NCBI GenBank assembly: GCA_002363735.1
Contig: DEWP01000017.1
Location: forward strand, 1-61,392
Direction: 5' to 3'
Length of the DNA: 61,392 bases
From: Bacillales bacterium UBA3207
GTDB lineage: Bacteria > Bacillota_I > Bacilli_A > RFN20 > CAG-826
The notes below the pieces were generated by a model. It did not search any database. It was not told the origin of the DNA and was given only the letters and a program-made list of their open reading frames with translations. Below are positions 1 through 61,392 of the stretch, piece by piece. Both the position numbers and the translations under genes were made by a program. Numbering within the stretch: position 1 is the first letter of the stretch; each line of letters opens with the position of its first letter.

Positions 1-729
1 AAGCTCATGGTTATCGTTGGTTAGCGGCGTTTCTACAAAGAAAATATGGTGTAATTATGTCCCCTGAATATGTTTATAGATGTAGAAAATATGCAGGAGT
101 TATATGTGAATCAAAGCATTATAAATGGAAGAAGCCTGGTGAAAGTAGCTATATCTACGACAATCTCATATGGAATAACTGGAACGCATCTAAGCCATTA
201 GAAATAATAGTGTCGGATATGACAACATTTTATTCCAAAGGAATCTATTATGAATTAACGTTATATTTCGACACATTCAATCGAGAAATCGTTGGATTTG
301 GATTAACTGATCGAAAAGGCGATATAAAACCATATTTTGAAGGGTTAGAACAAGTTATAGGCCTTATAAAAGAAAAAGAACAAACTGGCTCATCTACTTT
401 GCATACAGATCAAGGCTCGGTTTATTCTTCTGAAGCCTATAACAAGCTTCTATCTAATAATAACATTATTCATTCAATGTCTCGAGCAGGAACTCCGACA
501 GACAATCCAATAGATGAATCTCTCAATGGTTGGATTAAGGATGAGTTATTTATCGACTTCAATTTGAAGAAGTGTGATGATGTTTTATCTTTGATAAGAA
601 ATTACATCAACTATTACAATTATGAACGTCCAATGTATTGCCTTAAATACAAAACCCCACATCAGTATAAATCTGACATGGGGTATTGAGGCTCTTTTTT
701 GAACTGTCTACTTTTCGTTGACTAGTTCA
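1..729 (+). mobile_element. 3' part of an IS3-family insertion sequence, truncated by the window start; right end at 729
   Basis: Carries an rve-type DDE integrase ORF. Ends in ...CTGTCTACTTTTCGTTGACTAGTTCA, with the terminal CA-3' typical of IS3-family right inverted repeats. Confidence 0.85.
3..689 (+). CDS. IS3-family transposase OrfB (5' partial)
   Basis: Frame is open back to the window start (AHGYRWLAA..., HTH_21-like). DDE core: VSDMT, LHTDQGSVY, SMSRAGTPTDNPIDES; YNYERP tail. Confidence 0.92.
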   Translation, partial: AHGYRWLAAFLQRKYGVIMSPEYVYRCRKYAGVICESKHYKWKKPGESSYIYDNLIWNNWNASKPLEIIVSDMTTFYSKGIYYELTLYFDTFNREIVGFGLTDRKGDIKPYFEGLEQVIGLIKEKEQTGSSTLHTDQGSVYSSEAYNKLLSNNNIIHSMSRAGTPTDNPIDESLNGWIKDELFIDFNLKKCDDVLSLIRNYINYYNYERPMYCLKYKTPHQYKSDMGY

Positions 730-747
730 AATAGAGGCCTTTTTTGA

Positions 748-753
748 TATAAT
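748..753 (+). promoter_or_regulatory. -10 box 6 nt before the helicase GTG (putative leaderless promoter)
   Basis: TATAAT-ctattc-GTG, with no SD sequence. Confidence 0.55.
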
Positions 754-759
754 CTATTC

Positions 760-3099
760 GTGGCAAAATACGAATTAAATTTATCTGTCCATCAACTCGT
801 CGATTTTTTACTTCGAACTGGTGATATTGATAACCGCATTTATAACCAAGATACAATGAACGAAGGATCTCGCCTTCATTCTATTTATCAAAATAAACAA
901 GGTCGACATTATATGTCGGAATACCCTTTAAAAGAACGTTTTCATGAAGGAGATTTCGATATTGTTTTAGAAGGTCGAGCTGACGGAATCTTCTTTAACG
1001 GAGAAGAATATGTGATTGATGAAATTAAATCGACGATTGTTAACTTAGACGAATATTATCTTTCGCAAAAAGAGTGGCATCTAGGTCAAGCAAAATGCTA
1101 TGCCTTAATGTTTGCTCACGAAAGAAATCTCGAATTTATCAATATTCAACTAACTTATCTTCATCAATTAGATGGATCAAAGAAAATTCAAACATTTCGT
1201 TACAATGTAAATGAGCTTGAAGAAGATGTCCATTCTTTATTTAAAGAATACATCAATTTTTATATTTTCATTATTGAACGAACGATAAAGCGAAATGAAT
1301 CAGCAAAAAATCTCGAATTTCCTTTCGTTGATTTTCGTGATGGGCAACGACAAATGTCTAAATATTGTTATTCTGTTGCTCAAAACGGTGGAACGTTGTT
1401 TGTTGAAGCTCCGACCGGAATTGGTAAAACAATTTCGACTCTTTATCCATCAATTAAATCGTTTGCCAATGATGAAAATGAAAAAATCTTTTATTTAACC
1501 GCAAAAAATTCTGGTAAAGAAATGGCGTTTGAAACAACTAAGATTCTTCTAGAAAATGGTTTAAAAGCAACGCCAATTGTCATCACGGCAAAAGAAAAGA
1601 TTTGCTTTAATCCAGGCAAAGCCTGTAATCCTGATGAATGTCCATTTGCCAAAGATTATTATACAAACATTAAACGTGTTTTAATTGATTCGCTTAAGCA
1701 CTATGAAACATTTGATTTTCAAACAATTCAATCAATCGCTTCTCACTATGCGATTTGTCCATTTGAGTTTTCGTTAGATTTATCTTTATTTTCAGACATT
1801 ATTATTTGTGACTACAATTATTTCTTCGATCCAATCGTCTATTTAAAAAGATATTTTGAAGACGATGCTTCTAATAAAATTGTTCTAGTTGATGAAGCTC
1901 ATAACTTAATTGACCGCGCTCGAAAGATGTATAGTGTCTCGCTTTCTTATCGTCTTTATAAAAAAGTCCAACGTTCATTAAGCGGACTTGAACATAAGAA
2001 AATGAAAAACGCTTTAAAGCGTATTTCAAAACTCTTTAACGAACTAAAAGAATATGAAATCGGAGAGACTAAACTTCCTTATTTAGAACAAACTCATCTA
2101 AACGGAATGGAAGCATTCCTTCTCGCATCCAAAGATGTTTCTCGTCTACATCACGAATATGTCACAGATGAATTAAAAGATTTCTCAATGGAATTAAATA
2201 AATTCTTCCGTTTATATGATTTATTCGATGATTCTTTTGTTTTATATGTTTCAAAACAAAGTGATAAAGACCTTTCTTTAAATCTATATTGTCTTGACCC
2301 ATCAAATCATTTAAAGATGAGTTTTGACAAAGTCAAATCACGAACTATTTTCTCCGCAACACTTTCTCCAAGTGAGTATTACATTAAATCTGTTGGAGGA
2401 ACAAAAGAGGATCCATTTTTGCAACTTCCATCTCCATTTGACGAAACTCACTTAAAGATTATGGTCGCACCAAAAATCTCGGTTAAATATCAAAAACGAG
2501 ATCAAACTCTTCCTGAAGTTGCTTCTTACATTAAAAAGCTAGTTCAATCAAAGATTGGTAACTACTTTGTTTATGTTCCAAGCTATGAATATTTAGATAA
2601 ACTTTCTCCATTAGTGATGGATGAATCTTATGATGTTTTAATCCAGAATCGGGAAATGAGTGATGGGGACAAAGAAAACTTTTTAAGTGCTTTTGAAGAT
2701 AAACCAAAACGCACCAAAGTTGGTTTAGCCGTTGTTGGAGGAGCCTTTGGAGAAGGCATTGATTTAGTGAGCGAGCGTCTCATCGGAGTCGTTGTTATTG
2801 GAGTCGGAATTCCACAAATTTGTTATGAACGTAATCTCATTAGAGATTATTTTGATAAGGAAAACGGACAAGGTTATCTTTTTAGTTATGTCTATCCTGG
2901 CATGAACAAAGTCATGCAAGCAGTCGGAAGAGTAATCCGTAGTGAATCTGACCGCGGAATCGCTTTATTAATTGATGAACGCTACATGACAAAATCATAT
3001 CGCGAACTATTTCGTAATGAATGGTCAAACTATGCGGTGGTAACATCTTTAGAAGACCTTGAACAAGAATGCGAAAATTTTTGGAGAAATAACAAATAA
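760..3099 (+). CDS. PD-(D/E)XK nuclease fused to a DinG/Rad3(XPD)-family Fe-S helicase
   Basis: N-terminal GRADGI...IDEIKST and QAKCYA. Helicase motifs APTGIGKT, DEAH and QAVGRVIR. Four Fe-S Cys in ICFNPGKACNPDECPF...ICPF. Confidence 0.88.
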   Translation: MAKYELNLSVHQLVDFLLRTGDIDNRIYNQDTMNEGSRLHSIYQNKQGRHYMSEYPLKERFHEGDFDIVLEGRADGIFFNGEEYVIDEIKSTIVNLDEYYLSQKEWHLGQAKCYALMFAHERNLEFINIQLTYLHQLDGSKKIQTFRYNVNELEEDVHSLFKEYINFYIFIIERTIKRNESAKNLEFPFVDFRDGQRQMSKYCYSVAQNGGTLFVEAPTGIGKTISTLYPSIKSFANDENEKIFYLTAKNSGKEMAFETTKILLENGLKATPIVITAKEKICFNPGKACNPDECPFAKDYYTNIKRVLIDSLKHYETFDFQTIQSIASHYAICPFEFSLDLSLFSDIIICDYNYFFDPIVYLKRYFEDDASNKIVLVDEAHNLIDRARKMYSVSLSYRLYKKVQRSLSGLEHKKMKNALKRISKLFNELKEYEIGETKLPYLEQTHLNGMEAFLLASKDVSRLHHEYVTDELKDFSMELNKFFRLYDLFDDSFVLYVSKQSDKDLSLNLYCLDPSNHLKMSFDKVKSRTIFSATLSPSEYYIKSVGGTKEDPFLQLPSPFDETHLKIMVAPKISVKYQKRDQTLPEVASYIKKLVQSKIGNYFVYVPSYEYLDKLSPLVMDESYDVLIQNREMSDGDKENFLSAFEDKPKRTKVGLAVVGGAFGEGIDLVSERLIGVVVIGVGIPQICYERNLIRDYFDKENGQGYLFSYVYPGMNKVMQAVGRVIRSESDRGIALLIDERYMTKSYRELFRNEWSNYAVVTSLEDLEQECENFWRNNK

Positions 3100-3122
3100 A
3101 ATTGTTATAATACTCTCACTAT

Positions 3123-4931
3123 ATGAAATTTGACCGTGACCATATTCGTAATTTCTCAATTATTGCCCACATCGACCATGGTAAATCCACGTTAGCCGAT
3201 CGTATTTTAGAATTAACTGAATCCATCTCTAAAAGAGAGATGCATGAGCAATATCTTGATTCAATGGATCTTGAACGAGAACGAGGAATCACGATTAAGC
3301 TCAATGCTGTGACGATTAAATATCACGCCAAAAACGGTGAAACATATTTATTTAATTTAATCGACACTCCGGGACATGTTGACTTTACTTACGAAGTATC
3401 TCGTTCTTTAGCTGCTTGTGAAGGGTGTCTTTTAGTTGTTGATGCGACGCAAGGAGTCGAAGCCCAGACATTAGCGAATGTTTATCTTGCGGTCGATAAT
3501 AACCTCGAAATTGTTCCAGTAATCAATAAAATTGATTTACCTAGCGCAATGCCAGACGTTGTTAAAAATGAAATCGAAAAAAGAATTGGCATATCTTGCG
3601 AGAACGCTTGCGAAGTCTCAGCGAAGACCGGTGTTGGCGTTTCTAATGTTTTAGAGGCTGTTGTTAAATACATTCCATCTCCAAGAGGAGATGAAAAGAA
3701 GCCTCTCCAAGCATTAATCTTTGATTCATATTACGATTCTTATCGCGGTGTTGTTGTTTTAATTTGTGTAAAAAACGGTTCTGTTAAAGTCGGAGATAAG
3801 ATTCGCTTAATGGCCGCAAATAAAGAATATGTCGTCACCGAAGTTGGCATTCGAACACCAAAAGAAATCAAAGTTGATTCACTTTCAGCTGGTGAAGTTG
3901 GTTATCTTGCTGGACAAATTAAAGACATCCGTGATGTTGTTCCAGGCGACACAATCACACATGCTGATCAACCATGCGATAAACCTCTTCCTGGATACAG
4001 GAAGATGAACCCAATGGTTTATTGTGGTCTATATCCAGTTGATTCAAAAAAATATCTCGACTTAAAAGATGCATTAGAAAAACTCTCGTTAAACGATGCT
4101 TCTTTAGTCTATGAGGCTGAGACATCACAAGCTCTTGGTTTTGGCTTTAGATGTGGGTTTTTAGGTCTTTTACACATGGATGTCGTGCAAGAAAGACTTG
4201 AACGAGAATATGGTTTAGATCTAATTTTAACCGCTCCAAGTGTTATTTATCATGTTTATCTCCATAAAGGAGATATGATTAAACTTGATAACCCTTCAAA
4301 GCTTCCAGACATTACTTTAATTAAAGAAATCCAAGAACCTTTTGTGAAAGCGGAAATCATGACTCCTAAGGAGTATGTTGGACCGGTCATGGAATTATGT
4401 AAAGAGAGACGTGGTATTTATCACGATTTACAATATTTTGATGACACAAGAATGATTATTACTTATGAACTTCCTTTAGCGGAAATTGTTTACAATTTCT
4501 TTGATAAATTAAAATCATACACAAAAGGTTATGCTTCATTTGATTATGAATATAGCGGATATTACGCTTCTAATTTAGCGAAAATGGATATTTTGTTAAA
4601 CGGAGAAACTATTGATGCACTAAGCACAATTGTCTATAAGACAAATGCTTATGAAAGAGGTTCTGTTGTTGTTCGTAAACTCAAAGAAATTATTCCGCGT
4701 CAACAATTTGAAGTTCCTGTCCAAGCAGCAATTAACGGAAAGGTGATTGCGCGTGCGGATATTAAGGCTGTTCGTAAAGATGTCTTGGCAAAATGTTATG
4801 GTGGAGATATCTCCAGAAAACGTAAGCTTCTTGAAAAGCAAAAAGAAGGTAAAAAGCGCATGAAAGCAATCGGTTCTGTGGAAGTGCCTCAAGAAGCATT
4901 TATGAGCGTTTTATCGATTGATGATGAATAA
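3123..4931 (+). CDS. lepA: Elongation factor 4 (LepA)
   Basis: [55 protein letters not shown]. Confidence 0.99.
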
Positions 4932-5022
4932 ATTTTTAGTAGCAAATCGGTAAATATTTAGTAAATCCTTATTGTAATAAGAATTCTCTTATGATAAAAT
5001 TTTGATATCAAGAGGTATCAAT

Positions 5023-6405
5023 ATGGCTAATGAAGACTTAAAAGTTCGTTTTACGGACAAAAGTTATGCAACTCGTCAAGATGTTGCTCGTGCTTTAGGA
5101 ACAAACCTAATTGACCCAATTTGGGCCAGTATTTTAGAGTATCGAAAAGGTTTTAATCAAAATCCAAATCTCGTTGATTTTACGAAGACTCCATACATGA
5201 TTTGTTGTAGCAAATTCATCCTGGAGAGAATCGCTGATGTAAACCAAAAAAACTACCACTTTAAAGAAATTTTTGAAAACACTCCAAATGACTCTCTTGA
5301 TTTTGAACGTGTCATGAATTCTTTAATGGGTGATATTTTAAAAAGTCTTGCTAAAGCCAATAATAAGCAACTTGATGATGTTTCTTTACGTAACATCTTA
5401 AAGAACCAAAACATTGATCCTCAATTTGCTTATTTACAAAGATATGTCGATGCATTCGATATTTTTGAAAGAAAGAACTTGGAAATTAACGAAGATCTTT
5501 TAGCTGAATTTTACGAAAAAATTACTGGAAACCCAGAATTATCAGAATTCTATCGAACAAGCGATCTTACTCAACAATCAAATATTTTAATTGGACGAGA
5601 ATATTCTGGTGCACCTCTTAATCTAATTGAATCCCAAATGGATCAACTTTTGCGTTTCATTGAACGTCGAGATTTACCTTTATTCGCTCGCGTTTCCACA
5701 GTTTGTTATCTCTTTAACTACATTAAACCATTCAAAAAATATAACTTTGAAATGAGTATGTTACTTTGTAAAAGCATGATCGTTAACGAACTTGGCGAAT
5801 ACGGAGCATATCTTCCAATCGAACATCTTTTAGTTGATCAACAATTACAAATCGGAACACTTTCAAAGGAAGTGCAACGAACTCATGATTTAACTTATGT
5901 GATCTCCATTCATTTAGATATTTTGTCTAAAACAATTGATGCCGCATCAAATGTTTTTGTTCACCAATCCATTCAACAAGTTCGTGAAGAATTTGAACAA
6001 GATATCCAATTGGTTAAAAAAGAAAATGAAGTTTCAAATGAAACTCCAAAGGTTAATCCACAACCAGTTATTCAACCAAAACCAGTTCTTCAAGAAGAAC
6101 AACCTAAAGTTCATTTTGATTCATTTAACATAGTCAATGAAAGTTCACTTAGTGAAAAAGAACTCCAAAAACTTACTCAAGAACTTTTGGAAACCGATCC
6201 AACATTAAAGAAAGGTCAAGCTCATTTCTATATTCGTCACCGTGAAAAAGGTCACTTCTATACGATTGAACAATACCGTAAATGTGAAGGCTGTGTTTAT
6301 GAAACTGCTCGAACATCAATGGATCACCTTGCACTAAGAGGCTATTATCGAAGAGAAAAGGTTAATAACAAGAAATTTGTTTATACCCCAATCTTTAAGG
6401 AGTAA
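5023..6405 (+). CDS. Fic-like protein with a degenerate active site and C-terminal winged helix
   Basis: Fic-like spacing, but IKPFKKYNFE replaces HPFxxGNGR. P/Q-rich linker, then YTIEQY..YETARTSMDHLALRG wHTH. ATG 5023 follows AGAGGT. Confidence 0.65.
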   Translation: MANEDLKVRFTDKSYATRQDVARALGTNLIDPIWASILEYRKGFNQNPNLVDFTKTPYMICCSKFILERIADVNQKNYHFKEIFENTPNDSLDFERVMNSLMGDILKSLAKANNKQLDDVSLRNILKNQNIDPQFAYLQRYVDAFDIFERKNLEINEDLLAEFYEKITGNPELSEFYRTSDLTQQSNILIGREYSGAPLNLIESQMDQLLRFIERRDLPLFARVSTVCYLFNYIKPFKKYNFEMSMLLCKSMIVNELGEYGAYLPIEHLLVDQQLQIGTLSKEVQRTHDLTYVISIHLDILSKTIDAASNVFVHQSIQQVREEFEQDIQLVKKENEVSNETPKVNPQPVIQPKPVLQEEQPKVHFDSFNIVNESSLSEKELQKLTQELLETDPTLKKGQAHFYIRHREKGHFYTIEQYRKCEGCVYETARTSMDHLALRGYYRREKVNNKKFVYTPIFKE

Positions 6406-6408
6406 AAA

Positions 6409-7374
6409 ATGATTCATCGTATTGCTGTTTTAACAAGTGGCGGAGATGCCCCAGGAATGAATGCTGCTTTAAGAGCAGTTATTCGTGCTGGACTTTACGC
6501 GAATAAAGATATGTTCGTCATTTATGACGGATTTCGTGGTTTACTAGAAGGAAATATTAAACAAGTCAACAAAGATTTCACCCAAGACATTATTAATCGA
6601 GGTGGAACAATTATTCGTTCGGCTCGTTTAAAAGAATTTAAAGAACTTGAAGTTCAAAAGAGAGCTGCACAAATCTTAAGAGATTACGATATTGATGCGT
6701 TAATTGGCATTGGCGGAGATGGAACTTACCAAGGATTAGCTGCTTTAGCTAAACAAGGAATTAAAGTTGTTGGAATTCCGGGCACAATCGATAATGATGT
6801 TGGTTCAACCGACCAAACCATTGGTTTTAATACCGCGTTAAATACAATCTGTGAATGTGTTGATAAATTAAAAGATACATCTAGTTCACATCAGAGATGT
6901 TCTTTAATTGAAGTTATGGGTCGACACTGTGGTGATTTAGCAATGTTTAGCGCTTTAGCTGAAGGCGCTGAAGGCGTCATTTGCGTTGAACACCCACTTA
7001 AAGAAGAAGTTTTATTTAAGAAACTTCGCGCGATGAAAGCGCAAAAGAAAGATCACGCCATCATCATTGTTTCAGAAAATTTACTTGATATTAATGAACT
7101 AGCAAAACGTATTGAATGCGAAACTGGTTTTACCACAAGAACTGAAGTTCTTGGAAGACTACAAAGAGGTGGTTCTCCATGTGCTGAAGATCGTATTTTA
7201 GCCGCGAGATTGTCTTCTCATGCGGTAAAACTTCTTGTTGAAAATCAAGTGGAAACTGGTCGAATTGTTGGTATTCGCAACAACAAAGTTGTTGATTATG
7301 ATATTAATGAAGCTATCGAAATGAAACACGAACATACTCATGGATTACGTGATTTGATTGATATGCTGCAATAA
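6409..7374 (+). CDS. pfkA: ATP-dependent 6-phosphofructokinase
   Basis: TSGGDAPGMN, GGDGT and PGTIDND (Gly at both ATP/PPi discriminating positions), EVMGRHCG. Confidence 0.97.
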   Translation: MIHRIAVLTSGGDAPGMNAALRAVIRAGLYANKDMFVIYDGFRGLLEGNIKQVNKDFTQDIINRGGTIIRSARLKEFKELEVQKRAAQILRDYDIDALIGIGGDGTYQGLAALAKQGIKVVGIPGTIDNDVGSTDQTIGFNTALNTICECVDKLKDTSSSHQRCSLIEVMGRHCGDLAMFSALAEGAEGVICVEHPLKEEVLFKKLRAMKAQKKDHAIIIVSENLLDINELAKRIECETGFTTRTEVLGRLQRGGSPCAEDRILAARLSSHAVKLLVENQVETGRIVGIRNNKVVDYDINEAIEMKHEHTHGLRDLIDMLQ

Positions 7375-7399
7375 GATAAAATCTAGTAGGGGAAAAATT

Positions 7400-7648
7400 A
7401 TGTTCATATTTGCTTCTGATTTATTACCATTATGGGTCCTTCTTGGTCTCTTAGGCTTTTTTGGTTTAATTGTTCTCGGCGTGATGCTGGCGAAAAACAA
7501 AATCAATTTCTTAAAAATTAAGAAACCTGAAATTGATGAAAAGCAAGCCGCGAAAGAAGAACTTGATCGCATCTTGGTGCCAATCGATGACGAAGAAATC
7601 CAAAAACAAATGGATGAAGCCAAAGAGCATGACGAATTCCATCAATAA
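7400..7648 (+). CDS. Small single-pass membrane protein, unknown function
   Basis: One hydrophobic N-terminal helix plus a charged tail. ATG follows AGGGG. Overlaps the hemW start. Confidence 0.7.
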   Translation: MFIFASDLLPLWVLLGLLGFFGLIVLGVMLAKNKINFLKIKKPEIDEKQAAKEELDRILVPIDDEEIQKQMDEAKEHDEFHQ

Positions 7649-8735
7649 ATCGCTTTATATTCATATCCCGTTTTGTGAACACCTTTGTCCGTATTGTGAC
7701 TTCACAAAACTTTTTTATTTGCCGAAATTCTCAAAACCTTATTTAGAATCTCTTTTCAAAGAGATAGATTCTTATAAACTATCTGATTTAGAAACAATCT
7801 ATATTGGTGGAGGAACTCCAACTTCTTTAAGTGATGAAGAATTTGAATCATTATTAAAGAAAGTTTCTCCATTATTAAAAATTGGTGGAGAATTCACTTG
7901 TGAAGCAAATGTTGAAAATTTAACTAAAGAAAAACTATCTTTAATGGCTTCTTATAGTGTGAATCGCTTATCGATTGGTATTCAATCCACCCACGATGAA
8001 AGACTTGCTGAAATCGGTCGTTTTCATTCTTTTAAAAAAGCTCAAGAAGTGATTCAACTAGCTTGTGAGATTGGATTTAAAAACATTAATGTTGATTTAA
8101 TGTATGGATTTCCTAACCAAAACATAGATGAGGTTATCTCTGATGTTAAAAACATCATTGCGTTAAATACAGAACATGTCTCAATTTATTCTTTGATCGT
8201 TTCCCCAGGTACTTTATTCTTTAATAAGAATATCAAAGAACAAAACAGTGATGAATCTCGTCGATTTTATGACACTATTCTTTCTTTAATGAGAGAAGCG
8301 GGTTTTGAACGATATGAAATCTCAAACTTTTCTAAACCTGGCTATGAATCCCGTCATAATCTTGTTTATTGGCATAACCAAGAATATTGTGGTGTTGGTT
8401 TAGGAGCATCCGGTTATTTAAATAACGTGCGTTATACGAACACGAAAAGTCTAAAGAAATATCTTCAAGGTCAATATATTGATGAAAAAGAAGAACTAAC
8501 ACCTCAATTACTCGAGGAAGATTATCTCTTAACTCATTTACGTCTTAAAGACGGCTTTTCTTTAGATGAATATCGTGAATTATTTCACGTAAAATTTGAT
8601 GAAAAATATTCCAAATTAATTTCTTCTTTAAATAAAAATAAATACGCGATTATTACTCCAAAATCATTTTATTTAACCGATGATGGATTGATGATCATGG
8701 ATGCAATTCTGTTAGATTTTTATAAACTTTTATAA
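7629..8735 (+). CDS. hemW: Radical SAM heme chaperone HemW (HemN-like)
   Basis: YIHIPFCEHLCPYCDF, GGGTP and HNLVYW (the HemW-type HNxxYW motif). Position upstream of hrcA. Confidence 0.92.
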   Translation: MTNSINKSLYIHIPFCEHLCPYCDFTKLFYLPKFSKPYLESLFKEIDSYKLSDLETIYIGGGTPTSLSDEEFESLLKKVSPLLKIGGEFTCEANVENLTKEKLSLMASYSVNRLSIGIQSTHDERLAEIGRFHSFKKAQEVIQLACEIGFKNINVDLMYGFPNQNIDEVISDVKNIIALNTEHVSIYSLIVSPGTLFFNKNIKEQNSDESRRFYDTILSLMREAGFERYEISNFSKPGYESRHNLVYWHNQEYCGVGLGASGYLNNVRYTNTKSLKKYLQGQYIDEKEELTPQLLEEDYLLTHLRLKDGFSLDEYRELFHVKFDEKYSKLISSLNKNKYAIITPKSFYLTDDGLMIMDAILLDFYKLL

Positions 8736-8747
8736 CAAAGTTATAAT

Positions 8748-8774
8748 TTAGCACTCTACCCACGAGAGTGCTTG
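8748..8774 (+). promoter_or_regulatory. CIRCE element upstream of the PH-domain gene
   Basis: TTAGCACTC-N9-GAGTGCTtg (consensus TTAGCACTC-N9-GAGTGCTAA), directly after TATAAT at 8742-8747. Confidence 0.85.
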
Positions 8775-8792
8775 TCTTCTTCTTCTTCTTCT
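8775..8792 (+). repeat. (TCT)6 simple sequence repeat
   Basis: Six perfect TCT units between the CIRCE and a second TATAAT (8792-8797). Confidence 0.9.
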
Positions 8793-8824
8793 ATAATGGA
8801 CGAGAAAGAAAGGAGAATGAATTG

Positions 8825-9241
8825 ATGGATAAAGTTGTAAAAACAGCCAGAATTGCTCTTGTACCACTTTTAATCAGAGACATTTTAGCAATGGTTATTA
8901 TTGTTGGACTTTTTTGGTTTTTCCGTGATCTACTTCGTTATGCTTCAAACAAAATTGTGCTCTATGAAGGACATATCGAAGGTAAAACTGGTTTAATTAA
9001 AACTAAGAAATTAAATAGTCCTCTTGATAAAGTGCAAAGCGTTTCAGTTTCTTCAGGATTGTTTGGTAAGATCTTTGGTTATGGAACTATTTCAATCACA
9101 ACAGCTGGTTCAATTGTCGCTTTCGACGGAATCAAAGGCGCCAATAAATTAAATGTTTTAATCAATGAACAAATTGAAAAAGCAGCTGAAGCAAAAATGG
9201 CTAAACAAGCTCGCCTTATGGCCGAAGCAATGAAGCAATAA
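8825..9241 (+). CDS. Bacterial PH (bPH_2, YdbS-like) domain membrane protein
   Basis: N-terminal TM helix, then GLIKTKKLNSPLDKVQSVSVSSGLFGKIFGYGTISITTAG. SD AGGAG at 8811. Confidence 0.8.
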   Translation: MDKVVKTARIALVPLLIRDILAMVIIVGLFWFFRDLLRYASNKIVLYEGHIEGKTGLIKTKKLNSPLDKVQSVSVSSGLFGKIFGYGTISITTAGSIVAFDGIKGANKLNVLINEQIEKAAEAKMAKQARLMAEAMKQ

Positions 9242-9263
9242 TTCTGATCAATTATTCCACTTT

Positions 9264-9290
9264 AGGCGGTGTGTCTAGCACCGTCTTTTC
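9264..9290 (+). terminator. Intrinsic terminator after the PH-domain gene
   Basis: AGGCGGTG-loop-CACCGTCT followed by a T-rich tract. Confidence 0.75.
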
Positions 9291-9356
9291 TTTATTTTTA
9301 TTAAATTTTTGAAATATTTATCTCATTAATGAGATATTTATAAATTTTTTAATTTT

Positions 9357-9383
9357 TTAGCACTTTAACGTTGACAGTGCCAA
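9357..9383 (+). promoter_or_regulatory. CIRCE 1 of the hrcA operon, containing the -35
   Basis: TTAGCACTT-N9-CAGTGCCAA; contains TTGACA at 9371-9376. Confidence 0.8.
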
Positions 9384-9398
9384 AAAACCAAATATAAT
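9371..9398 (+). promoter_or_regulatory. Sigma-A promoter of hrcA-grpE-dnaK-dnaJ
   Basis: TTGACA-16-TATAAT. Confidence 0.85.
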
Positions 9399-9402
9399 GT
9401 TG

Positions 9403-9429
9403 TTAGCACTTGAGAAGTGAGAGTGCCAA
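9403..9429 (+). promoter_or_regulatory. CIRCE 2 of the hrcA operon
   Basis: TTAGCACTT-N9-GAGTGCCAA, immediately before SD AAGGAGGT. Confidence 0.88.
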
Positions 9430-9442
9430 AAAGGAGGTTAAA

Positions 9443-10561
9443 ATGAATCGTCGTGATAAAGTCTTAAAGCTCATTGTTGAACATTTCATTAAAACTGCTC
9501 AACCTGTTGGCTCAAGAACATTGATTGAAGAATATGGACTTGATTATTCTAGCGCCACAATTCGAAATGAGATGAATGCTCTTGAACAAGATGGTTTGCT
9601 TGAAAAGACTCATACATCAAGCGGGCGTGTTCCTTCTAGTAAAGGATATCGCTATTACATCGAAAACCTTCGAGAAAGAAGTGTCTCTGATGAATTTAAA
9701 TACCAGATGCAAACAATTCTCGAACAAAAGGTTCAATCAATTGATGATGTAATTAAAGAGAGTTGTGAAATTCTCTCCCAAATGACGAATTTAGCCTCGA
9801 TTGTGCTTGGACCAAATGTCAACGAAGAAAAACTTGTTTCTGTCCAAATTATTCCACTTTCTAAAACAAGTGCCACATGCGTCTTCGTAACTGACCAAGG
9901 TTATGTCGAAAATAAAACCTTCGTTATTAACGAAAAGACTAAACTAAATGATATCGAATCGTGCGTGAATTTATTAAATGAACGCCTACGCGGAACCAAG
10001 ATTAGTGATCTAGTTCCAAAGATGGAATCCATCCGCCCACTACTCTCTGATTACGTGATTGATCATGATGTGGTGTATCAAACGATGCTTGAAGCATTCC
10101 TAGGCTTCGCCAAAGACCGTTTGAGTGCGTATGGTAAAGACGTCTTATTCGATCAGCCAGAGTTCGCTAATGATGCGAACAAAATCAAAAAACTTCTCGA
10201 CTTATTCGAATCTCCAGAAATCTTCCGTGAAGTCGAAGAAGATAGCGATGATGAAATCTCCATTCATATTGGTGGAGAAAATAAAGAAGACGAAGATGTC
10301 TCCATCATCTCCGCTAAAGTGAAGATTCCTGGACAAAAAGAAGGATCGATTGCGATTGTTGGCCCAAAACGAATGGACTACGACAAAGTCGTTTCTTCAA
10401 TGGAATACCTCGTTAAAGAGTTAGAAAAAGCTTATAACAATGAAGCTCAAGAAACTCACGAGAGAAAGGAAGAAAATAGTGAAGGAAGAAAAGAAAAACA
10501 AGGTGCCGAACGAACAAACAAAGAACAAGCACCACGAAGAAATCCAAAAACTGCAAGCTGA
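9443..10561 (+). CDS. hrcA: Heat-inducible transcription repressor HrcA
   Basis: PVGS, SSATIRNEM, HTSSGRVPSSKGYRYY, GPKRMDY. Confidence 0.97.
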   Translation: MNRRDKVLKLIVEHFIKTAQPVGSRTLIEEYGLDYSSATIRNEMNALEQDGLLEKTHTSSGRVPSSKGYRYYIENLRERSVSDEFKYQMQTILEQKVQSIDDVIKESCEILSQMTNLASIVLGPNVNEEKLVSVQIIPLSKTSATCVFVTDQGYVENKTFVINEKTKLNDIESCVNLLNERLRGTKISDLVPKMESIRPLLSDYVIDHDVVYQTMLEAFLGFAKDRLSAYGKDVLFDQPEFANDANKIKKLLDLFESPEIFREVEEDSDDEISIHIGGENKEDEDVSIISAKVKIPGQKEGSIAIVGPKRMDYDKVVSSMEYLVKELEKAYNNEAQETHERKEENSEGRKEKQGAERTNKEQAPRRNPKTAS

Positions 10562-11051
10562 CTTAGACCATTGGAAGAATGAATACTATCGGGCCTATGC
10601 AGATATGCAAAACCTTCGTAAGAATGTCGAAAAAGACCATCGCGAAGCGCTCAAATATCGGGCAGAAGGATTTATCGATAATCTCCTTCCAGTTCTTGAT
10701 GGATTCCATCTCGCACTAAATGCCGAGGTTAAATCCGAGGAAATGAAAAACTTCCTTGTCGGATTCCAGTTTATCTACCGAAACTTAGTTAGCGTCTTAG
10801 AAAATGAAGGCGTGAAAGAAGTTTCTCCAAAAGTGGGTGATAAATTTGATCCAACCTACATGCAAGCTCTTGAAACAAGATTTGATGAAGGTGAACCAAA
10901 CCGAGTGCTCCAAGTTAACCTAAAAGGTTATAAACTACATGAGCACTTAATCCGCCCATCCATTGTGGTCGTCTCCACAAACAAAAAAGACGAAGACAAA
11001 AAAGAAGAAAATAACGATTCTCAACCAGAATCGAAAGAATTAGACGCCTAA
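10479..11051 (+). CDS. grpE: Nucleotide exchange factor GrpE
   Basis: RAYADMQNLRK, LLPVLDGF, FDPTYMQAL, GYKLHEHLIRPS. The GTG start at 10479 is inferred from the AAAGGA SD. Confidence 0.95.
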   Translation: MKEEKKNKVPNEQTKNKHHEEIQKLQADLDHWKNEYYRAYADMQNLRKNVEKDHREALKYRAEGFIDNLLPVLDGFHLALNAEVKSEEMKNFLVGFQFIYRNLVSVLENEGVKEVSPKVGDKFDPTYMQALETRFDEGEPNRVLQVNLKGYKLHEHLIRPSIVVVSTNKKDEDKKEENNDSQPESKELDA

Positions 11052-12878
<1,827 letters not shown>

Positions 12879-12900
12879 TTTCATCACTAATTAAAAAATC

Positions 12901-12944
12901 AACTAGCAAGGCGTGGAAGCAATTTGCTCCGCGCTTTGCTTGTT
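12901..12944 (+). other. Long intercistronic stem-loop between dnaK and dnaJ
   Basis: AACTAGCAAGGCGTGGA...TCCGCGCTTTGCTTGTT, with G:U pairs and no U-tract. Confidence 0.7.
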
Positions 12945-12957
12945 AGAAAGGAATGTT

Positions 12958-14097
12958 ATGGCAGCAAAAGATTATTATGCAACCCTTGGAGTTAGTAAAA
13001 CTGCTACAAAGGATGAAATTAAATCGGCATATCGAAAACTCGCCAAGAAATATCACCCAGATTTAAATAAAGAACCAGGTGCTGAACAAAAATTTAAAGA
13101 AGTTCAAGAAGCATACGACATTCTTTATGATGATCAAAAGCGACAAACATATGACCAATTTGGTAGTGCTGCTTTTGAACAAGGCTCTTCAACTGGTGGT
13201 TATGGTAATACATTTGGTGGAGCTGGCTTCTCTTCACAAGGTTTTGGTGGAGTTGACTTAGGTGACATCTTTAGTTCTTTCTTTGGAGGTGGATCATCAC
13301 GAAGACAACAAAACTTTGGACCTCAACGAGGAGATGATACATTAACTCGTCTAAGAGTGAACTTTATGGATGCGATTTTAGGTCGCAAAGTGACAATTCC
13401 AGTTGAATATGATGAACAATGTTCATCTTGTCATGGAACTGGTGCAAAATCTTCCAGTGATTTCAAAACATGTCCAAAATGTGGTGGAAAAGGTTATGTT
13501 AAAATCCAAAGACAATCAATCTTTGGTGTGATGGAATCGCAACAAGTGTGTCCAGATTGCCACGGTTCAGGAAAAATTATCACTAACCCATGTCCAGATT
13601 GTGGCGGAAAAGGTTATCAACATATTAAACGCAATATGGAAGTTAACATTCCAGCTGGTATTAACCAAGGCCAACAAATTCGCATTCGAGAAAAAGGTGG
13701 CCGTGGAATTAATGGTGGGCCAAACGGAGATCTCTATTTAGAGATTGTCATTGTCCCACATCAATATTTCAAACGTGATGGAAACGATATTCATCTTGAT
13801 GTTCCAATTTCAGTTGTTGACGCAATGCTTGGCAAGAAAATTGATGTTCCAACCGTTTATGGAGATGTCGAAGTTGATATTCCTGCTGGAACTCAACCAA
13901 ATCAGATTCTTCGTTTAAAAGGACGTGGAATTAAAGATATGCGTCGAGGAACACCTGGTGATCAATACCTTCACATGATTGTGAAGACACCAACTAAATT
14001 AACGAAGAAACAAAAAGAATTACTTACTGATTTCCAAAAAGAAGAATCACCAAGTGAATCGATCTTCACAAAATTCAAAAAAGCATTCCGTGCTTAA
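12958..14097 (+). CDS. dnaJ: Chaperone DnaJ
   Basis: J domain with HPD, G/F-rich region, four CxxCxGxG repeats. Confidence 0.99.
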   Translation: MAAKDYYATLGVSKTATKDEIKSAYRKLAKKYHPDLNKEPGAEQKFKEVQEAYDILYDDQKRQTYDQFGSAAFEQGSSTGGYGNTFGGAGFSSQGFGGVDLGDIFSSFFGGGSSRRQQNFGPQRGDDTLTRLRVNFMDAILGRKVTIPVEYDEQCSSCHGTGAKSSSDFKTCPKCGGKGYVKIQRQSIFGVMESQQVCPDCHGSGKIITNPCPDCGGKGYQHIKRNMEVNIPAGINQGQQIRIREKGGRGINGGPNGDLYLEIVIVPHQYFKRDGNDIHLDVPISVVDAMLGKKIDVPTVYGDVEVDIPAGTQPNQILRLKGRGIKDMRRGTPGDQYLHMIVKTPTKLTKKQKELLTDFQKEESPSESIFTKFKKAFRA

Positions 14098-14099
14098 TT

Positions 14100-14121
14100 A
14101 AGAGGGTTATCCCTCTTTTTT
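14100..14121 (+). terminator. Intrinsic terminator after dnaJ
   Basis: AAGAGGG-TTAT-CCCTCTT plus T tract. Confidence 0.8.
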
Positions 14122-14216
14122 CATTATCTTTTTAATATTTCTAATTACAAAGTAATTAAAATGGATAATGAGTTCGAGTTTGATTTATGCTATAATATCA
14201 AACGAGGTATGACGAT

Positions 14217-14669
14217 ATGAACAAATACATGAGAATGGCAATTAACGAAGCTCGTAAAGGAATTCGTGCTGGTCATGGAGGACCTTTTGGAGCCGTAATT
14301 GTAAAAGATGGAGTTGTTGTTGGTAAAGGCCATAACCAAGTGGTCAAAAACAATGATCCAACTTGTCATGGTGAAATGATGGCCATCCATAAAGCTTGTA
14401 AGAAACTTGGAACATTTGATTTAAGTGGTTGTGAACTTTATACAACTGGTGAACCATGTCCAATGTGTATGGCTGCTATTCTCTGGGCTAATATTAAAAA
14501 AGTCTATTACGGTTGTAATATTGTCGATACTGAAGGTATCGGATTTAGAGATAAAGTCTTCTATGAGATGCAAGGACATCTTGATGAAATGGTCATTGAA
14601 CTTGACCGCAAGGCTTGTTTAAAACTCTATGCCGAATACGCTGCGATTGAAGATAAAACAAATTATTAA
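14217..14669 (+). CDS. guaD: Guanine deaminase (cytidine-deaminase fold, GuaD-like)
   Basis: GGPFGAVIV, HGE and PCPMC zinc motifs, WANIKKVYYG, C-terminal Tyr as in GuaD. Has its own TGcTATAAT promoter. Confidence 0.75.
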   Translation: MNKYMRMAINEARKGIRAGHGGPFGAVIVKDGVVVGKGHNQVVKNNDPTCHGEMMAIHKACKKLGTFDLSGCELYTTGEPCPMCMAAILWANIKKVYYGCNIVDTEGIGFRDKVFYEMQGHLDEMVIELDRKACLKLYAEYAAIEDKTNY

Positions 14670-14679
14670 AATAAAATCG

Positions 14680-14713
14680 AAAACACCAAAAAGTTGATAT
14701 TTGGTGTTTTTTT
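14680..14713 (+). terminator. Intrinsic terminator after the deaminase
   Basis: AAAACACCAAA-loop-TTTGGTGTTTT plus T tract. Confidence 0.75.
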
Positions 14714-14782
14714 ATCGCTTTATTCTAATTTATTTGATTGTATTAACTTGATATAACCAACATTATGTATTAAATTTAATAC

Positions 14783-15220
14783 ATGCCAAAATGTCGTTAT
14801 TGTCATGAATCTATTTCTCGTTTAGACAAAGAAATTTGTCCATTTTGTGGTGGTAAAAAACCACTTGAAGGAATTGATGATTCAACAATCGATATTACGA
14901 AAGTTTTTAATCCTGTTGAACTGAAAGAGCAAGATCTTAAACCTCGTTCAAAAAAGATTGCGGGTATTTTAAGTATCTTTTTAGGAATTTTTGGGGTTGA
15001 TGAATTATATTTATCACGAACAAAAAGAGCATTGATTACTCTAATAATAACTTTGTTATTCATTGGTGGACTTGGAACAATTTTGTTCTTGTTTGCTTTA
15101 CATAATGCATTTGGTTATTTAATTCCTTATTTTGTTTTAGAACTCTATTTTATCTTAAAAGGTTCATATATTTTCTTTAGTTCAACATTAAAGGATGGTC
15201 GAGGGGAGTTTTTAAAATAA
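14783..15220 (+). CDS. Zinc-ribbon plus TM2-domain membrane protein
   Basis: CRYC...CPFC at the N-terminus; RSKKIAGILSIFLGIFGVDELYL matches the TM2 pattern; further TM helices follow. Confidence 0.75.
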   Translation: MPKCRYCHESISRLDKEICPFCGGKKPLEGIDDSTIDITKVFNPVELKEQDLKPRSKKIAGILSIFLGIFGVDELYLSRTKRALITLIITLLFIGGLGTILFLFALHNAFGYLIPYFVLELYFILKGSYIFFSSTLKDGRGEFLK

Positions 15221-15939
15221 TGCAACGTTATTTTGGAAGAATTGTCGATAAACATGCCATTTTAGATGATGGTGATCAATATCATCTAGTCAAAGTCATG
15301 AGAGCCCGTCAAGGCGATCAAATTGAGGTCGTTAACGAAGGAAAACTCTTTTTATGTACAATTTCTTCACTCAAACCTTTAAATATCGTTACGACCGCCC
15401 AAATTAAAGAAAATAATGAATTAAAAAATGATGTTGTCCTAATTGCCTCCTTATTAAAAGGAGACAAGATGGATTTAGTCTTACAAAAAGCGACTGAACT
15501 TGGTGCTGAAGAAATTGTTTTGCTACAAAGTGAACGATCCATTGCGAAAATTCGTAATCTTGATCGAGACTTTAAGTTAGAACGTTTTAATCGCATCGTG
15601 AAAGAAGCTGCTGAACAATCAAAAAGAACACGTTTACCACTTCTTTATCGTGTGATTAAGTTTAATGAACTTCCAGAAGTAGAAGCTGACATTAAATTAA
15701 TGGCTTACGAAGGCGAACAAGGTAGTTCAGCTAGTTTTCTTAACGCACTTAAGGAAATTAAACCTGGTCAAAGAATCGCGATTTTAATTGGTCCAGAAGG
15801 TGGCTTTAGTTTTGATGAAGTTAGTGAAGCAAAAGATTATGGTTACAAAACTGTTTCTTTAGGTCGAAGAATTTTAAGAGCAGAAACTGCTTCCTTTTAT
15901 GCTTTATCGGTTTTAGCCTCACATTTAGAAAGAAAATAA
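15220..15939 (+). CDS. rsmE: 16S rRNA m3U1498 methyltransferase RsmE
   Basis: HLVKVMR, QKATELG, EAAEQS, IGPEGGFS, LGRRILRAETA. Confidence 0.97.
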   Translation: MQRYFGRIVDKHAILDDGDQYHLVKVMRARQGDQIEVVNEGKLFLCTISSLKPLNIVTTAQIKENNELKNDVVLIASLLKGDKMDLVLQKATELGAEEIVLLQSERSIAKIRNLDRDFKLERFNRIVKEAAEQSKRTRLPLLYRVIKFNELPEVEADIKLMAYEGEQGSSASFLNALKEIKPGQRIAILIGPEGGFSFDEVSEAKDYGYKTVSLGRRILRAETASFYALSVLASHLERK

Positions 15940-17174
15940 TGGTTAAAGTTGTCTCTTTAGGTTGTAAAGTTAACTCTTATGAAGCAAGTGCGATTAAAGA
16001 GGAACTCACTAAGTTATATCCTTTAAAGGATATTGTTTTAATTAATACGTGTTCTGTTACTTCAGTCGCGGATCAAAAATCTCGTCAAATTATTCGTCGC
16101 GAAAGAAAGAAAAATCCAAATGCAATTTTAGTTGTAATGGGTTGTTATTCCCAAAATAATGCTCAATACGTATTAAATGAATGTGGTGCTGATATTGTTT
16201 TAGGCACATCTAATCGAAGTAAAATTGCTTCCTTAATTAATTCTTATTTAAATAATAATAAAAAGATTATTGAGATTAATTCTGATACAAGACATTTTAA
16301 ATATGAATCTTTTGAGAGCTTTGCTGTGCCTGACGCAACACGAGCTTATATTAAAATTGAAGATGGTTGTAATAACTTTTGTTCATATTGCACTATCCCA
16401 TACACCAGAGGTGTATCTCGTTCTAGACCAAAACAAGAAATCATTGATGAGATTAAATCACTAATTCAAAAAGGTTATTTAGAATTTGTTTTAACAGGCA
16501 TTCATACTGCTCATTATGGAATCGACAATAAAGAATGTTCGTTCTCGTCACTAGTTGAAGAAATTTTAAATATTGATGGTTTATATCGACTGAGAATTTC
16601 TTCTATAGAAGAAAGTGAGATTGATGACAAACTCATTTCTTTATTTAGCAAATACAAAAATCTTGCTCATCATCTTCATATGCCACTTCAAAGCGGTTCT
16701 TCTTCGGTATTAAAAAGAATGCGCCGCAAATATAAAACTGATGATTTCTTAACAAAAGTTAATCGTTTACGCGAAGTTTGTCCTGATATCGCGATTACAA
16801 CTGACGTTATTGTTGGATTCCCTCAAGAAAGTGCAGAAGAATTCCAAGAAACAGTCGACTTTATTAAAAAAGTTAATTTTGCTGAAGCCCATGTTTTCCC
16901 ATTCAGCGCTCGACCAGGAACCGATGCAGCTAAAATGGATGGTCAAATCGATCCAAAGGTCAAACAAGAAAGAGTTCAAATCTTGTTAGATTTGTCAAAG
17001 AAACTTCAAGAATCATTCAAAGATAGATTTATCGATCAAGAAATGGAAGTAATCCTTGAAGAAAGAAATAAACAAAGCGGATTAATGTCTGGATTTACGT
17101 CTAATTATATTAAATTAGATGGTGATTTCTCAGATGATTATAAAGGAAAAGTTGTTAAATTAAAAGTTCGATAA
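15939..17174 (+). CDS. mtaB: tRNA t6A methylthiotransferase MtaB
   Basis: SLGCKVNSYE, NTCSVT, KIEDGCNNFCSYC; follows rsmE. Confidence 0.93.
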   Translation: MVKVVSLGCKVNSYEASAIKEELTKLYPLKDIVLINTCSVTSVADQKSRQIIRRERKKNPNAILVVMGCYSQNNAQYVLNECGADIVLGTSNRSKIASLINSYLNNNKKIIEINSDTRHFKYESFESFAVPDATRAYIKIEDGCNNFCSYCTIPYTRGVSRSRPKQEIIDEIKSLIQKGYLEFVLTGIHTAHYGIDNKECSFSSLVEEILNIDGLYRLRISSIEESEIDDKLISLFSKYKNLAHHLHMPLQSGSSSVLKRMRRKYKTDDFLTKVNRLREVCPDIAITTDVIVGFPQESAEEFQETVDFIKKVNFAEAHVFPFSARPGTDAAKMDGQIDPKVKQERVQILLDLSKKLQESFKDRFIDQEMEVILEERNKQSGLMSGFTSNYIKLDGDFSDDYKGKVVKLKVR

Positions 17175-17267
17175 ATTCGTAATAAATTATATAAAAATTA
17201 AACATTGTCTAAAATTTAATTGAAATGGTGTTGAATTAATATATAATTCTCGTCGGAGGATTTAGAT

Positions 17268-17465
17268 ATGGCAGTACCATTTAGAAGAACTTCAAAGACA
17301 GCAAAAAGATTACGTCGTACACACTTCAAATTATCTGTTAGTGGATTAGTCACATGCCCAAACTGTGGAGCAACAATTAAGTCCCACAACGTTTGCCCAA
17401 AATGTGGTTACTATAACGGTAAAGAAGTTGTTAAACAACATAAGAAGGCTGTTGAAGAAAAATAA
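17268..17465 (+). CDS. rpmF: 50S ribosomal protein L32 (zinc-binding type)
   Basis: [14 protein letters not shown]...CPKC. Confidence 0.98.
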
Positions 17466-17482
17466 TAATTCGGAGAATTAAC

Positions 17483-18127
17483 ATGGAACTTAACAAACTC
17501 ATTGATCACACCTTACTAAAGCAAGATGCCTCTCCAGAAGCAATTGAAAAACTTTGTAAAGAAGCTCTTGAATATCACTTTATGTCCGTGTGTGTAAACC
17601 CAGGATTTGTTCCTCTTGCTGCAAAATTATTAAAAGGCAGTGATGTTAAGGTTTGCACAGTTGTTGGATTCCCTTTAGGTGCAACACTTACAGAATCAAA
17701 GGCTTATGAAGCTGAATTAGCCATCAAAGCCGGAGCAACCGAAGTTGATATGGTTCTTAATGATTCAATGGCGAAAGCCCATGACTACGAATTTATCACT
17801 AACGAAGTTAGATTAGTGAAAAAAGCATGTGGAAAGATTCTTTTAAAAGTCATCTTAGAAACATGTTTATTAACTGATGAAGAAATCACAGAATGTTGTA
17901 AAGCCTGTGTCAAAGGTGGCGCAGATTATGTTAAAACATCAACTGGTTTCTCCACAGGCGGAGCAACAACTCACGCTGTTAAATTAATGCGTGAAGCTGT
18001 TGGACCAAATATTGGTGTCAAAGCCAGCGGTGGAATTCATAGCCGCGAAGAAGCCCTTGCAATGGTTGAAGCCGGAGCATCTAGAATTGGTGCATCCTGT
18101 GGCGTCAAAATTGTTGAAGGTAAATAA
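17483..18127 (+). CDS. deoC: Deoxyribose-phosphate aldolase
   Basis: [31 protein letters not shown]. Confidence 0.98.
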
Positions 18128-18144
18128 AGGAAGGAGATGATAAA

Positions 18145-18318
18145 ATGCCAAAGACAGTGGTTCGTGAAAACGAAAGTCTCGACGAAGCTCTTCGTCGTTT
18201 CAAACGTCAAGTGAACAAATCGGGCGTCCTTCTTGAAGCGCGCAAACGTGAGTTCTACTTAAAACCAGGCCTCAAACGCAAAATGAAAAGCGAAATGGCC
18301 AGACGTAAATCTTATTAA
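18145..18318 (+). CDS. rpsU: 30S ribosomal protein S21 (not in the supplied ORF track)
   Basis: Manual translation [42 protein letters not shown]... (57 aa); SD AAGGAG. Confidence 0.97.
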
Positions 18319-18336
18319 TTGTTTTCTATAATATAG

Positions 18337-18364
18337 AAAGTGGTTGAAATCGACCACTTTTTTT
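18337..18364 (+). terminator. Intrinsic terminator after rpsU
   Basis: AAAGTGGTTG-loop-CGACCACTTT plus T tract. Confidence 0.85.
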
Positions 18365-18421
18365 CATTTTTTTGACCAATTTTTCCTCATTTATAAGCAT
18401 TAAGTAAGTGAGGAGGTAATT

Positions 18422-19594
18422 ATGAAAAATTTTTGTTACCAAAGTAGCGAGCATGATTGTGGCTATGCTGCGCTAAAAATGCTTTTTGCGTCAATTTCGA
18501 AAAATCAGCATTATCTTTATTTACCAAAAGATGAACAAAAAGAATGTTATTCGTTTTTAGATTTAATTGAAATTGCCGCGATGCACCAAGTTAATCTTGC
18601 TGGATATGAGATGGAATTTAGTAAGATTAGTACCCAAAAGCTTCCATTAATGCTAGAAGTTAATGGAAATCATCTAGTTCTTTTAATTAAAGTTAAAAAA
18701 GATATCTATTACATCAATGATCCATCAAGAGGAAAGATTAAAATGAAAAAGAAGGATTTAGAAAAAATCTATTCTAATCATTGTCTAATTATTGAAAACG
18801 AAAACCTTGATCGAAAATATCGGTGTAAGAAACCAGAACTCATGCCGAAATCTTTCTTCTTTATTCATCTTGGAGTTGCTACATTAATCATCGGAATGCT
18901 TGGTCTAGATTTTTATTTAATGAATTTAAGTGAGAATATTCCATTCATTTTTATGCTGATTATGTTTTTAATTTTAGTGGAAGTTTTTGAAAACTGGTTT
19001 TTACTAAAAACAAGCGATCAATTCGATAGAAAATATATTCCGCTCTATTTTAGAGAAAGCAAAAATCATAACCAAAACGATTACAAAAAATATCTTGGCG
19101 TGAAATATAATGTTTTCTCTAACTCAAAATCAATGGTTGTTTACACTTCTTTAGCAATTATTTTGGGTGTTTTAATTTCCATCAATGACCTTAGGAATTT
19201 GCTTGTAATTGCAATCATCGCGCTTTATAAAGCTCTCGAAAAATATTCAACCCAATTCAAAGATGAAAAAGTCATCCATGAATTGTCACTTGAAGAATCT
19301 AACGCGTTTAACGTTGAGGAAGACGTTATTCCTTCCCTAATCCATCTTAATCAGAAAGCAAATGGCCATGCTCTAACTTTGACGACTAGAAACTGCTTCT
19401 TTCAGCTTTCATTAATGTTACTAACATTATTCATGATGATTTTGTCGAAGAATATGTCAGCAAATTATGCTGTATTTCACTTTGGAATCTATTTCATTAT
19501 TGGGCAAGGAGTCTCTTTACTACTTGACAGATTAACTAACTATCAAGAGCAGAAGAAAAACTTAACTCAGTTTTACGATCGTTGTGGTTTATAG
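18422..19594 (+). CDS. C39-family cysteine peptidase with a multi-pass membrane domain and no ATPase
   Basis: Q7, C13 (QSSEHDCG), H84, D100 (NDPSRG); about 6 hydrophobic helices; no Walker motifs. SD GAGGAGGT. Confidence 0.8.
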   Translation: MKNFCYQSSEHDCGYAALKMLFASISKNQHYLYLPKDEQKECYSFLDLIEIAAMHQVNLAGYEMEFSKISTQKLPLMLEVNGNHLVLLIKVKKDIYYINDPSRGKIKMKKKDLEKIYSNHCLIIENENLDRKYRCKKPELMPKSFFFIHLGVATLIIGMLGLDFYLMNLSENIPFIFMLIMFLILVEVFENWFLLKTSDQFDRKYIPLYFRESKNHNQNDYKKYLGVKYNVFSNSKSMVVYTSLAIILGVLISINDLRNLLVIAIIALYKALEKYSTQFKDEKVIHELSLEESNAFNVEEDVIPSLIHLNQKANGHALTLTTRNCFFQLSLMLLTLFMMILSKNMSANYAVFHFGIYFIIGQGVSLLLDRLTNYQEQKKNLTQFYDRCGL

Positions 19595-19629
19595 ACTGTT
19601 TTTATAAAACATGATATAATAAGCGCCCA

Positions 19630-20082
19630 ATGATTGAAGTAGATTACATCAACCAAGGACCAAAAACTTACGATGATTACGAAGAAACTTATTCGGATCT
19701 AGCCCAAAAAGTTTTTGCTCACCTTCATTTAAATGGCGATTATTTAGTTGACGTAAATGTGGTGGATAATAAATTTATTCACCAAATCAACAAAGAATAT
19801 CGTGGTGTTGATCGTCCAACAGATGTTATCAGTTTCGCTTTCTTAGATGATGAAGACGAAAAAATGATTGTTGGACAAAAACAAATTTCATTGGGAACGA
19901 TCTTAATCTCTTTTGAAAAAGCCGAAGAACAAGCAAAAGAATATGAACATTCTCTTAAAAGAGAAATGTCATTCTTGTTCGTTCATGGTTTACTCCATTT
20001 ACTTGGTTATGACCATATGACAAAAGAAGATGAGAAGATTATGTTTACATTACAGGATGAAATCCTTGGAGGTCGAAAATGA
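19630..20082 (+). CDS. ybeY: rRNA maturation endoribonuclease YbeY
   Basis: NKEYRGVDRPTDVISF, HGLLHLLGYDH. Confidence 0.98.
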   Translation: MIEVDYINQGPKTYDDYEETYSDLAQKVFAHLHLNGDYLVDVNVVDNKFIHQINKEYRGVDRPTDVISFAFLDDEDEKMIVGQKQISLGTILISFEKAEEQAKEYEHSLKREMSFLFVHGLLHLLGYDHMTKEDEKIMFTLQDEILGGRK

Positions 20083-20480
20083 CAAAAGAAGAATTAGTGC
20101 AAAAAGCACAAGATGCAAGAAAGCTCTCTTATTCTCCATATTCACACTTTGCCGTTGGAGCTGCTTTACTTTGTAAAGATGGAGAAATCTATCTTGGCGC
20201 AAACATTGAAAATTCAGCTTATCCACTTTGCATGTGTGCTGAAAGAAACGCTCTTTATAACGCGGCAATGCATGGCAAAAAGAAAGAAGACTTTGTCGCA
20301 TTGGCTCTTTGTGCTGGATCAGATGAACCATGCTCACCTTGTGGTGCATGCCGTCAAGTTCTTAGTGAACTTTTCCCAATCGACGCTCCAATTTATATGT
20401 CCAATTTGAAAGGCGAAATCGAAGAAACAAGCATCCGTGAACTTCTTCCATATGCCTTTTCTGCTGACGATTTAAAATAA
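20079..20480 (+). CDS. cdd: Cytidine deaminase (tetrameric type)
   Basis: SYSPYSHF, CAE, PCGACRQ. Confidence 0.97.
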   Translation: MTKEELVQKAQDARKLSYSPYSHFAVGAALLCKDGEIYLGANIENSAYPLCMCAERNALYNAAMHGKKKEDFVALALCAGSDEPCSPCGACRQVLSELFPIDAPIYMSNLKGEIEETSIRELLPYAFSADDLK

Positions 20481-21352
20481 TGAAAAGTGGCTTTGTTGCA
20501 ATTATTGGCCGACCAAATGCTGGTAAGTCAACATTAATCAACGCTCTTTTAGAGCGAAAGCTTTCAATTGTAACTGAAAAAGCCCAAACAACACGCAATT
20601 CAATTAAAGGAATTTATGACGACGATGAATACCAAATTATATTTATCGACACTCCGGGTATTCATTTAGCTCATCACTCTCTAGGTCGATATATGAACCA
20701 ACAAGCTTTTGCCTCAGCGAAAGATGTTGATGCAATCGTTCTTGTGGTGGATGGAAGTAGAAAATTTGATGCTGGAGACACAGCAATCCAAGAAAAAATT
20801 GATCAAAACATTCCATTATTTGTTGTGATCAATAAAATTGATTTACTTCGACTTCCTGAAGTTATTGAAATTAAAAACAAATATCATGAAGTTTATCCAA
20901 ATGCTGAATTGATTGAAATGTCAGCGATAGAAAACTTTGGCATTGACACTCTACTTGAAAAAATTAAGCCACTCATTAAGGAAGGACCTCGATATTTTGA
21001 AAAAGATGCAATTAGCGATCGAGATCCATCATTCTTTGTTTCAGAAGTTATTCGTGAAAAATCTTTAAAGATTTTAAAAGATGAAGTTCCTCACAATTTG
21101 GCTGTTCGTGTCGATAAAATTAAAAACCAAAAAGATAAATGCATTATTGATGCAACAATCATTGTCGATAAAGATTCTCATAAGGGAATTGTGATTGGCA
21201 AAAACGGTAAACGCATTAAAGCAATCGGCATGCAATCACGTGTTGATTTAGAAGAATTCTATGGAAAGAAAGTTTTCTTAGAATTATTTGTTTCAGTCAA
21301 AGAAGATTGGCTGAATAATCAAAGATTATTAAAAGAACTTGGTTATAATTAA
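20480..21352 (+). CDS. era: GTPase Era
   Basis: GRPNAGKS, QTTR, DTPG, NKID, KH-domain VIGKNG. Confidence 0.98.
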   Translation: MKSGFVAIIGRPNAGKSTLINALLERKLSIVTEKAQTTRNSIKGIYDDDEYQIIFIDTPGIHLAHHSLGRYMNQQAFASAKDVDAIVLVVDGSRKFDAGDTAIQEKIDQNIPLFVVINKIDLLRLPEVIEIKNKYHEVYPNAELIEMSAIENFGIDTLLEKIKPLIKEGPRYFEKDAISDRDPSFFVSEVIREKSLKILKDEVPHNLAVRVDKIKNQKDKCIIDATIIVDKDSHKGIVIGKNGKRIKAIGMQSRVDLEEFYGKKVFLELFVSVKEDWLNNQRLLKELGYN

Positions 21353-22065
21353 TGGAAATTGATGGTCTCGTACTACGAGTTACTCCATATCGCGATTATG
21401 ATGCGATGGTTTTGGTGATTAACAAAAAATCATCTTATTCATTTTTAGCCCGCGGTGTTCGTAAAGTGACATCGAAAAATTCATTTAGTATCCAACCTTT
21501 CACCGAATCTCATTTTGATTTGTTAAAAACAAAAGATGGACTTTCTTTAAAAACCGGAGTTGTTTTAAAAGCTCATGAGAAAGTTCGTTCTTCATATAAT
21601 GGCCTATTGATGTTTGATTTCCTTAGCGAAGTTACTTCGAAGTTTCTTGTAGAAAAAGATTTTCCAAAAGTTTATCCGTCAATTAAAAAGATTATTGAAC
21701 TTTTAGAGACTGGATTTGACCATTACACACTGGCAATTATCTATTTAGCATCGATTTTAAATGCTTCTGGTTATGGATGGAATATTCATTCATGTCAAAA
21801 ATGCGGTCAAAAAGACGGCATCGTTGCTTTAAACACATCAAGTGGAGGATTTATCTGTCAAAATTGTTTTGATGGCTCTAACGGGGCTAAATTATCTCCA
21901 CGTTTATTAAAAATAATTCGTTATATTTTCATGGTGCAACCAGAAATGTATGATCACATCTCATTTGAGAAAGAGGAATGTCTCCTCATTCTATCTTTAT
22001 TAGAAGAATTCATTGTTGGAACAGTGGAATTCAACATAAAATCTTTAAAATTACTTCAAAATTAA
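21352..22065 (+). CDS. recO: DNA repair protein RecO
   Basis: GLVLR..Y.DYD, ARGVRK, CQKC...CQNC zinc site; follows era. Confidence 0.9.
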   Translation: MEIDGLVLRVTPYRDYDAMVLVINKKSSYSFLARGVRKVTSKNSFSIQPFTESHFDLLKTKDGLSLKTGVVLKAHEKVRSSYNGLLMFDFLSEVTSKFLVEKDFPKVYPSIKKIIELLETGFDHYTLAIIYLASILNASGYGWNIHSCQKCGQKDGIVALNTSSGGFICQNCFDGSNGAKLSPRLLKIIRYIFMVQPEMYDHISFEKEECLLILSLLEEFIVGTVEFNIKSLKLLQN

Positions 22066-22097
22066 CCAAAAAATAATTAAAATACACTCATAGTAGG

Positions 22098-22126
22098 TTG
22101 ACAAGTAGTGTTTTCAAGCACATTAT
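22098..22126 (+). promoter_or_regulatory. Sigma-A promoter of glyS
   Basis: TTGACA-17-CATTAT, 29 nt before the ATG. Confidence 0.65.
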
Positions 22127-22155
22127 GTTCGCATTCAATTTATTGAGGTATCACA

Positions 22156-23523
22156 ATGGAAAAGAAATTTGATGAAATCGTAAATCATTTAATTACGAGC
22201 GGTTTTGTTTATCAGGATAGTGAAATCTATGGTGGATTATCTAATTCCTGGGATTTTGGTCCGCTCGGAGTCGAATTAAAAAACAATATTAAGAAATTAT
22301 GGTGGAAGAAATTTGTTCAAGAATCACCAACCAATGTTGGTGTTGATGCCGCCATTTTAATGAATCCAAATGTTTGGAAAGCAACTGGACACGTTGCAAC
22401 ATTTGCCGATCCATTAATTGACTGTAAAGAATGTCACGCTCGTCATCGCGCTGATAATTTAATTGAAGAACAATATCCAGAAGTGGATGTTCATGGAATG
22501 AACAATGATCAACTGATGGAGTTTATTCGTGAAAAGAAAGTGAAATGTCCAGTTTGTGGCAAATCAAACTTTACCGACATTCGTCAGTTTAATATGATGT
22601 TCCGCACTCATATTGGCGTTACTGAAGCTAGTGAATCACTTGTCTATCTCCGTCCAGAAACGGCACAAGGCATGTTTGTAAACTTTAAAAATGTTCAAAG
22701 AACATCTCGCCGTAAAATTCCATTTGGTATTTGTAATATTGGTAAATCATTCCGTAACGAAATCACTCCGGGAAACTTTATTTTCCGTGTTCGTGAATTC
22801 GAACAAATGGAAATGGAATTCTTCTGCAAACCAGGAACTGACTTAGAATGGTTTAGTTATTGGAAAGACTATTGTCTTCACTTCCTTGAATCATTCAATA
22901 TTAAAGAAGAAAACCTTCGATATCGTGACCATGAACCAGAAGAATTAGCATTCTATAGCAAAGCGACATGCGACGTCGAATATAAATTCCCATTCGGTTG
23001 GGGAGAAATTCTCGGCGTAGCCGATAGAACTGATTATGACTTGAAACGTCATATGGATGCTTCTGGAGAATCACTTGAATACCTTGATCCAGAAACAAAC
23101 GAGAAATATGTTCCATATTGTATTGAACCATCAATGGGTGTTGAACGTATCTTCTTAATGCTGGCATGCGAAGCATATGATGTTGAACAACTTGAAAATG
23201 ATTCACGTGTTGTGATGCATTTCTCACCAAAGGTTGCTCCATATTTAGCGGCTGTTTTACCATTAAGCAAACAATTAGCTCCACAAGCTAAAGAAGTTTT
23301 AGCGAAGCTAAATAAATATTTCTCAATTACTTATGATGAAACTGCCAGCATCGGTAAACGTTATCGTCGTCAAGATGCGATTGGTACACCATATTGCATT
23401 ACTGTTGACTTCGATACAGCAACTGATGGATGTGTTACAATTCGTGACCGCGACACAATGGAACAAGTTCGAATTCCAGTTAGTGAAGTAAAAGATTTCC
23501 TAGAAAGTAAGGTTATTGATTAG
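22156..23523 (+). CDS. glyS: Glycine-tRNA ligase, alpha2 (eukaryote-like) type
   Basis: [50 protein letters not shown]. Confidence 0.97.
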
Positions 23524-23564
23524 TAAATATTTAGTTTTTATTTAGTAGATTATAAACGCAGTTT

Positions 23565-25376
23565 ATGGCAATTAATTACGATGTATTAAAAGAAATTAAA
23601 GAACGAGCAGATATCGTTGATGTTATCTCGTATTTTTTGCCAAGCGTTCAAAAGAAAGGACGTAACTATGTTTGTATCTGTCCTTTCCACGATGATCACA
23701 AACCATCAATGCAAATTTCTAAGGAAAGACAAACGTTTAGATGCTTTGTCGATAACATTGGCGGTGATGTTTTTACCTTTGTTCAGCAATATGAAAAATG
23801 TTCCTTTGAAGAAGCTGTACTAAAAGTAGCTGAAATTATTGGCTATGATGATCCTCGTCTACATGAGAAAAAGTATGTTAAACCAGTTGATAACAACTTA
23901 GTTCCAATCTATCAATGTATTACTGAAGTTCATAAATACTATAAGTATTGTTTAACAACTGACGAAGGTAAAATCGCTCGTGAATACTTAGAAAAAAGAC
24001 AAATCAGTCCAGAACAACAACTTAAATTTGGTTTAGGTTACGCATTAAAAGATGGCAAGATGACCATTGAATATCTCAAACAAAAAGGATTTTCTTTTAA
24101 AAATATTGAAGATACAGGCATCGCCTTATTACAAACTAGCGGAATGAGTGATAATAACGCCGGAAGATTAATCTTCCCTATTCTAGACAAGAATGGTCAA
24201 GTTGTTGGTTTTTCAGCTCGAAAAATGACAAGTGGTGATGATACTCCAAAATACGTTAATTCGCCAGTTACAAAAATCTTTAATAAAGGAGTAATTCTTT
24301 ATAACTTCAACAACGCAAAACAAACTATTAAACACGATGGCTACATTTATCTAGTCGAAGGTTTCATGGATGTTTTTGCTCTTGATAGCATCGGAATTAC
24401 TTCCTGTGTTGCTTTAATGTCAACAAAGTTGACAAAACAACATATCGATGAATTAAGAAAACTTAATGTCGAGATTCGTGTTTGCTTAGACGGCGATAAA
24501 CCAGGTCAAGAAGCCATGATGCGAATTATTTCACAATTAAATGAAGCCAACCTTCGTTCAAGATATGTGAGTAAAACTGGTGAACTACGTGATCCAGATG
24601 AAATCTTAAAACAAGATGGTCCGGAAGCTTTGAAAACTTATGTTAATTCACTTGTTGATCCATTTGATTTCATTATCAATTATTACGAATCAACATCTCC
24701 ATTAAATTCATCTGAAGATAAGAAAAAAGTGATTAATCACTTTGTCCCAATGATTGCTCGACTTCACTCTGAACTAGATGCTGATAATTATATTTATAAA
24801 TTAGAAAAAATTACTGGATTTACTGCACAAGCGATCCGCAATTTAGTTAGTAAATACAAATCCGGCCAGAAAGAGGTCGTTGTTAACAATAAAACAGATC
24901 ATTTTGAAAACCATCAAACGAAAAAAGTTCCTGCCGAACTACGTCGATTAGAAAATGCAGAAAGTTTATTAATTAAGCAAATGCTTGTTGACCAACGTGC
25001 GGTGGAGTTTTTCGAACAAAAAATTAAATATTTCTATAACGAAAATTATCGTATTCTCTCAAATTTCATCGTGGATTATGTTCATACTTACAAAGGTGAA
25101 CAAGTTTCCCCAAGTGCATTAATTGACATGGTGAATTTGTCAGGAATCGAACAAAAAGATGAAATTGTTAATTTATTAACAACTTTATCATTTCAACTTT
25201 TATCAATCGAATATTCCCCACAAACATTACAAGATTGTGAAAAAGTTATTCTTGAGGAAAGAGCAAAAGCTTACGAACGATCAAGGCTTCGTCAAGCAAT
25301 TGAAGGAAAAGACATTCACGAGCAGGCTCGGCTTGCTGATGAATATCTTAAATCAATATTAAAAGAGTCAAAATAA
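23565..25376 (+). CDS. dnaG: DNA primase
   Basis: CPFH zinc finger, PKYVNSP, VEGFMDV, LDGDKPG TOPRIM, DPD. Confidence 0.97.
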   Translation: MAINYDVLKEIKERADIVDVISYFLPSVQKKGRNYVCICPFHDDHKPSMQISKERQTFRCFVDNIGGDVFTFVQQYEKCSFEEAVLKVAEIIGYDDPRLHEKKYVKPVDNNLVPIYQCITEVHKYYKYCLTTDEGKIAREYLEKRQISPEQQLKFGLGYALKDGKMTIEYLKQKGFSFKNIEDTGIALLQTSGMSDNNAGRLIFPILDKNGQVVGFSARKMTSGDDTPKYVNSPVTKIFNKGVILYNFNNAKQTIKHDGYIYLVEGFMDVFALDSIGITSCVALMSTKLTKQHIDELRKLNVEIRVCLDGDKPGQEAMMRIISQLNEANLRSRYVSKTGELRDPDEILKQDGPEALKTYVNSLVDPFDFIINYYESTSPLNSSEDKKKVINHFVPMIARLHSELDADNYIYKLEKITGFTAQAIRNLVSKYKSGQKEVVVNNKTDHFENHQTKKVPAELRRLENAESLLIKQMLVDQRAVEFFEQKIKYFYNENYRILSNFIVDYVHTYKGEQVSPSALIDMVNLSGIEQKDEIVNLLTTLSFQLLSIEYSPQTLQDCEKVILEERAKAYERSRLRQAIEGKDIHEQARLADEYLKSILKESK

Positions 25377-25401
25377 GCCACATTGAAAGGAAGGATGAGA
25401 T

Positions 25402-26688
25402 ATGGCAAAGAAAGAAGTAAAAAAGACTGCTAAAAAGGCGAAAGCAGTCAAAGAAGTTAAGCCAACAAAAGAAAAGAAGGTTCTCAAAGTAAGCGATGAT
25501 GACGGTGAAGAAATTGTTAATCAATCACACGTTTTAGAAAATATTAAAAAAGATCTTCTTAAGAAGGCTAAAGAAAACGATAACACAATTGAGCAAGAAG
25601 AAATCTATGATGCAACTTCAATGCTTGATTTAACCGATGAAGATTATGAAGGAATCATTGCCTACTTCACATCAAACAAAGTAAATGTCATTTCGAACGA
25701 AGAAGATATCGAAGATATCGACTTTGATGAATCAAAGATGAACGAAGGTGACATGGATCTTGGTGATGATGATATGATGGGAGACGATGACATCCAAGAA
25801 GAAGAAATTACCGCTGATCTTTCCAAAATGATTGTTGGTGATGTCAAAGTCAATGACTCTGTTAAAATTTATCTTCGTGAAATTGGTAAAGTCCCACTAT
25901 TAACAGCACAACAAGAAACTGAATTAGCCAAACGTATTGCTGCTGGAGATGAACAAGCAAAACAAGACTTAATCCAAGCTAACTTACGTTTAGTTATCGC
26001 TATCGCTAAGCGATATGCTGGTCGTGGAATGCCATTTTTAGATCTCATCCAAGAAGGAAATATGGGCTTAATTAAAGCTGTTGATAAATTTGACTATACC
26101 AAAGGTTTTAAATTCTCAACATACGCTACATGGTGGATTCGCCAAGCAATCGCTCGAGCGATTGCTGACCAAGCTCGTACAATTCGTATTCCTGTTCATA
26201 TGGTGGAAACCATTTATAAAATTACTCGTGCTCAACGTCAACTTGTCCAAGAACTTGGACGTGAACCAACAGCAGAAGAAATTTCTGATCGTTTAGAGGG
26301 CGCTTTAAGTGCCGATCGTATTCGCGAAATTCAACGAATTAATCAAGAACCAGTCTCTCTAGAGACTCCAATTGGAGAAGAAGATGATTCCCACTTAGGA
26401 GATTTCTTAGAAGATAAGGAAGTGGAAACTCCAAACGAATACACAACAAAATCTCTTCTAAAAGACGAACTTTATGAAGTGATGTCAGATTTAACTGAAC
26501 GTGAACAAAAAGTTCTTAAATTACGTTATGGTTTAGAAGATAATCACCCAAGAACTCTTGAAGAAGTTGGCAAAGAATTTAACGTTACCCGTGAACGTAT
26601 TCGTCAAATTGAAGCGAAGGCCATTAAGAAACTTCGTCATCCAAACCGCGCTAAAAAGCTCGGTGATTATCGAGGATATCGTTCCTAA
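25402..26688 (+). CDS. sigA: Primary sigma factor SigA (RpoD)
   Basis: [57 protein letters not shown]. Confidence 0.99.
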
Positions 26689-27311
26689 TGAAACTTTCCC
26701 AAAGACTTTTAACAATCGCTTCTTTTGTTAAACAAAACTCATTTGTTGCTGATGTTGGCGCCGATCATGGCTTATTATCAATTTATTTAATTGAAAATTG
26801 TCACGCTCAAAAAGTCTTTGCGGTCGAAAATAAAGTTGGTCCGTTATCTATTTTAGAGAAAAACACTAAAAATTATCCAAACATCACCGTTTCATTAAGC
26901 GATGGTATTAGTCAAATTCCTTCTGATGTTAATGTCGTTATTATCGCTGGAATGGGTGGGATTTTAGTTAGTGATATTCTTAAAAAGAATCAAGATAAAT
27001 TAGAAAACGTTCAGCAAATCATCGTTGATGCTCATCGAGACCAAGATTTAGTACGAAAAACATTAATCCAATTAGGATACAAAATCGAACAAGAAAAAAT
27101 TGTTCATGAAAAAGTTTACTATAACGTTATTTCCTTTATAAAAGGAAGACAAGGGTTAACACAAAACGACATTGAATTTGGCTACAAGATTAAATCTGAT
27201 CCGTTATTCAGTGAATATAAACAATCTTTATTAGAACATTATAAAAAGATTTATCAACAAAATAATTCTTTAGAATTAAAAGAGAAAATCGAAAGGTTAG
27301 AATCATTATGA
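26688..27311 (+). CDS. trmK: tRNA m1A22 methyltransferase TrmK
   Basis: LSQRL, ADVGADHG, IAGMGG; follows sigA. Confidence 0.92.
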   Translation: MKLSQRLLTIASFVKQNSFVADVGADHGLLSIYLIENCHAQKVFAVENKVGPLSILEKNTKNYPNITVSLSDGISQIPSDVNVVIIAGMGGILVSDILKKNQDKLENVQQIIVDAHRDQDLVRKTLIQLGYKIEQEKIVHEKVYYNVISFIKGRQGLTQNDIEFGYKIKSDPLFSEYKQSLLEHYKKIYQQNNSLELKEKIERLESL

Positions 27312-28081
27312 ACACAATTAAATTGTTACGTAATTTAGCAAAACGCTTCCCAAAATCACTTGCTGATCATGGTGACCATGTTGGTTTAATGACTGGACGA
27401 TTAAAAGAAGAAACAAAAACTATTTTGCTTTGTCTTGATTTTGATGAAATTGTTTATGATAAGATTCTTTCTATGAAAGAAAAACCAGATTTAATCTTAA
27501 CGCATCATCCATTTATTTATGGAACAAAATATCGTGTCTTTAAACATAATGAATTTAAGAAAATTCTTTGTGAGAAAATTGATGCATTAGATATTCCAGT
27601 TTATTCCATGCACACCAATTTTGATAAAGGTGTCGGTGGAATGAACGACGCATTAGCTGAAGCAATGGAACTAACTGATATTAAGCCTCTTGAAACTTGT
27701 TATATGGCGCGTGGTGGTCGACTCAAAAAACCAATGGAAATTCATGATTTTGCATTGTATGCAACAAAAAAGCTAAATCTTGAATATTCGCATCTTACTC
27801 ATGGCGGTAAAGATATCATTGAAACTGTGGCTGTTTTAGGTGGTGGAGGTTCGTATAAATATCGCAACGCTCTTTTAGAAGGCTATGATATTTATCTTTC
27901 TGGAGATACACCTCATCATATTCGCCGTGATGTTTTATCGCAGCATTATAATTACTTAGACATTCCACACGAAGTCGAAAAGATTTTTGTTTCGCAAATG
28001 AAAAAGATCCTGTTAACGATTGATCCAACATTAAATGTTATTGAAATCAACCACGAGGATCTACCAGAACTAATTCATTAA
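27308..28081 (+). CDS. Nif3-like dinuclear metal protein (YqfO/YbgI family)
   Basis: THHPFIY, MHTNFD, YLSGD, HEVE. Confidence 0.9.
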   Translation: MNTIKLLRNLAKRFPKSLADHGDHVGLMTGRLKEETKTILLCLDFDEIVYDKILSMKEKPDLILTHHPFIYGTKYRVFKHNEFKKILCEKIDALDIPVYSMHTNFDKGVGGMNDALAEAMELTDIKPLETCYMARGGRLKKPMEIHDFALYATKKLNLEYSHLTHGGKDIIETVAVLGGGGSYKYRNALLEGYDIYLSGDTPHHIRRDVLSQHYNYLDIPHEVEKIFVSQMKKILLTIDPTLNVIEINHEDLPELIH

Positions 28082-28939
28082 GGATTCAATTTCTTTTTTA
28101 ATATCAAGTGTGACTTCTTTTGGAGTAGATGCTCCAGAAGAGATTGCAATATAACGAAGACCTAAAAGGTCTTTTTTATTTAAATCATTTTTGTTTTCGA
28201 TCATTAAAACCTTCGCATTTGGATGGGAAGTTTTGGCGATTTCAAACAAAGTTTTTGTGTTATTGGAGTTTTTTCCTCCAACAACATAGATTAAATCAAC
28301 ATCCTGAGAAACATTCCTTAAGGCGTTTTGTCTTAATGATGAGGCTTGGCAAATTGATGGGGAAACATCGGCACTAGGAAATCTTTCTTTAATAAAATCA
28401 ATCGCATTAGCGATTTCTAGCTCCGAAAATGTTGTTTGGCTAATAATTAACGGATGTGAATAAACATCGTCTAAAACAACGTTTTTTGGCTCAATTAAAT
28501 GAACTTTAGAGCTAATTGAAAGTGCCGCATTAGCCTCTGGATGGTTTTTCTTTCCTAAATACAAGACATCGCGATTTTCTAGCACAGCTTTCTTGATGAC
28601 ATTTTCAGTTAAAGTGACAAACGGGCATGTCGCATCAACAAAATGAATGTGACGTTTATTTAATTCATCTTCAACTCGTTTATCGTGACCATGTGCAGTT
28701 AAAATAACAATAGAGTTGTTTGGAACTTTTTCGATAAGATCTAACAGAGTTAGATTTGCATTATAAATCGTTGAAATTCCTGCTTCTTTTAAAACGTTTA
28801 GAGCATCTTGATTATGAACAAGCATTCCAAGAACAACAACATTTTGACTAATGTATTCTTTTTTAACCTTTAAAGCAATTTGGATTGCTCTTTCAACTCC
28901 GGCGCAATAGCCAAATGGTTCAAGAATTTCAATTTTCAT
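28070..28939 (-). CDS. ispH: HMBPP reductase IspH
   Basis: GYCAGVERA, AHG, DATCPFV, ICQAS..RQ, SNN, SGASTP. Confidence 0.96.
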   Translation of the reverse strand: MKIEILEPFGYCAGVERAIQIALKVKKEYISQNVVVLGMLVHNQDALNVLKEAGISTIYNANLTLLDLIEKVPNNSIVILTAHGHDKRVEDELNKRHIHFVDATCPFVTLTENVIKKAVLENRDVLYLGKKNHPEANAALSISSKVHLIEPKNVVLDDVYSHPLIISQTTFSELEIANAIDFIKERFPSADVSPSICQASSLRQNALRNVSQDVDLIYVVGGKNSNNTKTLFEIAKTSHPNAKVLMIENKNDLNKKDLLGLRYIAISSGASTPKEVTLDIKKEIESLMN

Positions 28940-28945
28940 GGACTT

Positions 28946-28978
28946 ATCATAACACGAAATAGATTTTTCGTGTATAAT
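28946..28978. promoter_or_regulatory. Overlapping divergent promoters of ispH and cshB with a central inverted repeat
   Basis: Minus TGtTATGAT (28946-28951), plus TATAAT (28973-28978), and ACACGAAA-N6-TTTCGTGT between them. Confidence 0.6.
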
Positions 28979-28994
28979 AAGCGCGGTAAAAAAT

Positions 28995-30353
28995 ATGCCA
29001 TTTACTGCTATTAACTTATCTAAAAAAATGATTGCTAGCTTAAACCGCCAGCATTTTTATGATCCTTCTGAGATTCAATTAAGAGTTATTCCAAAAGCAT
29101 TAAAAGGTGAAAATTTGTTGATTCAATCAGCAACTGGAACGGGTAAGACTTTATCTTTTGTTATTCCAATTCTTGAAAGAATTGATTTAGATAATCAAAA
29201 TTTACAATCAATTGTGGTGGCTCCAACTAGAGAACTTGCGGAACAAATTTTTAATACTTTTGTTTCCTTTAGTAAAGATTATCCAGAACTCAAAGTTCGC
29301 TTATTTAAATCTGGAACAGAAAGAGAAAATTCGCTTAAAGGTCTTTCGATTGCTCCGCACATTATTGTTGGAACACCTGGAAGATTAGCGGATATTTTCG
29401 ATCAAAACGTGATTTCTTTATCTTCTGTTAAAACAATTGTTTTAGATGAAGCTGACATGCTTCTAAAGGAAGGATTTTTCGCAGATATTGATCGATTTGT
29501 TTTAAAAATCGAACATCCTCAATTCCTTGTTTGTTCGGCAACATTAGAAGCAAATTTAGGGCATGAATTAGAAAAATATATTGGCGCTGATCAACTTGTC
29601 ATTAACGAAGAAATTATGACAAGTAGCACAGTGAAACATATTCTTGTGGATATTGCTCATCAAGATGTAAATCAATGTGTTTTATCTATGATAAAAGAAA
29701 TTCATCCTTATTTGCTTTTAATCTTTGCTTCTAAGAAAGAAACAGTCAATAAGATTTATACATTCCTAAAATCAAATGGTGAACCATGTGGTTTATTAAC
29801 TGGTGATCTTTCCGCTCGCGAAAGAAAGAACGTTTTAAAGCGAATTAAAAATGGTGAAATCTATTATTTAGTTTGCTCCGACATGGCCGCTAGAGGTTTA
29901 GATTTAGACGATGTAACCGACATTATTAATGTCGACCTTCCTGAAAATCTAGACTTCTATTATCATCGTGCTGGAAGAACTGGTCGATTTGGAAAAGAAG
30001 GAAAATGTTATACATTTTATAACAATGAACACACCAATAAACCATTACTATTAAAAGAACAAGGTGTCCAATTTACTTATCTTTCATTACGTGATGGACA
30101 TTTAAAAGAAGGTAATGAGATTGCAAAACCTCACCCAGTCAGTAAAAAGAAAGATTCTGAACTTGATCAAAAAATTCGTAAAGTGGTTAATCTTTCCAAA
30201 GGAAAAAATAAAAAAGTTAAACCTGGATATAAAAAGAAAGTTCGCGAAGAAGTAAAAAAAGTAAAACAACAGCATCGTCGCGAAATTATCAAAAAAGATA
30301 TTCGTCGTCAACGAGTAGAAAGATACAAAAAAGAGAATCGTCAAAATGGATAA
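28995..30353 (+). CDS. cshB: DEAD-box RNA helicase (CshB-like)
   Basis: [30 protein letters not shown]; Lys-rich tail; precedes nfo. Confidence 0.85.
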
Positions 30354-31221
30354 AGAAGAACTTTATATTGGCTCACATGTTTCAATGTCAGCTCCAGATT
30401 ATTATTTAGGATCGGTGAAAGAAGCACTTTCCTATGGAGCAAATACTTTAATGTTTTATACAGGTGCTCCACAAAATACATTTCGTTTGCCACTAGAAAA
30501 ATTAAAGATTAATGAAGGTCGTGCTCTTTTAAAAGAGCATGGTCTAGATGAAAATAAGATTGTTGTTCATGCTCCTTACATTATCAACATCGCTAATCAG
30601 CTTAATCCTAACGTCTATGATATTGGCAAAAAAGCACTTCAAATTGAACTACAAAGAACTGCTGCTTTTGGTGTCAAAATCATGGTTCTTCATCCGGGAA
30701 GTCACGTCGGAACAGGCGTTGAAAACGGTTTAGATTCGATTGTTAAAGCTCTTGATGAAGTTTTAGATCAAGATCGAACTGACGTCAAAATTGCCTTAGA
30801 AACAATGGCTGGAAAAGGTGGTGAAATGGGCTCGACATTTGAGCAACTCGCCACAATTATTTCTCGCGTTAAACATCCAGAAAGAATTGGTGTTTGTCTT
30901 GATACTTGTCACATCTCTGATTATGGATACGATATCAAAGATATCGATAATGTTTTAAAACATTTTGATGAAACAATTGGATTAGATAAATTACTTTGCC
31001 TTCATATTAACGATTCTAAAAATGAATCTGGCTCACATAAAGACCGGCACGAAAACATTGGCTATGGAACAATTGGCTTTGACGCTTTAGATAAAGTTGT
31101 GCATCATCCTTTGCTAAAAGATCTTCCTAAATTGTTAGAGACTCCGTTTGTCAACGATAAACCTCCTTATAAGGAAGAGATTGAAATGTTAAAAAAATCC
31201 CAGTTCGTAAACTGGAGATAA
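30346..31221 (+). CDS. nfo: Endonuclease IV
   Basis: [44 protein letters not shown]. Confidence 0.97.
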
Positions 31222-31223
31222 TT

Positions 31224-32282
31224 TTATAATTTTAAGATTAGTTTAGTAAGTTCCTCGTAGATTTGACTATCAGGAACTTTTTTAATAATTTTATCTTTTT
31301 TAAAGATAACCCATTCGCCTTTTCCGCCAGCGCAACCAATGTCAGCGCGTTTAGCTTCGCCTGGACCATTCACAATACAACCCATTACAGCAACTGTTTT
31401 ATTTATTTTGTTTTCTTCTAAGAAGGTCGCGATTTTATTCGCAAGCGGAACTAAATTAACTTGTGTTCTTCCACATGTTGGACAAGAAATTAAATTTGGA
31501 TAATCATTTCGAATTCCAAGATCTTTTAATAATCTTCGACAAGCACGAACTTCTTCAACTGGATCATCACTTAAAGAAATACGAATTGTGTCGCCAATTC
31601 CTTCAAGAAGAAGCGGTGCAAGTCCACATGTAGAACGGATTAAACCAACATCTTTTGGACCAGCTTCCGTAATTCCTAAATGTAATGGATATTGAAACTT
31701 TTTGCTAGCTAGGCGATATGATTCGATTGTTTCTAAAACGTGAGAGCATTTCAAAGAAATGACAATATCATAAAAATTTAAATCTTCTAAGATTTTGACC
31801 ATTCTAGAAGCCGATTCAACAAGTTCATTTGCTGTTAATAAAGCAGTGTTATCATTCACTTCTTTATCAATTGATCCGGAATTAACTCCAATTCGAATTG
31901 GAAGATGTTTTTCTTTACACAATTCAACGACTTTTTTGACATTTTCTTTAGAACCGATGTTTCCTGGATTAATGCGAATCGCATCTGCTCCAGAATGAAT
32001 TGCTTCAATGGCTAAACGATAATCAAAATGAATATCTGCGATTAAAGGAATAGAAATTAATTTTTTAATCTCTTGAATTGCTTTTGCATCTTCAAAATCA
32101 AGTACACTAACGCGCATCAAGTCTGCTCCAAGAGCAGCACAGGCGTTAATTTGATTTGCAACTTCTTTGAAGTTGGAGGTTTTAATATTACACATTGATT
32201 GGATTAAAACTTTGTTTTGTCCACCAAGTGTAATTTTTCCAACTTGAATTTGTTTAGTTTTTTCTCGAGCTAACATAGGCAT
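31224..32282 (-). CDS. ispG: MEcPP reductase IspG
   Basis: IQSM, ADIHF, RINPGN, RIGVNSGS, GDTIRISL, SCPTCGR, MGCIVNGPGEA. Confidence 0.98.
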   Translation of the reverse strand: MPMLAREKTKQIQVGKITLGGQNKVLIQSMCNIKTSNFKEVANQINACAALGADLMRVSVLDFEDAKAIQEIKKLISIPLIADIHFDYRLAIEAIHSGADAIRINPGNIGSKENVKKVVELCKEKHLPIRIGVNSGSIDKEVNDNTALLTANELVESASRMVKILEDLNFYDIVISLKCSHVLETIESYRLASKKFQYPLHLGITEAGPKDVGLIRSTCGLAPLLLEGIGDTIRISLSDDPVEEVRACRRLLKDLGIRNDYPNLISCPTCGRTQVNLVPLANKIATFLEENKINKTVAVMGCIVNGPGEAKRADIGCAGGKGEWVIFKKDKIIKKVPDSQIYEELTKLILKL

Positions 32283-32368
32283 GATTTGATTATATCATTC
32301 TTAAAATATCTTGTAGATATATTTTTAGGTCTGTGCTATTATCTTACTTGCTGACGGAGGAAATAGTA

Positions 32369-32521
32369 ATGCCAAGAGATCATTTCACATTAAAATGCAC
32401 AGTTTGCGGCGAAGAAAATTACATCGCTGATAAAAATAAAAAAGAGCATCCAGACCGTATGGAAACAAAAAAATATTGTCCACGATGCAAAAAGCACACA
32501 GTGCATAAGGAGAAGAAATAA
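32369..32521 (+). CDS. rpmG: 50S ribosomal protein L33 (zinc-binding type)
   Basis: LKCTVC..ENY...[15 protein letters not shown]; SD GGAGG. Confidence 0.97.
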
Positions 32522-32544
32522 GGTTAATCCTTATTTTTTTATTC

Positions 32545-33183
32545 ATGGTCGATCTTTTTCGTTCAAGAATCGCTTGTAACACATACTTTTTATTTAAAGA
32601 TAAAGAGCATGCTCTTTTAGTCGATCCTGGATACAATATTAACAATTGTTTAATCGAACACATTAATAATCTTGGTCTAAAGATTGATGCAATTCTTTTG
32701 ACACATGCTCATTTTGACCACATTGATGCTTTAGAAGAGATTATTAATGTTTTCCCAGAAGCAAAAGTTTATATTTACGAAAAAGAAAGTCCGGATTTAG
32801 ATAATCCAAAATTTAATCTTTCTAATTGGACTGAATATGGTAAAAAGAATCTTACTTACCGCCCAAAAAACTTGATTGAACTTCAAGATGGAGAAGTCTT
32901 TGAAGCTTGCGGATACACTATTAAGTGTATAGCAACTCCATTTCATACAAGAGGCTCCGCTTGTTATGTTGTTGATGAAGAAAATCTCATCTTTAGTGGT
33001 GATACGTTGTTTTACACAACAGTTGGTCGAACAGATTTAGCGAGTTCTTGCCCAAGACTGATGTCATCAAGTTTAAAAAAACTTGTTCAATTAGAAAAGA
33101 ACTACATAATCTATCCTGGTCATGGAGTTAAAACCACGCTCGATCGGGAGAAGAAATATAACTCATATTTACGAAATATCTAA
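32545..33183 (+). CDS. Metallo-beta-lactamase-fold hydrolase (YqgX/GloB-like)
   Basis: VDPG, THAHFDH, TPFHT.GS, FSGDTLF, YPGHG. Confidence 0.9.
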   Translation: MVDLFRSRIACNTYFLFKDKEHALLVDPGYNINNCLIEHINNLGLKIDAILLTHAHFDHIDALEEIINVFPEAKVYIYEKESPDLDNPKFNLSNWTEYGKKNLTYRPKNLIELQDGEVFEACGYTIKCIATPFHTRGSACYVVDEENLIFSGDTLFYTTVGRTDLASSCPRLMSSSLKKLVQLEKNYIIYPGHGVKTTLDREKKYNSYLRNI

Positions 33184-33221
33184 TTTTAGATATAATTGAG
33201 ACGTTTTAGGAGGAACTAAAC

Positions 33222-33776
33222 ATGAACGTTACAGAATTACGTCCTGGAAACTATTTTATTGACGAAGGTAACCTCTACCAAGTTCTCGACATTCTTTTAA
33301 ATAAGACTGCGATGCGTAAGATGGTGGCGAAAGTCAAAGCGAAAAACATGCGTACAGGCGCAATTATCGAATTAGCTCGTAACTCTGGTTACGATGTTGA
33401 GAAAGCAAGCCTTTCCAAAAAGAAAATGGGTTTCCTTTATGATGATGGAGTTAACTTCGTCTTCATGGATAATGAAACTTATGAACAAATCGAAATCAAT
33501 AAAGACCGTTTAGAATGGGAAAAGAACTTCCTTGTTTCTGGTTCAGAAATCGAAATTCTTTTCTATGATGATGAAATTCTTGGAATTTCACTTCCATCAA
33601 CAGTTGCTTTAACAATCACCGAATGCGAACCGGGTGTTCGTGGTGATACCGTCAACAAAGCAATGAAACAAGCCACATTAGAAACTGGTCTTAAAACAAA
33701 AGTCCCATTATTTATTAATAATGGTGAAAAGATCCTCGTTCGCACAGATACTGGCGAATACGATGGACGTGCCTAA
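33222..33776 (+). CDS. efp: Elongation factor P with a non-canonical loop
   Basis: FVFMDNETYEQ, EPGVRGDT, ATLETG..VPLFI..GE...T..GEY; loop is KTAMR instead of KPGKG. Confidence 0.96.
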   Translation: MNVTELRPGNYFIDEGNLYQVLDILLNKTAMRKMVAKVKAKNMRTGAIIELARNSGYDVEKASLSKKKMGFLYDDGVNFVFMDNETYEQIEINKDRLEWEKNFLVSGSEIEILFYDDEILGISLPSTVALTITECEPGVRGDTVNKAMKQATLETGLKTKVPLFINNGEKILVRTDTGEYDGRA

Positions 33777-33792
33777 TTAAGGAGGAGAAACG

Positions 33793-34014
33793 ATGGATAT
33801 TTCAATCGGAGCCTTTGTTGGAGCATTCATTGGTGTCTTAATCCTTGGTCTTGTTGCTGGATTCTTCCTCTCTCGTTGGTTCTTCAAACGTGAGCTTCAA
33901 AAGAATCCTCCAATCAATGAAAAGATGATTCGTGCGATGTTTACACAGATGGGAAGGAAGCCATCTGAAGCTCAAGTCAGAGCGGTCATGAACAGCATGA
34001 AAAGAAACGGGTAA
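33793..34014 (+). CDS. yneF: YneF/UPF0154 family membrane protein
   Basis: TM helix, then KNPPINEKMIRAMFTQMGRKPSE. Confidence 0.93.
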   Translation: MDISIGAFVGAFIGVLILGLVAGFFLSRWFFKRELQKNPPINEKMIRAMFTQMGRKPSEAQVRAVMNSMKRNG

Positions 34015-34038
34015 GACAATTCCTCATCCAAGAAAATT

Positions 34039-34063
34039 AAGCGCCTTAAACGGGCGCTTTTTT
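34039..34063 (+). terminator. Intrinsic terminator after yneF
   Basis: AAGCGCC-loop-GGCGCTT plus T tract. Confidence 0.85.
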
Positions 34064-34139
34064 CATGCTCATTTTTCCAGATGTAATTTTGAGAAGCTGT
34101 AGTGGTAGTGGTGTTCGACGAAATAAAAAAGTGTCAATG

Positions 34140-34194
34140 AAAAACACCCATCAATTCGGAATAATTTTACTATCCACAATATTGACGGGTGTTT
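34140..34194 (-). terminator. Extended hairpin, probable plsY terminator
   Basis: Minus strand AAACACCCGTCAAT...ATTGATGGGTGTTT (14 bp including one G:U), an inner stem, then Ts. Confidence 0.6.
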
Positions 34195-34237
34195 AATCAA
34201 CAATACAATTATCTACTAATTTACTACTAATCTTATA

Positions 34238-34978
34238 CTAATTCATCCACTTAATTTTGGATTCTTCATTGTGCGATAAACGTTTGATGTTTCCGCGATG
34301 TCTAAACACTAATAAGCAAGCTGCGACTGTCATGACTCCAGCATATTCAAATCCAGCAACAACATAATCGCCCCAACCATACATTCCGAAGTTCGCAAAT
34401 GAAACTGGTCCACAATATTTAATGATGACAAAAACCCAAGCGCAGATGACACAAGATAGTGCAGTAATCATTGATCCAAGTGAAACATATTTTTTGAGTT
34501 TAAGAGTGACAAAGAAGACTAAAATACCAACAACTGAGATTAACCAAGAGGTCGCAAGAACAAATCCGGCAACAGTTGCCACAGCTTTACCCCCATTAAA
34601 CTTCGCAAACACAGGATAGCAATGACCAATCATTGCTCCTAAAGGAGCAAGGTAAATATAAAGGACACCGTTGTTCCAGATGCCTGAACCAAAATTATCG
34701 ATTAAAACTTGGTTTAATGATGAGAATTTAATAATTGACCAAACAATTATTAAAGGGATGACAGTTTTTATCATATCAAGGATGATACATAATAAGCCAA
34801 TTTTCTTACCAAAAAGTCTTCCGACGTTCGTTCCGCCCGAGTTTTTTGAGCCTTCTAAACGTGGATCACGATGGAAAAACACCTTTCCGATAATGATTCC
34901 TGTTGGAATAGAACCAAAAAAATATCCAATAATTAATGATACAAAACCGATGATTATATTATATAAAATAATATCCAT
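34238..34978 (-). CDS. plsY: Glycerol-3-phosphate acyltransferase PlsY
   Basis: GSIP, GSKNSGGTN..R, DMIKT, GHCYPVF..F.GGKAVAT, RH..NI.RL; divergent from parE. Confidence 0.96.
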   Translation of the reverse strand: MDIILYNIIIGFVSLIIGYFFGSIPTGIIIGKVFFHRDPRLEGSKNSGGTNVGRLFGKKIGLLCIILDMIKTVIPLIIVWSIIKFSSLNQVLIDNFGSGIWNNGVLYIYLAPLGAMIGHCYPVFAKFNGGKAVATVAGFVLATSWLISVVGILVFFVTLKLKKYVSLGSMITALSCVICAWVFVIIKYCGPVSFANFGMYGWGDYVVAGFEYAGVMTVAACLLVFRHRGNIKRLSHNEESKIKWMN

Positions 34979-35076
34979 TTCAAATCTCCTAAATACCTCA
35001 ATATTCTAATAAAAAACTCCGTTACTTTTCAACCTTTAGTTTGCTATAATCAATTTTTAGAAATTGAGAGTTGAAT

Positions 35077-37020
35077 ATGTCAGAAGCAAATACTAAAACA
35101 AGTTATACAGCCGCCGATATCGACCTTCTTGAAGGTCTTTCTGGTGTAAGAAAAAGACCAGCGATGTACATTGGTTCAACTAACGTCAATGGACTCCATC
35201 ATTTGGTCTGGGAAATTATTGATAATGCGGTCGATGAAGCCTTAAATGGTTATGGCTCAGAGATTACAATAACCATCCATAGGGATGGTTCTTTATCCGT
35301 TTTGGATGGTGGACGTGGTATTCCAGTCGACATCCATAAAGCGACCGGAATTCCTGCTGTTCAACTCATTTTTACAACCCTACATTCTGGCGGAAAATTC
35401 TCCAATAAAGCTTATCAATCAAGTGCTGGTTTACATGGTGTTGGTAGTGCTGTTACGAATGCTCTTTCTGACTATTGCGATGTCACTGTTTATCGTGATG
35501 GAAAGATCAATCATATTCGCTTTAAAGACGGAGGAAAACTTGAAACTCCATTAGAGGTTCTTGGTAATACCAAGAAGAGAGGTTCATTAATCCGTTTTAA
35601 ACCAGATGCAAGAATCTTCTCCACGGTTGATTTTAAATATGACATTATTTCGAATCACATCCAAGAAAGTGCCTTCCTATTAAAAGGCGTGAAATTTAAC
35701 CTTCATGATGAAAGAACTGGACAAAATGCTGAGTTTTGTTATAAAGACGGTATCAAAGAATACGTGAACTATCTCACCGAGAAAAAACAACATATTGGTG
35801 AAGCACTTTATTTTGAAGGAAAAGAGAGTGGAATTGTCATGAGTATTGCTATGCAATACTGTAATGATGATTATCAAGAAACAATTTACTCTTATGCCAA
35901 TAATGTTCGAACACGTGATGGTGGAACTCATGAACAAGGTTTAAGAGCAGGATTAACGAAGATCGTTAATGATTACGCTGAACAAAATAATCTACTCAGA
36001 GGTAAACAAAAACTTGAAGGAAACGATATTCGTGAAGGTTTAACCGCGATTATTTCATTAAAAATTCCTGAAGAAAAACTCGAATACGAAGGACAAACAA
36101 AACAAAAACTTGGCACTCCCGAAGCTTTGCCTTTAGTAACAAATTTCATCTATAATAACTTTAGTTATTACTTAAACGAACATAAAGACTTTGCGGTCTC
36201 ATTAATTCAAAAATGCTTAAAGGCACAAAGTGCTCGAATAGCGGCCAGAAAAGCAAAAGAAGAAATTCGCTCAAAAAAGAGTATTAAGCAAGATATCGTT
36301 TTATCTGACAAGCTCACCCCAGCCACTTCAAAAGACTATGATAGCAATGAACTTTTTATCGTTGAAGGTGATTCAGCTGGAGGAACAGCAAAGAGCTCTC
36401 GTGATCGTAGTCATCAAGCAATCTTACCACTTCGTGGTAAACCATTAAACACTTTCGGTCTACCACTTGAAAAAGTTTTGAAAAATGAAGAATGTGCGAC
36501 ATTAATTAACACAATTGGAGCAGGGGTTAATGAATCATTTAATATTGACCATGCCCATTATGGAAAAATCATCATCATGACCGATGCTGATACCGATGGA
36601 GCACACATTCAAACTCTTTTAATTACCTTCTTTTATCTCTTTATGCCAGATTTAATTAAGAAAGGTAAATTATTTGTTGCAATGCCTCCTTTATACAGAA
36701 TCTATCGTGAAGTGAATCATAAAATGATTCATCGTTACGCTTGGGATGACGAAGGACTTGAAAAAGCGAAGAAAGAAGTTGGACCTGGATGCCGCGTTGC
36801 TCGATATAAAGGTCTTGGCGAAATGAACCCAGAACAACTTTGGGAAACAACAATGAATCCAGCGACAAGACAACTGACAAAAGTGACCATTGAAGACTCT
36901 CTTCTTGCTGCTCAAGAGGTCAACATTTTAATGGGTAATGATCCAGCAACAAGACGACATTGGATTGAAGAAAACATTAACTTCAACGAAGTTGATTCAT
37001 TTATGGATGAGGTGAAATAA
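35077..37020 (+). CDS. parE: DNA topoisomerase IV subunit B
   Basis: EIIDNAVDE, GLHGVG, VEGDSAGG, MTDADTDG, YKGLGEMN; plsY-parE-parC synteny. Confidence 0.9.
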   Translation: MSEANTKTSYTAADIDLLEGLSGVRKRPAMYIGSTNVNGLHHLVWEIIDNAVDEALNGYGSEITITIHRDGSLSVLDGGRGIPVDIHKATGIPAVQLIFTTLHSGGKFSNKAYQSSAGLHGVGSAVTNALSDYCDVTVYRDGKINHIRFKDGGKLETPLEVLGNTKKRGSLIRFKPDARIFSTVDFKYDIISNHIQESAFLLKGVKFNLHDERTGQNAEFCYKDGIKEYVNYLTEKKQHIGEALYFEGKESGIVMSIAMQYCNDDYQETIYSYANNVRTRDGGTHEQGLRAGLTKIVNDYAEQNNLLRGKQKLEGNDIREGLTAIISLKIPEEKLEYEGQTKQKLGTPEALPLVTNFIYNNFSYYLNEHKDFAVSLIQKCLKAQSARIAARKAKEEIRSKKSIKQDIVLSDKLTPATSKDYDSNELFIVEGDSAGGTAKSSRDRSHQAILPLRGKPLNTFGLPLEKVLKNEECATLINTIGAGVNESFNIDHAHYGKIIIMTDADTDGAHIQTLLITFFYLFMPDLIKKGKLFVAMPPLYRIYREVNHKMIHRYAWDDEGLEKAKKEVGPGCRVARYKGLGEMNPEQLWETTMNPATRQLTKVTIEDSLLAAQEVNILMGNDPATRRHWIEENINFNEVDSFMDEVK

Positions 37021-37021
37021 G

Positions 37022-39646
37022 ATGGCAAAGAAACAAGTTATTCAACAACCAGAAATCATCGAAAACATCCACAATGAAACAATGGAAGAAATTATGGGAA
37101 GTCGCTTTGCGACTTACGCCAAATATGTCATCCAAGATCGTGCGATTCCAGATGCTCGAGATGGTTTAAAACCAGTTCAAAGAAGAATCATTTATGCCAT
37201 GTATAAAGATGGCAATATTTATTCTCGTCCAACAAGAAAATGTGCTCATACAGTCGGTAATGTTATGGGTAAATATCACCCTCATGGTGATAGCTCCATT
37301 TATGAAGCACTTGTTCGTATGTCACAAACTTGGAAAGTGAATAATCCTTTAATCGACTTCCAAGGTAATAATGGTTCCATTGATGGTGATGGTCCAGCAG
37401 CTTATCGTTATACTGAATCTAGACTCAGTCAAATCGCTGAAGAAATGATTCGCGACATTGATAAAGATACTGTTGATATGGCATTTACTTTTGATGACTC
37501 TGATTATGAGCCTGTTGTAGTGCCTGCTCACTTCCCAAATTTACTTGTTAACGGAACCGAAGGTATTGCAGTTGGAATGGCGACAGAAATTCCAACACAT
37601 AACCTAAAAGAGGTTATTGAAGCAATAATTTATCGCATAAATCATGTTCGAGTTGAACCAAAAGATCTCTTACAATTTGTACCTGGTCCAGATTTTCCAG
37701 GTGGTGGATTTATCATCCGTTCAAAAGGGTTAGAAGACATCTATTTAGAGGGTCGAGGACGAATCGAAATTCTTTCTAAAACAGAAGTTATTAACACCGA
37801 AAAAGAAAAGAAAATTATTGTCACCGAAATTCCATATAAAGCGGTGAAGATTGATATTGTTCACGAAATTGATATGCTGCGACATAACAATGTTTTGCCA
37901 GGCATTAGTGAAGTTCGTGATGAATCTGATCGACAAGGAATGCGCATCGTGATTGATGTCAAAAAAGAGGCGAATATTGACGTTATTCACCAATACCTTT
38001 TAAGCAAGAGCGGACTGCGTTCTTCTTACTCAGCAAACATGGTCGCAATTGTCAATGGTTCACCAAAAACAATGAATCTTTTAGATTTCATTGATTGCTA
38101 CATTGATCACCAAGTTAACGTCATCACTAGACGCACAACTTTTGACCTTAAAAAGAACCAATCTAGACTCCATATTGTTGACGGTTTAATCAAGGCCATT
38201 TCTATCCTTGATGAGATTGTTGAAGTCATTAAAAAATCAAAAGATAAAGCTGATGCAAAAATCAACTTACAACAACAATTTAGTTTCACTGAAGCTCAAT
38301 CTGAAGCAATTGTCATGTTACAACTTTATAAGTTGTCTAACACTGATATTACAACCTTATTAAATGAGAAAAAATCTCTTGAAGAAAATATTGAATACCT
38401 AAAAGGTATTCTTGAAGATCGAAATAAACTAAACCGTCTTCTTTGTAGTGAACTAAAAGAAATTTCAAAAAAATACGGTTACGAAAGAAAAACGCAAATT
38501 ATTGATCGCCAAGAATCAACACAAATTGATAAACGTGATTTGATTAATAAAGAACTCGTTAAACTCGCGATTTCTCGTGATGGATATATGAAATATTCAT
38601 CGATAAAATCATATCGTTCTAGTGGCGATAATCCACTTCCAGGTTTAAAAGCTGGAGACGTCTTAATTTATAGCGGTGAAGTTTACACAACTGATTACCT
38701 CATTTGTTTTACAAATGCCGGTAATTTCCTTTATATTCCTGTTCACCAATTAACCGAGAACAAATGGAAGGATGAAGGTCGACACATTAACTATTTAATT
38801 TCTTTAAATCCTAATGAAAAAATTGTGCGTGCGTACGCTATTGAAGACTTTCGAGAAGATTTGTTCTTTGCCATCGTCACCAAAAACGGACAAATCAAAC
38901 GTCTTCCTGTTTCAGATTTCCAAGTTGTTCGTTATTCTAAACCATTAATTTGCATTAAATTACTGCAAGATGATGAACTTGTTGATGTAACATTAACGGA
39001 TGGAGATTCAAATTTAGTTCTCTTTACAAGTGATGGTAATTCCACAATGTTTAATGAAAATGAATTACCAACAAGCGGCATGCGTAGTGGTGGTGTAAAA
39101 TCATTCGCCAAACTTGGTAAAGCTACGATAGTAAATTTACTTGCTTATCCAAAGGATAATTCTCGAGGAAAAGTGGCCGTAATCACCAACAAAGCTTGCG
39201 TCAGAATTTATGATGTTGAGAAGACTGATTTAACCTCTCGTCTTGGTCGATCTAGCTCCGTCTTTAAGTCATTTAAATCCGATATTCATGATCTTGTTTA
39301 TGTCACGAAATTAAACAAGGAAGAAGAAGCGAATACAATTCGATTCTTAGATAACATGCAAGAAGTTCGCTCAATCGTGATTGATGATTATCATCTAACA
39401 CCACTTGATCGATATGCGAAACAAACTGTCGAAATGAGTTCAAAAATTCGCCTTGTTACTCCATTTAGAGAATCAAGTGAAATTGTCGATAAAAAGATTG
39501 TTTCTCATTTCGTGAAAAAAGACGATGCAATCGAATTTAATCAAGATGAAACCAAAGAAGAAAATACGCTTCAAGAAATGAAGGAAGAAGAGGAAAAAGG
39601 TTACACCCAAATCTCCATCTTCGACGATGATCTTCTTGGTGATTAA
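37022..39646 (+). CDS. parC: DNA topoisomerase IV subunit A
   Basis: DGLKPVQRR, YHPHGDSSIYEA, AAYRYTE; no GyrA-box seen in the CTD. Confidence 0.9.
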   Translation: MAKKQVIQQPEIIENIHNETMEEIMGSRFATYAKYVIQDRAIPDARDGLKPVQRRIIYAMYKDGNIYSRPTRKCAHTVGNVMGKYHPHGDSSIYEALVRMSQTWKVNNPLIDFQGNNGSIDGDGPAAYRYTESRLSQIAEEMIRDIDKDTVDMAFTFDDSDYEPVVVPAHFPNLLVNGTEGIAVGMATEIPTHNLKEVIEAIIYRINHVRVEPKDLLQFVPGPDFPGGGFIIRSKGLEDIYLEGRGRIEILSKTEVINTEKEKKIIVTEIPYKAVKIDIVHEIDMLRHNNVLPGISEVRDESDRQGMRIVIDVKKEANIDVIHQYLLSKSGLRSSYSANMVAIVNGSPKTMNLLDFIDCYIDHQVNVITRRTTFDLKKNQSRLHIVDGLIKAISILDEIVEVIKKSKDKADAKINLQQQFSFTEAQSEAIVMLQLYKLSNTDITTLLNEKKSLEENIEYLKGILEDRNKLNRLLCSELKEISKKYGYERKTQIIDRQESTQIDKRDLINKELVKLAISRDGYMKYSSIKSYRSSGDNPLPGLKAGDVLIYSGEVYTTDYLICFTNAGNFLYIPVHQLTENKWKDEGRHINYLISLNPNEKIVRAYAIEDFREDLFFAIVTKNGQIKRLPVSDFQVVRYSKPLICIKLLQDDELVDVTLTDGDSNLVLFTSDGNSTMFNENELPTSGMRSGGVKSFAKLGKATIVNLLAYPKDNSRGKVAVITNKACVRIYDVEKTDLTSRLGRSSSVFKSFKSDIHDLVYVTKLNKEEEANTIRFLDNMQEVRSIVIDDYHLTPLDRYAKQTVEMSSKIRLVTPFRESSEIVDKKIVSHFVKKDDAIEFNQDETKEENTLQEMKEEEEKGYTQISIFDDDLLGD

Positions 39647-39666
39647 TTCACCTCAAAAACAATGAT

Positions 39667-39693
39667 AAAACGCCTGAAAAATGGCGTTTTTTT
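39667..39693 (+). terminator. Intrinsic terminator after parC
   Basis: AAAACGCC-loop-GGCGTTTT plus T tract. Confidence 0.8.
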
Positions 39694-39751
39694 CGTACAT
39701 ATGCGAATTATTCTCACTTTTAGTTTACTAAAGAATGTGTATAATTAAGTT

Positions 39752-40273
39752 ATGTGCAAAGTTTATGTTCCATATGCTCATGCTAAATCAATCTTTGATA
39801 TTGAGATTGATTTTTATAAAAAGCATGGCATTACGACTGTTTTATCAGATTTAGATAACACTCTAGATTCATATAAAACAAAGACTCCTAGCGCAAATGT
39901 GATTTCTTTTAAAGAAGTTCTAAAAGAGAACGGCATTGAACTCTTCATTATTTCAAATAACACTGGAAAAAGAGTTCAACAATACGCTGATGCTCTTGGT
40001 GTTAGATATGCTTCTGCTGTGGGAAAACCATTTGCTAAAAAACTCTTACGTAAACTTAATGAAGCACAAATTAATCTAAATAAAGCGGTATTGATTGGTG
40101 ATCAAACAGTCACTGATATTGCTTCAGCAAATCGAGCTGGAATACTTTGTATTCTCACTGATAAAATTGTTAAAGAAGATCAACCAACAACATTCTTTAA
40201 CCGCTTATTTGATCGACCAATTCGACGACATCTTCGTCGCAAAGGTAAATTAATTGATTGGAGGGAAAAATAA
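39752..40273 (+). CDS. yqeG: HAD phosphatase YqeG
   Basis: DLDNTL, SNN, KP, IGDQ..TDI. Confidence 0.93.
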   Translation: MCKVYVPYAHAKSIFDIEIDFYKKHGITTVLSDLDNTLDSYKTKTPSANVISFKEVLKENGIELFIISNNTGKRVQQYADALGVRYASAVGKPFAKKLLRKLNEAQINLNKAVLIGDQTVTDIASANRAGILCILTDKIVKEDQPTTFFNRLFDRPIRRHLRRKGKLIDWREK

Positions 40274-41415
40274 TGGCAAAAATTTCTCAAATTCGTCGTT
40301 GCTATAACTGTGGTGCAGTTTTGCAATCAGAAGACCCAACTAAAGAAGGATACGTCAAGAAAGAAACGTTAGAAAATGCTTCGCAAAATTTCTTATTCTG
40401 TGATCACTGTTTTGAACTTGAACGTTATCAAAACAAATCAAATGATCCAGAAGTAAGTGAAGATTATCTTCGCTTTATCATGGATGCGAAACGTAAAAAT
40501 GCTTTGATTGTTTACGTAGTAAACCTCTTCTCTTTTGAAGCCAGTTTCTCTCTCCAAATTAATTCAATTATTCAAGGAATGGATATTCTAGTTGTCGGAA
40601 ATAAATTCGACCTCCTTCCTGATACATGCACCGAAGAGGATACTAAAGAATATGTCGCCCATCGTTTCCGTGCCTCAGGCATTAAGTTAACAAAAGATGA
40701 TGTTGTTTTAGGTTCAGCTACAACTGATGAAAACGCGAAACACATTCTCTCTAGAATCTTCGAATTACGTAACGGAAGAGATGTTTATGTTATTGGAGCA
40801 TCCCTCAGTGGAAAATCAACATTAGTGCAATCTTTCTTACGTGTTTACTCAAACATGAGTAAAGGTACTATCTCAACCCATCTTTATCCAAAAACAAAAC
40901 TCTCTGTTTTAGAAATTCCATTATCAAGAACAACATCGCTTTTTGATGCACCTGGACTTTCGATTAATAACTCAATTTTGTTTGAGCTTGATAAAGCAAC
41001 TTTAAAACAAATTTATCTAACAAAAGCTGTTGAAGCGAAAAAAGTTAGTTTAGAAGAAGGACAAGTTCTTTGCTTTGGTGGAATTGGTTATATCCAACTT
41101 ATTAAAGGCAAGAAAACCAACTTTAAATGTTATTTCCATGACCATGTTCAATTAAAGAAACTATCTGGTCAACACGTTGATGAAAAATTCATCCAACTTG
41201 TTTTACGTAAAAGCTTAGTTCCTTCTTTAAGAAAGATTCGTTCCGGAAGAGATCTTGATGTTTTTGAAATCACAATTACTGAAAGTAATTATCGTGACAT
41301 TGGCATCCAAGGTTTAGGCTGGATTAATTTTAAAGCAGCGAACCAAACATTTCGCATTTGTATCCCAAAAGGCGTCGCTATTTATTCATCTCGACCAAAA
41401 GTATTAACAAAATAA
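40273..41415 (+). CDS. yqeH: Circularly permuted GTPase YqeH (divergent)
   Basis: CYNCG...CDHC zinc finger; motif order G4 NKFD, G1 GASLSGKS, G3 DAPG; follows yqeG. Confidence 0.88.
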   Translation: MAKISQIRRCYNCGAVLQSEDPTKEGYVKKETLENASQNFLFCDHCFELERYQNKSNDPEVSEDYLRFIMDAKRKNALIVYVVNLFSFEASFSLQINSIIQGMDILVVGNKFDLLPDTCTEEDTKEYVAHRFRASGIKLTKDDVVLGSATTDENAKHILSRIFELRNGRDVYVIGASLSGKSTLVQSFLRVYSNMSKGTISTHLYPKTKLSVLEIPLSRTTSLFDAPGLSINNSILFELDKATLKQIYLTKAVEAKKVSLEEGQVLCFGGIGYIQLIKGKKTNFKCYFHDHVQLKKLSGQHVDEKFIQLVLRKSLVPSLRKIRSGRDLDVFEITITESNYRDIGIQGLGWINFKAANQTFRICIPKGVAIYSSRPKVLTK

Positions 41416-41419
41416 TTTC

Positions 41420-42523
41420 ATGGCCAATTACATCATTTACGGTGGATCATTTGATCCAATTCATAACGGACATCTTCGACTCGCTCGAACCGCATCACTT
41501 AAACTTAATGCTGATGTAATTTTTGTGCCAGCTCGTTCTCCACGTTGGAAAGTGTGCGAAGCAAGCGCAAAAGACCGTTTAAAAATGATGAAACTTATAT
41601 TGCGTTTATATGCCCCAGCTGGTTCACAAATTAGCGATTATGAGCTGAAAAGTGATGCTCAAGTGAATTATACAGTTGATACGGTGAAGTATTTTCATCA
41701 AAAATACCGTGCATCCAGACTCTTTTTATTAATTGGCGCGGATCAAGTAAATAAATTTTCTGAATGGAAAGATGCTGGATTAATTAGCGAACTGACCCAG
41801 ATTGTTTTTGTTCCTCGCCCAGGAGTTCAAATTAACGAAGATATTGTAAAACAATATCATATGATTAATTTAGAATATTATGAAAGCGGTGAAGTCTCTT
41901 CAAGTCTAATTCGTCTTGGTTTATCTCATGATGCTCCACAAGAAGTAATTAACTACATCGAAAAGAACAAACTTTATTATGTTAATAAACTTGCTCAATA
42001 TGTTGATGAAAAACGTTTACTACATTCCATTGAAGTAGCAAAACTTTCATACCAAATAGCAGTGGTTAATCAGTTAGAAAATCCATCGAAATTCTATTTT
42101 ACTGGAATGTTTCATGATGTCGGTAAACTGGCAAATTATGGAAAAATTGATCCAAATCAAGTGATGGAAAAAGAATATTCTGAATATTTAGACATGCCAA
42201 AATTTGCTTATCACCAATTTATTGGTGAATATATCTTAAAAAATGACTTTAATATTAAAGATGAAGATATCTTAAATGCGGTGAAGTTCCATTGCACAGG
42301 TTCGGCAAATATGAGTCAACTTGCGATGGTTATTTATGCAGCAGATAAAATTGAGCCAACAAGACAATTTGATTCAAGGTTTTTAATTAATTCTTGTATG
42401 AAAAACTGGAAACAAGGCTTTTTAGACACTTTAAAAGATAATCGTAAATATTTGCTTGCTCACGCAAAAGATATTGAAAATAGATTGACTCATGAATGTT
42501 TTAAAATGTATTTAGGAGATTAG
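41420..42523 (+). CDS. nadD: Fused nicotinate-nucleotide adenylyltransferase NadD and HD-domain Ap4A hydrolase YqeK
   Basis: GGSFDPIHNGH, IGADQ, VSSSLIR; then RLLHS, FHDVGK, ADKIEPTR, all in one ORF. Confidence 0.9.
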   Translation: MANYIIYGGSFDPIHNGHLRLARTASLKLNADVIFVPARSPRWKVCEASAKDRLKMMKLILRLYAPAGSQISDYELKSDAQVNYTVDTVKYFHQKYRASRLFLLIGADQVNKFSEWKDAGLISELTQIVFVPRPGVQINEDIVKQYHMINLEYYESGEVSSSLIRLGLSHDAPQEVINYIEKNKLYYVNKLAQYVDEKRLLHSIEVAKLSYQIAVVNQLENPSKFYFTGMFHDVGKLANYGKIDPNQVMEKEYSEYLDMPKFAYHQFIGEYILKNDFNIKDEDILNAVKFHCTGSANMSQLAMVIYAADKIEPTRQFDSRFLINSCMKNWKQGFLDTLKDNRKYLLAHAKDIENRLTHECFKMYLGD

Positions 42524-42525
42524 TT

Positions 42526-42849
42526 ATGAATAAAACAGTTACATTAATTAAAAAAGTGCTCGATGATCATAAAGCAGAAGAAATTTCTGTGATTGATGTT
42601 TCCGAAAGAACTCCTTTTGCGGAATATTATGTTTTATGTTCAGCGTCGAATATTCGTCAAATTGGTGCTTTAGCCGATGCTGTTATTGACAAGCTTGAAG
42701 AGAAAAAGATTAATTATTCTCATAAAGAAGGAACTCCAGAATCTGGATGGATTTTAATCGACGCTTACGATGTGATTGTTAATGTATTCTCTAAAGAAGA
42801 AAGAGAAAGAGTTTCCATCGAGAAACTTTTGGAAAACAGTAAAAAATAA
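42526..42849 (+). CDS. rsfS: Ribosome silencing factor RsfS
   Basis: DDHKAEEI..IDV, GWILID..DVIVNVF..EER. Confidence 0.93.
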   Translation: MNKTVTLIKKVLDDHKAEEISVIDVSERTPFAEYYVLCSASNIRQIGALADAVIDKLEEKKINYSHKEGTPESGWILIDAYDVIVNVFSKEERERVSIEKLLENSKK

Positions 42850-42852
42850 TAA

Positions 42853-42880
42853 ACTTCGCATAAGAGATATTATGTTAACC
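42853..42880 (+). other. Chromosomal dif site (XerCD recombination site)
   Basis: ACTTCGCATAA-GAGATA-TTATGTTAACC: 11-6-11 structure resembling the E. coli (GGTGCGCATAA/TTATGTTAAAT) and B. subtilis (ACTTCCTAGAA/TTATGTAAACT) arms; lies at the gene-strand switch. Confidence 0.82.
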
Positions 42881-42890
42881 AAACAATAAG

Positions 42891-42920
42891 AAAGAACGAT
42901 TTAATCGGTCTTTTTTTATT
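42891..42920 (+). terminator. Probable terminator after rsfS
   Basis: AAAGAACGAT-TTA-ATCGGTCTTT (one mismatch) plus T tract. Confidence 0.55.
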
Positions 42921-43002
42921 TTTATTTCTATTATATATAAGAAAAGAAAAAGCCATCAAACTAGGCTTTTCCACATATTCTAATGTTAATAATATCTACT
43001 AA

Positions 43003-43779
43003 TTATCTACTAATTCCAGCTTTCACTGCCACTTTATTTCGAATGATTTCAGTCGGTATCGATATTAAAATCATCAGGATAATTGCAATCAAAGAATAGC
43101 CGAAAATGACCGCCATATTGGTTGGATCATTGATTTGTGCCGCCTTGATTAAGCTACCTAAACCATTTCGGGTATAACCTGTCACAATTTCCGACATAAT
43201 TTCAATCTTAAATGACAATGAAAATGATGAAATAATGCCAATCACTAGGTAAGGAAGAGCTAAAGGAAGTTGAATTCGAAACAATTTCTTAACTCCTTTA
43301 CCACCATCAACTTTCACGGCATCCATGATTTCTGGATCGATATTTCTTATTCCGTTTGTTAACGATTCATAAAGAATTGGTAATGATATTATCATTACAA
43401 GAAAGCATGGAGCATATTCTGCTTTCACTAAAACAACAAATAAGAAGACAACAGCTGCCGTTGGAATTGCTTTTAATGCGGTCATTAATGGAGACAAAAT
43501 AATGTATAATTGTTCATTGTCTCGAACAATTAAAGATAAGATAAAGGCAATAATTAACGCCATTGAAAAACCAATTAAAAGCTTTAATAAGGAATAAGCT
43601 AGACATTGGTATGTATAAGCAATTCCCAGTAATTTAATCATGGCCTCAATCGTGACGATTGGAGAAGGGAAAATCATGGAATTCTTATCAAAGATAAGAG
43701 TTGCTAAAAACCATAATCCGAATAATAAAATTATTCCAACAGTTAATAAAATATATTTATTTGTAATAAATCGCTTCAT
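43003..43779 (-). CDS. NitT/TauT-type ABC transporter permease
   Basis: IFPSP, LKAIP, EAA-like IMDAVKVDGG..LFRIQLPLALPY, six TM segments. Confidence 0.88.
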   Translation of the reverse strand: MKRFITNKYILLTVGIILLFGLWFLATLIFDKNSMIFPSPIVTIEAMIKLLGIAYTYQCLAYSLLKLLIGFSMALIIAFILSLIVRDNEQLYIILSPLMTALKAIPTAAVVFLFVVLVKAEYAPCFLVMIISLPILYESLTNGIRNIDPEIMDAVKVDGGKGVKKLFRIQLPLALPYLVIGIISSFSLSFKIEIMSEIVTGYTRNGLGSLIKAAQINDPTNMAVIFGYSLIAIILMILISIPTEIIRNKVAVKAGISR

Positions 43780-44683
43780 CAGTCTTACTCATTCCGAAAA
43801 TGGATAAGAAAGTATCAATTTCCTCTTTATGTTCATAGGCTTTTTTATATCCGATGCCTAATTTGTTTCCGTTTTTAATCGATTCAATCGCTGCTCTAAT
43901 ATCAATTATTAAGACGCTTTCTGCGGTTGGATCAACTTCTAGAATCTTGTTTAAATAATCAGGTTCAGACGAAATTTTTTGAACATATCTTTCCACTGCA
44001 TTTAGATAAGAATCTAAAGATTCTTTATTTAATCCATTTTTAACAAAAATTGATGCTTGATAAATTTCTTGTTGGTTAAATTTATTCTTATAAGCGGTTT
44101 GAACATTTTCAAAAACATTCACACTAGTTCCTTCAAGTAGAAGACTTGTTAAATCTGGTTCAGAGATTAATGCATATTCATATGCATCACCGCTCTTAAT
44201 CATTGTCTTAATATCAGCGGATGTGTTTTTAAAGTGATCATCTGAAACGGTAAATCCATGGACAGCTTGGAAGATTTTGTGTGGAACACTATTTTTACCA
44301 AATAGATAAATATCATCGGTTTCATCCATCACTGCATCATCATCACTTCCTGAAGAAATAATGAATAAGTTACCAAAGGTAATTGTGGAAGCAATTTTAT
44401 AATTTAAACCTTTAGCAATAATTTGCTGAACACCAGCATTTGTTGGTAAAACAGCAATATCAACTTGTTCTTTAACCATTTGAGCAATAATCGTTTGTGG
44501 ATTACTGGATGGTTGATATTTAGCATCCTGAATAAAAGCAGAAAAAACGACTGCTGGCGCACCTGTAGGTGTCATGATGGATAAACTACCATCAACATTA
44601 AGTTCGAAGTCTTGCTCAGCTTGTTTTGAGCATCCCGCTAATAGAAGCGGAAGAGTTAATAATAATAATAATTTCTTTTTCAT
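43757..44683 (-). CDS. ABC transporter substrate-binding lipoprotein (NitT/TauT-like)
   Basis: Lipobox LAGC; PTGAPA, DIAVLPTN, ALISEP; overlaps the permease. Confidence 0.82.
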   Translation of the reverse strand: MKKKLLLLLTLPLLLAGCSKQAEQDFELNVDGSLSIMTPTGAPAVVFSAFIQDAKYQPSSNPQTIIAQMVKEQVDIAVLPTNAGVQQIIAKGLNYKIASTITFGNLFIISSGSDDDAVMDETDDIYLFGKNSVPHKIFQAVHGFTVSDDHFKNTSADIKTMIKSGDAYEYALISEPDLTSLLLEGTSVNVFENVQTAYKNKFNQQEIYQASIFVKNGLNKESLDSYLNAVERYVQKISSEPDYLNKILEVDPTAESVLIIDIRAAIESIKNGNKLGIGYKKAYEHKEEIDTFLSIFGMSKTDEAIYYK

Positions 44684-44717
44684 AGACTAAATCATACATT
44701 GTATGTTTTAATAATAA

Positions 44718-44733
44718 TGTGATTTGAATCACG
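44718..44733. promoter_or_regulatory. Crp-type operator
   Basis: TGTGA-N6-TCACG (consensus TGTGA-N6-TCACA), over the start of the Crp-family gene. Confidence 0.65.
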
Positions 44734-45314
44734 ATATTATGACTTTTATTGAAATTTGTGAACAAAATAACATCCAATCCAAAGCATTTTCCAAAGGAAG
44801 TGTTCTTTTTCACGAAGGAGAAGAATGTTCTTTTATTGGTTTAGTCAAAACTGGATTTATTCGAATTCAATCATATTCATCTAAAGGAACTGAGATTGTT
44901 TATAACGAAATTAAACCCAATGATTTTTATGGAGTTCATCTTCTTTTTGGAAATGATAAACATTTAAAAGGCGATGTTTATGCAGTTGAAGATTCTCAAA
45001 TCTTCTTCATCACAAAAGATCAATTTCAACATTTAATGCAAACATCAGAAGAATTCTTCAAAGAATTCATGCTTTTAGAATCTAGTTTTGTTAAATCGCT
45101 TAACCACCATATTAAACTTCTTTCTTTGCAAAGTGCGGAAGAAAGATTTCTGTTTTATTTAAAAAATAATGACGGCAAAGTTACTTATAAAAGCATCACT
45201 GCATTATCCCAAAATGTTCACCTCGAAAGAGAAACTCTTTCTCGACTGATTTCTTCGTTAGAAAAAAGGCATCAGATTAGACGCCTTTCTCATCAAATTA
45301 TTTTACTTAATTAG
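44724..45314 (+). CDS. Crp/Fnr-family transcriptional regulator
   Basis: LFHEGE..SFIGLVKTG cNMP-binding fold; HTH ERETLSR. Start is TTG 44724 or ATG 44739. Confidence 0.88.
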   Translation: MNHDIMTFIEICEQNNIQSKAFSKGSVLFHEGEECSFIGLVKTGFIRIQSYSSKGTEIVYNEIKPNDFYGVHLLFGNDKHLKGDVYAVEDSQIFFITKDQFQHLMQTSEEFFKEFMLLESSFVKSLNHHIKLLSLQSAEERFLFYLKNNDGKVTYKSITALSQNVHLERETLSRLISSLEKRHQIRRLSHQIILLN

Positions 45315-46507
45315 TCTTCAAGAAGTTCTTTGATTGGTCTACCAATCATTGTATCAGCTTTCTTAAGACCGAAGTTTTGAAGAATTGTTTCACCAATATC
45401 GGCAAAGCATTCACGTTCATCAAGGTATTTACCATGCTTGAATGATTTACTGAAGCAAATTAGTGGGACTTTTTCTCTAGTGTGATCTGTTCCAGTATGA
45501 GTTGGATCATTTCCGTGGTCAGCAGTCACCATAATTAGATCATCTTCTTTAGAAGCTTCCATTAATTCACCAAGTTGAACGTCAAATTCTTCAAGGGATT
45601 TTCCGTATCCAAGAGGATTACGACGATGTCCGTATTCTGAATCAAATTCAACTAAGTTAACGTAACACAAACCTTCAAAATCATGGTTCTTACATTCATC
45701 AATGGTTTTTTCCATTCCATCTTTGTTAGAAACAGTTTTTTGGGTTTTAACAACACCAACACCATTAAAGATATCACCAATCTTACCAATGCAAGAAACC
45801 ATATAACCATTCTTTTTAAGAATGTCCATAGCAGTAGTTCCGCTTGGAGAGACCGCCAAGTCATGACGATTTGGTGTACGTTTGAAGTTTGATGCATCAG
45901 TTCCGATATATGGACGAGCGATAACGCGTCCAACATAATATTCAGGACGTAAGCAGATTTCACGAGCGATTTCACAGCAACGATAGAGTTCTTGGACTCC
46001 AGTCACTTCTTCGTGGGCTGCGATTTGTAAAACGGAGTCAGCAGATGTATAGACAATTAAGCTATTTTCTTTCATTTGCTGTTCGCCTAATTCTTTTAGA
46101 ATTTCGGTTCCACTTGCAGCATAGTTACCAATGATTTTATGTCCAGTTTTTTCAGCAAGTTCATCAATTAAAGCTTGTGGGAATCCTGTTTCGGTAAATG
46201 TGATGAAAGGTTTTGTTGTATAAATACCCATCATTTCCCAGTGACCAGTCATCGTGTCTTTACCATTACTGGCTTCTCTGAGTCTCATGCTATAAGCATG
46301 TGGGTGACTAACTTTTGAAGTTCCTTTAACATCAGCGAGATCGCCAATCCCCATGGAATTCATGTTTGGAACATTTAAACCACCACATTTTTCTGCAGTA
46401 TGAACCCAGGTATTAGTTCCTTTATCGCCAAATTTTTCAGCATCTGGCATTTCGCCAATACCAGCTGAATCAGTTACAATGACAAATATTCTTTTGAATT
46501 TTTTCAT
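45311..46507 (-). CDS. deoB: Phosphopentomutase
   Basis: VTDSAGIGE.PDA, GKDTMTGHWEM, GRVIARP, NLVEFD..YGHRRN, TADHGNDP. Confidence 0.97.
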   Translation of the reverse strand: MKKFKRIFVIVTDSAGIGEMPDAEKFGDKGTNTWVHTAEKCGGLNVPNMNSMGIGDLADVKGTSKVSHPHAYSMRLREASNGKDTMTGHWEMMGIYTTKPFITFTETGFPQALIDELAEKTGHKIIGNYAASGTEILKELGEQQMKENSLIVYTSADSVLQIAAHEEVTGVQELYRCCEIAREICLRPEYYVGRVIARPYIGTDASNFKRTPNRHDLAVSPSGTTAMDILKKNGYMVSCIGKIGDIFNGVGVVKTQKTVSNKDGMEKTIDECKNHDFEGLCYVNLVEFDSEYGHRRNPLGYGKSLEEFDVQLGELMEASKEDDLIMVTADHGNDPTHTGTDHTREKVPLICFSKSFKHGKYLDERECFADIGETILQNFGLKKADTMIGRPIKELLED

Positions 46508-46539
46508 CTTAATACTCCTCAAACGTGAATTATTTTAAA

Positions 46540-47418
46540 CTATTTTCTTTTGCTATACAAATCATACGCTTCAAGAATTCTACGAGTCGAGATATTTAAA
46601 TATATCTGTGTTGTGGCAATGTTACTATGACCAAGCATTTCTTGAACGGTACGGATGTCAGCATTACCCTCTAGTAAATGTGTCGCAAAGCAATGTCTTA
46701 ATGTGTGAGGTGAAATTTCTTCTCTTATTCCAACCATCTCAGCATATTTTTTTACCTGTAAAAAGAAATATTGTCTAGACAATGGTTTTCCGTATCGATT
46801 TAGAAAAACATATTCTGATCGAGAACCAGGATTTTTCTTTCGACCATGTTCAATGTAGTTAACTAAATATTCTTTAGCAAATTCTCCAAATGGGACTTTT
46901 CTTTGCTTATTACCTTTACCGATTACAGTAATCATATTACGCTCAAAAGAGATATTTTTCATTTTTAATGAAAGAAGTTCACTAACTCTTAATCCAGAAG
47001 CGTACATTATTTCTAACATTGCCCGGTCTCTTTGTCCTTCATCTTTTGTTAAATCAGGAGCATCTAAGAGTCTTTCAACTTGTTCAATAGAAAGAACAGA
47101 TGGCAAATGTTTTAATGCTTTTGGAGCTTCGACATCCTTCATCGGGACATGAACATAATCTTCTTTTTCTAGGAAAAGATAGAAGCTTTTTAAAGAAGAT
47201 AATCGACGGGCAATTGTGGCTGTTGACATCTCCTTTTTACTTTGGATTTTAATAAAATCACCAATATCAAGAGGTTGAATTTCTTCGGTATCTTTATAAT
47301 TGAATTCTTTAAAGAATTCGTTAATGTCATAAGCATAAGAAAGAATCGTGTCATTAGACAAACCTTTCTCGACTCTTAAGTGTTGAAAAAAGAGTTCCTT
47401 AGCGCGATCAATGTCCAT
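46540..47418 (-). CDS. xerD: Tyrosine recombinase XerD (RipX)
   Basis: EKGLS, RDRAMLE.MYASGLRVSEL, GKGNKQR, LSRQYFF, HTLRH, LGHS..TTQIY; upstream of deoB as in ripX-drm. Confidence 0.88.
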   Translation of the reverse strand: MDIDRAKELFFQHLRVEKGLSNDTILSYAYDINEFFKEFNYKDTEEIQPLDIGDFIKIQSKKEMSTATIARRLSSLKSFYLFLEKEDYVHVPMKDVEAPKALKHLPSVLSIEQVERLLDAPDLTKDEGQRDRAMLEIMYASGLRVSELLSLKMKNISFERNMITVIGKGNKQRKVPFGEFAKEYLVNYIEHGRKKNPGSRSEYVFLNRYGKPLSRQYFFLQVKKYAEMVGIREEISPHTLRHCFATHLLEGNADIRTVQEMLGHSNIATTQIYLNISTRRILEAYDLYSKRK

Positions 47419-48601
47419 GATGTTTCTCCTTTAAGACATCTGAGGCTCTCATAAATGTGTCTTTTTTCATTCTTCGATTTAATTCACGAATCAAATCTTT
47501 TGTCGCGTTTCTTTCTTCATTGTCGTAGTTATCAAAAATTGATAATTGTTCAACATAGTCATCAGCATAAATTAGATTTTGAAGTGTCACTCCACAAAGA
47601 CGAATTTCTTGTCCGTTAAGATTTTTTTCTAAAAGAATCTGAGCTTCATTAAAAATGGTTTCAAAATCATTCGTTGGTTTAGATAATTTTGTTGAACGAG
47701 TGATATTTTTAAACTCATTTGTCTTCAAGACAATTTGGACATTGAATCCGATTTTATTCTTCGCTTTTGCTTCTTCCGATACTTCTTTAGAAAGTTCTCT
47801 TAAGTAATCTTTGATTTCGTCTAAATCAGATGAATCACGGATAAATGTTGTTGAGTGACCAATCGACTTTGGATCCCATGGTTCAACATCAACTTCGTCA
47901 CTTCCATAACCATTAATCCAGTCTTTGATAACATAATAAAACTTCCCAAATTCTTGTTTGATTATAGGATCATCTGAATTAATTAGCTTTGCTAAATCAC
48001 CAATCGTTTTAATGCCAATTGCTTCTAATCGAGGAGCAGTTTTCTTTCCAATTCCATAAAATGATGAGATTGGTAAAGGATCAAGGATCTTCCGAACATC
48101 TTTCCTTCGAATAATGGTGATGCCCATTGGTTTTTTCATATCGCTAGCCATTTTGGCTAAAAACTTTGTTGGAGCAACTCCAATAGAGCATTTTAATCCG
48201 ACAGTTTTTAATAAATTTTGTTGAAAATCTTCTAAATATTTCACCACATCTTTCACTTTCGAAAGTTGGCTTGTCATATCGACGTAACATTCATCAATTG
48301 ACGCTTTTTCGATGATTGGTGAATATTTTTTTACAAAGTTAAAGAATTCTTTTGATTTTTTAGAATATAAATCATAATGACCATGAATCACGATGGCGTT
48401 AGGGCAAAGTTCAAGCGCTTTAAAAGTTGGTTGTCCACTATGGACACCATATTTTCTTGCTTCATAAGAACAAGTTGAAACAATTCCACCACGACCAGAA
48501 TGACCAATGATGACTGGTTTACCAATCAATAGTGGATTGACGAGTTCTTCGCAACGAACAAAGAATGTATTTAAATCGATATGTAAAATGATTTTACTCA
48601 C
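47408..48601 (-). CDS. dinB: Y-family DNA polymerase IV
   Basis: HIDLNTFF, CSYEAR..GV.SG, SIDECY, KFLAKMASD..KP.G. Confidence 0.96.
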   Translation of the reverse strand: MSKIILHIDLNTFFVRCEELVNPLLIGKPVIIGHSGRGGIVSTCSYEARKYGVHSGQPTFKALELCPNAIVIHGHYDLYSKKSKEFFNFVKKYSPIIEKASIDECYVDMTSQLSKVKDVVKYLEDFQQNLLKTVGLKCSIGVAPTKFLAKMASDMKKPMGITIIRRKDVRKILDPLPISSFYGIGKKTAPRLEAIGIKTIGDLAKLINSDDPIIKQEFGKFYYVIKDWINGYGSDEVDVEPWDPKSIGHSTTFIRDSSDLDEIKDYLRELSKEVSEEAKAKNKIGFNVQIVLKTNEFKNITRSTKLSKPTNDFETIFNEAQILLEKNLNGQEIRLCGVTLQNLIYADDYVEQLSIFDNYDNEERNATKDLIRELNRRMKKDTFMRASDVLKEKHHGH

Positions 48602-48607
48602 GCTTCT

Positions 48608-48649
48608 ATTTTATAGAGCATAAAAAAATCATTCAACATTATGTTAACC
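48608..48649 (-). promoter_or_regulatory. dinB-xerD promoter with an adjacent XerD-arm sequence
   Basis: Minus strand TTGAAT (48631-48636)-17-TAAAAT (48608-48613)-6-GTG; TTATGTTAACC at 48639-48649 is identical to the dif right arm. Confidence 0.65.
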
Positions 48650-48665
48650 ATAACCTGAATGATCT

Positions 48666-50528
48666 CTATTCTAAATCTGCAATAATTTGTTCTGGAAGTA
48701 AGCCAAATGATTCAAGTTGTTCTTTGATACTGGCTTGTTTTACAAAAACGTTTGGTACACAATGCGCCGAAATAAGGCCTTTAAATTTTAAAGTCGATAA
48801 TTTAAGCGTCACAAGGGAAACAAGGCCTCCTTGGGTGCTATACGCATCGTAAATAACAATTTTATCGTAATTAAGGAGTGAACGAAGAGCATCTTCATCC
48901 ACTGGGTTAATAAATAAAGCGTTATAAAGTGTGCAATCAATGTTTTCTTTTTCAATAAGTGCTTCAAGTTCTCTTAAAAGAGGTCCAACAGCAATGACAG
49001 CAACCTTTTTGGCTTTTGATTCTTTAATTAAATACCATTTTCCAAAGGAATAATTTGATTTGATACTTTTTTGTTCACAAATATCTCGTGGATAACGAAT
49101 TACAAATACTCCATGATTATTAAATGATTCCTCATAGAGATATTCAGCTTCATCGCGGTTTGATGGCATTGAAATAACAACATTTGGGATTGATGCTAAG
49201 TAAGCGGAATCATAGATTCCTTGATGAGTTTCTCCATCAAAACCAACAAGTCCAGCTCGATCAACTAAGATTGTCGCGTTTGATTTTGTACGTGCTAAAT
49301 CATGTGAAATTTCATCATAAGCACGTTGCATAAATGTCGAATATATCGAAACAATTGGGTGTAAACCACTATGAGAGAGTCCGCCTGAAAGAGTTGCGGC
49401 ATGTTCTTCAGCAATACCGACATCAAGGCCTCTTTTTGGGAATCTTTTTAAAACTTTATCCATTTCTGCACCAACTAAAGTTGCTGGTGAGATTAAAAAT
49501 GCATTTTCATGTTTCTCCATCTCTATAAGAGATAAGTCAGCAAAGAATTTTGACCAAGTCTCTTTCGTGGTTGGCTTAACTGGAGCACCACTTTCAACTT
49601 TAAATGGAGCAACTCCATGCCACGAACCTGAATTATCATTTTCGGCTGGTTCATAGCCTTTACCTTTGGTAGTACAAACGTGAACAACAACCGATTTCTC
49701 AGTATTTTGAACACGTTTGAATGCTTTTTCTAGTTTCTTAATATCATGTCCGTCAACTGGTCCGATATAGGCAAAGCCTAAATCAGTAAAAATATTTGGC
49801 GCGGTAAGATGTCTTTTAAGCCAGTTTTTAATACGAAGTGTAAAATTATAAATTTTCTTACCAATTTTTCCATGTGCAATAGCACGACGATAACCGTATT
49901 TAATTCTGTTATAACCCGCACCAGTTGAAATACGACCAAAAATCTTAGATAAAGCACCAACAGGCTTGGAAATTGACATACCATTATCATTTAAAATGAT
50001 AACTACTTTATGATTACCACTAGCAATGTTGTTTAATCCTTCAAATGCTAATCCAGACGGGATTGAACCATCACCAATTAAAGCAATAACTTGATAATCT
50101 TCACCTTTTAAATCTCGGGCAATGGCAAAGCCATCTGCCACAGAAATTGAAGTTGAGGAGTGTCCTGCATCGAAGCAATCATAAACCGATTCATCAATTT
50201 TTTGGAATCCTGAAATCCCGTTTGTTTGTCGTAAGTTATCGAGTGGTCTACCTGTTAAAATTTTATGTGTATAGCATTGATGTCCAACATCAAAAATCAA
50301 CTTATCCTTTGATAAATCAAAGAAGTGTTCAATTGCAATCGTTAGTTCCACCACCCCTAAGTTACTAGAAAGGTGTCCACCGTTTTTAGCAGTACAACGA
50401 ATAATTTCTTTTCGAATGTCGTCAGCTAAAATATCAAGTTGCTTAAAGGAAAGATCTTTTAAAAAACTAGGATCTTTAATCTCGTGCAAATTAATATGTT
50501 CAACTTTGTTGACTTTCTTCTTGGACAT
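48666..50528 (-). CDS. dxs: 1-deoxy-D-xylulose-5-phosphate synthase
   Basis: GGHLSSNLG, DVGHQCY.HK, GHSSTSIS, GDG..N ThDP motif, DVGIAEEHA, DGETHQG. Confidence 0.97.
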   Translation of the reverse strand: MSKKKVNKVEHINLHEIKDPSFLKDLSFKQLDILADDIRKEIIRCTAKNGGHLSSNLGVVELTIAIEHFFDLSKDKLIFDVGHQCYTHKILTGRPLDNLRQTNGISGFQKIDESVYDCFDAGHSSTSISVADGFAIARDLKGEDYQVIALIGDGSIPSGLAFEGLNNIASGNHKVVIILNDNGMSISKPVGALSKIFGRISTGAGYNRIKYGYRRAIAHGKIGKKIYNFTLRIKNWLKRHLTAPNIFTDLGFAYIGPVDGHDIKKLEKAFKRVQNTEKSVVVHVCTTKGKGYEPAENDNSGSWHGVAPFKVESGAPVKPTTKETWSKFFADLSLIEMEKHENAFLISPATLVGAEMDKVLKRFPKRGLDVGIAEEHAATLSGGLSHSGLHPIVSIYSTFMQRAYDEISHDLARTKSNATILVDRAGLVGFDGETHQGIYDSAYLASIPNVVISMPSNRDEAEYLYEESFNNHGVFVIRYPRDICEQKSIKSNYSFGKWYLIKESKAKKVAVIAVGPLLRELEALIEKENIDCTLYNALFINPVDEDALRSLLNYDKIVIYDAYSTQGGLVSLVTLKLSTLKFKGLISAHCVPNVFVKQASIKEQLESFGLLPEQIIADLE

Positions 50529-50580
50529 ATACTAATAAACTACTAAATAAATACTAAATCTAAATACTAACTATAAATAG

Positions 50581-50769
50581 TTATTTTTGTAGTTCTCCAA
50601 TTTTTGCTTCAGCTTCTTTAAGAGACTTCTCAAGTGAGGAAATCAGTTTCTTTCCTTCCTCATAAAGTTTGATTGATTCTTCCAAAGGAAGAGTTTCTTT
50701 TTCAATCTTGTCGACAATTTCTTGTAGACGTGAGAGTGATTTTTCGAAATTGATTGGTTCGTTTGCCAT
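50581..50769 (-). CDS. xseB: Exodeoxyribonuclease VII small subunit
   Basis: FEKSLSRLQEIV..IE...LPLEESIKLYEEG. Confidence 0.95.
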   Translation of the reverse strand: MANEPINFEKSLSRLQEIVDKIEKETLPLEESIKLYEEGKKLISSLEKSLKEAEAKIGELQK

Positions 50770-50771
50770 AA

Positions 50772-51971
50772 TTATTTCTCCTTCTTAATCACTTTGGTTG
50801 TAATACAACCATCTTTTAATTGTGTTTTTAATTCCTGATCAATATTAATCTGGGAAACACTTGTAATCACTTCACCATCACTTGTTTGCATCATCGCAAA
50901 CCCTCTTGATAGAACACTATCAATTGATAGTGATTGAAGTTGTTTTTCATACATTTTGAGACGATCTTTTCTAGATTGAATCAGATATGTCACTGCCTGA
51001 TCAAGTCTCTTCTTCATATTCTCCACTTCCACTAAAGTGGTTTTATACATCGACTGTGGATTGATAAAGAATGGGCGGTTGATTAGTGAGTCAAGTTTAT
51101 GACGAAGCAAAGTAATTTTATTTTTCATCGCCTCGTCAAGACGAGAAGCAGTTGCATCGACTCTTTGCATCACTTCATGCATATCAATCGTTGAAAGAAC
51201 AGCAGCTCCAGTTGGTGTAGATGCTCTAGCATCTGCAACATAATCAATTAACGTAAAGTCAATTTCATGACCGACAGCAGCAATAACTGGAACCGGGAAT
51301 TTTGCTACTGCGCGAACAAGTGATTCATCATTAAATGCACTCAAATCTTCACTTGCACCTCCACCTCGACCAATGATCAAGGTGTCAATATCTGTGTTTT
51401 CGGCATCTTTTAGGGCTTTTAAGAGCGATTTTGGCGCTTCATTACCTTGAACCAAGGAAGGAAATATTTTGAGCTCTACGAAGGGATTTCTTAAGCGAAT
51501 ATTTTTCTCAATATCACTTAGTGCCGCACTATTTGGAGCACAGATTACTCCAATTGCACGTGGATATAACTTGATTTCACGTTTACGTGATTGGTTAAAT
51601 AATCCTTCGGCTGCCAACTTCTTTTTTAGCATTTCAAGCTCAAGAAGTTGTTGTCCTAGCCCAGCAAGTTCAATTGCTTGGCAATAGAATTGGTATTCAC
51701 CACGCGCTGGATAAGTCGAGACAAATCCTACGGCAACGATTTCATCACCATCTTTAATTGGCCCTTTAATATACTTTGTATATTCGCTAAACATCACCGC
51801 TTTAATTGATGAGTTTTCATCCTTTAAAGTGAAATAGATGTGACCATTGGAATATGGTTTGAAATTAGATATTTCACCTTTCAGTTTTAATCCCTTTAAG
51901 GAAATATCTGAATCAAACTTTTGTTTGATATAACGATTAAGACTAGTGACAGAATATAGTGTTAAATTCAC
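50772..51971 (-). CDS. xseA: Exodeoxyribonuclease VII large subunit
   Basis: GEISN, GHIYFTLKD, GRGGGASEDL.AFN, AVGHEIDFT. Confidence 0.97.
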   Translation of the reverse strand: MNLTLYSVTSLNRYIKQKFDSDISLKGLKLKGEISNFKPYSNGHIYFTLKDENSSIKAVMFSEYTKYIKGPIKDGDEIVAVGFVSTYPARGEYQFYCQAIELAGLGQQLLELEMLKKKLAAEGLFNQSRKREIKLYPRAIGVICAPNSAALSDIEKNIRLRNPFVELKIFPSLVQGNEAPKSLLKALKDAENTDIDTLIIGRGGGASEDLSAFNDESLVRAVAKFPVPVIAAVGHEIDFTLIDYVADARASTPTGAAVLSTIDMHEVMQRVDATASRLDEAMKNKITLLRHKLDSLINRPFFINPQSMYKTTLVEVENMKKRLDQAVTYLIQSRKDRLKMYEKQLQSLSIDSVLSRGFAMMQTSDGEVITSVSQINIDQELKTQLKDGCITTKVIKKEK

Positions 51972-52375
51972 AATACATTATCCAATATAGCGTTAACAAA
52001 CTTGTAGTCAGTATCGTCAAGGAATTTTTTGCTTAAACGAACTGCTACATCAATGATGACTCGTTTTGAATCAGGACCTTCAATTTGGAAATGAGTATAG
52101 CTCATTAACAAAATCGCTTGTTCAAGTCGATTTAAACGGGAAAATTTCCATTTTGGCATATTCTTTTGGAACACACTAACGATTTCATCTAAATGAGATA
52201 ATGACTTCACAACAACTTGTTTGGAAAATAGAGGAATTTCATCAAAAGGCATTTGGAAAATATTTTCCATTGTTTCTTCAATTGAAAATTCATCTCCAAG
52301 GGAAATGTGAGTCAATGCATCATAGATGCAAATCATGATTAATTCGTGTTCTTGATTGCGGCCAATGGAACCCAT
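51968..52375 (-). CDS. nusB: Transcription antitermination factor NusB
   Basis: W...RLNRLEQAIL, VIIDVAVRLSKKF, FVNAILD; upstream of xseA. Confidence 0.88.
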   Translation of the reverse strand: MGSIGRNQEHELIMICIYDALTHISLGDEFSIEETMENIFQMPFDEIPLFSKQVVVKSLSHLDEIVSVFQKNMPKWKFSRLNRLEQAILLMSYTHFQIEGPDSKRVIIDVAVRLSKKFLDDTDYKFVNAILDNVL

Positions 52376-54337
52376 TTATTCAGCTAACCCTTCTTGAACA
52401 AATTTCACAACGTTTTCTGCTGTAAATCCGAAAGCTTTAATAGCTTCTTTTGCTGGAGCACTAGTACCAAATGTATCAATGCCCATGACATGATCAGCAT
52501 ATTTATGCCAGCCAAAGGTAGAAAGCATTTCTACAGCGAAAACTTTGTTTTTATCAACACCAAAAACTGATTTTTGGTATTCTTTTGGTTGTTTATCAAA
52601 GTCAAACCATGATGGCATTGAAACAACTCGGACATCAACACCGACTTCTTTTAAAAGTTTCTTGGCTTCAACTGCTAATGAAACTTCACTACCAGTTGCA
52701 ACAATTGTTGCATCAATGTGTTTATCTTCTTTAGCAATAACATAAGCACCTTTAGAAACTTCACTATATTTGCTACCAAGAAGTGGCAATCCTTGACGAG
52801 AAAGAATTAATGCAGTTGGAGTCTCTTTTGAGCGAAGAGCAATTTCCCAAGCAGCATATGTTTCGACAACATCACATGGACGAATAACGTTCATATTTGG
52901 AATACTTCTTAGCATAGCTAAGTGTTCAATTGGCTGATGTGTAGGTCCATCTTCTCCAACAGCAAGAGAGTCGTGTGAGAAAAGATAGATTGCTGGAAGT
53001 TTTGATAAAGATGCCATACGAATGGCTGATTTCATATAATCAGAGAAAACAAGGAAACAACCAACATAGGTTTTTAATCCGCCATGAAGAAGCATACCAT
53101 TTTGAGCACTCGCCATTTCAAATTCACGAATACCCCAGTTCACGTTACGTCCCTTTGGAGTTTTTGGTGTAAAATCAACACCATCTTTAATATGAGTCAT
53201 GACTGAACCAGCAACGTCAGCTGATCCTCCCATTAAAAATGGGATCTTTTGATATAACTCATTTAAAGCTTTTCCAGAACTAACACGTGTTGAATCATTA
53301 TTTTCGCTAAATTTTGGAGCTTTTTTGAAGTAAGATGAAACATCTCCAGCAAGAGCTTTTTCAAATTTCTTTGCCGCACCTGGATGAGCTTCTTTCCATG
53401 CTTTAACTTTTTCATCATATGCACGGTGAGCTTCACTACCACGTTTACCGAGTGACTTATTAAAGTCATCATAAACCTCTTGAGGAATCGTAAATGCTGG
53501 ATAATTAAATCCATAGAAAGCTTTTGCTTTCGCACCATCTTCTTCACCAAGTGGGTTACCATGAACTTTGCATGTACCTTGTTTTTCACTACCATAACCA
53601 ATGACAGTGTGAACAATAATTAAAGTTGGTTTATTACGCGATTTCTTTGCTTTGCAAAGAGCTTCATCGATGGTATCGATATCGTTACCATCTTTAACTT
53701 CTAAAACGTTCCATTCAGAAGCTTTAAAACGAGCTTTAACATTTTCCGAGAAAGATAAATCAAGACCACCGTCTAAAGTAACAGCGTTACTATCGTAAAT
53801 TAAAATTAGTTTATTTAATTTTTGGTGACCAGCTAAAGAAATTGCTTCTTGGGAAAGACCTTCTTGTAAACATCCATCACCACAAAGAACATATGTGTAA
53901 TGGTCACAAAGGACTTTTCCTTGTGGATATTGATGAGCAACGGCTCGTTCAGCCATCGCCATACCAACAGCTTGAGCAATACCTTGGCCTAAAGGTCCGC
54001 TTGTCGCGTCAACACCGCAAGTATGTTTATATTCTGGGTGTCCTGGGGTTAAGCTACCAAGTTGTCTAAATGATTTTAAATCATCCATGGATACTTTGTA
54101 TCCAGAAACATGTAACATTGTGTAAAGAAGGGAACTAGCGTGACCAGCACTTAAGACAAAACGGTCACGGTTAAACCAATTTGGATCTTTTGGGTCAGCG
54201 ACTAAATGACGTGTCCAAAGTGTGTAAAGAATTGGCGCACTACCAAGTGCCATTCCTGGGTGTCCAGATTTGGCTTTGTTCACTACATCGATACACATGG
54301 ATCTGATAGCAGCTACTGAGAGTTCTTTTTGATTCAT
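52376..54337 (-). CDS. tkt: Transketolase
   Basis: SGHPG, RDRFVLSAGH, TSGPLGQG, GDGCLQEG, GIREF, EDGPTHQP. Confidence 0.98.
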   Translation of the reverse strand: MNQKELSVAAIRSMCIDVVNKAKSGHPGMALGSAPILYTLWTRHLVADPKDPNWFNRDRFVLSAGHASSLLYTMLHVSGYKVSMDDLKSFRQLGSLTPGHPEYKHTCGVDATSGPLGQGIAQAVGMAMAERAVAHQYPQGKVLCDHYTYVLCGDGCLQEGLSQEAISLAGHQKLNKLILIYDSNAVTLDGGLDLSFSENVKARFKASEWNVLEVKDGNDIDTIDEALCKAKKSRNKPTLIIVHTVIGYGSEKQGTCKVHGNPLGEEDGAKAKAFYGFNYPAFTIPQEVYDDFNKSLGKRGSEAHRAYDEKVKAWKEAHPGAAKKFEKALAGDVSSYFKKAPKFSENNDSTRVSSGKALNELYQKIPFLMGGSADVAGSVMTHIKDGVDFTPKTPKGRNVNWGIREFEMASAQNGMLLHGGLKTYVGCFLVFSDYMKSAIRMASLSKLPAIYLFSHDSLAVGEDGPTHQPIEHLAMLRSIPNMNVIRPCDVVETYAAWEIALRSKETPTALILSRQGLPLLGSKYSEVSKGAYVIAKEDKHIDATIVATGSEVSLAVEAKKLLKEVGVDVRVVSMPSWFDFDKQPKEYQKSVFGVDKNKVFAVEMLSTFGWHKYADHVMGIDTFGTSAPAKEAIKAFGFTAENVVKFVQEGLAE

Positions 54338-54364
54338 CTTTTTACTCCTTAATTAATTTATTAA

Positions 54365-56092
54365 TTATTCATCGGCGATTTTAATTCCGACATCTTTTAA
54401 TTGAGCTTCATCAACAGGCTCTGGTGCATTGCTCATTGGGCATGTTGCTTTAAGATTTTTTGGGAAGGCGATGACATCGCGGATGTTATCTGTTCCACAA
54501 ATTATCATTGATAAGCGTTCAAGACCAAAGGCAATTCCACCATGTGGAGGAGTTCCGTATTCGAACGCCTTCACAAAATAACCGAATTTTCTTGTAATGT
54601 CTTCGTTTGTAAAGCCAAGAATATTGAAAATCTTCTTTTGCATATCTTGGTCATAAATACGAAGAGAACCACCACCAGCTTCATAACCATTTATGACAAT
54701 GTCATAAGCAGCAGATAAAACTTTGCTTGGATCACTGTCTAAATATTGGGCAGTTTCTGGAGTTGGACGAGTAAATGGGTGATGTAATGGTTTATACGAA
54801 CCATCATGGATATCTTTTTCAAATAATGGGAAATCCACCACCCAAAGTAAGTCATATGTATTTGGTTTAACATAACCAAGTTCATGAGCATATTGACTAC
54901 GTAATGCGCCAAGAGCAAAACAAACTGGATCATGAGCACCAGCAAGAACAAGAATTAAATCTCCATCCTTTGCATCCACTACTTGAATTAATTCCTTCAT
55001 TTGAGATTCGTTCATGAATTTCGATAATGAAGATTCAAGTAATCCGTTGTTTACTTTGTAAACACCAATACCACCAAAACCAAATTTCTTTGCTTCTAAA
55101 TTTAATCCATCAATGACTTTACGGCTTGTTTTTTCGGCCATTCCTGGAATAACTAAAGCTTTGATTGTTTCAGCAGTTTTATATCCGCTAAATTCAGTTT
55201 TATTAAGCACTGAAGTGACTTCTTTTAAATGTAATTCGAAACGAGTGTCAGGTTTATCGCTACCATAAACATCAACTGCTTCTTTATATGGAAGTCTTCG
55301 AAGTGGTAATTTAACATCGTAATTAACTGTTTCTTTAAAAACTTTCTTTAAGAAGCCTTCCATTAAAGTCAAGATTTCGTCTTGATCAAGGAAAGACATT
55401 TCTAAGTCGATTTGGGTAAATTCAGGTTGACGATCTTGACGTAAATCTTCATCTCTAAAACAACGAGCAATTTGATAATAACGTTCAAAACCACCAATCA
55501 TTAACAATTGTTTAAACAATTGAGGTGATTGTGGAAGTGCATAGAAGCAACCATGAGAAACTCGAGATGGGACGATATAGTCGCGTGCACCTTCAGGTGT
55601 TGAAAGAGTCAAACATGGAGTTTCAACTTCGATAAAGCCATTTTCATCAAAATATTGGTGAGCAGCTCTAACGATTTGTGCTCTTTTTTCAAGATTGTGT
55701 CGCATCACTGGACGACGTAAATCTAAATAACGATATTTTAAACGGACGTCTTCAAGAGCGTCTGTTTTATCCGCAATAATCATTGGAGTTGGATTAGCTT
55801 TGCTAAAAACTTCAATTTTCTTTGCTAAAATTTCAATATCGCCAGTTTTTAATTGTTGATTTGGGACGTCTTTAGCATGGACAGTTCCTTCAACGCGAAT
55901 GACATATTCATTACGAACATCAGGTACATTGACACCTTCTTGAACTGTCACTTGGATGATTCCGCTACGGTCTCTTAGATCAATAAATTGTAATGATCCG
56001 AGGTTTCTTTTCTTTGAAACCCATCCAACTAAACTAACTTCACGACCAACATCTTTTTTCGAAAGATCTGTGTTATAACAAGTTCTATTCAT
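54365..56092 (-). CDS. aspS: Aspartate-tRNA ligase
   Basis: FIDLRD, LKYRYLDLRR, PQSPQLFKQ, FRDEDLR.DRQPEFTQ, PPHGGIAFG; LGS loop of the discriminating type. Confidence 0.98.
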   Translation of the reverse strand: MNRTCYNTDLSKKDVGREVSLVGWVSKKRNLGSLQFIDLRDRSGIIQVTVQEGVNVPDVRNEYVIRVEGTVHAKDVPNQQLKTGDIEILAKKIEVFSKANPTPMIIADKTDALEDVRLKYRYLDLRRPVMRHNLEKRAQIVRAAHQYFDENGFIEVETPCLTLSTPEGARDYIVPSRVSHGCFYALPQSPQLFKQLLMIGGFERYYQIARCFRDEDLRQDRQPEFTQIDLEMSFLDQDEILTLMEGFLKKVFKETVNYDVKLPLRRLPYKEAVDVYGSDKPDTRFELHLKEVTSVLNKTEFSGYKTAETIKALVIPGMAEKTSRKVIDGLNLEAKKFGFGGIGVYKVNNGLLESSLSKFMNESQMKELIQVVDAKDGDLILVLAGAHDPVCFALGALRSQYAHELGYVKPNTYDLLWVVDFPLFEKDIHDGSYKPLHHPFTRPTPETAQYLDSDPSKVLSAAYDIVINGYEAGGGSLRIYDQDMQKKIFNILGFTNEDITRKFGYFVKAFEYGTPPHGGIAFGLERLSMIICGTDNIRDVIAFPKNLKATCPMSNAPEPVDEAQLKDVGIKIADE

Positions 56093-57404
56093 TGCCGTGC
56101 TCCTCAAAATATTTCATTTCCATCGAATCATAATATTCTTGTAGCATGGTGCGTAAAGAATTGACAATATCTTCCCCGCGAACCTTTGTTTGAATTTGAT
56201 TCGATAAATTCTTTACAGTAAATTCACCTTTTTTAAATTCATCTTCGCCAATAATTATGGCAAATTTTGCTTTCTTACGATTGGCTGTTTTAAATTGAGA
56301 TTTAAATGATTTAGGTTCATACGACATATCAACCATCATCCCATTAAAACGAAGTTGGTTAACTAACACCGCACAATCACCAATGTATTTTGGTTCCATT
56401 GGCATCACATAAAAATCAAGACCAAAGGAGTCTGGTAAATCACCATTTAAATGATGGAAAACGTGGAATAATCTTTCTAAACCTAAAGACATTCCAACAC
56501 CTTCATAATCAGGACCACCAACATCTTTTAAAAGATGTGCATAGTGGCCTCCACCACCAAGAGCACCAACATCAGCTAAGCCTTCCATTGGTTCAGCATG
56601 GTATTCAAAAACGATTCCAGTGTAATAATCTAATCCACGAACTAAATTATCATCAATTTCAGCTTGGATGTTATAAGATTCAAGAACAGCTAAGACTTGA
56701 TCAAGATAATGTTTGGCGCTATCAGTTAGATAATCTCTTAATTTTGGTGCGCCTTTAACAATTTCAGCATCTTCTGGAACTTTGCAATCAAGAATACGAA
56801 GTGGATTAATTTCGTATCGTCTTTTGCAGTCTTCACACATTTGACCTATGTATTTAGCAAAATATTCTTTTAAAGCAGTTCGATAATTATTTCGACTTTC
56901 TTCATCACCTAAAGAATTAATTTTTACTTTGACTGGAACGCGGAGAGCAGAAAAGCAATGATAACCAAGGTTAATCACTTCGGCATCTAAATGAGCACTA
57001 GGTGCACCAACGCATTCAACACCAAATTGGTGAAATTGACGATAACGTCCAGCTTGTGGTCTTTCATAACGGAAACATGGACCAAGATAAAAATACTTTA
57101 ATGGAAGATCAGCTTCTGCATAAAGTTTATTTGAAACAATGCTTCGCATCACTCCAGCAGTCATTTCTGGACGCATTGTCACACTTCGTCCACCCTTATC
57201 ATCAAAGGTATACATTTCTTTATGAACGATGTCGCTTGATTCTCCAACAGAACGTAAAAATAATGGGGTGTGTTCTAAAATTGGAGTACGAATTTCTTGA
57301 TAACCAAAAAGAGCTGCGACTGTTTTGCAGCGTTCTTCAATTTCTGTATATAAGAGCGCTTCATCGCCGATAATATCATGTGTTCCTTTTACTGGGTTTT
57401 CCAT
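56085..57404 (-). CDS. hisS: Histidine-tRNA ligase
   Basis: KEMYTF, RPEMTA, FRYERPQAGRYRQFHQ, LVRGLDYYTG. Confidence 0.98.
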   Translation of the reverse strand: MENPVKGTHDIIGDEALLYTEIEERCKTVAALFGYQEIRTPILEHTPLFLRSVGESSDIVHKEMYTFDDKGGRSVTMRPEMTAGVMRSIVSNKLYAEADLPLKYFYLGPCFRYERPQAGRYRQFHQFGVECVGAPSAHLDAEVINLGYHCFSALRVPVKVKINSLGDEESRNNYRTALKEYFAKYIGQMCEDCKRRYEINPLRILDCKVPEDAEIVKGAPKLRDYLTDSAKHYLDQVLAVLESYNIQAEIDDNLVRGLDYYTGIVFEYHAEPMEGLADVGALGGGGHYAHLLKDVGGPDYEGVGMSLGLERLFHVFHHLNGDLPDSFGLDFYVMPMEPKYIGDCAVLVNQLRFNGMMVDMSYEPKSFKSQFKTANRKKAKFAIIIGEDEFKKGEFTVKNLSNQIQTKVRGEDIVNSLRTMLQEYYDSMEMKYFEEHGNE

Positions 57405-57495
57405 AATAAAAACTCCTTTATTAATCGCTGATATTATAGATAATTAAATCTATAAATGCAATTATTATAATCGGAGTAGTAAAATATGAAGAAAA

Positions 57496-59694
57496 CTAGT
57501 GGAAAACACGGGTCACTTCATAAACATTTTTAACGTTTAGTAAAACGTTCATCACATCACGAAGTGCAGTAGCATTTTTCACATAAATTGTACAAGCAAT
57601 CGAGGTTGTCATGCTGGAAGAATGTAAAACAGAATTTAAGGCTGTAACTGAAACCTTATTTGCAGAGAAAACTTGCATCACATCGATGACTAAATTTGGA
57701 CGATCATAACACTCAATTTTTAAGTCCACTGGATAAGTTCCTTCTTCAAGGTCATCTTTCCAAAAAACATCGATTAATCGCTTCTTTTCATTAATAATGT
57801 TTGGACAATTTTTAACGTGAACAGTGATACCTTTTCCTTTAGTGATATAACCCACAATTTCATCACCTGGAATTGGGGTACAACAGCTGCCTAAAGTAAT
57901 GGCAATTTTACCAGCATTTGGCACATAAACTGGACAGTGATCATTGTCATTTTTTCGAACTCGATCAACCTTAATTTCTTCTTTTGGTCGAATATTTAAA
58001 AAGTCAATGATTGCCGCTGGAATTGGGTTCTTGTTTGAGACTGCTAAATAAAGCTCATCAAGGTCTTTGACGTTGAATTGTTTAAAGACTTTTTCTTGGT
58101 CAACTTGACGCTCCATATCGGATTCTCCGATACCAATTGTCTTAAAGGCGTCAATTAATGCTTCTTTACCTTTAGAAATCTTTTCATCTTTCATAAATTC
58201 AGAGTTCTTTTTGACAAGGAATTTACGGATGTGAGATTTAGCAAAGTTTGATGTTGCAATATTTAGCCAACCTTCATTAGGCCCGGTTGCATTATTAGAA
58301 GTTTTAATTTCGACAACATCACCAGTTTTTAATTTGGTGTTTAAAGGGACCATTGAGTTATTAACTTTTGCACCAACAGCTTTTTCAGCAACTTTTGTAT
58401 GGATTTTGTAGGCAAAATCAATTGGGGTTGCACCTTGCGGTAAGTCGATGACTTTACCCTGTGGGGTAAAAACATAAACATTAGCGTTAAAAATGTCATT
58501 CGAAAGAGTTGACATGTATTCTTTCGCATTTAAATCTTCTTCGCTGATTGTGACAAAGTCTCTTAACCAATGGAGACGTTCTTCGATTTCTTTTTGTTCG
58601 CGAGAAGCGTTATAGTTGGTGCCTTCTTTATATCGCCAGTGTGCGGCAACACCACTTTCAGCAACTTCGTCCATTTCTTTCGTTCGAATTTGAACTTCAA
58701 AAATGTTTCCATCACCAGAAAGAATACATGTATGAAGGGATTGATACATGTTTGGTTTTGGCATCGCGATATAATCTTTGAATCGACCAGGAATTGGTTT
58801 ATAAGTCGCGTGAATAATACCTAAAATTTCGTAACAGTTAATTTCTGTTTCAGTAATGATTCTCATCGCAAGAATATCAAAAATATCTTCGAATCGATGG
58901 TTCTTTTGATAAATTTTACGATAAATAGAATAGATTGATTTAACACGTGATTCCATTTGGAAAGGAATCTTCTTTTCGAATAGATCATCAGCGACTTTTT
59001 TAGAAAAAGTTTCTAAAGACTTCATCGCATTTTTTACTTTTGAATTAACAAGTTGAGAAATCTCTTCGTATTTTTCTGGTTCTAAATATTTTAAAGATAA
59101 ATCTTCGAGTTCAGACTTAACTTGGTTCATACCTAAACGGTGTGCGATTGGCGCAAACACTTCAAGTGTTTCTCGAGCAAGAACCTTTTGCCTTTCGACT
59201 GAAAGAGAACCCAAGGTTCTCATATTATGAAGTCGATCAGCAAGTTTAATGAGAATAACTCGAACATCCCGAGCCATACCGAGGAAGATTTTTCGATGAT
59301 CTTCCGCGACAAATTCATCTTCAGTTCGATGTGATAATTTCAAACGTTGAATCTTGGTTAAACAATCAACTAGATAAGCAATGTCGTCACCAAATTCTTT
59401 TTTAATATCTTCAACACTTGTGTCAGTGTCTTCGACAACATCATGAAGTAGACCAGCACAAAGAGTTGCTGGACCAGCTTGCAGCTCAGCTAAGATATAA
59501 CAAACTTCAATCAGGTGATGAATATAAGGTTCACCAGATTTACGGAATTGTTTAGCGTGCTTCTTTTCAGCGTATTTATACGCTTTTTCAATCAATAAAC
59601 GTGATTTTTCATCACGAATGTAAACATAAAAAAGATCTTTGAGTTCGTCAAAGCTATGTAATTTGAAGTCGTTTTTAATGTTTACAGTTGCCAT
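57496..59694 (-). CDS. rel: Long RSH bifunctional (p)ppGpp synthetase/hydrolase
   Basis: RKSGEPY, HDVVED, KLADRLHNMRT, YQSLHT, EVQIRT, TGS, CC..H..C and ACT domains; ATG start at 59694. Confidence 0.97.
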   Translation of the reverse strand: MATVNIKNDFKLHSFDELKDLFYVYIRDEKSRLLIEKAYKYAEKKHAKQFRKSGEPYIHHLIEVCYILAELQAGPATLCAGLLHDVVEDTDTSVEDIKKEFGDDIAYLVDCLTKIQRLKLSHRTEDEFVAEDHRKIFLGMARDVRVILIKLADRLHNMRTLGSLSVERQKVLARETLEVFAPIAHRLGMNQVKSELEDLSLKYLEPEKYEEISQLVNSKVKNAMKSLETFSKKVADDLFEKKIPFQMESRVKSIYSIYRKIYQKNHRFEDIFDILAMRIITETEINCYEILGIIHATYKPIPGRFKDYIAMPKPNMYQSLHTCILSGDGNIFEVQIRTKEMDEVAESGVAAHWRYKEGTNYNASREQKEIEERLHWLRDFVTISEEDLNAKEYMSTLSNDIFNANVYVFTPQGKVIDLPQGATPIDFAYKIHTKVAEKAVGAKVNNSMVPLNTKLKTGDVVEIKTSNNATGPNEGWLNIATSNFAKSHIRKFLVKKNSEFMKDEKISKGKEALIDAFKTIGIGESDMERQVDQEKVFKQFNVKDLDELYLAVSNKNPIPAAIIDFLNIRPKEEIKVDRVRKNDNDHCPVYVPNAGKIAITLGSCCTPIPGDEIVGYITKGKGITVHVKNCPNIINEKKRLIDVFWKDDLEEGTYPVDLKIECYDRPNLVIDVMQVFSANKVSVTALNSVLHSSSMTTSIACTIYVKNATALRDVMNVLLNVKNVYEVTRVFH

Positions 59695-59749
59695 CTTGCT
59701 AAATATTATACCAATCTTCTTTAAAAAGAAAAGAACACCAATATTAGAC

Positions 59750-59778
59750 AAAATAAAAGAGACTGGTCGCCCAGTCTC
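59750..59778 (-). terminator. Intrinsic terminator after the lipoprotein gene
   Basis: GAGACTGG-loop-CCAGTCTC, with a T tract on the minus strand. Confidence 0.8.
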
Positions 59779-59797
59779 AATTATCGATGATTATTTT

Positions 59798-60985
59798 TTA
59801 GCTAATAACGATACTAGTTACGTACGTTGCGCCATTACCAGCAGCAATTGAGAAATAGCCATTGCCAGCTGGAATAGTGTAAGTTGTGACATAACTATAC
59901 ACATCGTAAGTTTGATTTTTTTGACCTGTTGCAGTACCAGTTAATGTTGTGCCCTCGTTACATGCAATAGTAGTTGAAAGTGCATCGGCACTTGTACCAA
60001 CTTTAACAAGTGGGTGATATTGTGATTCCTCACTCGCATATGTTGCTAACCAATTGACAGTAATTGTTGTTGCTGTAACAGCTTGTTTAACGGTAAAGCA
60101 ACCAGCATCACGACTACCACCTTGTTTACTAAGTTGGATTGCACCTTGTTCATTTAGATAGTTTCCGCCACTAGTTTCGGCAGTTTTAATGCCAACACCA
60201 GCGCTGGCATCGAATGCTACTCCATCAGTAGTAAAACTAAATGCTGCTGTTGGATATGTTTTTCCAGATTCAATAAAAGAAGAGATATCGTCTTTTGTAA
60301 TGGTGATTTGACCTTCAACAGGGGTAACTTGGCCTCCGCCTTCTCCACCTTCACCGCCTTCACCGCCTTCTCCACCTTCTTCATATTGTCCATATTGATA
60401 AACAATATAGAAAGTTGATGTATCATCAGTGTAATTTCCTGAATAGATTAAACAGTATGCTGATCCATCAGAAGAATCTTTAGCGTAATAGTCTCCTTCA
60501 GTTTCATCTTCGACAAATTCCCATGAACTATCAAGACTTGCTAAATAAGCATTGGCTTGAGTTTCCGTCATGTCGTTGCTATAGGCAACTCCGTCACTAA
60601 GTTCACTATTTTCGATGTCAAGACCGCCACTAACATATGGAGGAATCATTCCACCAAAATAGGTGTTGAAAACTGCTAATTCATCAGCAGACCAACCTTC
60701 TCCAACTGGAGTTTGACTTGTTGTTGGAGTGACAGACGTTGGATTATTTGATGTTTGTGAAGGAGTCACATTTGAAGATGGGCCAGTTTGGCTAGTTACT
60801 GGAGTTGCACTGGTTGGGGAAGGAGTTGATGTTTGACTAACGCCTCCACCACCTTGGCTTGTTGAATCAACATTTGAAGTAACAACAACACTTGAAGTTT
60901 TCTTTCTTTTTGTTGTTTTTTTACCAAAAGTACAGCCACTTAATAAAAGAGCGACCACTGGTAACATGATGACTTTTTTGTTCAT
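59798..60985 (-). CDS. Modular surface lipoprotein, unknown function
   Basis: Lipobox LSGC, basic patch, S/T/P linker, acidic domain, (EGG)n linker, beta-rich C-terminal domain. Confidence 0.85.
   Translation of the reverse strand: MNKKVIMLPVVALLLSGCTFGKKTTKRKKTSSVVVTSNVDSTSQGGGGVSQTSTPSPTSATPVTSQTGPSSNVTPSQTSNNPTSVTPTTSQTPVGEGWSADELAVFNTYFGGMIPPYVSGGLDIENSELSDGVAYSNDMTETQANAYLASLDSSWEFVEDETEGDYYAKDSSDGSAYCLIYSGNYTDDTSTFYIVYQYGQYEEGGEGGEGGEGGEGGGQVTPVEGQITITKDDISSFIESGKTYPTAAFSFTTDGVAFDASAGVGIKTAETSGGNYLNEQGAIQLSKQGGSRDAGCFTVKQAVTATTITVNWLATYASEESQYHPLVKVGTSADALSTTIACNEGTTLTGTATGQKNQTYDVYSYVTTYTIPAGNGYFSIAAGNGATYVTSIVIS
60333..60382 (-). repeat. Imperfect 9-bp repeat encoding an (EGG)n linker
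   Basis: GAA GGT GGA GAA GGC GGT GAA GGC GGT GAA GGT GGA GAA GGC GGA. Confidence 0.8.
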
Positions 60986-61030
60986 ATTAAAACCTACTTT
61001 CAAATAAATATTTTACAATATTTCAAAGTA

Positions 61031-61060
61031 TAAAAAAAGAGAGGAACAAGTTCCTCTCTT
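61031..61060 (-). terminator. Intrinsic terminator after the partial paralog
   Basis: AAGAGAGGAA-loop-TTCCTCTCTT, with a T tract on the minus strand. Confidence 0.85.
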
Positions 61061-61095
61061 ATAAGTTGTAATAGAAATTAACTAATAAGTAAACA

Positions 61096-61392
61096 CTATT
61101 CTACAATGATGCTAGTGATATACATCGCATTATTTTGTGACATGATTGCAAAATAAGAATTACCACTAATGGTGTATGTTGTAACATAACGATAGACATC
61201 TCTATCTGCGTTATTTACGTTTTCAACACCTCCAGTAGAAGTACCACTAACCTCTGTTCCTTCATTACAAGGCACGTTGGTCGTAATAGCAGCTGCGGAT
61301 GAGCCTACTTTTACAACTGGATGATATTGCGATGCTTCTGTAGCATATGTTGCAAGCCAGTTAACTGTAACTTTGCTATAAGTTGTTTCTTG
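61096..61392 (-). CDS. 3' end of a paralog of the lipoprotein C-terminal domain (partial, not in the ORF track)
   Basis: Manual translation ...VTVNWLATYATEASQYHPVVKVGSSA...CNEGT...DVYRYVTTYTISGNSYF...YITSIIVE* matches the neighbouring gene. Confidence 0.9.
   Translation of the reverse strand, partial: QETTYSKVTVNWLATYATEASQYHPVVKVGSSAAAITTNVPCNEGTEVSGTSTGGVENVNNADRDVYRYVTTYTISGNSYFAIMSQNNAMYITSIIVE

Follow-up and report, generated by a model that had tools for sequence, protein, structure and literature searches.

A lone XerD arm of dif at the promoter of the dinB-xerD-deoB operon, a candidate operator for XerD autoregulation in uncultured Bacilli

To our knowledge, Xer recombinases are regarded as constitutive housekeeping enzymes, and their sole established second role is SMC unloading at XerD-specific sites (XDS). 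Among other site-specific recombinases, Tn3/gamma-delta resolvase binds res and represses tnpA and tnpR. In S. aureus and B. subtilis, XDS lie in the region of the terminus, and at the terminus of the latter species XDS-bound XerD unloads Smc-ScpAB (Karaboja et al. 2021, Mol Cell 81:756, as cited in PMC12322038, PMC11894783, and PMC10945525). In the difSL-xerS system of streptococci and lactococci, the binding site lies immediately upstream of the Xer gene (Le Bourgeois et al. 2007, PMC1914069); autoregulation of xerS through binding at this site was raised by the same authors as speculation only. E. coli FliZ, which has a XerD-like core-binding domain, represses at promoter elements in competition with RNA polymerase (PMC3367168). 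A review of Xer systems from 2017 contains no mention of autoregulation.

The locus described here is a lone copy of the XerD arm of dif at the promoter of a dinB-xerD-deoB operon, found in a 61,392-nucleotide stretch of DNA (the window) from Bacillales bacterium UBA3207. The organisms studied are uncultured and known as metagenome-assembled genomes (MAGs), and the arm-bearing relatives, represented by loci from public genomes, are uncultured rumen and gut Bacilli near Erysipelotrichaceae and Coprobacillaceae. Like XDS, the promoter arm is a XerD site without a working XerC partner, lies near the terminus, and would have a use other than recombination. However, XDS are several and unload Smc-ScpAB, whereas here there is usually one site, in genomes without Smc or ScpB, and it is fixed to the promoter of the xerD operon. 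As in difSL-xerS, a Xer recombinase gene has its own binding site upstream, but difSL is a full active site in a single-recombinase system, whereas the present site is a separate dead half-site, with the true dif downstream of the operon. The likeness to Tn3/gamma-delta resolvase is that of a site-specific recombinase repressing its own gene through recombination-site DNA over the promoter; the difference is that between a serine recombinase of a transposon with a functional res and a chromosomal Xer tyrosine recombinase with a dedicated half-site. FliZ is without recombinase activity and targets sigma-S −10 regions, whereas an intact recombinase is the regulator proposed here. Control by XerD of its own production, which we regard as the most likely function of the arm, would be a role not previously described for this protein.

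The chromosomal dif (42853–42880, plus strand) is composed of the XerC arm ACTTCGCATAA, the central region GAGATA, and the XerD arm TTATGTTAACC (42870–42880). It is located directly after rsfS at a convergent gene point, and the cumulative GC skew of the 132-kb contig reaches its maximum at 43 kb, where gene orientation switches as well. A dif of this type is present across the genus. The lone arm (48639–48649, plus strand; GGTTAACATAA on the dinB sense strand), which we propose as a XerD operator, lies on the same strand as dif at a distance of 5.77 kb. The first-pass annotation of this DNA had called it an 11 of 11 copy of the dif XerD arm with 13-bp identity, and both statements are accurate: the match to dif is exact and extends by one flanking base on each side to the 13-mer ATTATGTTAACCA (48638–48650), present at both sites. 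As a candidate dif, the promoter arm has the 11-bp XerD arm of the lineage consensus; the bases at 6-nt spacing from it are unrelated to ACTTCGCATAA, and it is located 5.8 kb off the GC-skew and strand switch.

Across the order, dif is usually located directly downstream of the dinB-xerD-deoB operon (L051/G030, L052/G020, and L053/G024), and only in the present genus do a crp-like regulator and an ABC transporter lie between deoB and dif. This xerD-dif module recalls xerS-difSL and xerH-difH.

The operon is encoded on the minus strand. Its first gene, dinB (47408–48601), encodes DNA polymerase IV (NF002492, 373 bits, along with matches to other Pol IV models) and starts with GTG. It overlaps by 11 nt with xerD (46540–47418), whose product scores 323.6 bits against the XerD model TIGR02225 as compared with 293.7 bits for XerC, and whose translation has the catalytic R, K, H-x-x-R, H, and Y motifs intact. 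The last gene is deoB (45311–46522), which encodes phosphopentomutase (NF003766, 534.6 bits). For a second recombinase, encoded on contig C2, the XerC score exceeds the XerD score, and both recombinases fall just under the NCBIfam equivalog cut-offs. Judged by these scores, the operon recombinase is the XerD-like member of the two. No arm was found in the region upstream of xerC. The dinB-xerD pair is kept across the order, and so is the place of dinB as the first gene of the same operon, which upholds the genetic side of the link to Pol IV drawn in the first-pass annotation; no evidence bearing on mutagenesis came to light. Upstream of dinB lies dxs (48666–50528, minus strand; identity supported by NCBIfam), whose stop codon is 16 nt before the arm. 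No terminator was found between this stop codon and the arm, and read-through from dxs could therefore bypass the dinB promoter.

As first annotated, dxs and dinB are separated by 64 bp (48602–48665), and on the dinB sense strand this gap runs GGTTAACATAA-TG-TTGAAT-N17-TAAAAT-agaagc-GTG. A promoter scan identified the −35 hexamer TTGAAT (48631–48636, minus strand), which starts 2 nt downstream of the arm, in agreement with the earlier placement, and the −10 hexamer TAAAAT (48608–48613, minus strand), separated from the −35 by a 17-nt spacer. This core promoter is near consensus. The TTGA of the −35 is retained in most of the genus, and the −10 is part of a conserved block, TCTATAAAAT, at 48608–48617. 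The end of TAAAAT is 6 nt from the dinB start codon, and the same distance separates the −10 from the start codon in two of the arrangements described below (layouts A and B), which anchors a promoter call made by scan. No Shine-Dalgarno sequence was found at the dinB start in this genome. With so short a distance from the −10 to the start codon, and no Shine-Dalgarno sequence, the dinB-xerD-deoB mRNA is probably leaderless, with the predicted transcription start coinciding with the start codon. Relative to this putative start, the arm is at about −48 to −38. Both here and in G018, dinB begins with GTG instead of ATG, an uncommon start codon for a leaderless message.

Several other readings of the gap had been put forward at the outset. 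The arm had been paired with ATAGAGCATAA (48613–48623, plus strand) as the XerC half of a split dif. This sequence indeed matches the XerC arm at 7 of 11 positions and lies 15 nt from the XerD arm, but its GCATAA is not conserved, being kept only in G000, G002, G005, and G006; its first five bases fall within the conserved TCTATAAAAT; and it shares bases with the −10 region and with the promoter spacer. The conserved element does not include it, and the split dif was rejected. With the XerC half unconserved and overlapping the −10, nothing points to XerC taking part. Two palindromes offered as alternative operators, AACATTATGTT and TTATG-N5-CATAA, are limited to the four closest species and were likewise rejected. 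A LexA (SOS) box was rejected as well: the motif CGAAC-N4-GTTCG does not occur in 48602–48665, consistent with the first-pass annotation, and LexA (PF01726) has no match over the cut-off in any genome of the genus. The arm is therefore not an SOS box, and dinB in this genus lies outside any SOS regulon. The only above-cut-off LexA-like match was in G020, a genome that lacks the promoter arm.

In the 799,715-base assembly, the 13-mer ATTATGTTAACCA is found nowhere but at dif and the promoter, once at each, and the 11-mer TTATGTTAACC has three copies. The third copy of the 11-mer (C9:41974–41984) is located within a 294-amino acid coding frame, has unrelated flanks, and is most likely due to chance; base composition predicts about one extra 11-mer per 800-kb genome. 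Within the window, four matches with at most one mismatch were found against 1.5 expected, and 9 of 100 shuffles reached four, so that there is no over-representation. Copies of ATTATGTTAAC with one mismatch elsewhere in this genome lie mostly in coding or in ribosome-site or start-codon contexts, not in promoters. A single genome, with an extra copy to be expected and a window without over-representation, cannot settle whether the arm arose by chance; the case against chance is made by conservation across loci. An AT-rich 11-mer occurring by chance would fit the copy numbers, with about one extra copy predicted and three seen, but would leave unexplained an exact core in 25 of 38 related loci (0.06 expected) and a block invariant in 16 genomes. 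The conservation of the arm at related loci refutes this reading, to which we give practically no credence.

The conservation is evident in an alignment of 16 same-genus genomes, whose XerD proteins are 57–88% identical. In TGGTTAACATAAT, 12 of the 13 columns are identical in all 16 genomes and the remaining column in 15. The dxs-dinB spacer is otherwise scrambled, with only TGGTTAACATAAT, the adjacent TTGA, and the −10 block kept; TGGTTAACATAAT lies 2 nt upstream of a TTGAAT-N17-TAAAAT promoter. On the strand of dif, the consensus of the genus reads ATATTATGTTAACCAAA; it agrees with dif along 17 nt, and the flanks are conserved at dif too. The element is under strong purifying selection at the dinB promoter across a deep clade. 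In most genus genomes that have both sites on one contig, the 11-mer is present as two same-strand copies 5.7–5.9 kb apart; the distance from dif to the promoter arm is 7.8 kb in G017. Few or no further copies exist in these genomes, and their frequency is about that of a reversed control word; there is thus no dispersed family of sites.

G012 and G017 have the XerD arm ACTATATTATGTTAACCAAT at the expected position of dif (L042, G012:C88:4028; L036, G017:C10:11414), with no recognizable XerC arm, and a true dif was not found in these two genomes. They have a further lone arm inside the 3' end of dxs (L005/L007, −184 from the dinB start).

Beyond the genus, we examined 38 non-redundant dinB-xerD loci (367 kb). 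The exact core TTATGT[AT]AAC is present within −70 to −10 of the dinB start in 25 of these, as compared with 0.06 expected from the background rate in the same loci. Together with its presence in 16 of 16 genus genomes, this bears out the conservation upstream of dinB/xerD orthologs that the first-pass annotation had proposed looking for; the genome-wide count of the 11-mer that it had also proposed is given above. Four layouts can be distinguished. In layout A, that of the genus, the arm is at −47 to −38 from the start codon. In layout B (L060–62, L068, and L077/88), it is at approximately −36 to −24, over the −35 and the spacer. The arm is inverted in layout C (L070–72), where in L070 and L072 its TTAACA constitutes the −35, 17 nt before TATAAT; L071 has TTAACT, with less clear spacing. 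In layout D (G030), the arm abuts TTGTAT-N17-TATTAT, and the message has a leader and a Shine-Dalgarno sequence. In a tree of DinB and XerD, all four layouts fall within one clade of 33 rows. Within this tree the arm has been lost in L065, L069, L073, and G024, and the outgroup families are without it. The same operon but no arm was found in L065, L069, L073, G020, G027, and G024, and the arm is therefore dispensable.

In one lineage, the sequence of the promoter arm changes together with that of dif. In G030, the dif arm is TTATGTAAAGT and the promoter arm TTATGTAAACT, both with A rather than the genus T at position 7; that is, the promoter arm reads TTATGTAAACT where dif likewise reads TTATGTAAA. 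The co-variation with dif suggested in the first-pass annotation is thus seen at position 7 of G030; within the genus the comparison is uninformative because the arm never varies there. We regard this co-variation as supportive but thin, involving one lineage, one position, and a single event. The original idea of a recombination-dead XerD site on the promoter of its own operon consequently survives in its main part, the arm being invariant in the genus, kept in several other families despite rearrangement, and changed along with dif in one lineage, and fails in the part that concerned XerC.

The same observations bear on whether the element might be the operator of another transcription factor, or an UP or −35-type promoter element, with its likeness to dif coincidental. 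The arm contains the palindrome GTTAAC and is AT-rich and promoter-proximal, and words like the XerD arm can look like promoter elements, TTAACA resembling a −35 and TGTAAAAT an extended −10. However, the identity to dif spans 13–17 nt, with flanks that are conserved at dif as well, and the conserved block as a whole is without dyad symmetry. The place of the arm relative to the −35 and −10 varies among clades, but its sequence does not, and in G030 it follows the dif variant. There are also no further copies at promoters such as a regulon would have. We consider this explanation unlikely, and prefer to see in the arm a site for XerD.

Three extra exact copies of TTATGTTAAC occur in L077/L088, at approximately −406, +1737, and +5060/+5077 from the dinB start. 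These are additional to the promoter arm and dif, fall inside about 6 kb, and are conserved in both genomes; lone XerD arms are thus clustered locally although Smc is absent. In another class, four Clostridia MAGs (L126, L127, L131, and L132) have XerD-arm-like words (TTATGTAAAA, TTATGTAAAT, and TTATGTTAAC) 48–66 nt upstream of xerD. In L127 and L132 these words coincide with an extended −10 (TTGTCA-N17-TAAAAT). The Clostridia words may represent the same theme in another class, or they may be promoter mimicry.

The promoter arm has the same orientation as dif at a distance of 5.77 kb, and xerD is among the genes that the two sites flank. We therefore also considered that the arm is a decayed second dif, as the first-pass annotation had suggested, or else a pseudo-dif left by an IMEX, a mobile element that depends on Xer, and that the two sites bracket a once-mobile 5.8-kb block. 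The block consists of housekeeping genes syntenic across the order, rather than variable mobile cargo between direct dif-like repeats. No conserved XerC arm exists at any spacing. The arm tracks the promoter and not dif: it lies anywhere from about 3.6 to 7.8 kb away from dif but at a nearly constant distance from the promoter, and in L070–72 it points the opposite way to dif. Nor would a scar free of selection remain invariant over such divergence. An origin of this kind is accordingly highly improbable.

A different possibility is that the arm is a lone XerD docking site of the XDS type that serves chromosome architecture, its position at a promoter being incidental. Lone XerD-specific sites near the terminus are already known (Karaboja et al. 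2021, as cited in PMC12322038, PMC11894783, and PMC10945525). The promoter arm fits this description: it is a XerD arm that has no functional XerC partner and belongs to the terminus region, with dif and the skew switch 5.8 kb away, and extra lone arms occur nearby in G012/G017 and L077/L088. On the other hand, the full-length Smc model (TIGR02168) did not reach its cut-off in any of 26 genomes (19 relatives plus 7 others that bear the arm), nor did ScpB (PF04079) in any of the 19 relatives, whereas each of the two models scored above it in 9 of 14 control genomes. Because the lineage is without Smc and ScpB, a role in SMC unloading is unlikely. Nor are there several sites over the terminus, as in XDS: most genus genomes have dif and the promoter arm only, with extra arms in a few lineages, and most species have one lone site per genome. 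Moreover, despite three rearrangements and an inversion, the arm has remained no more than about 30 bp from the core promoter, a proximity for which a site serving chromosome architecture would have no need. Taken together, these observations make an XDS-type site with an incidental promoter position improbable.

The SMC hinge (PF06470) gave weak matches only, to ATPases of 1093–1140 amino acids in 3 of the 19 genomes. The hinge ATPases of G004 (L138, G004:C98) and G020 (L139, G020:C5) have no relative in the present genome. These may be Wadjet/JetC-like defence proteins rather than condensin. Condensin loss across an order of small-genome Bacilli, if this is the case, would be notable in itself.

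On balance, we think it probable that the arm is a recombination-dead XerD operator through which the leaderless dinB-xerD-deoB transcript is subject to negative autoregulation. As would be expected of an autoregulatory operator, the site abuts or overlaps the core promoter of the regulator's own operon, of which xerD is the second gene, and its conservation exceeds the neutral background and follows the promoter. The XerD homologue RipX favours the conserved right half-site (PMC5357621). By analogy with E. coli and B. subtilis, we infer that XerD, of the two recombinases, is the one that reads the arm, and its binding to the lone arm would resemble that to the right arm of dif. With no XerC arm at the promoter, recombination could not take place there. 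The side of the arm that corresponds to the central region of dif faces the −35, and bound XerD would block or disturb the contacts of sigma region 4 and the alpha-CTD at the −35. Excess free XerD would in this way shut off its own operon, a negative feedback by promoter occlusion. Lacking the cooperativity of XerC, the half-site should be filled after dif, and would thus sense surplus XerD, reporting what is left over once dif is occupied. As dinB and deoB are on the same transcript as xerD, they would be co-repressed, which would place Pol IV and phosphopentomutase under common regulation with the recombinase in a lineage without LexA/SOS control.

The sign of the regulation is the least certain step in this scheme. 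Repression is favored over activation because the arm sits on the −35 in sister lineages and the core promoter, being near consensus, should not depend on an activator. The genus arm lies next to the −35 and not on it, and for this reason it could also act in activation or have a purely architectural role.

A broader proposal, which we put forward more tentatively and hold to be somewhat short of probable, is that XerD, the resolvase of chromosome dimers, doubles as a transcription factor in a deep clade of uncultured rumen and gut Bacilli from which LexA and Smc-ScpAB have been lost, with the pool of free XerD setting the levels of both XerD and the translesion polymerase Pol IV in place of SOS control of dinB. 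If true, this would be the first Xer protein to act as a transcriptional regulator, and the promoter arm would be a recombination site cut down to a plain operator. The rearranged layouts of the sister clades provide natural variants of this operator arrangement. Such a mechanism, if correct, would explain how dinB is controlled in Bacillota without LexA, and would tie the signal for dinB to the status of chromosome resolution.
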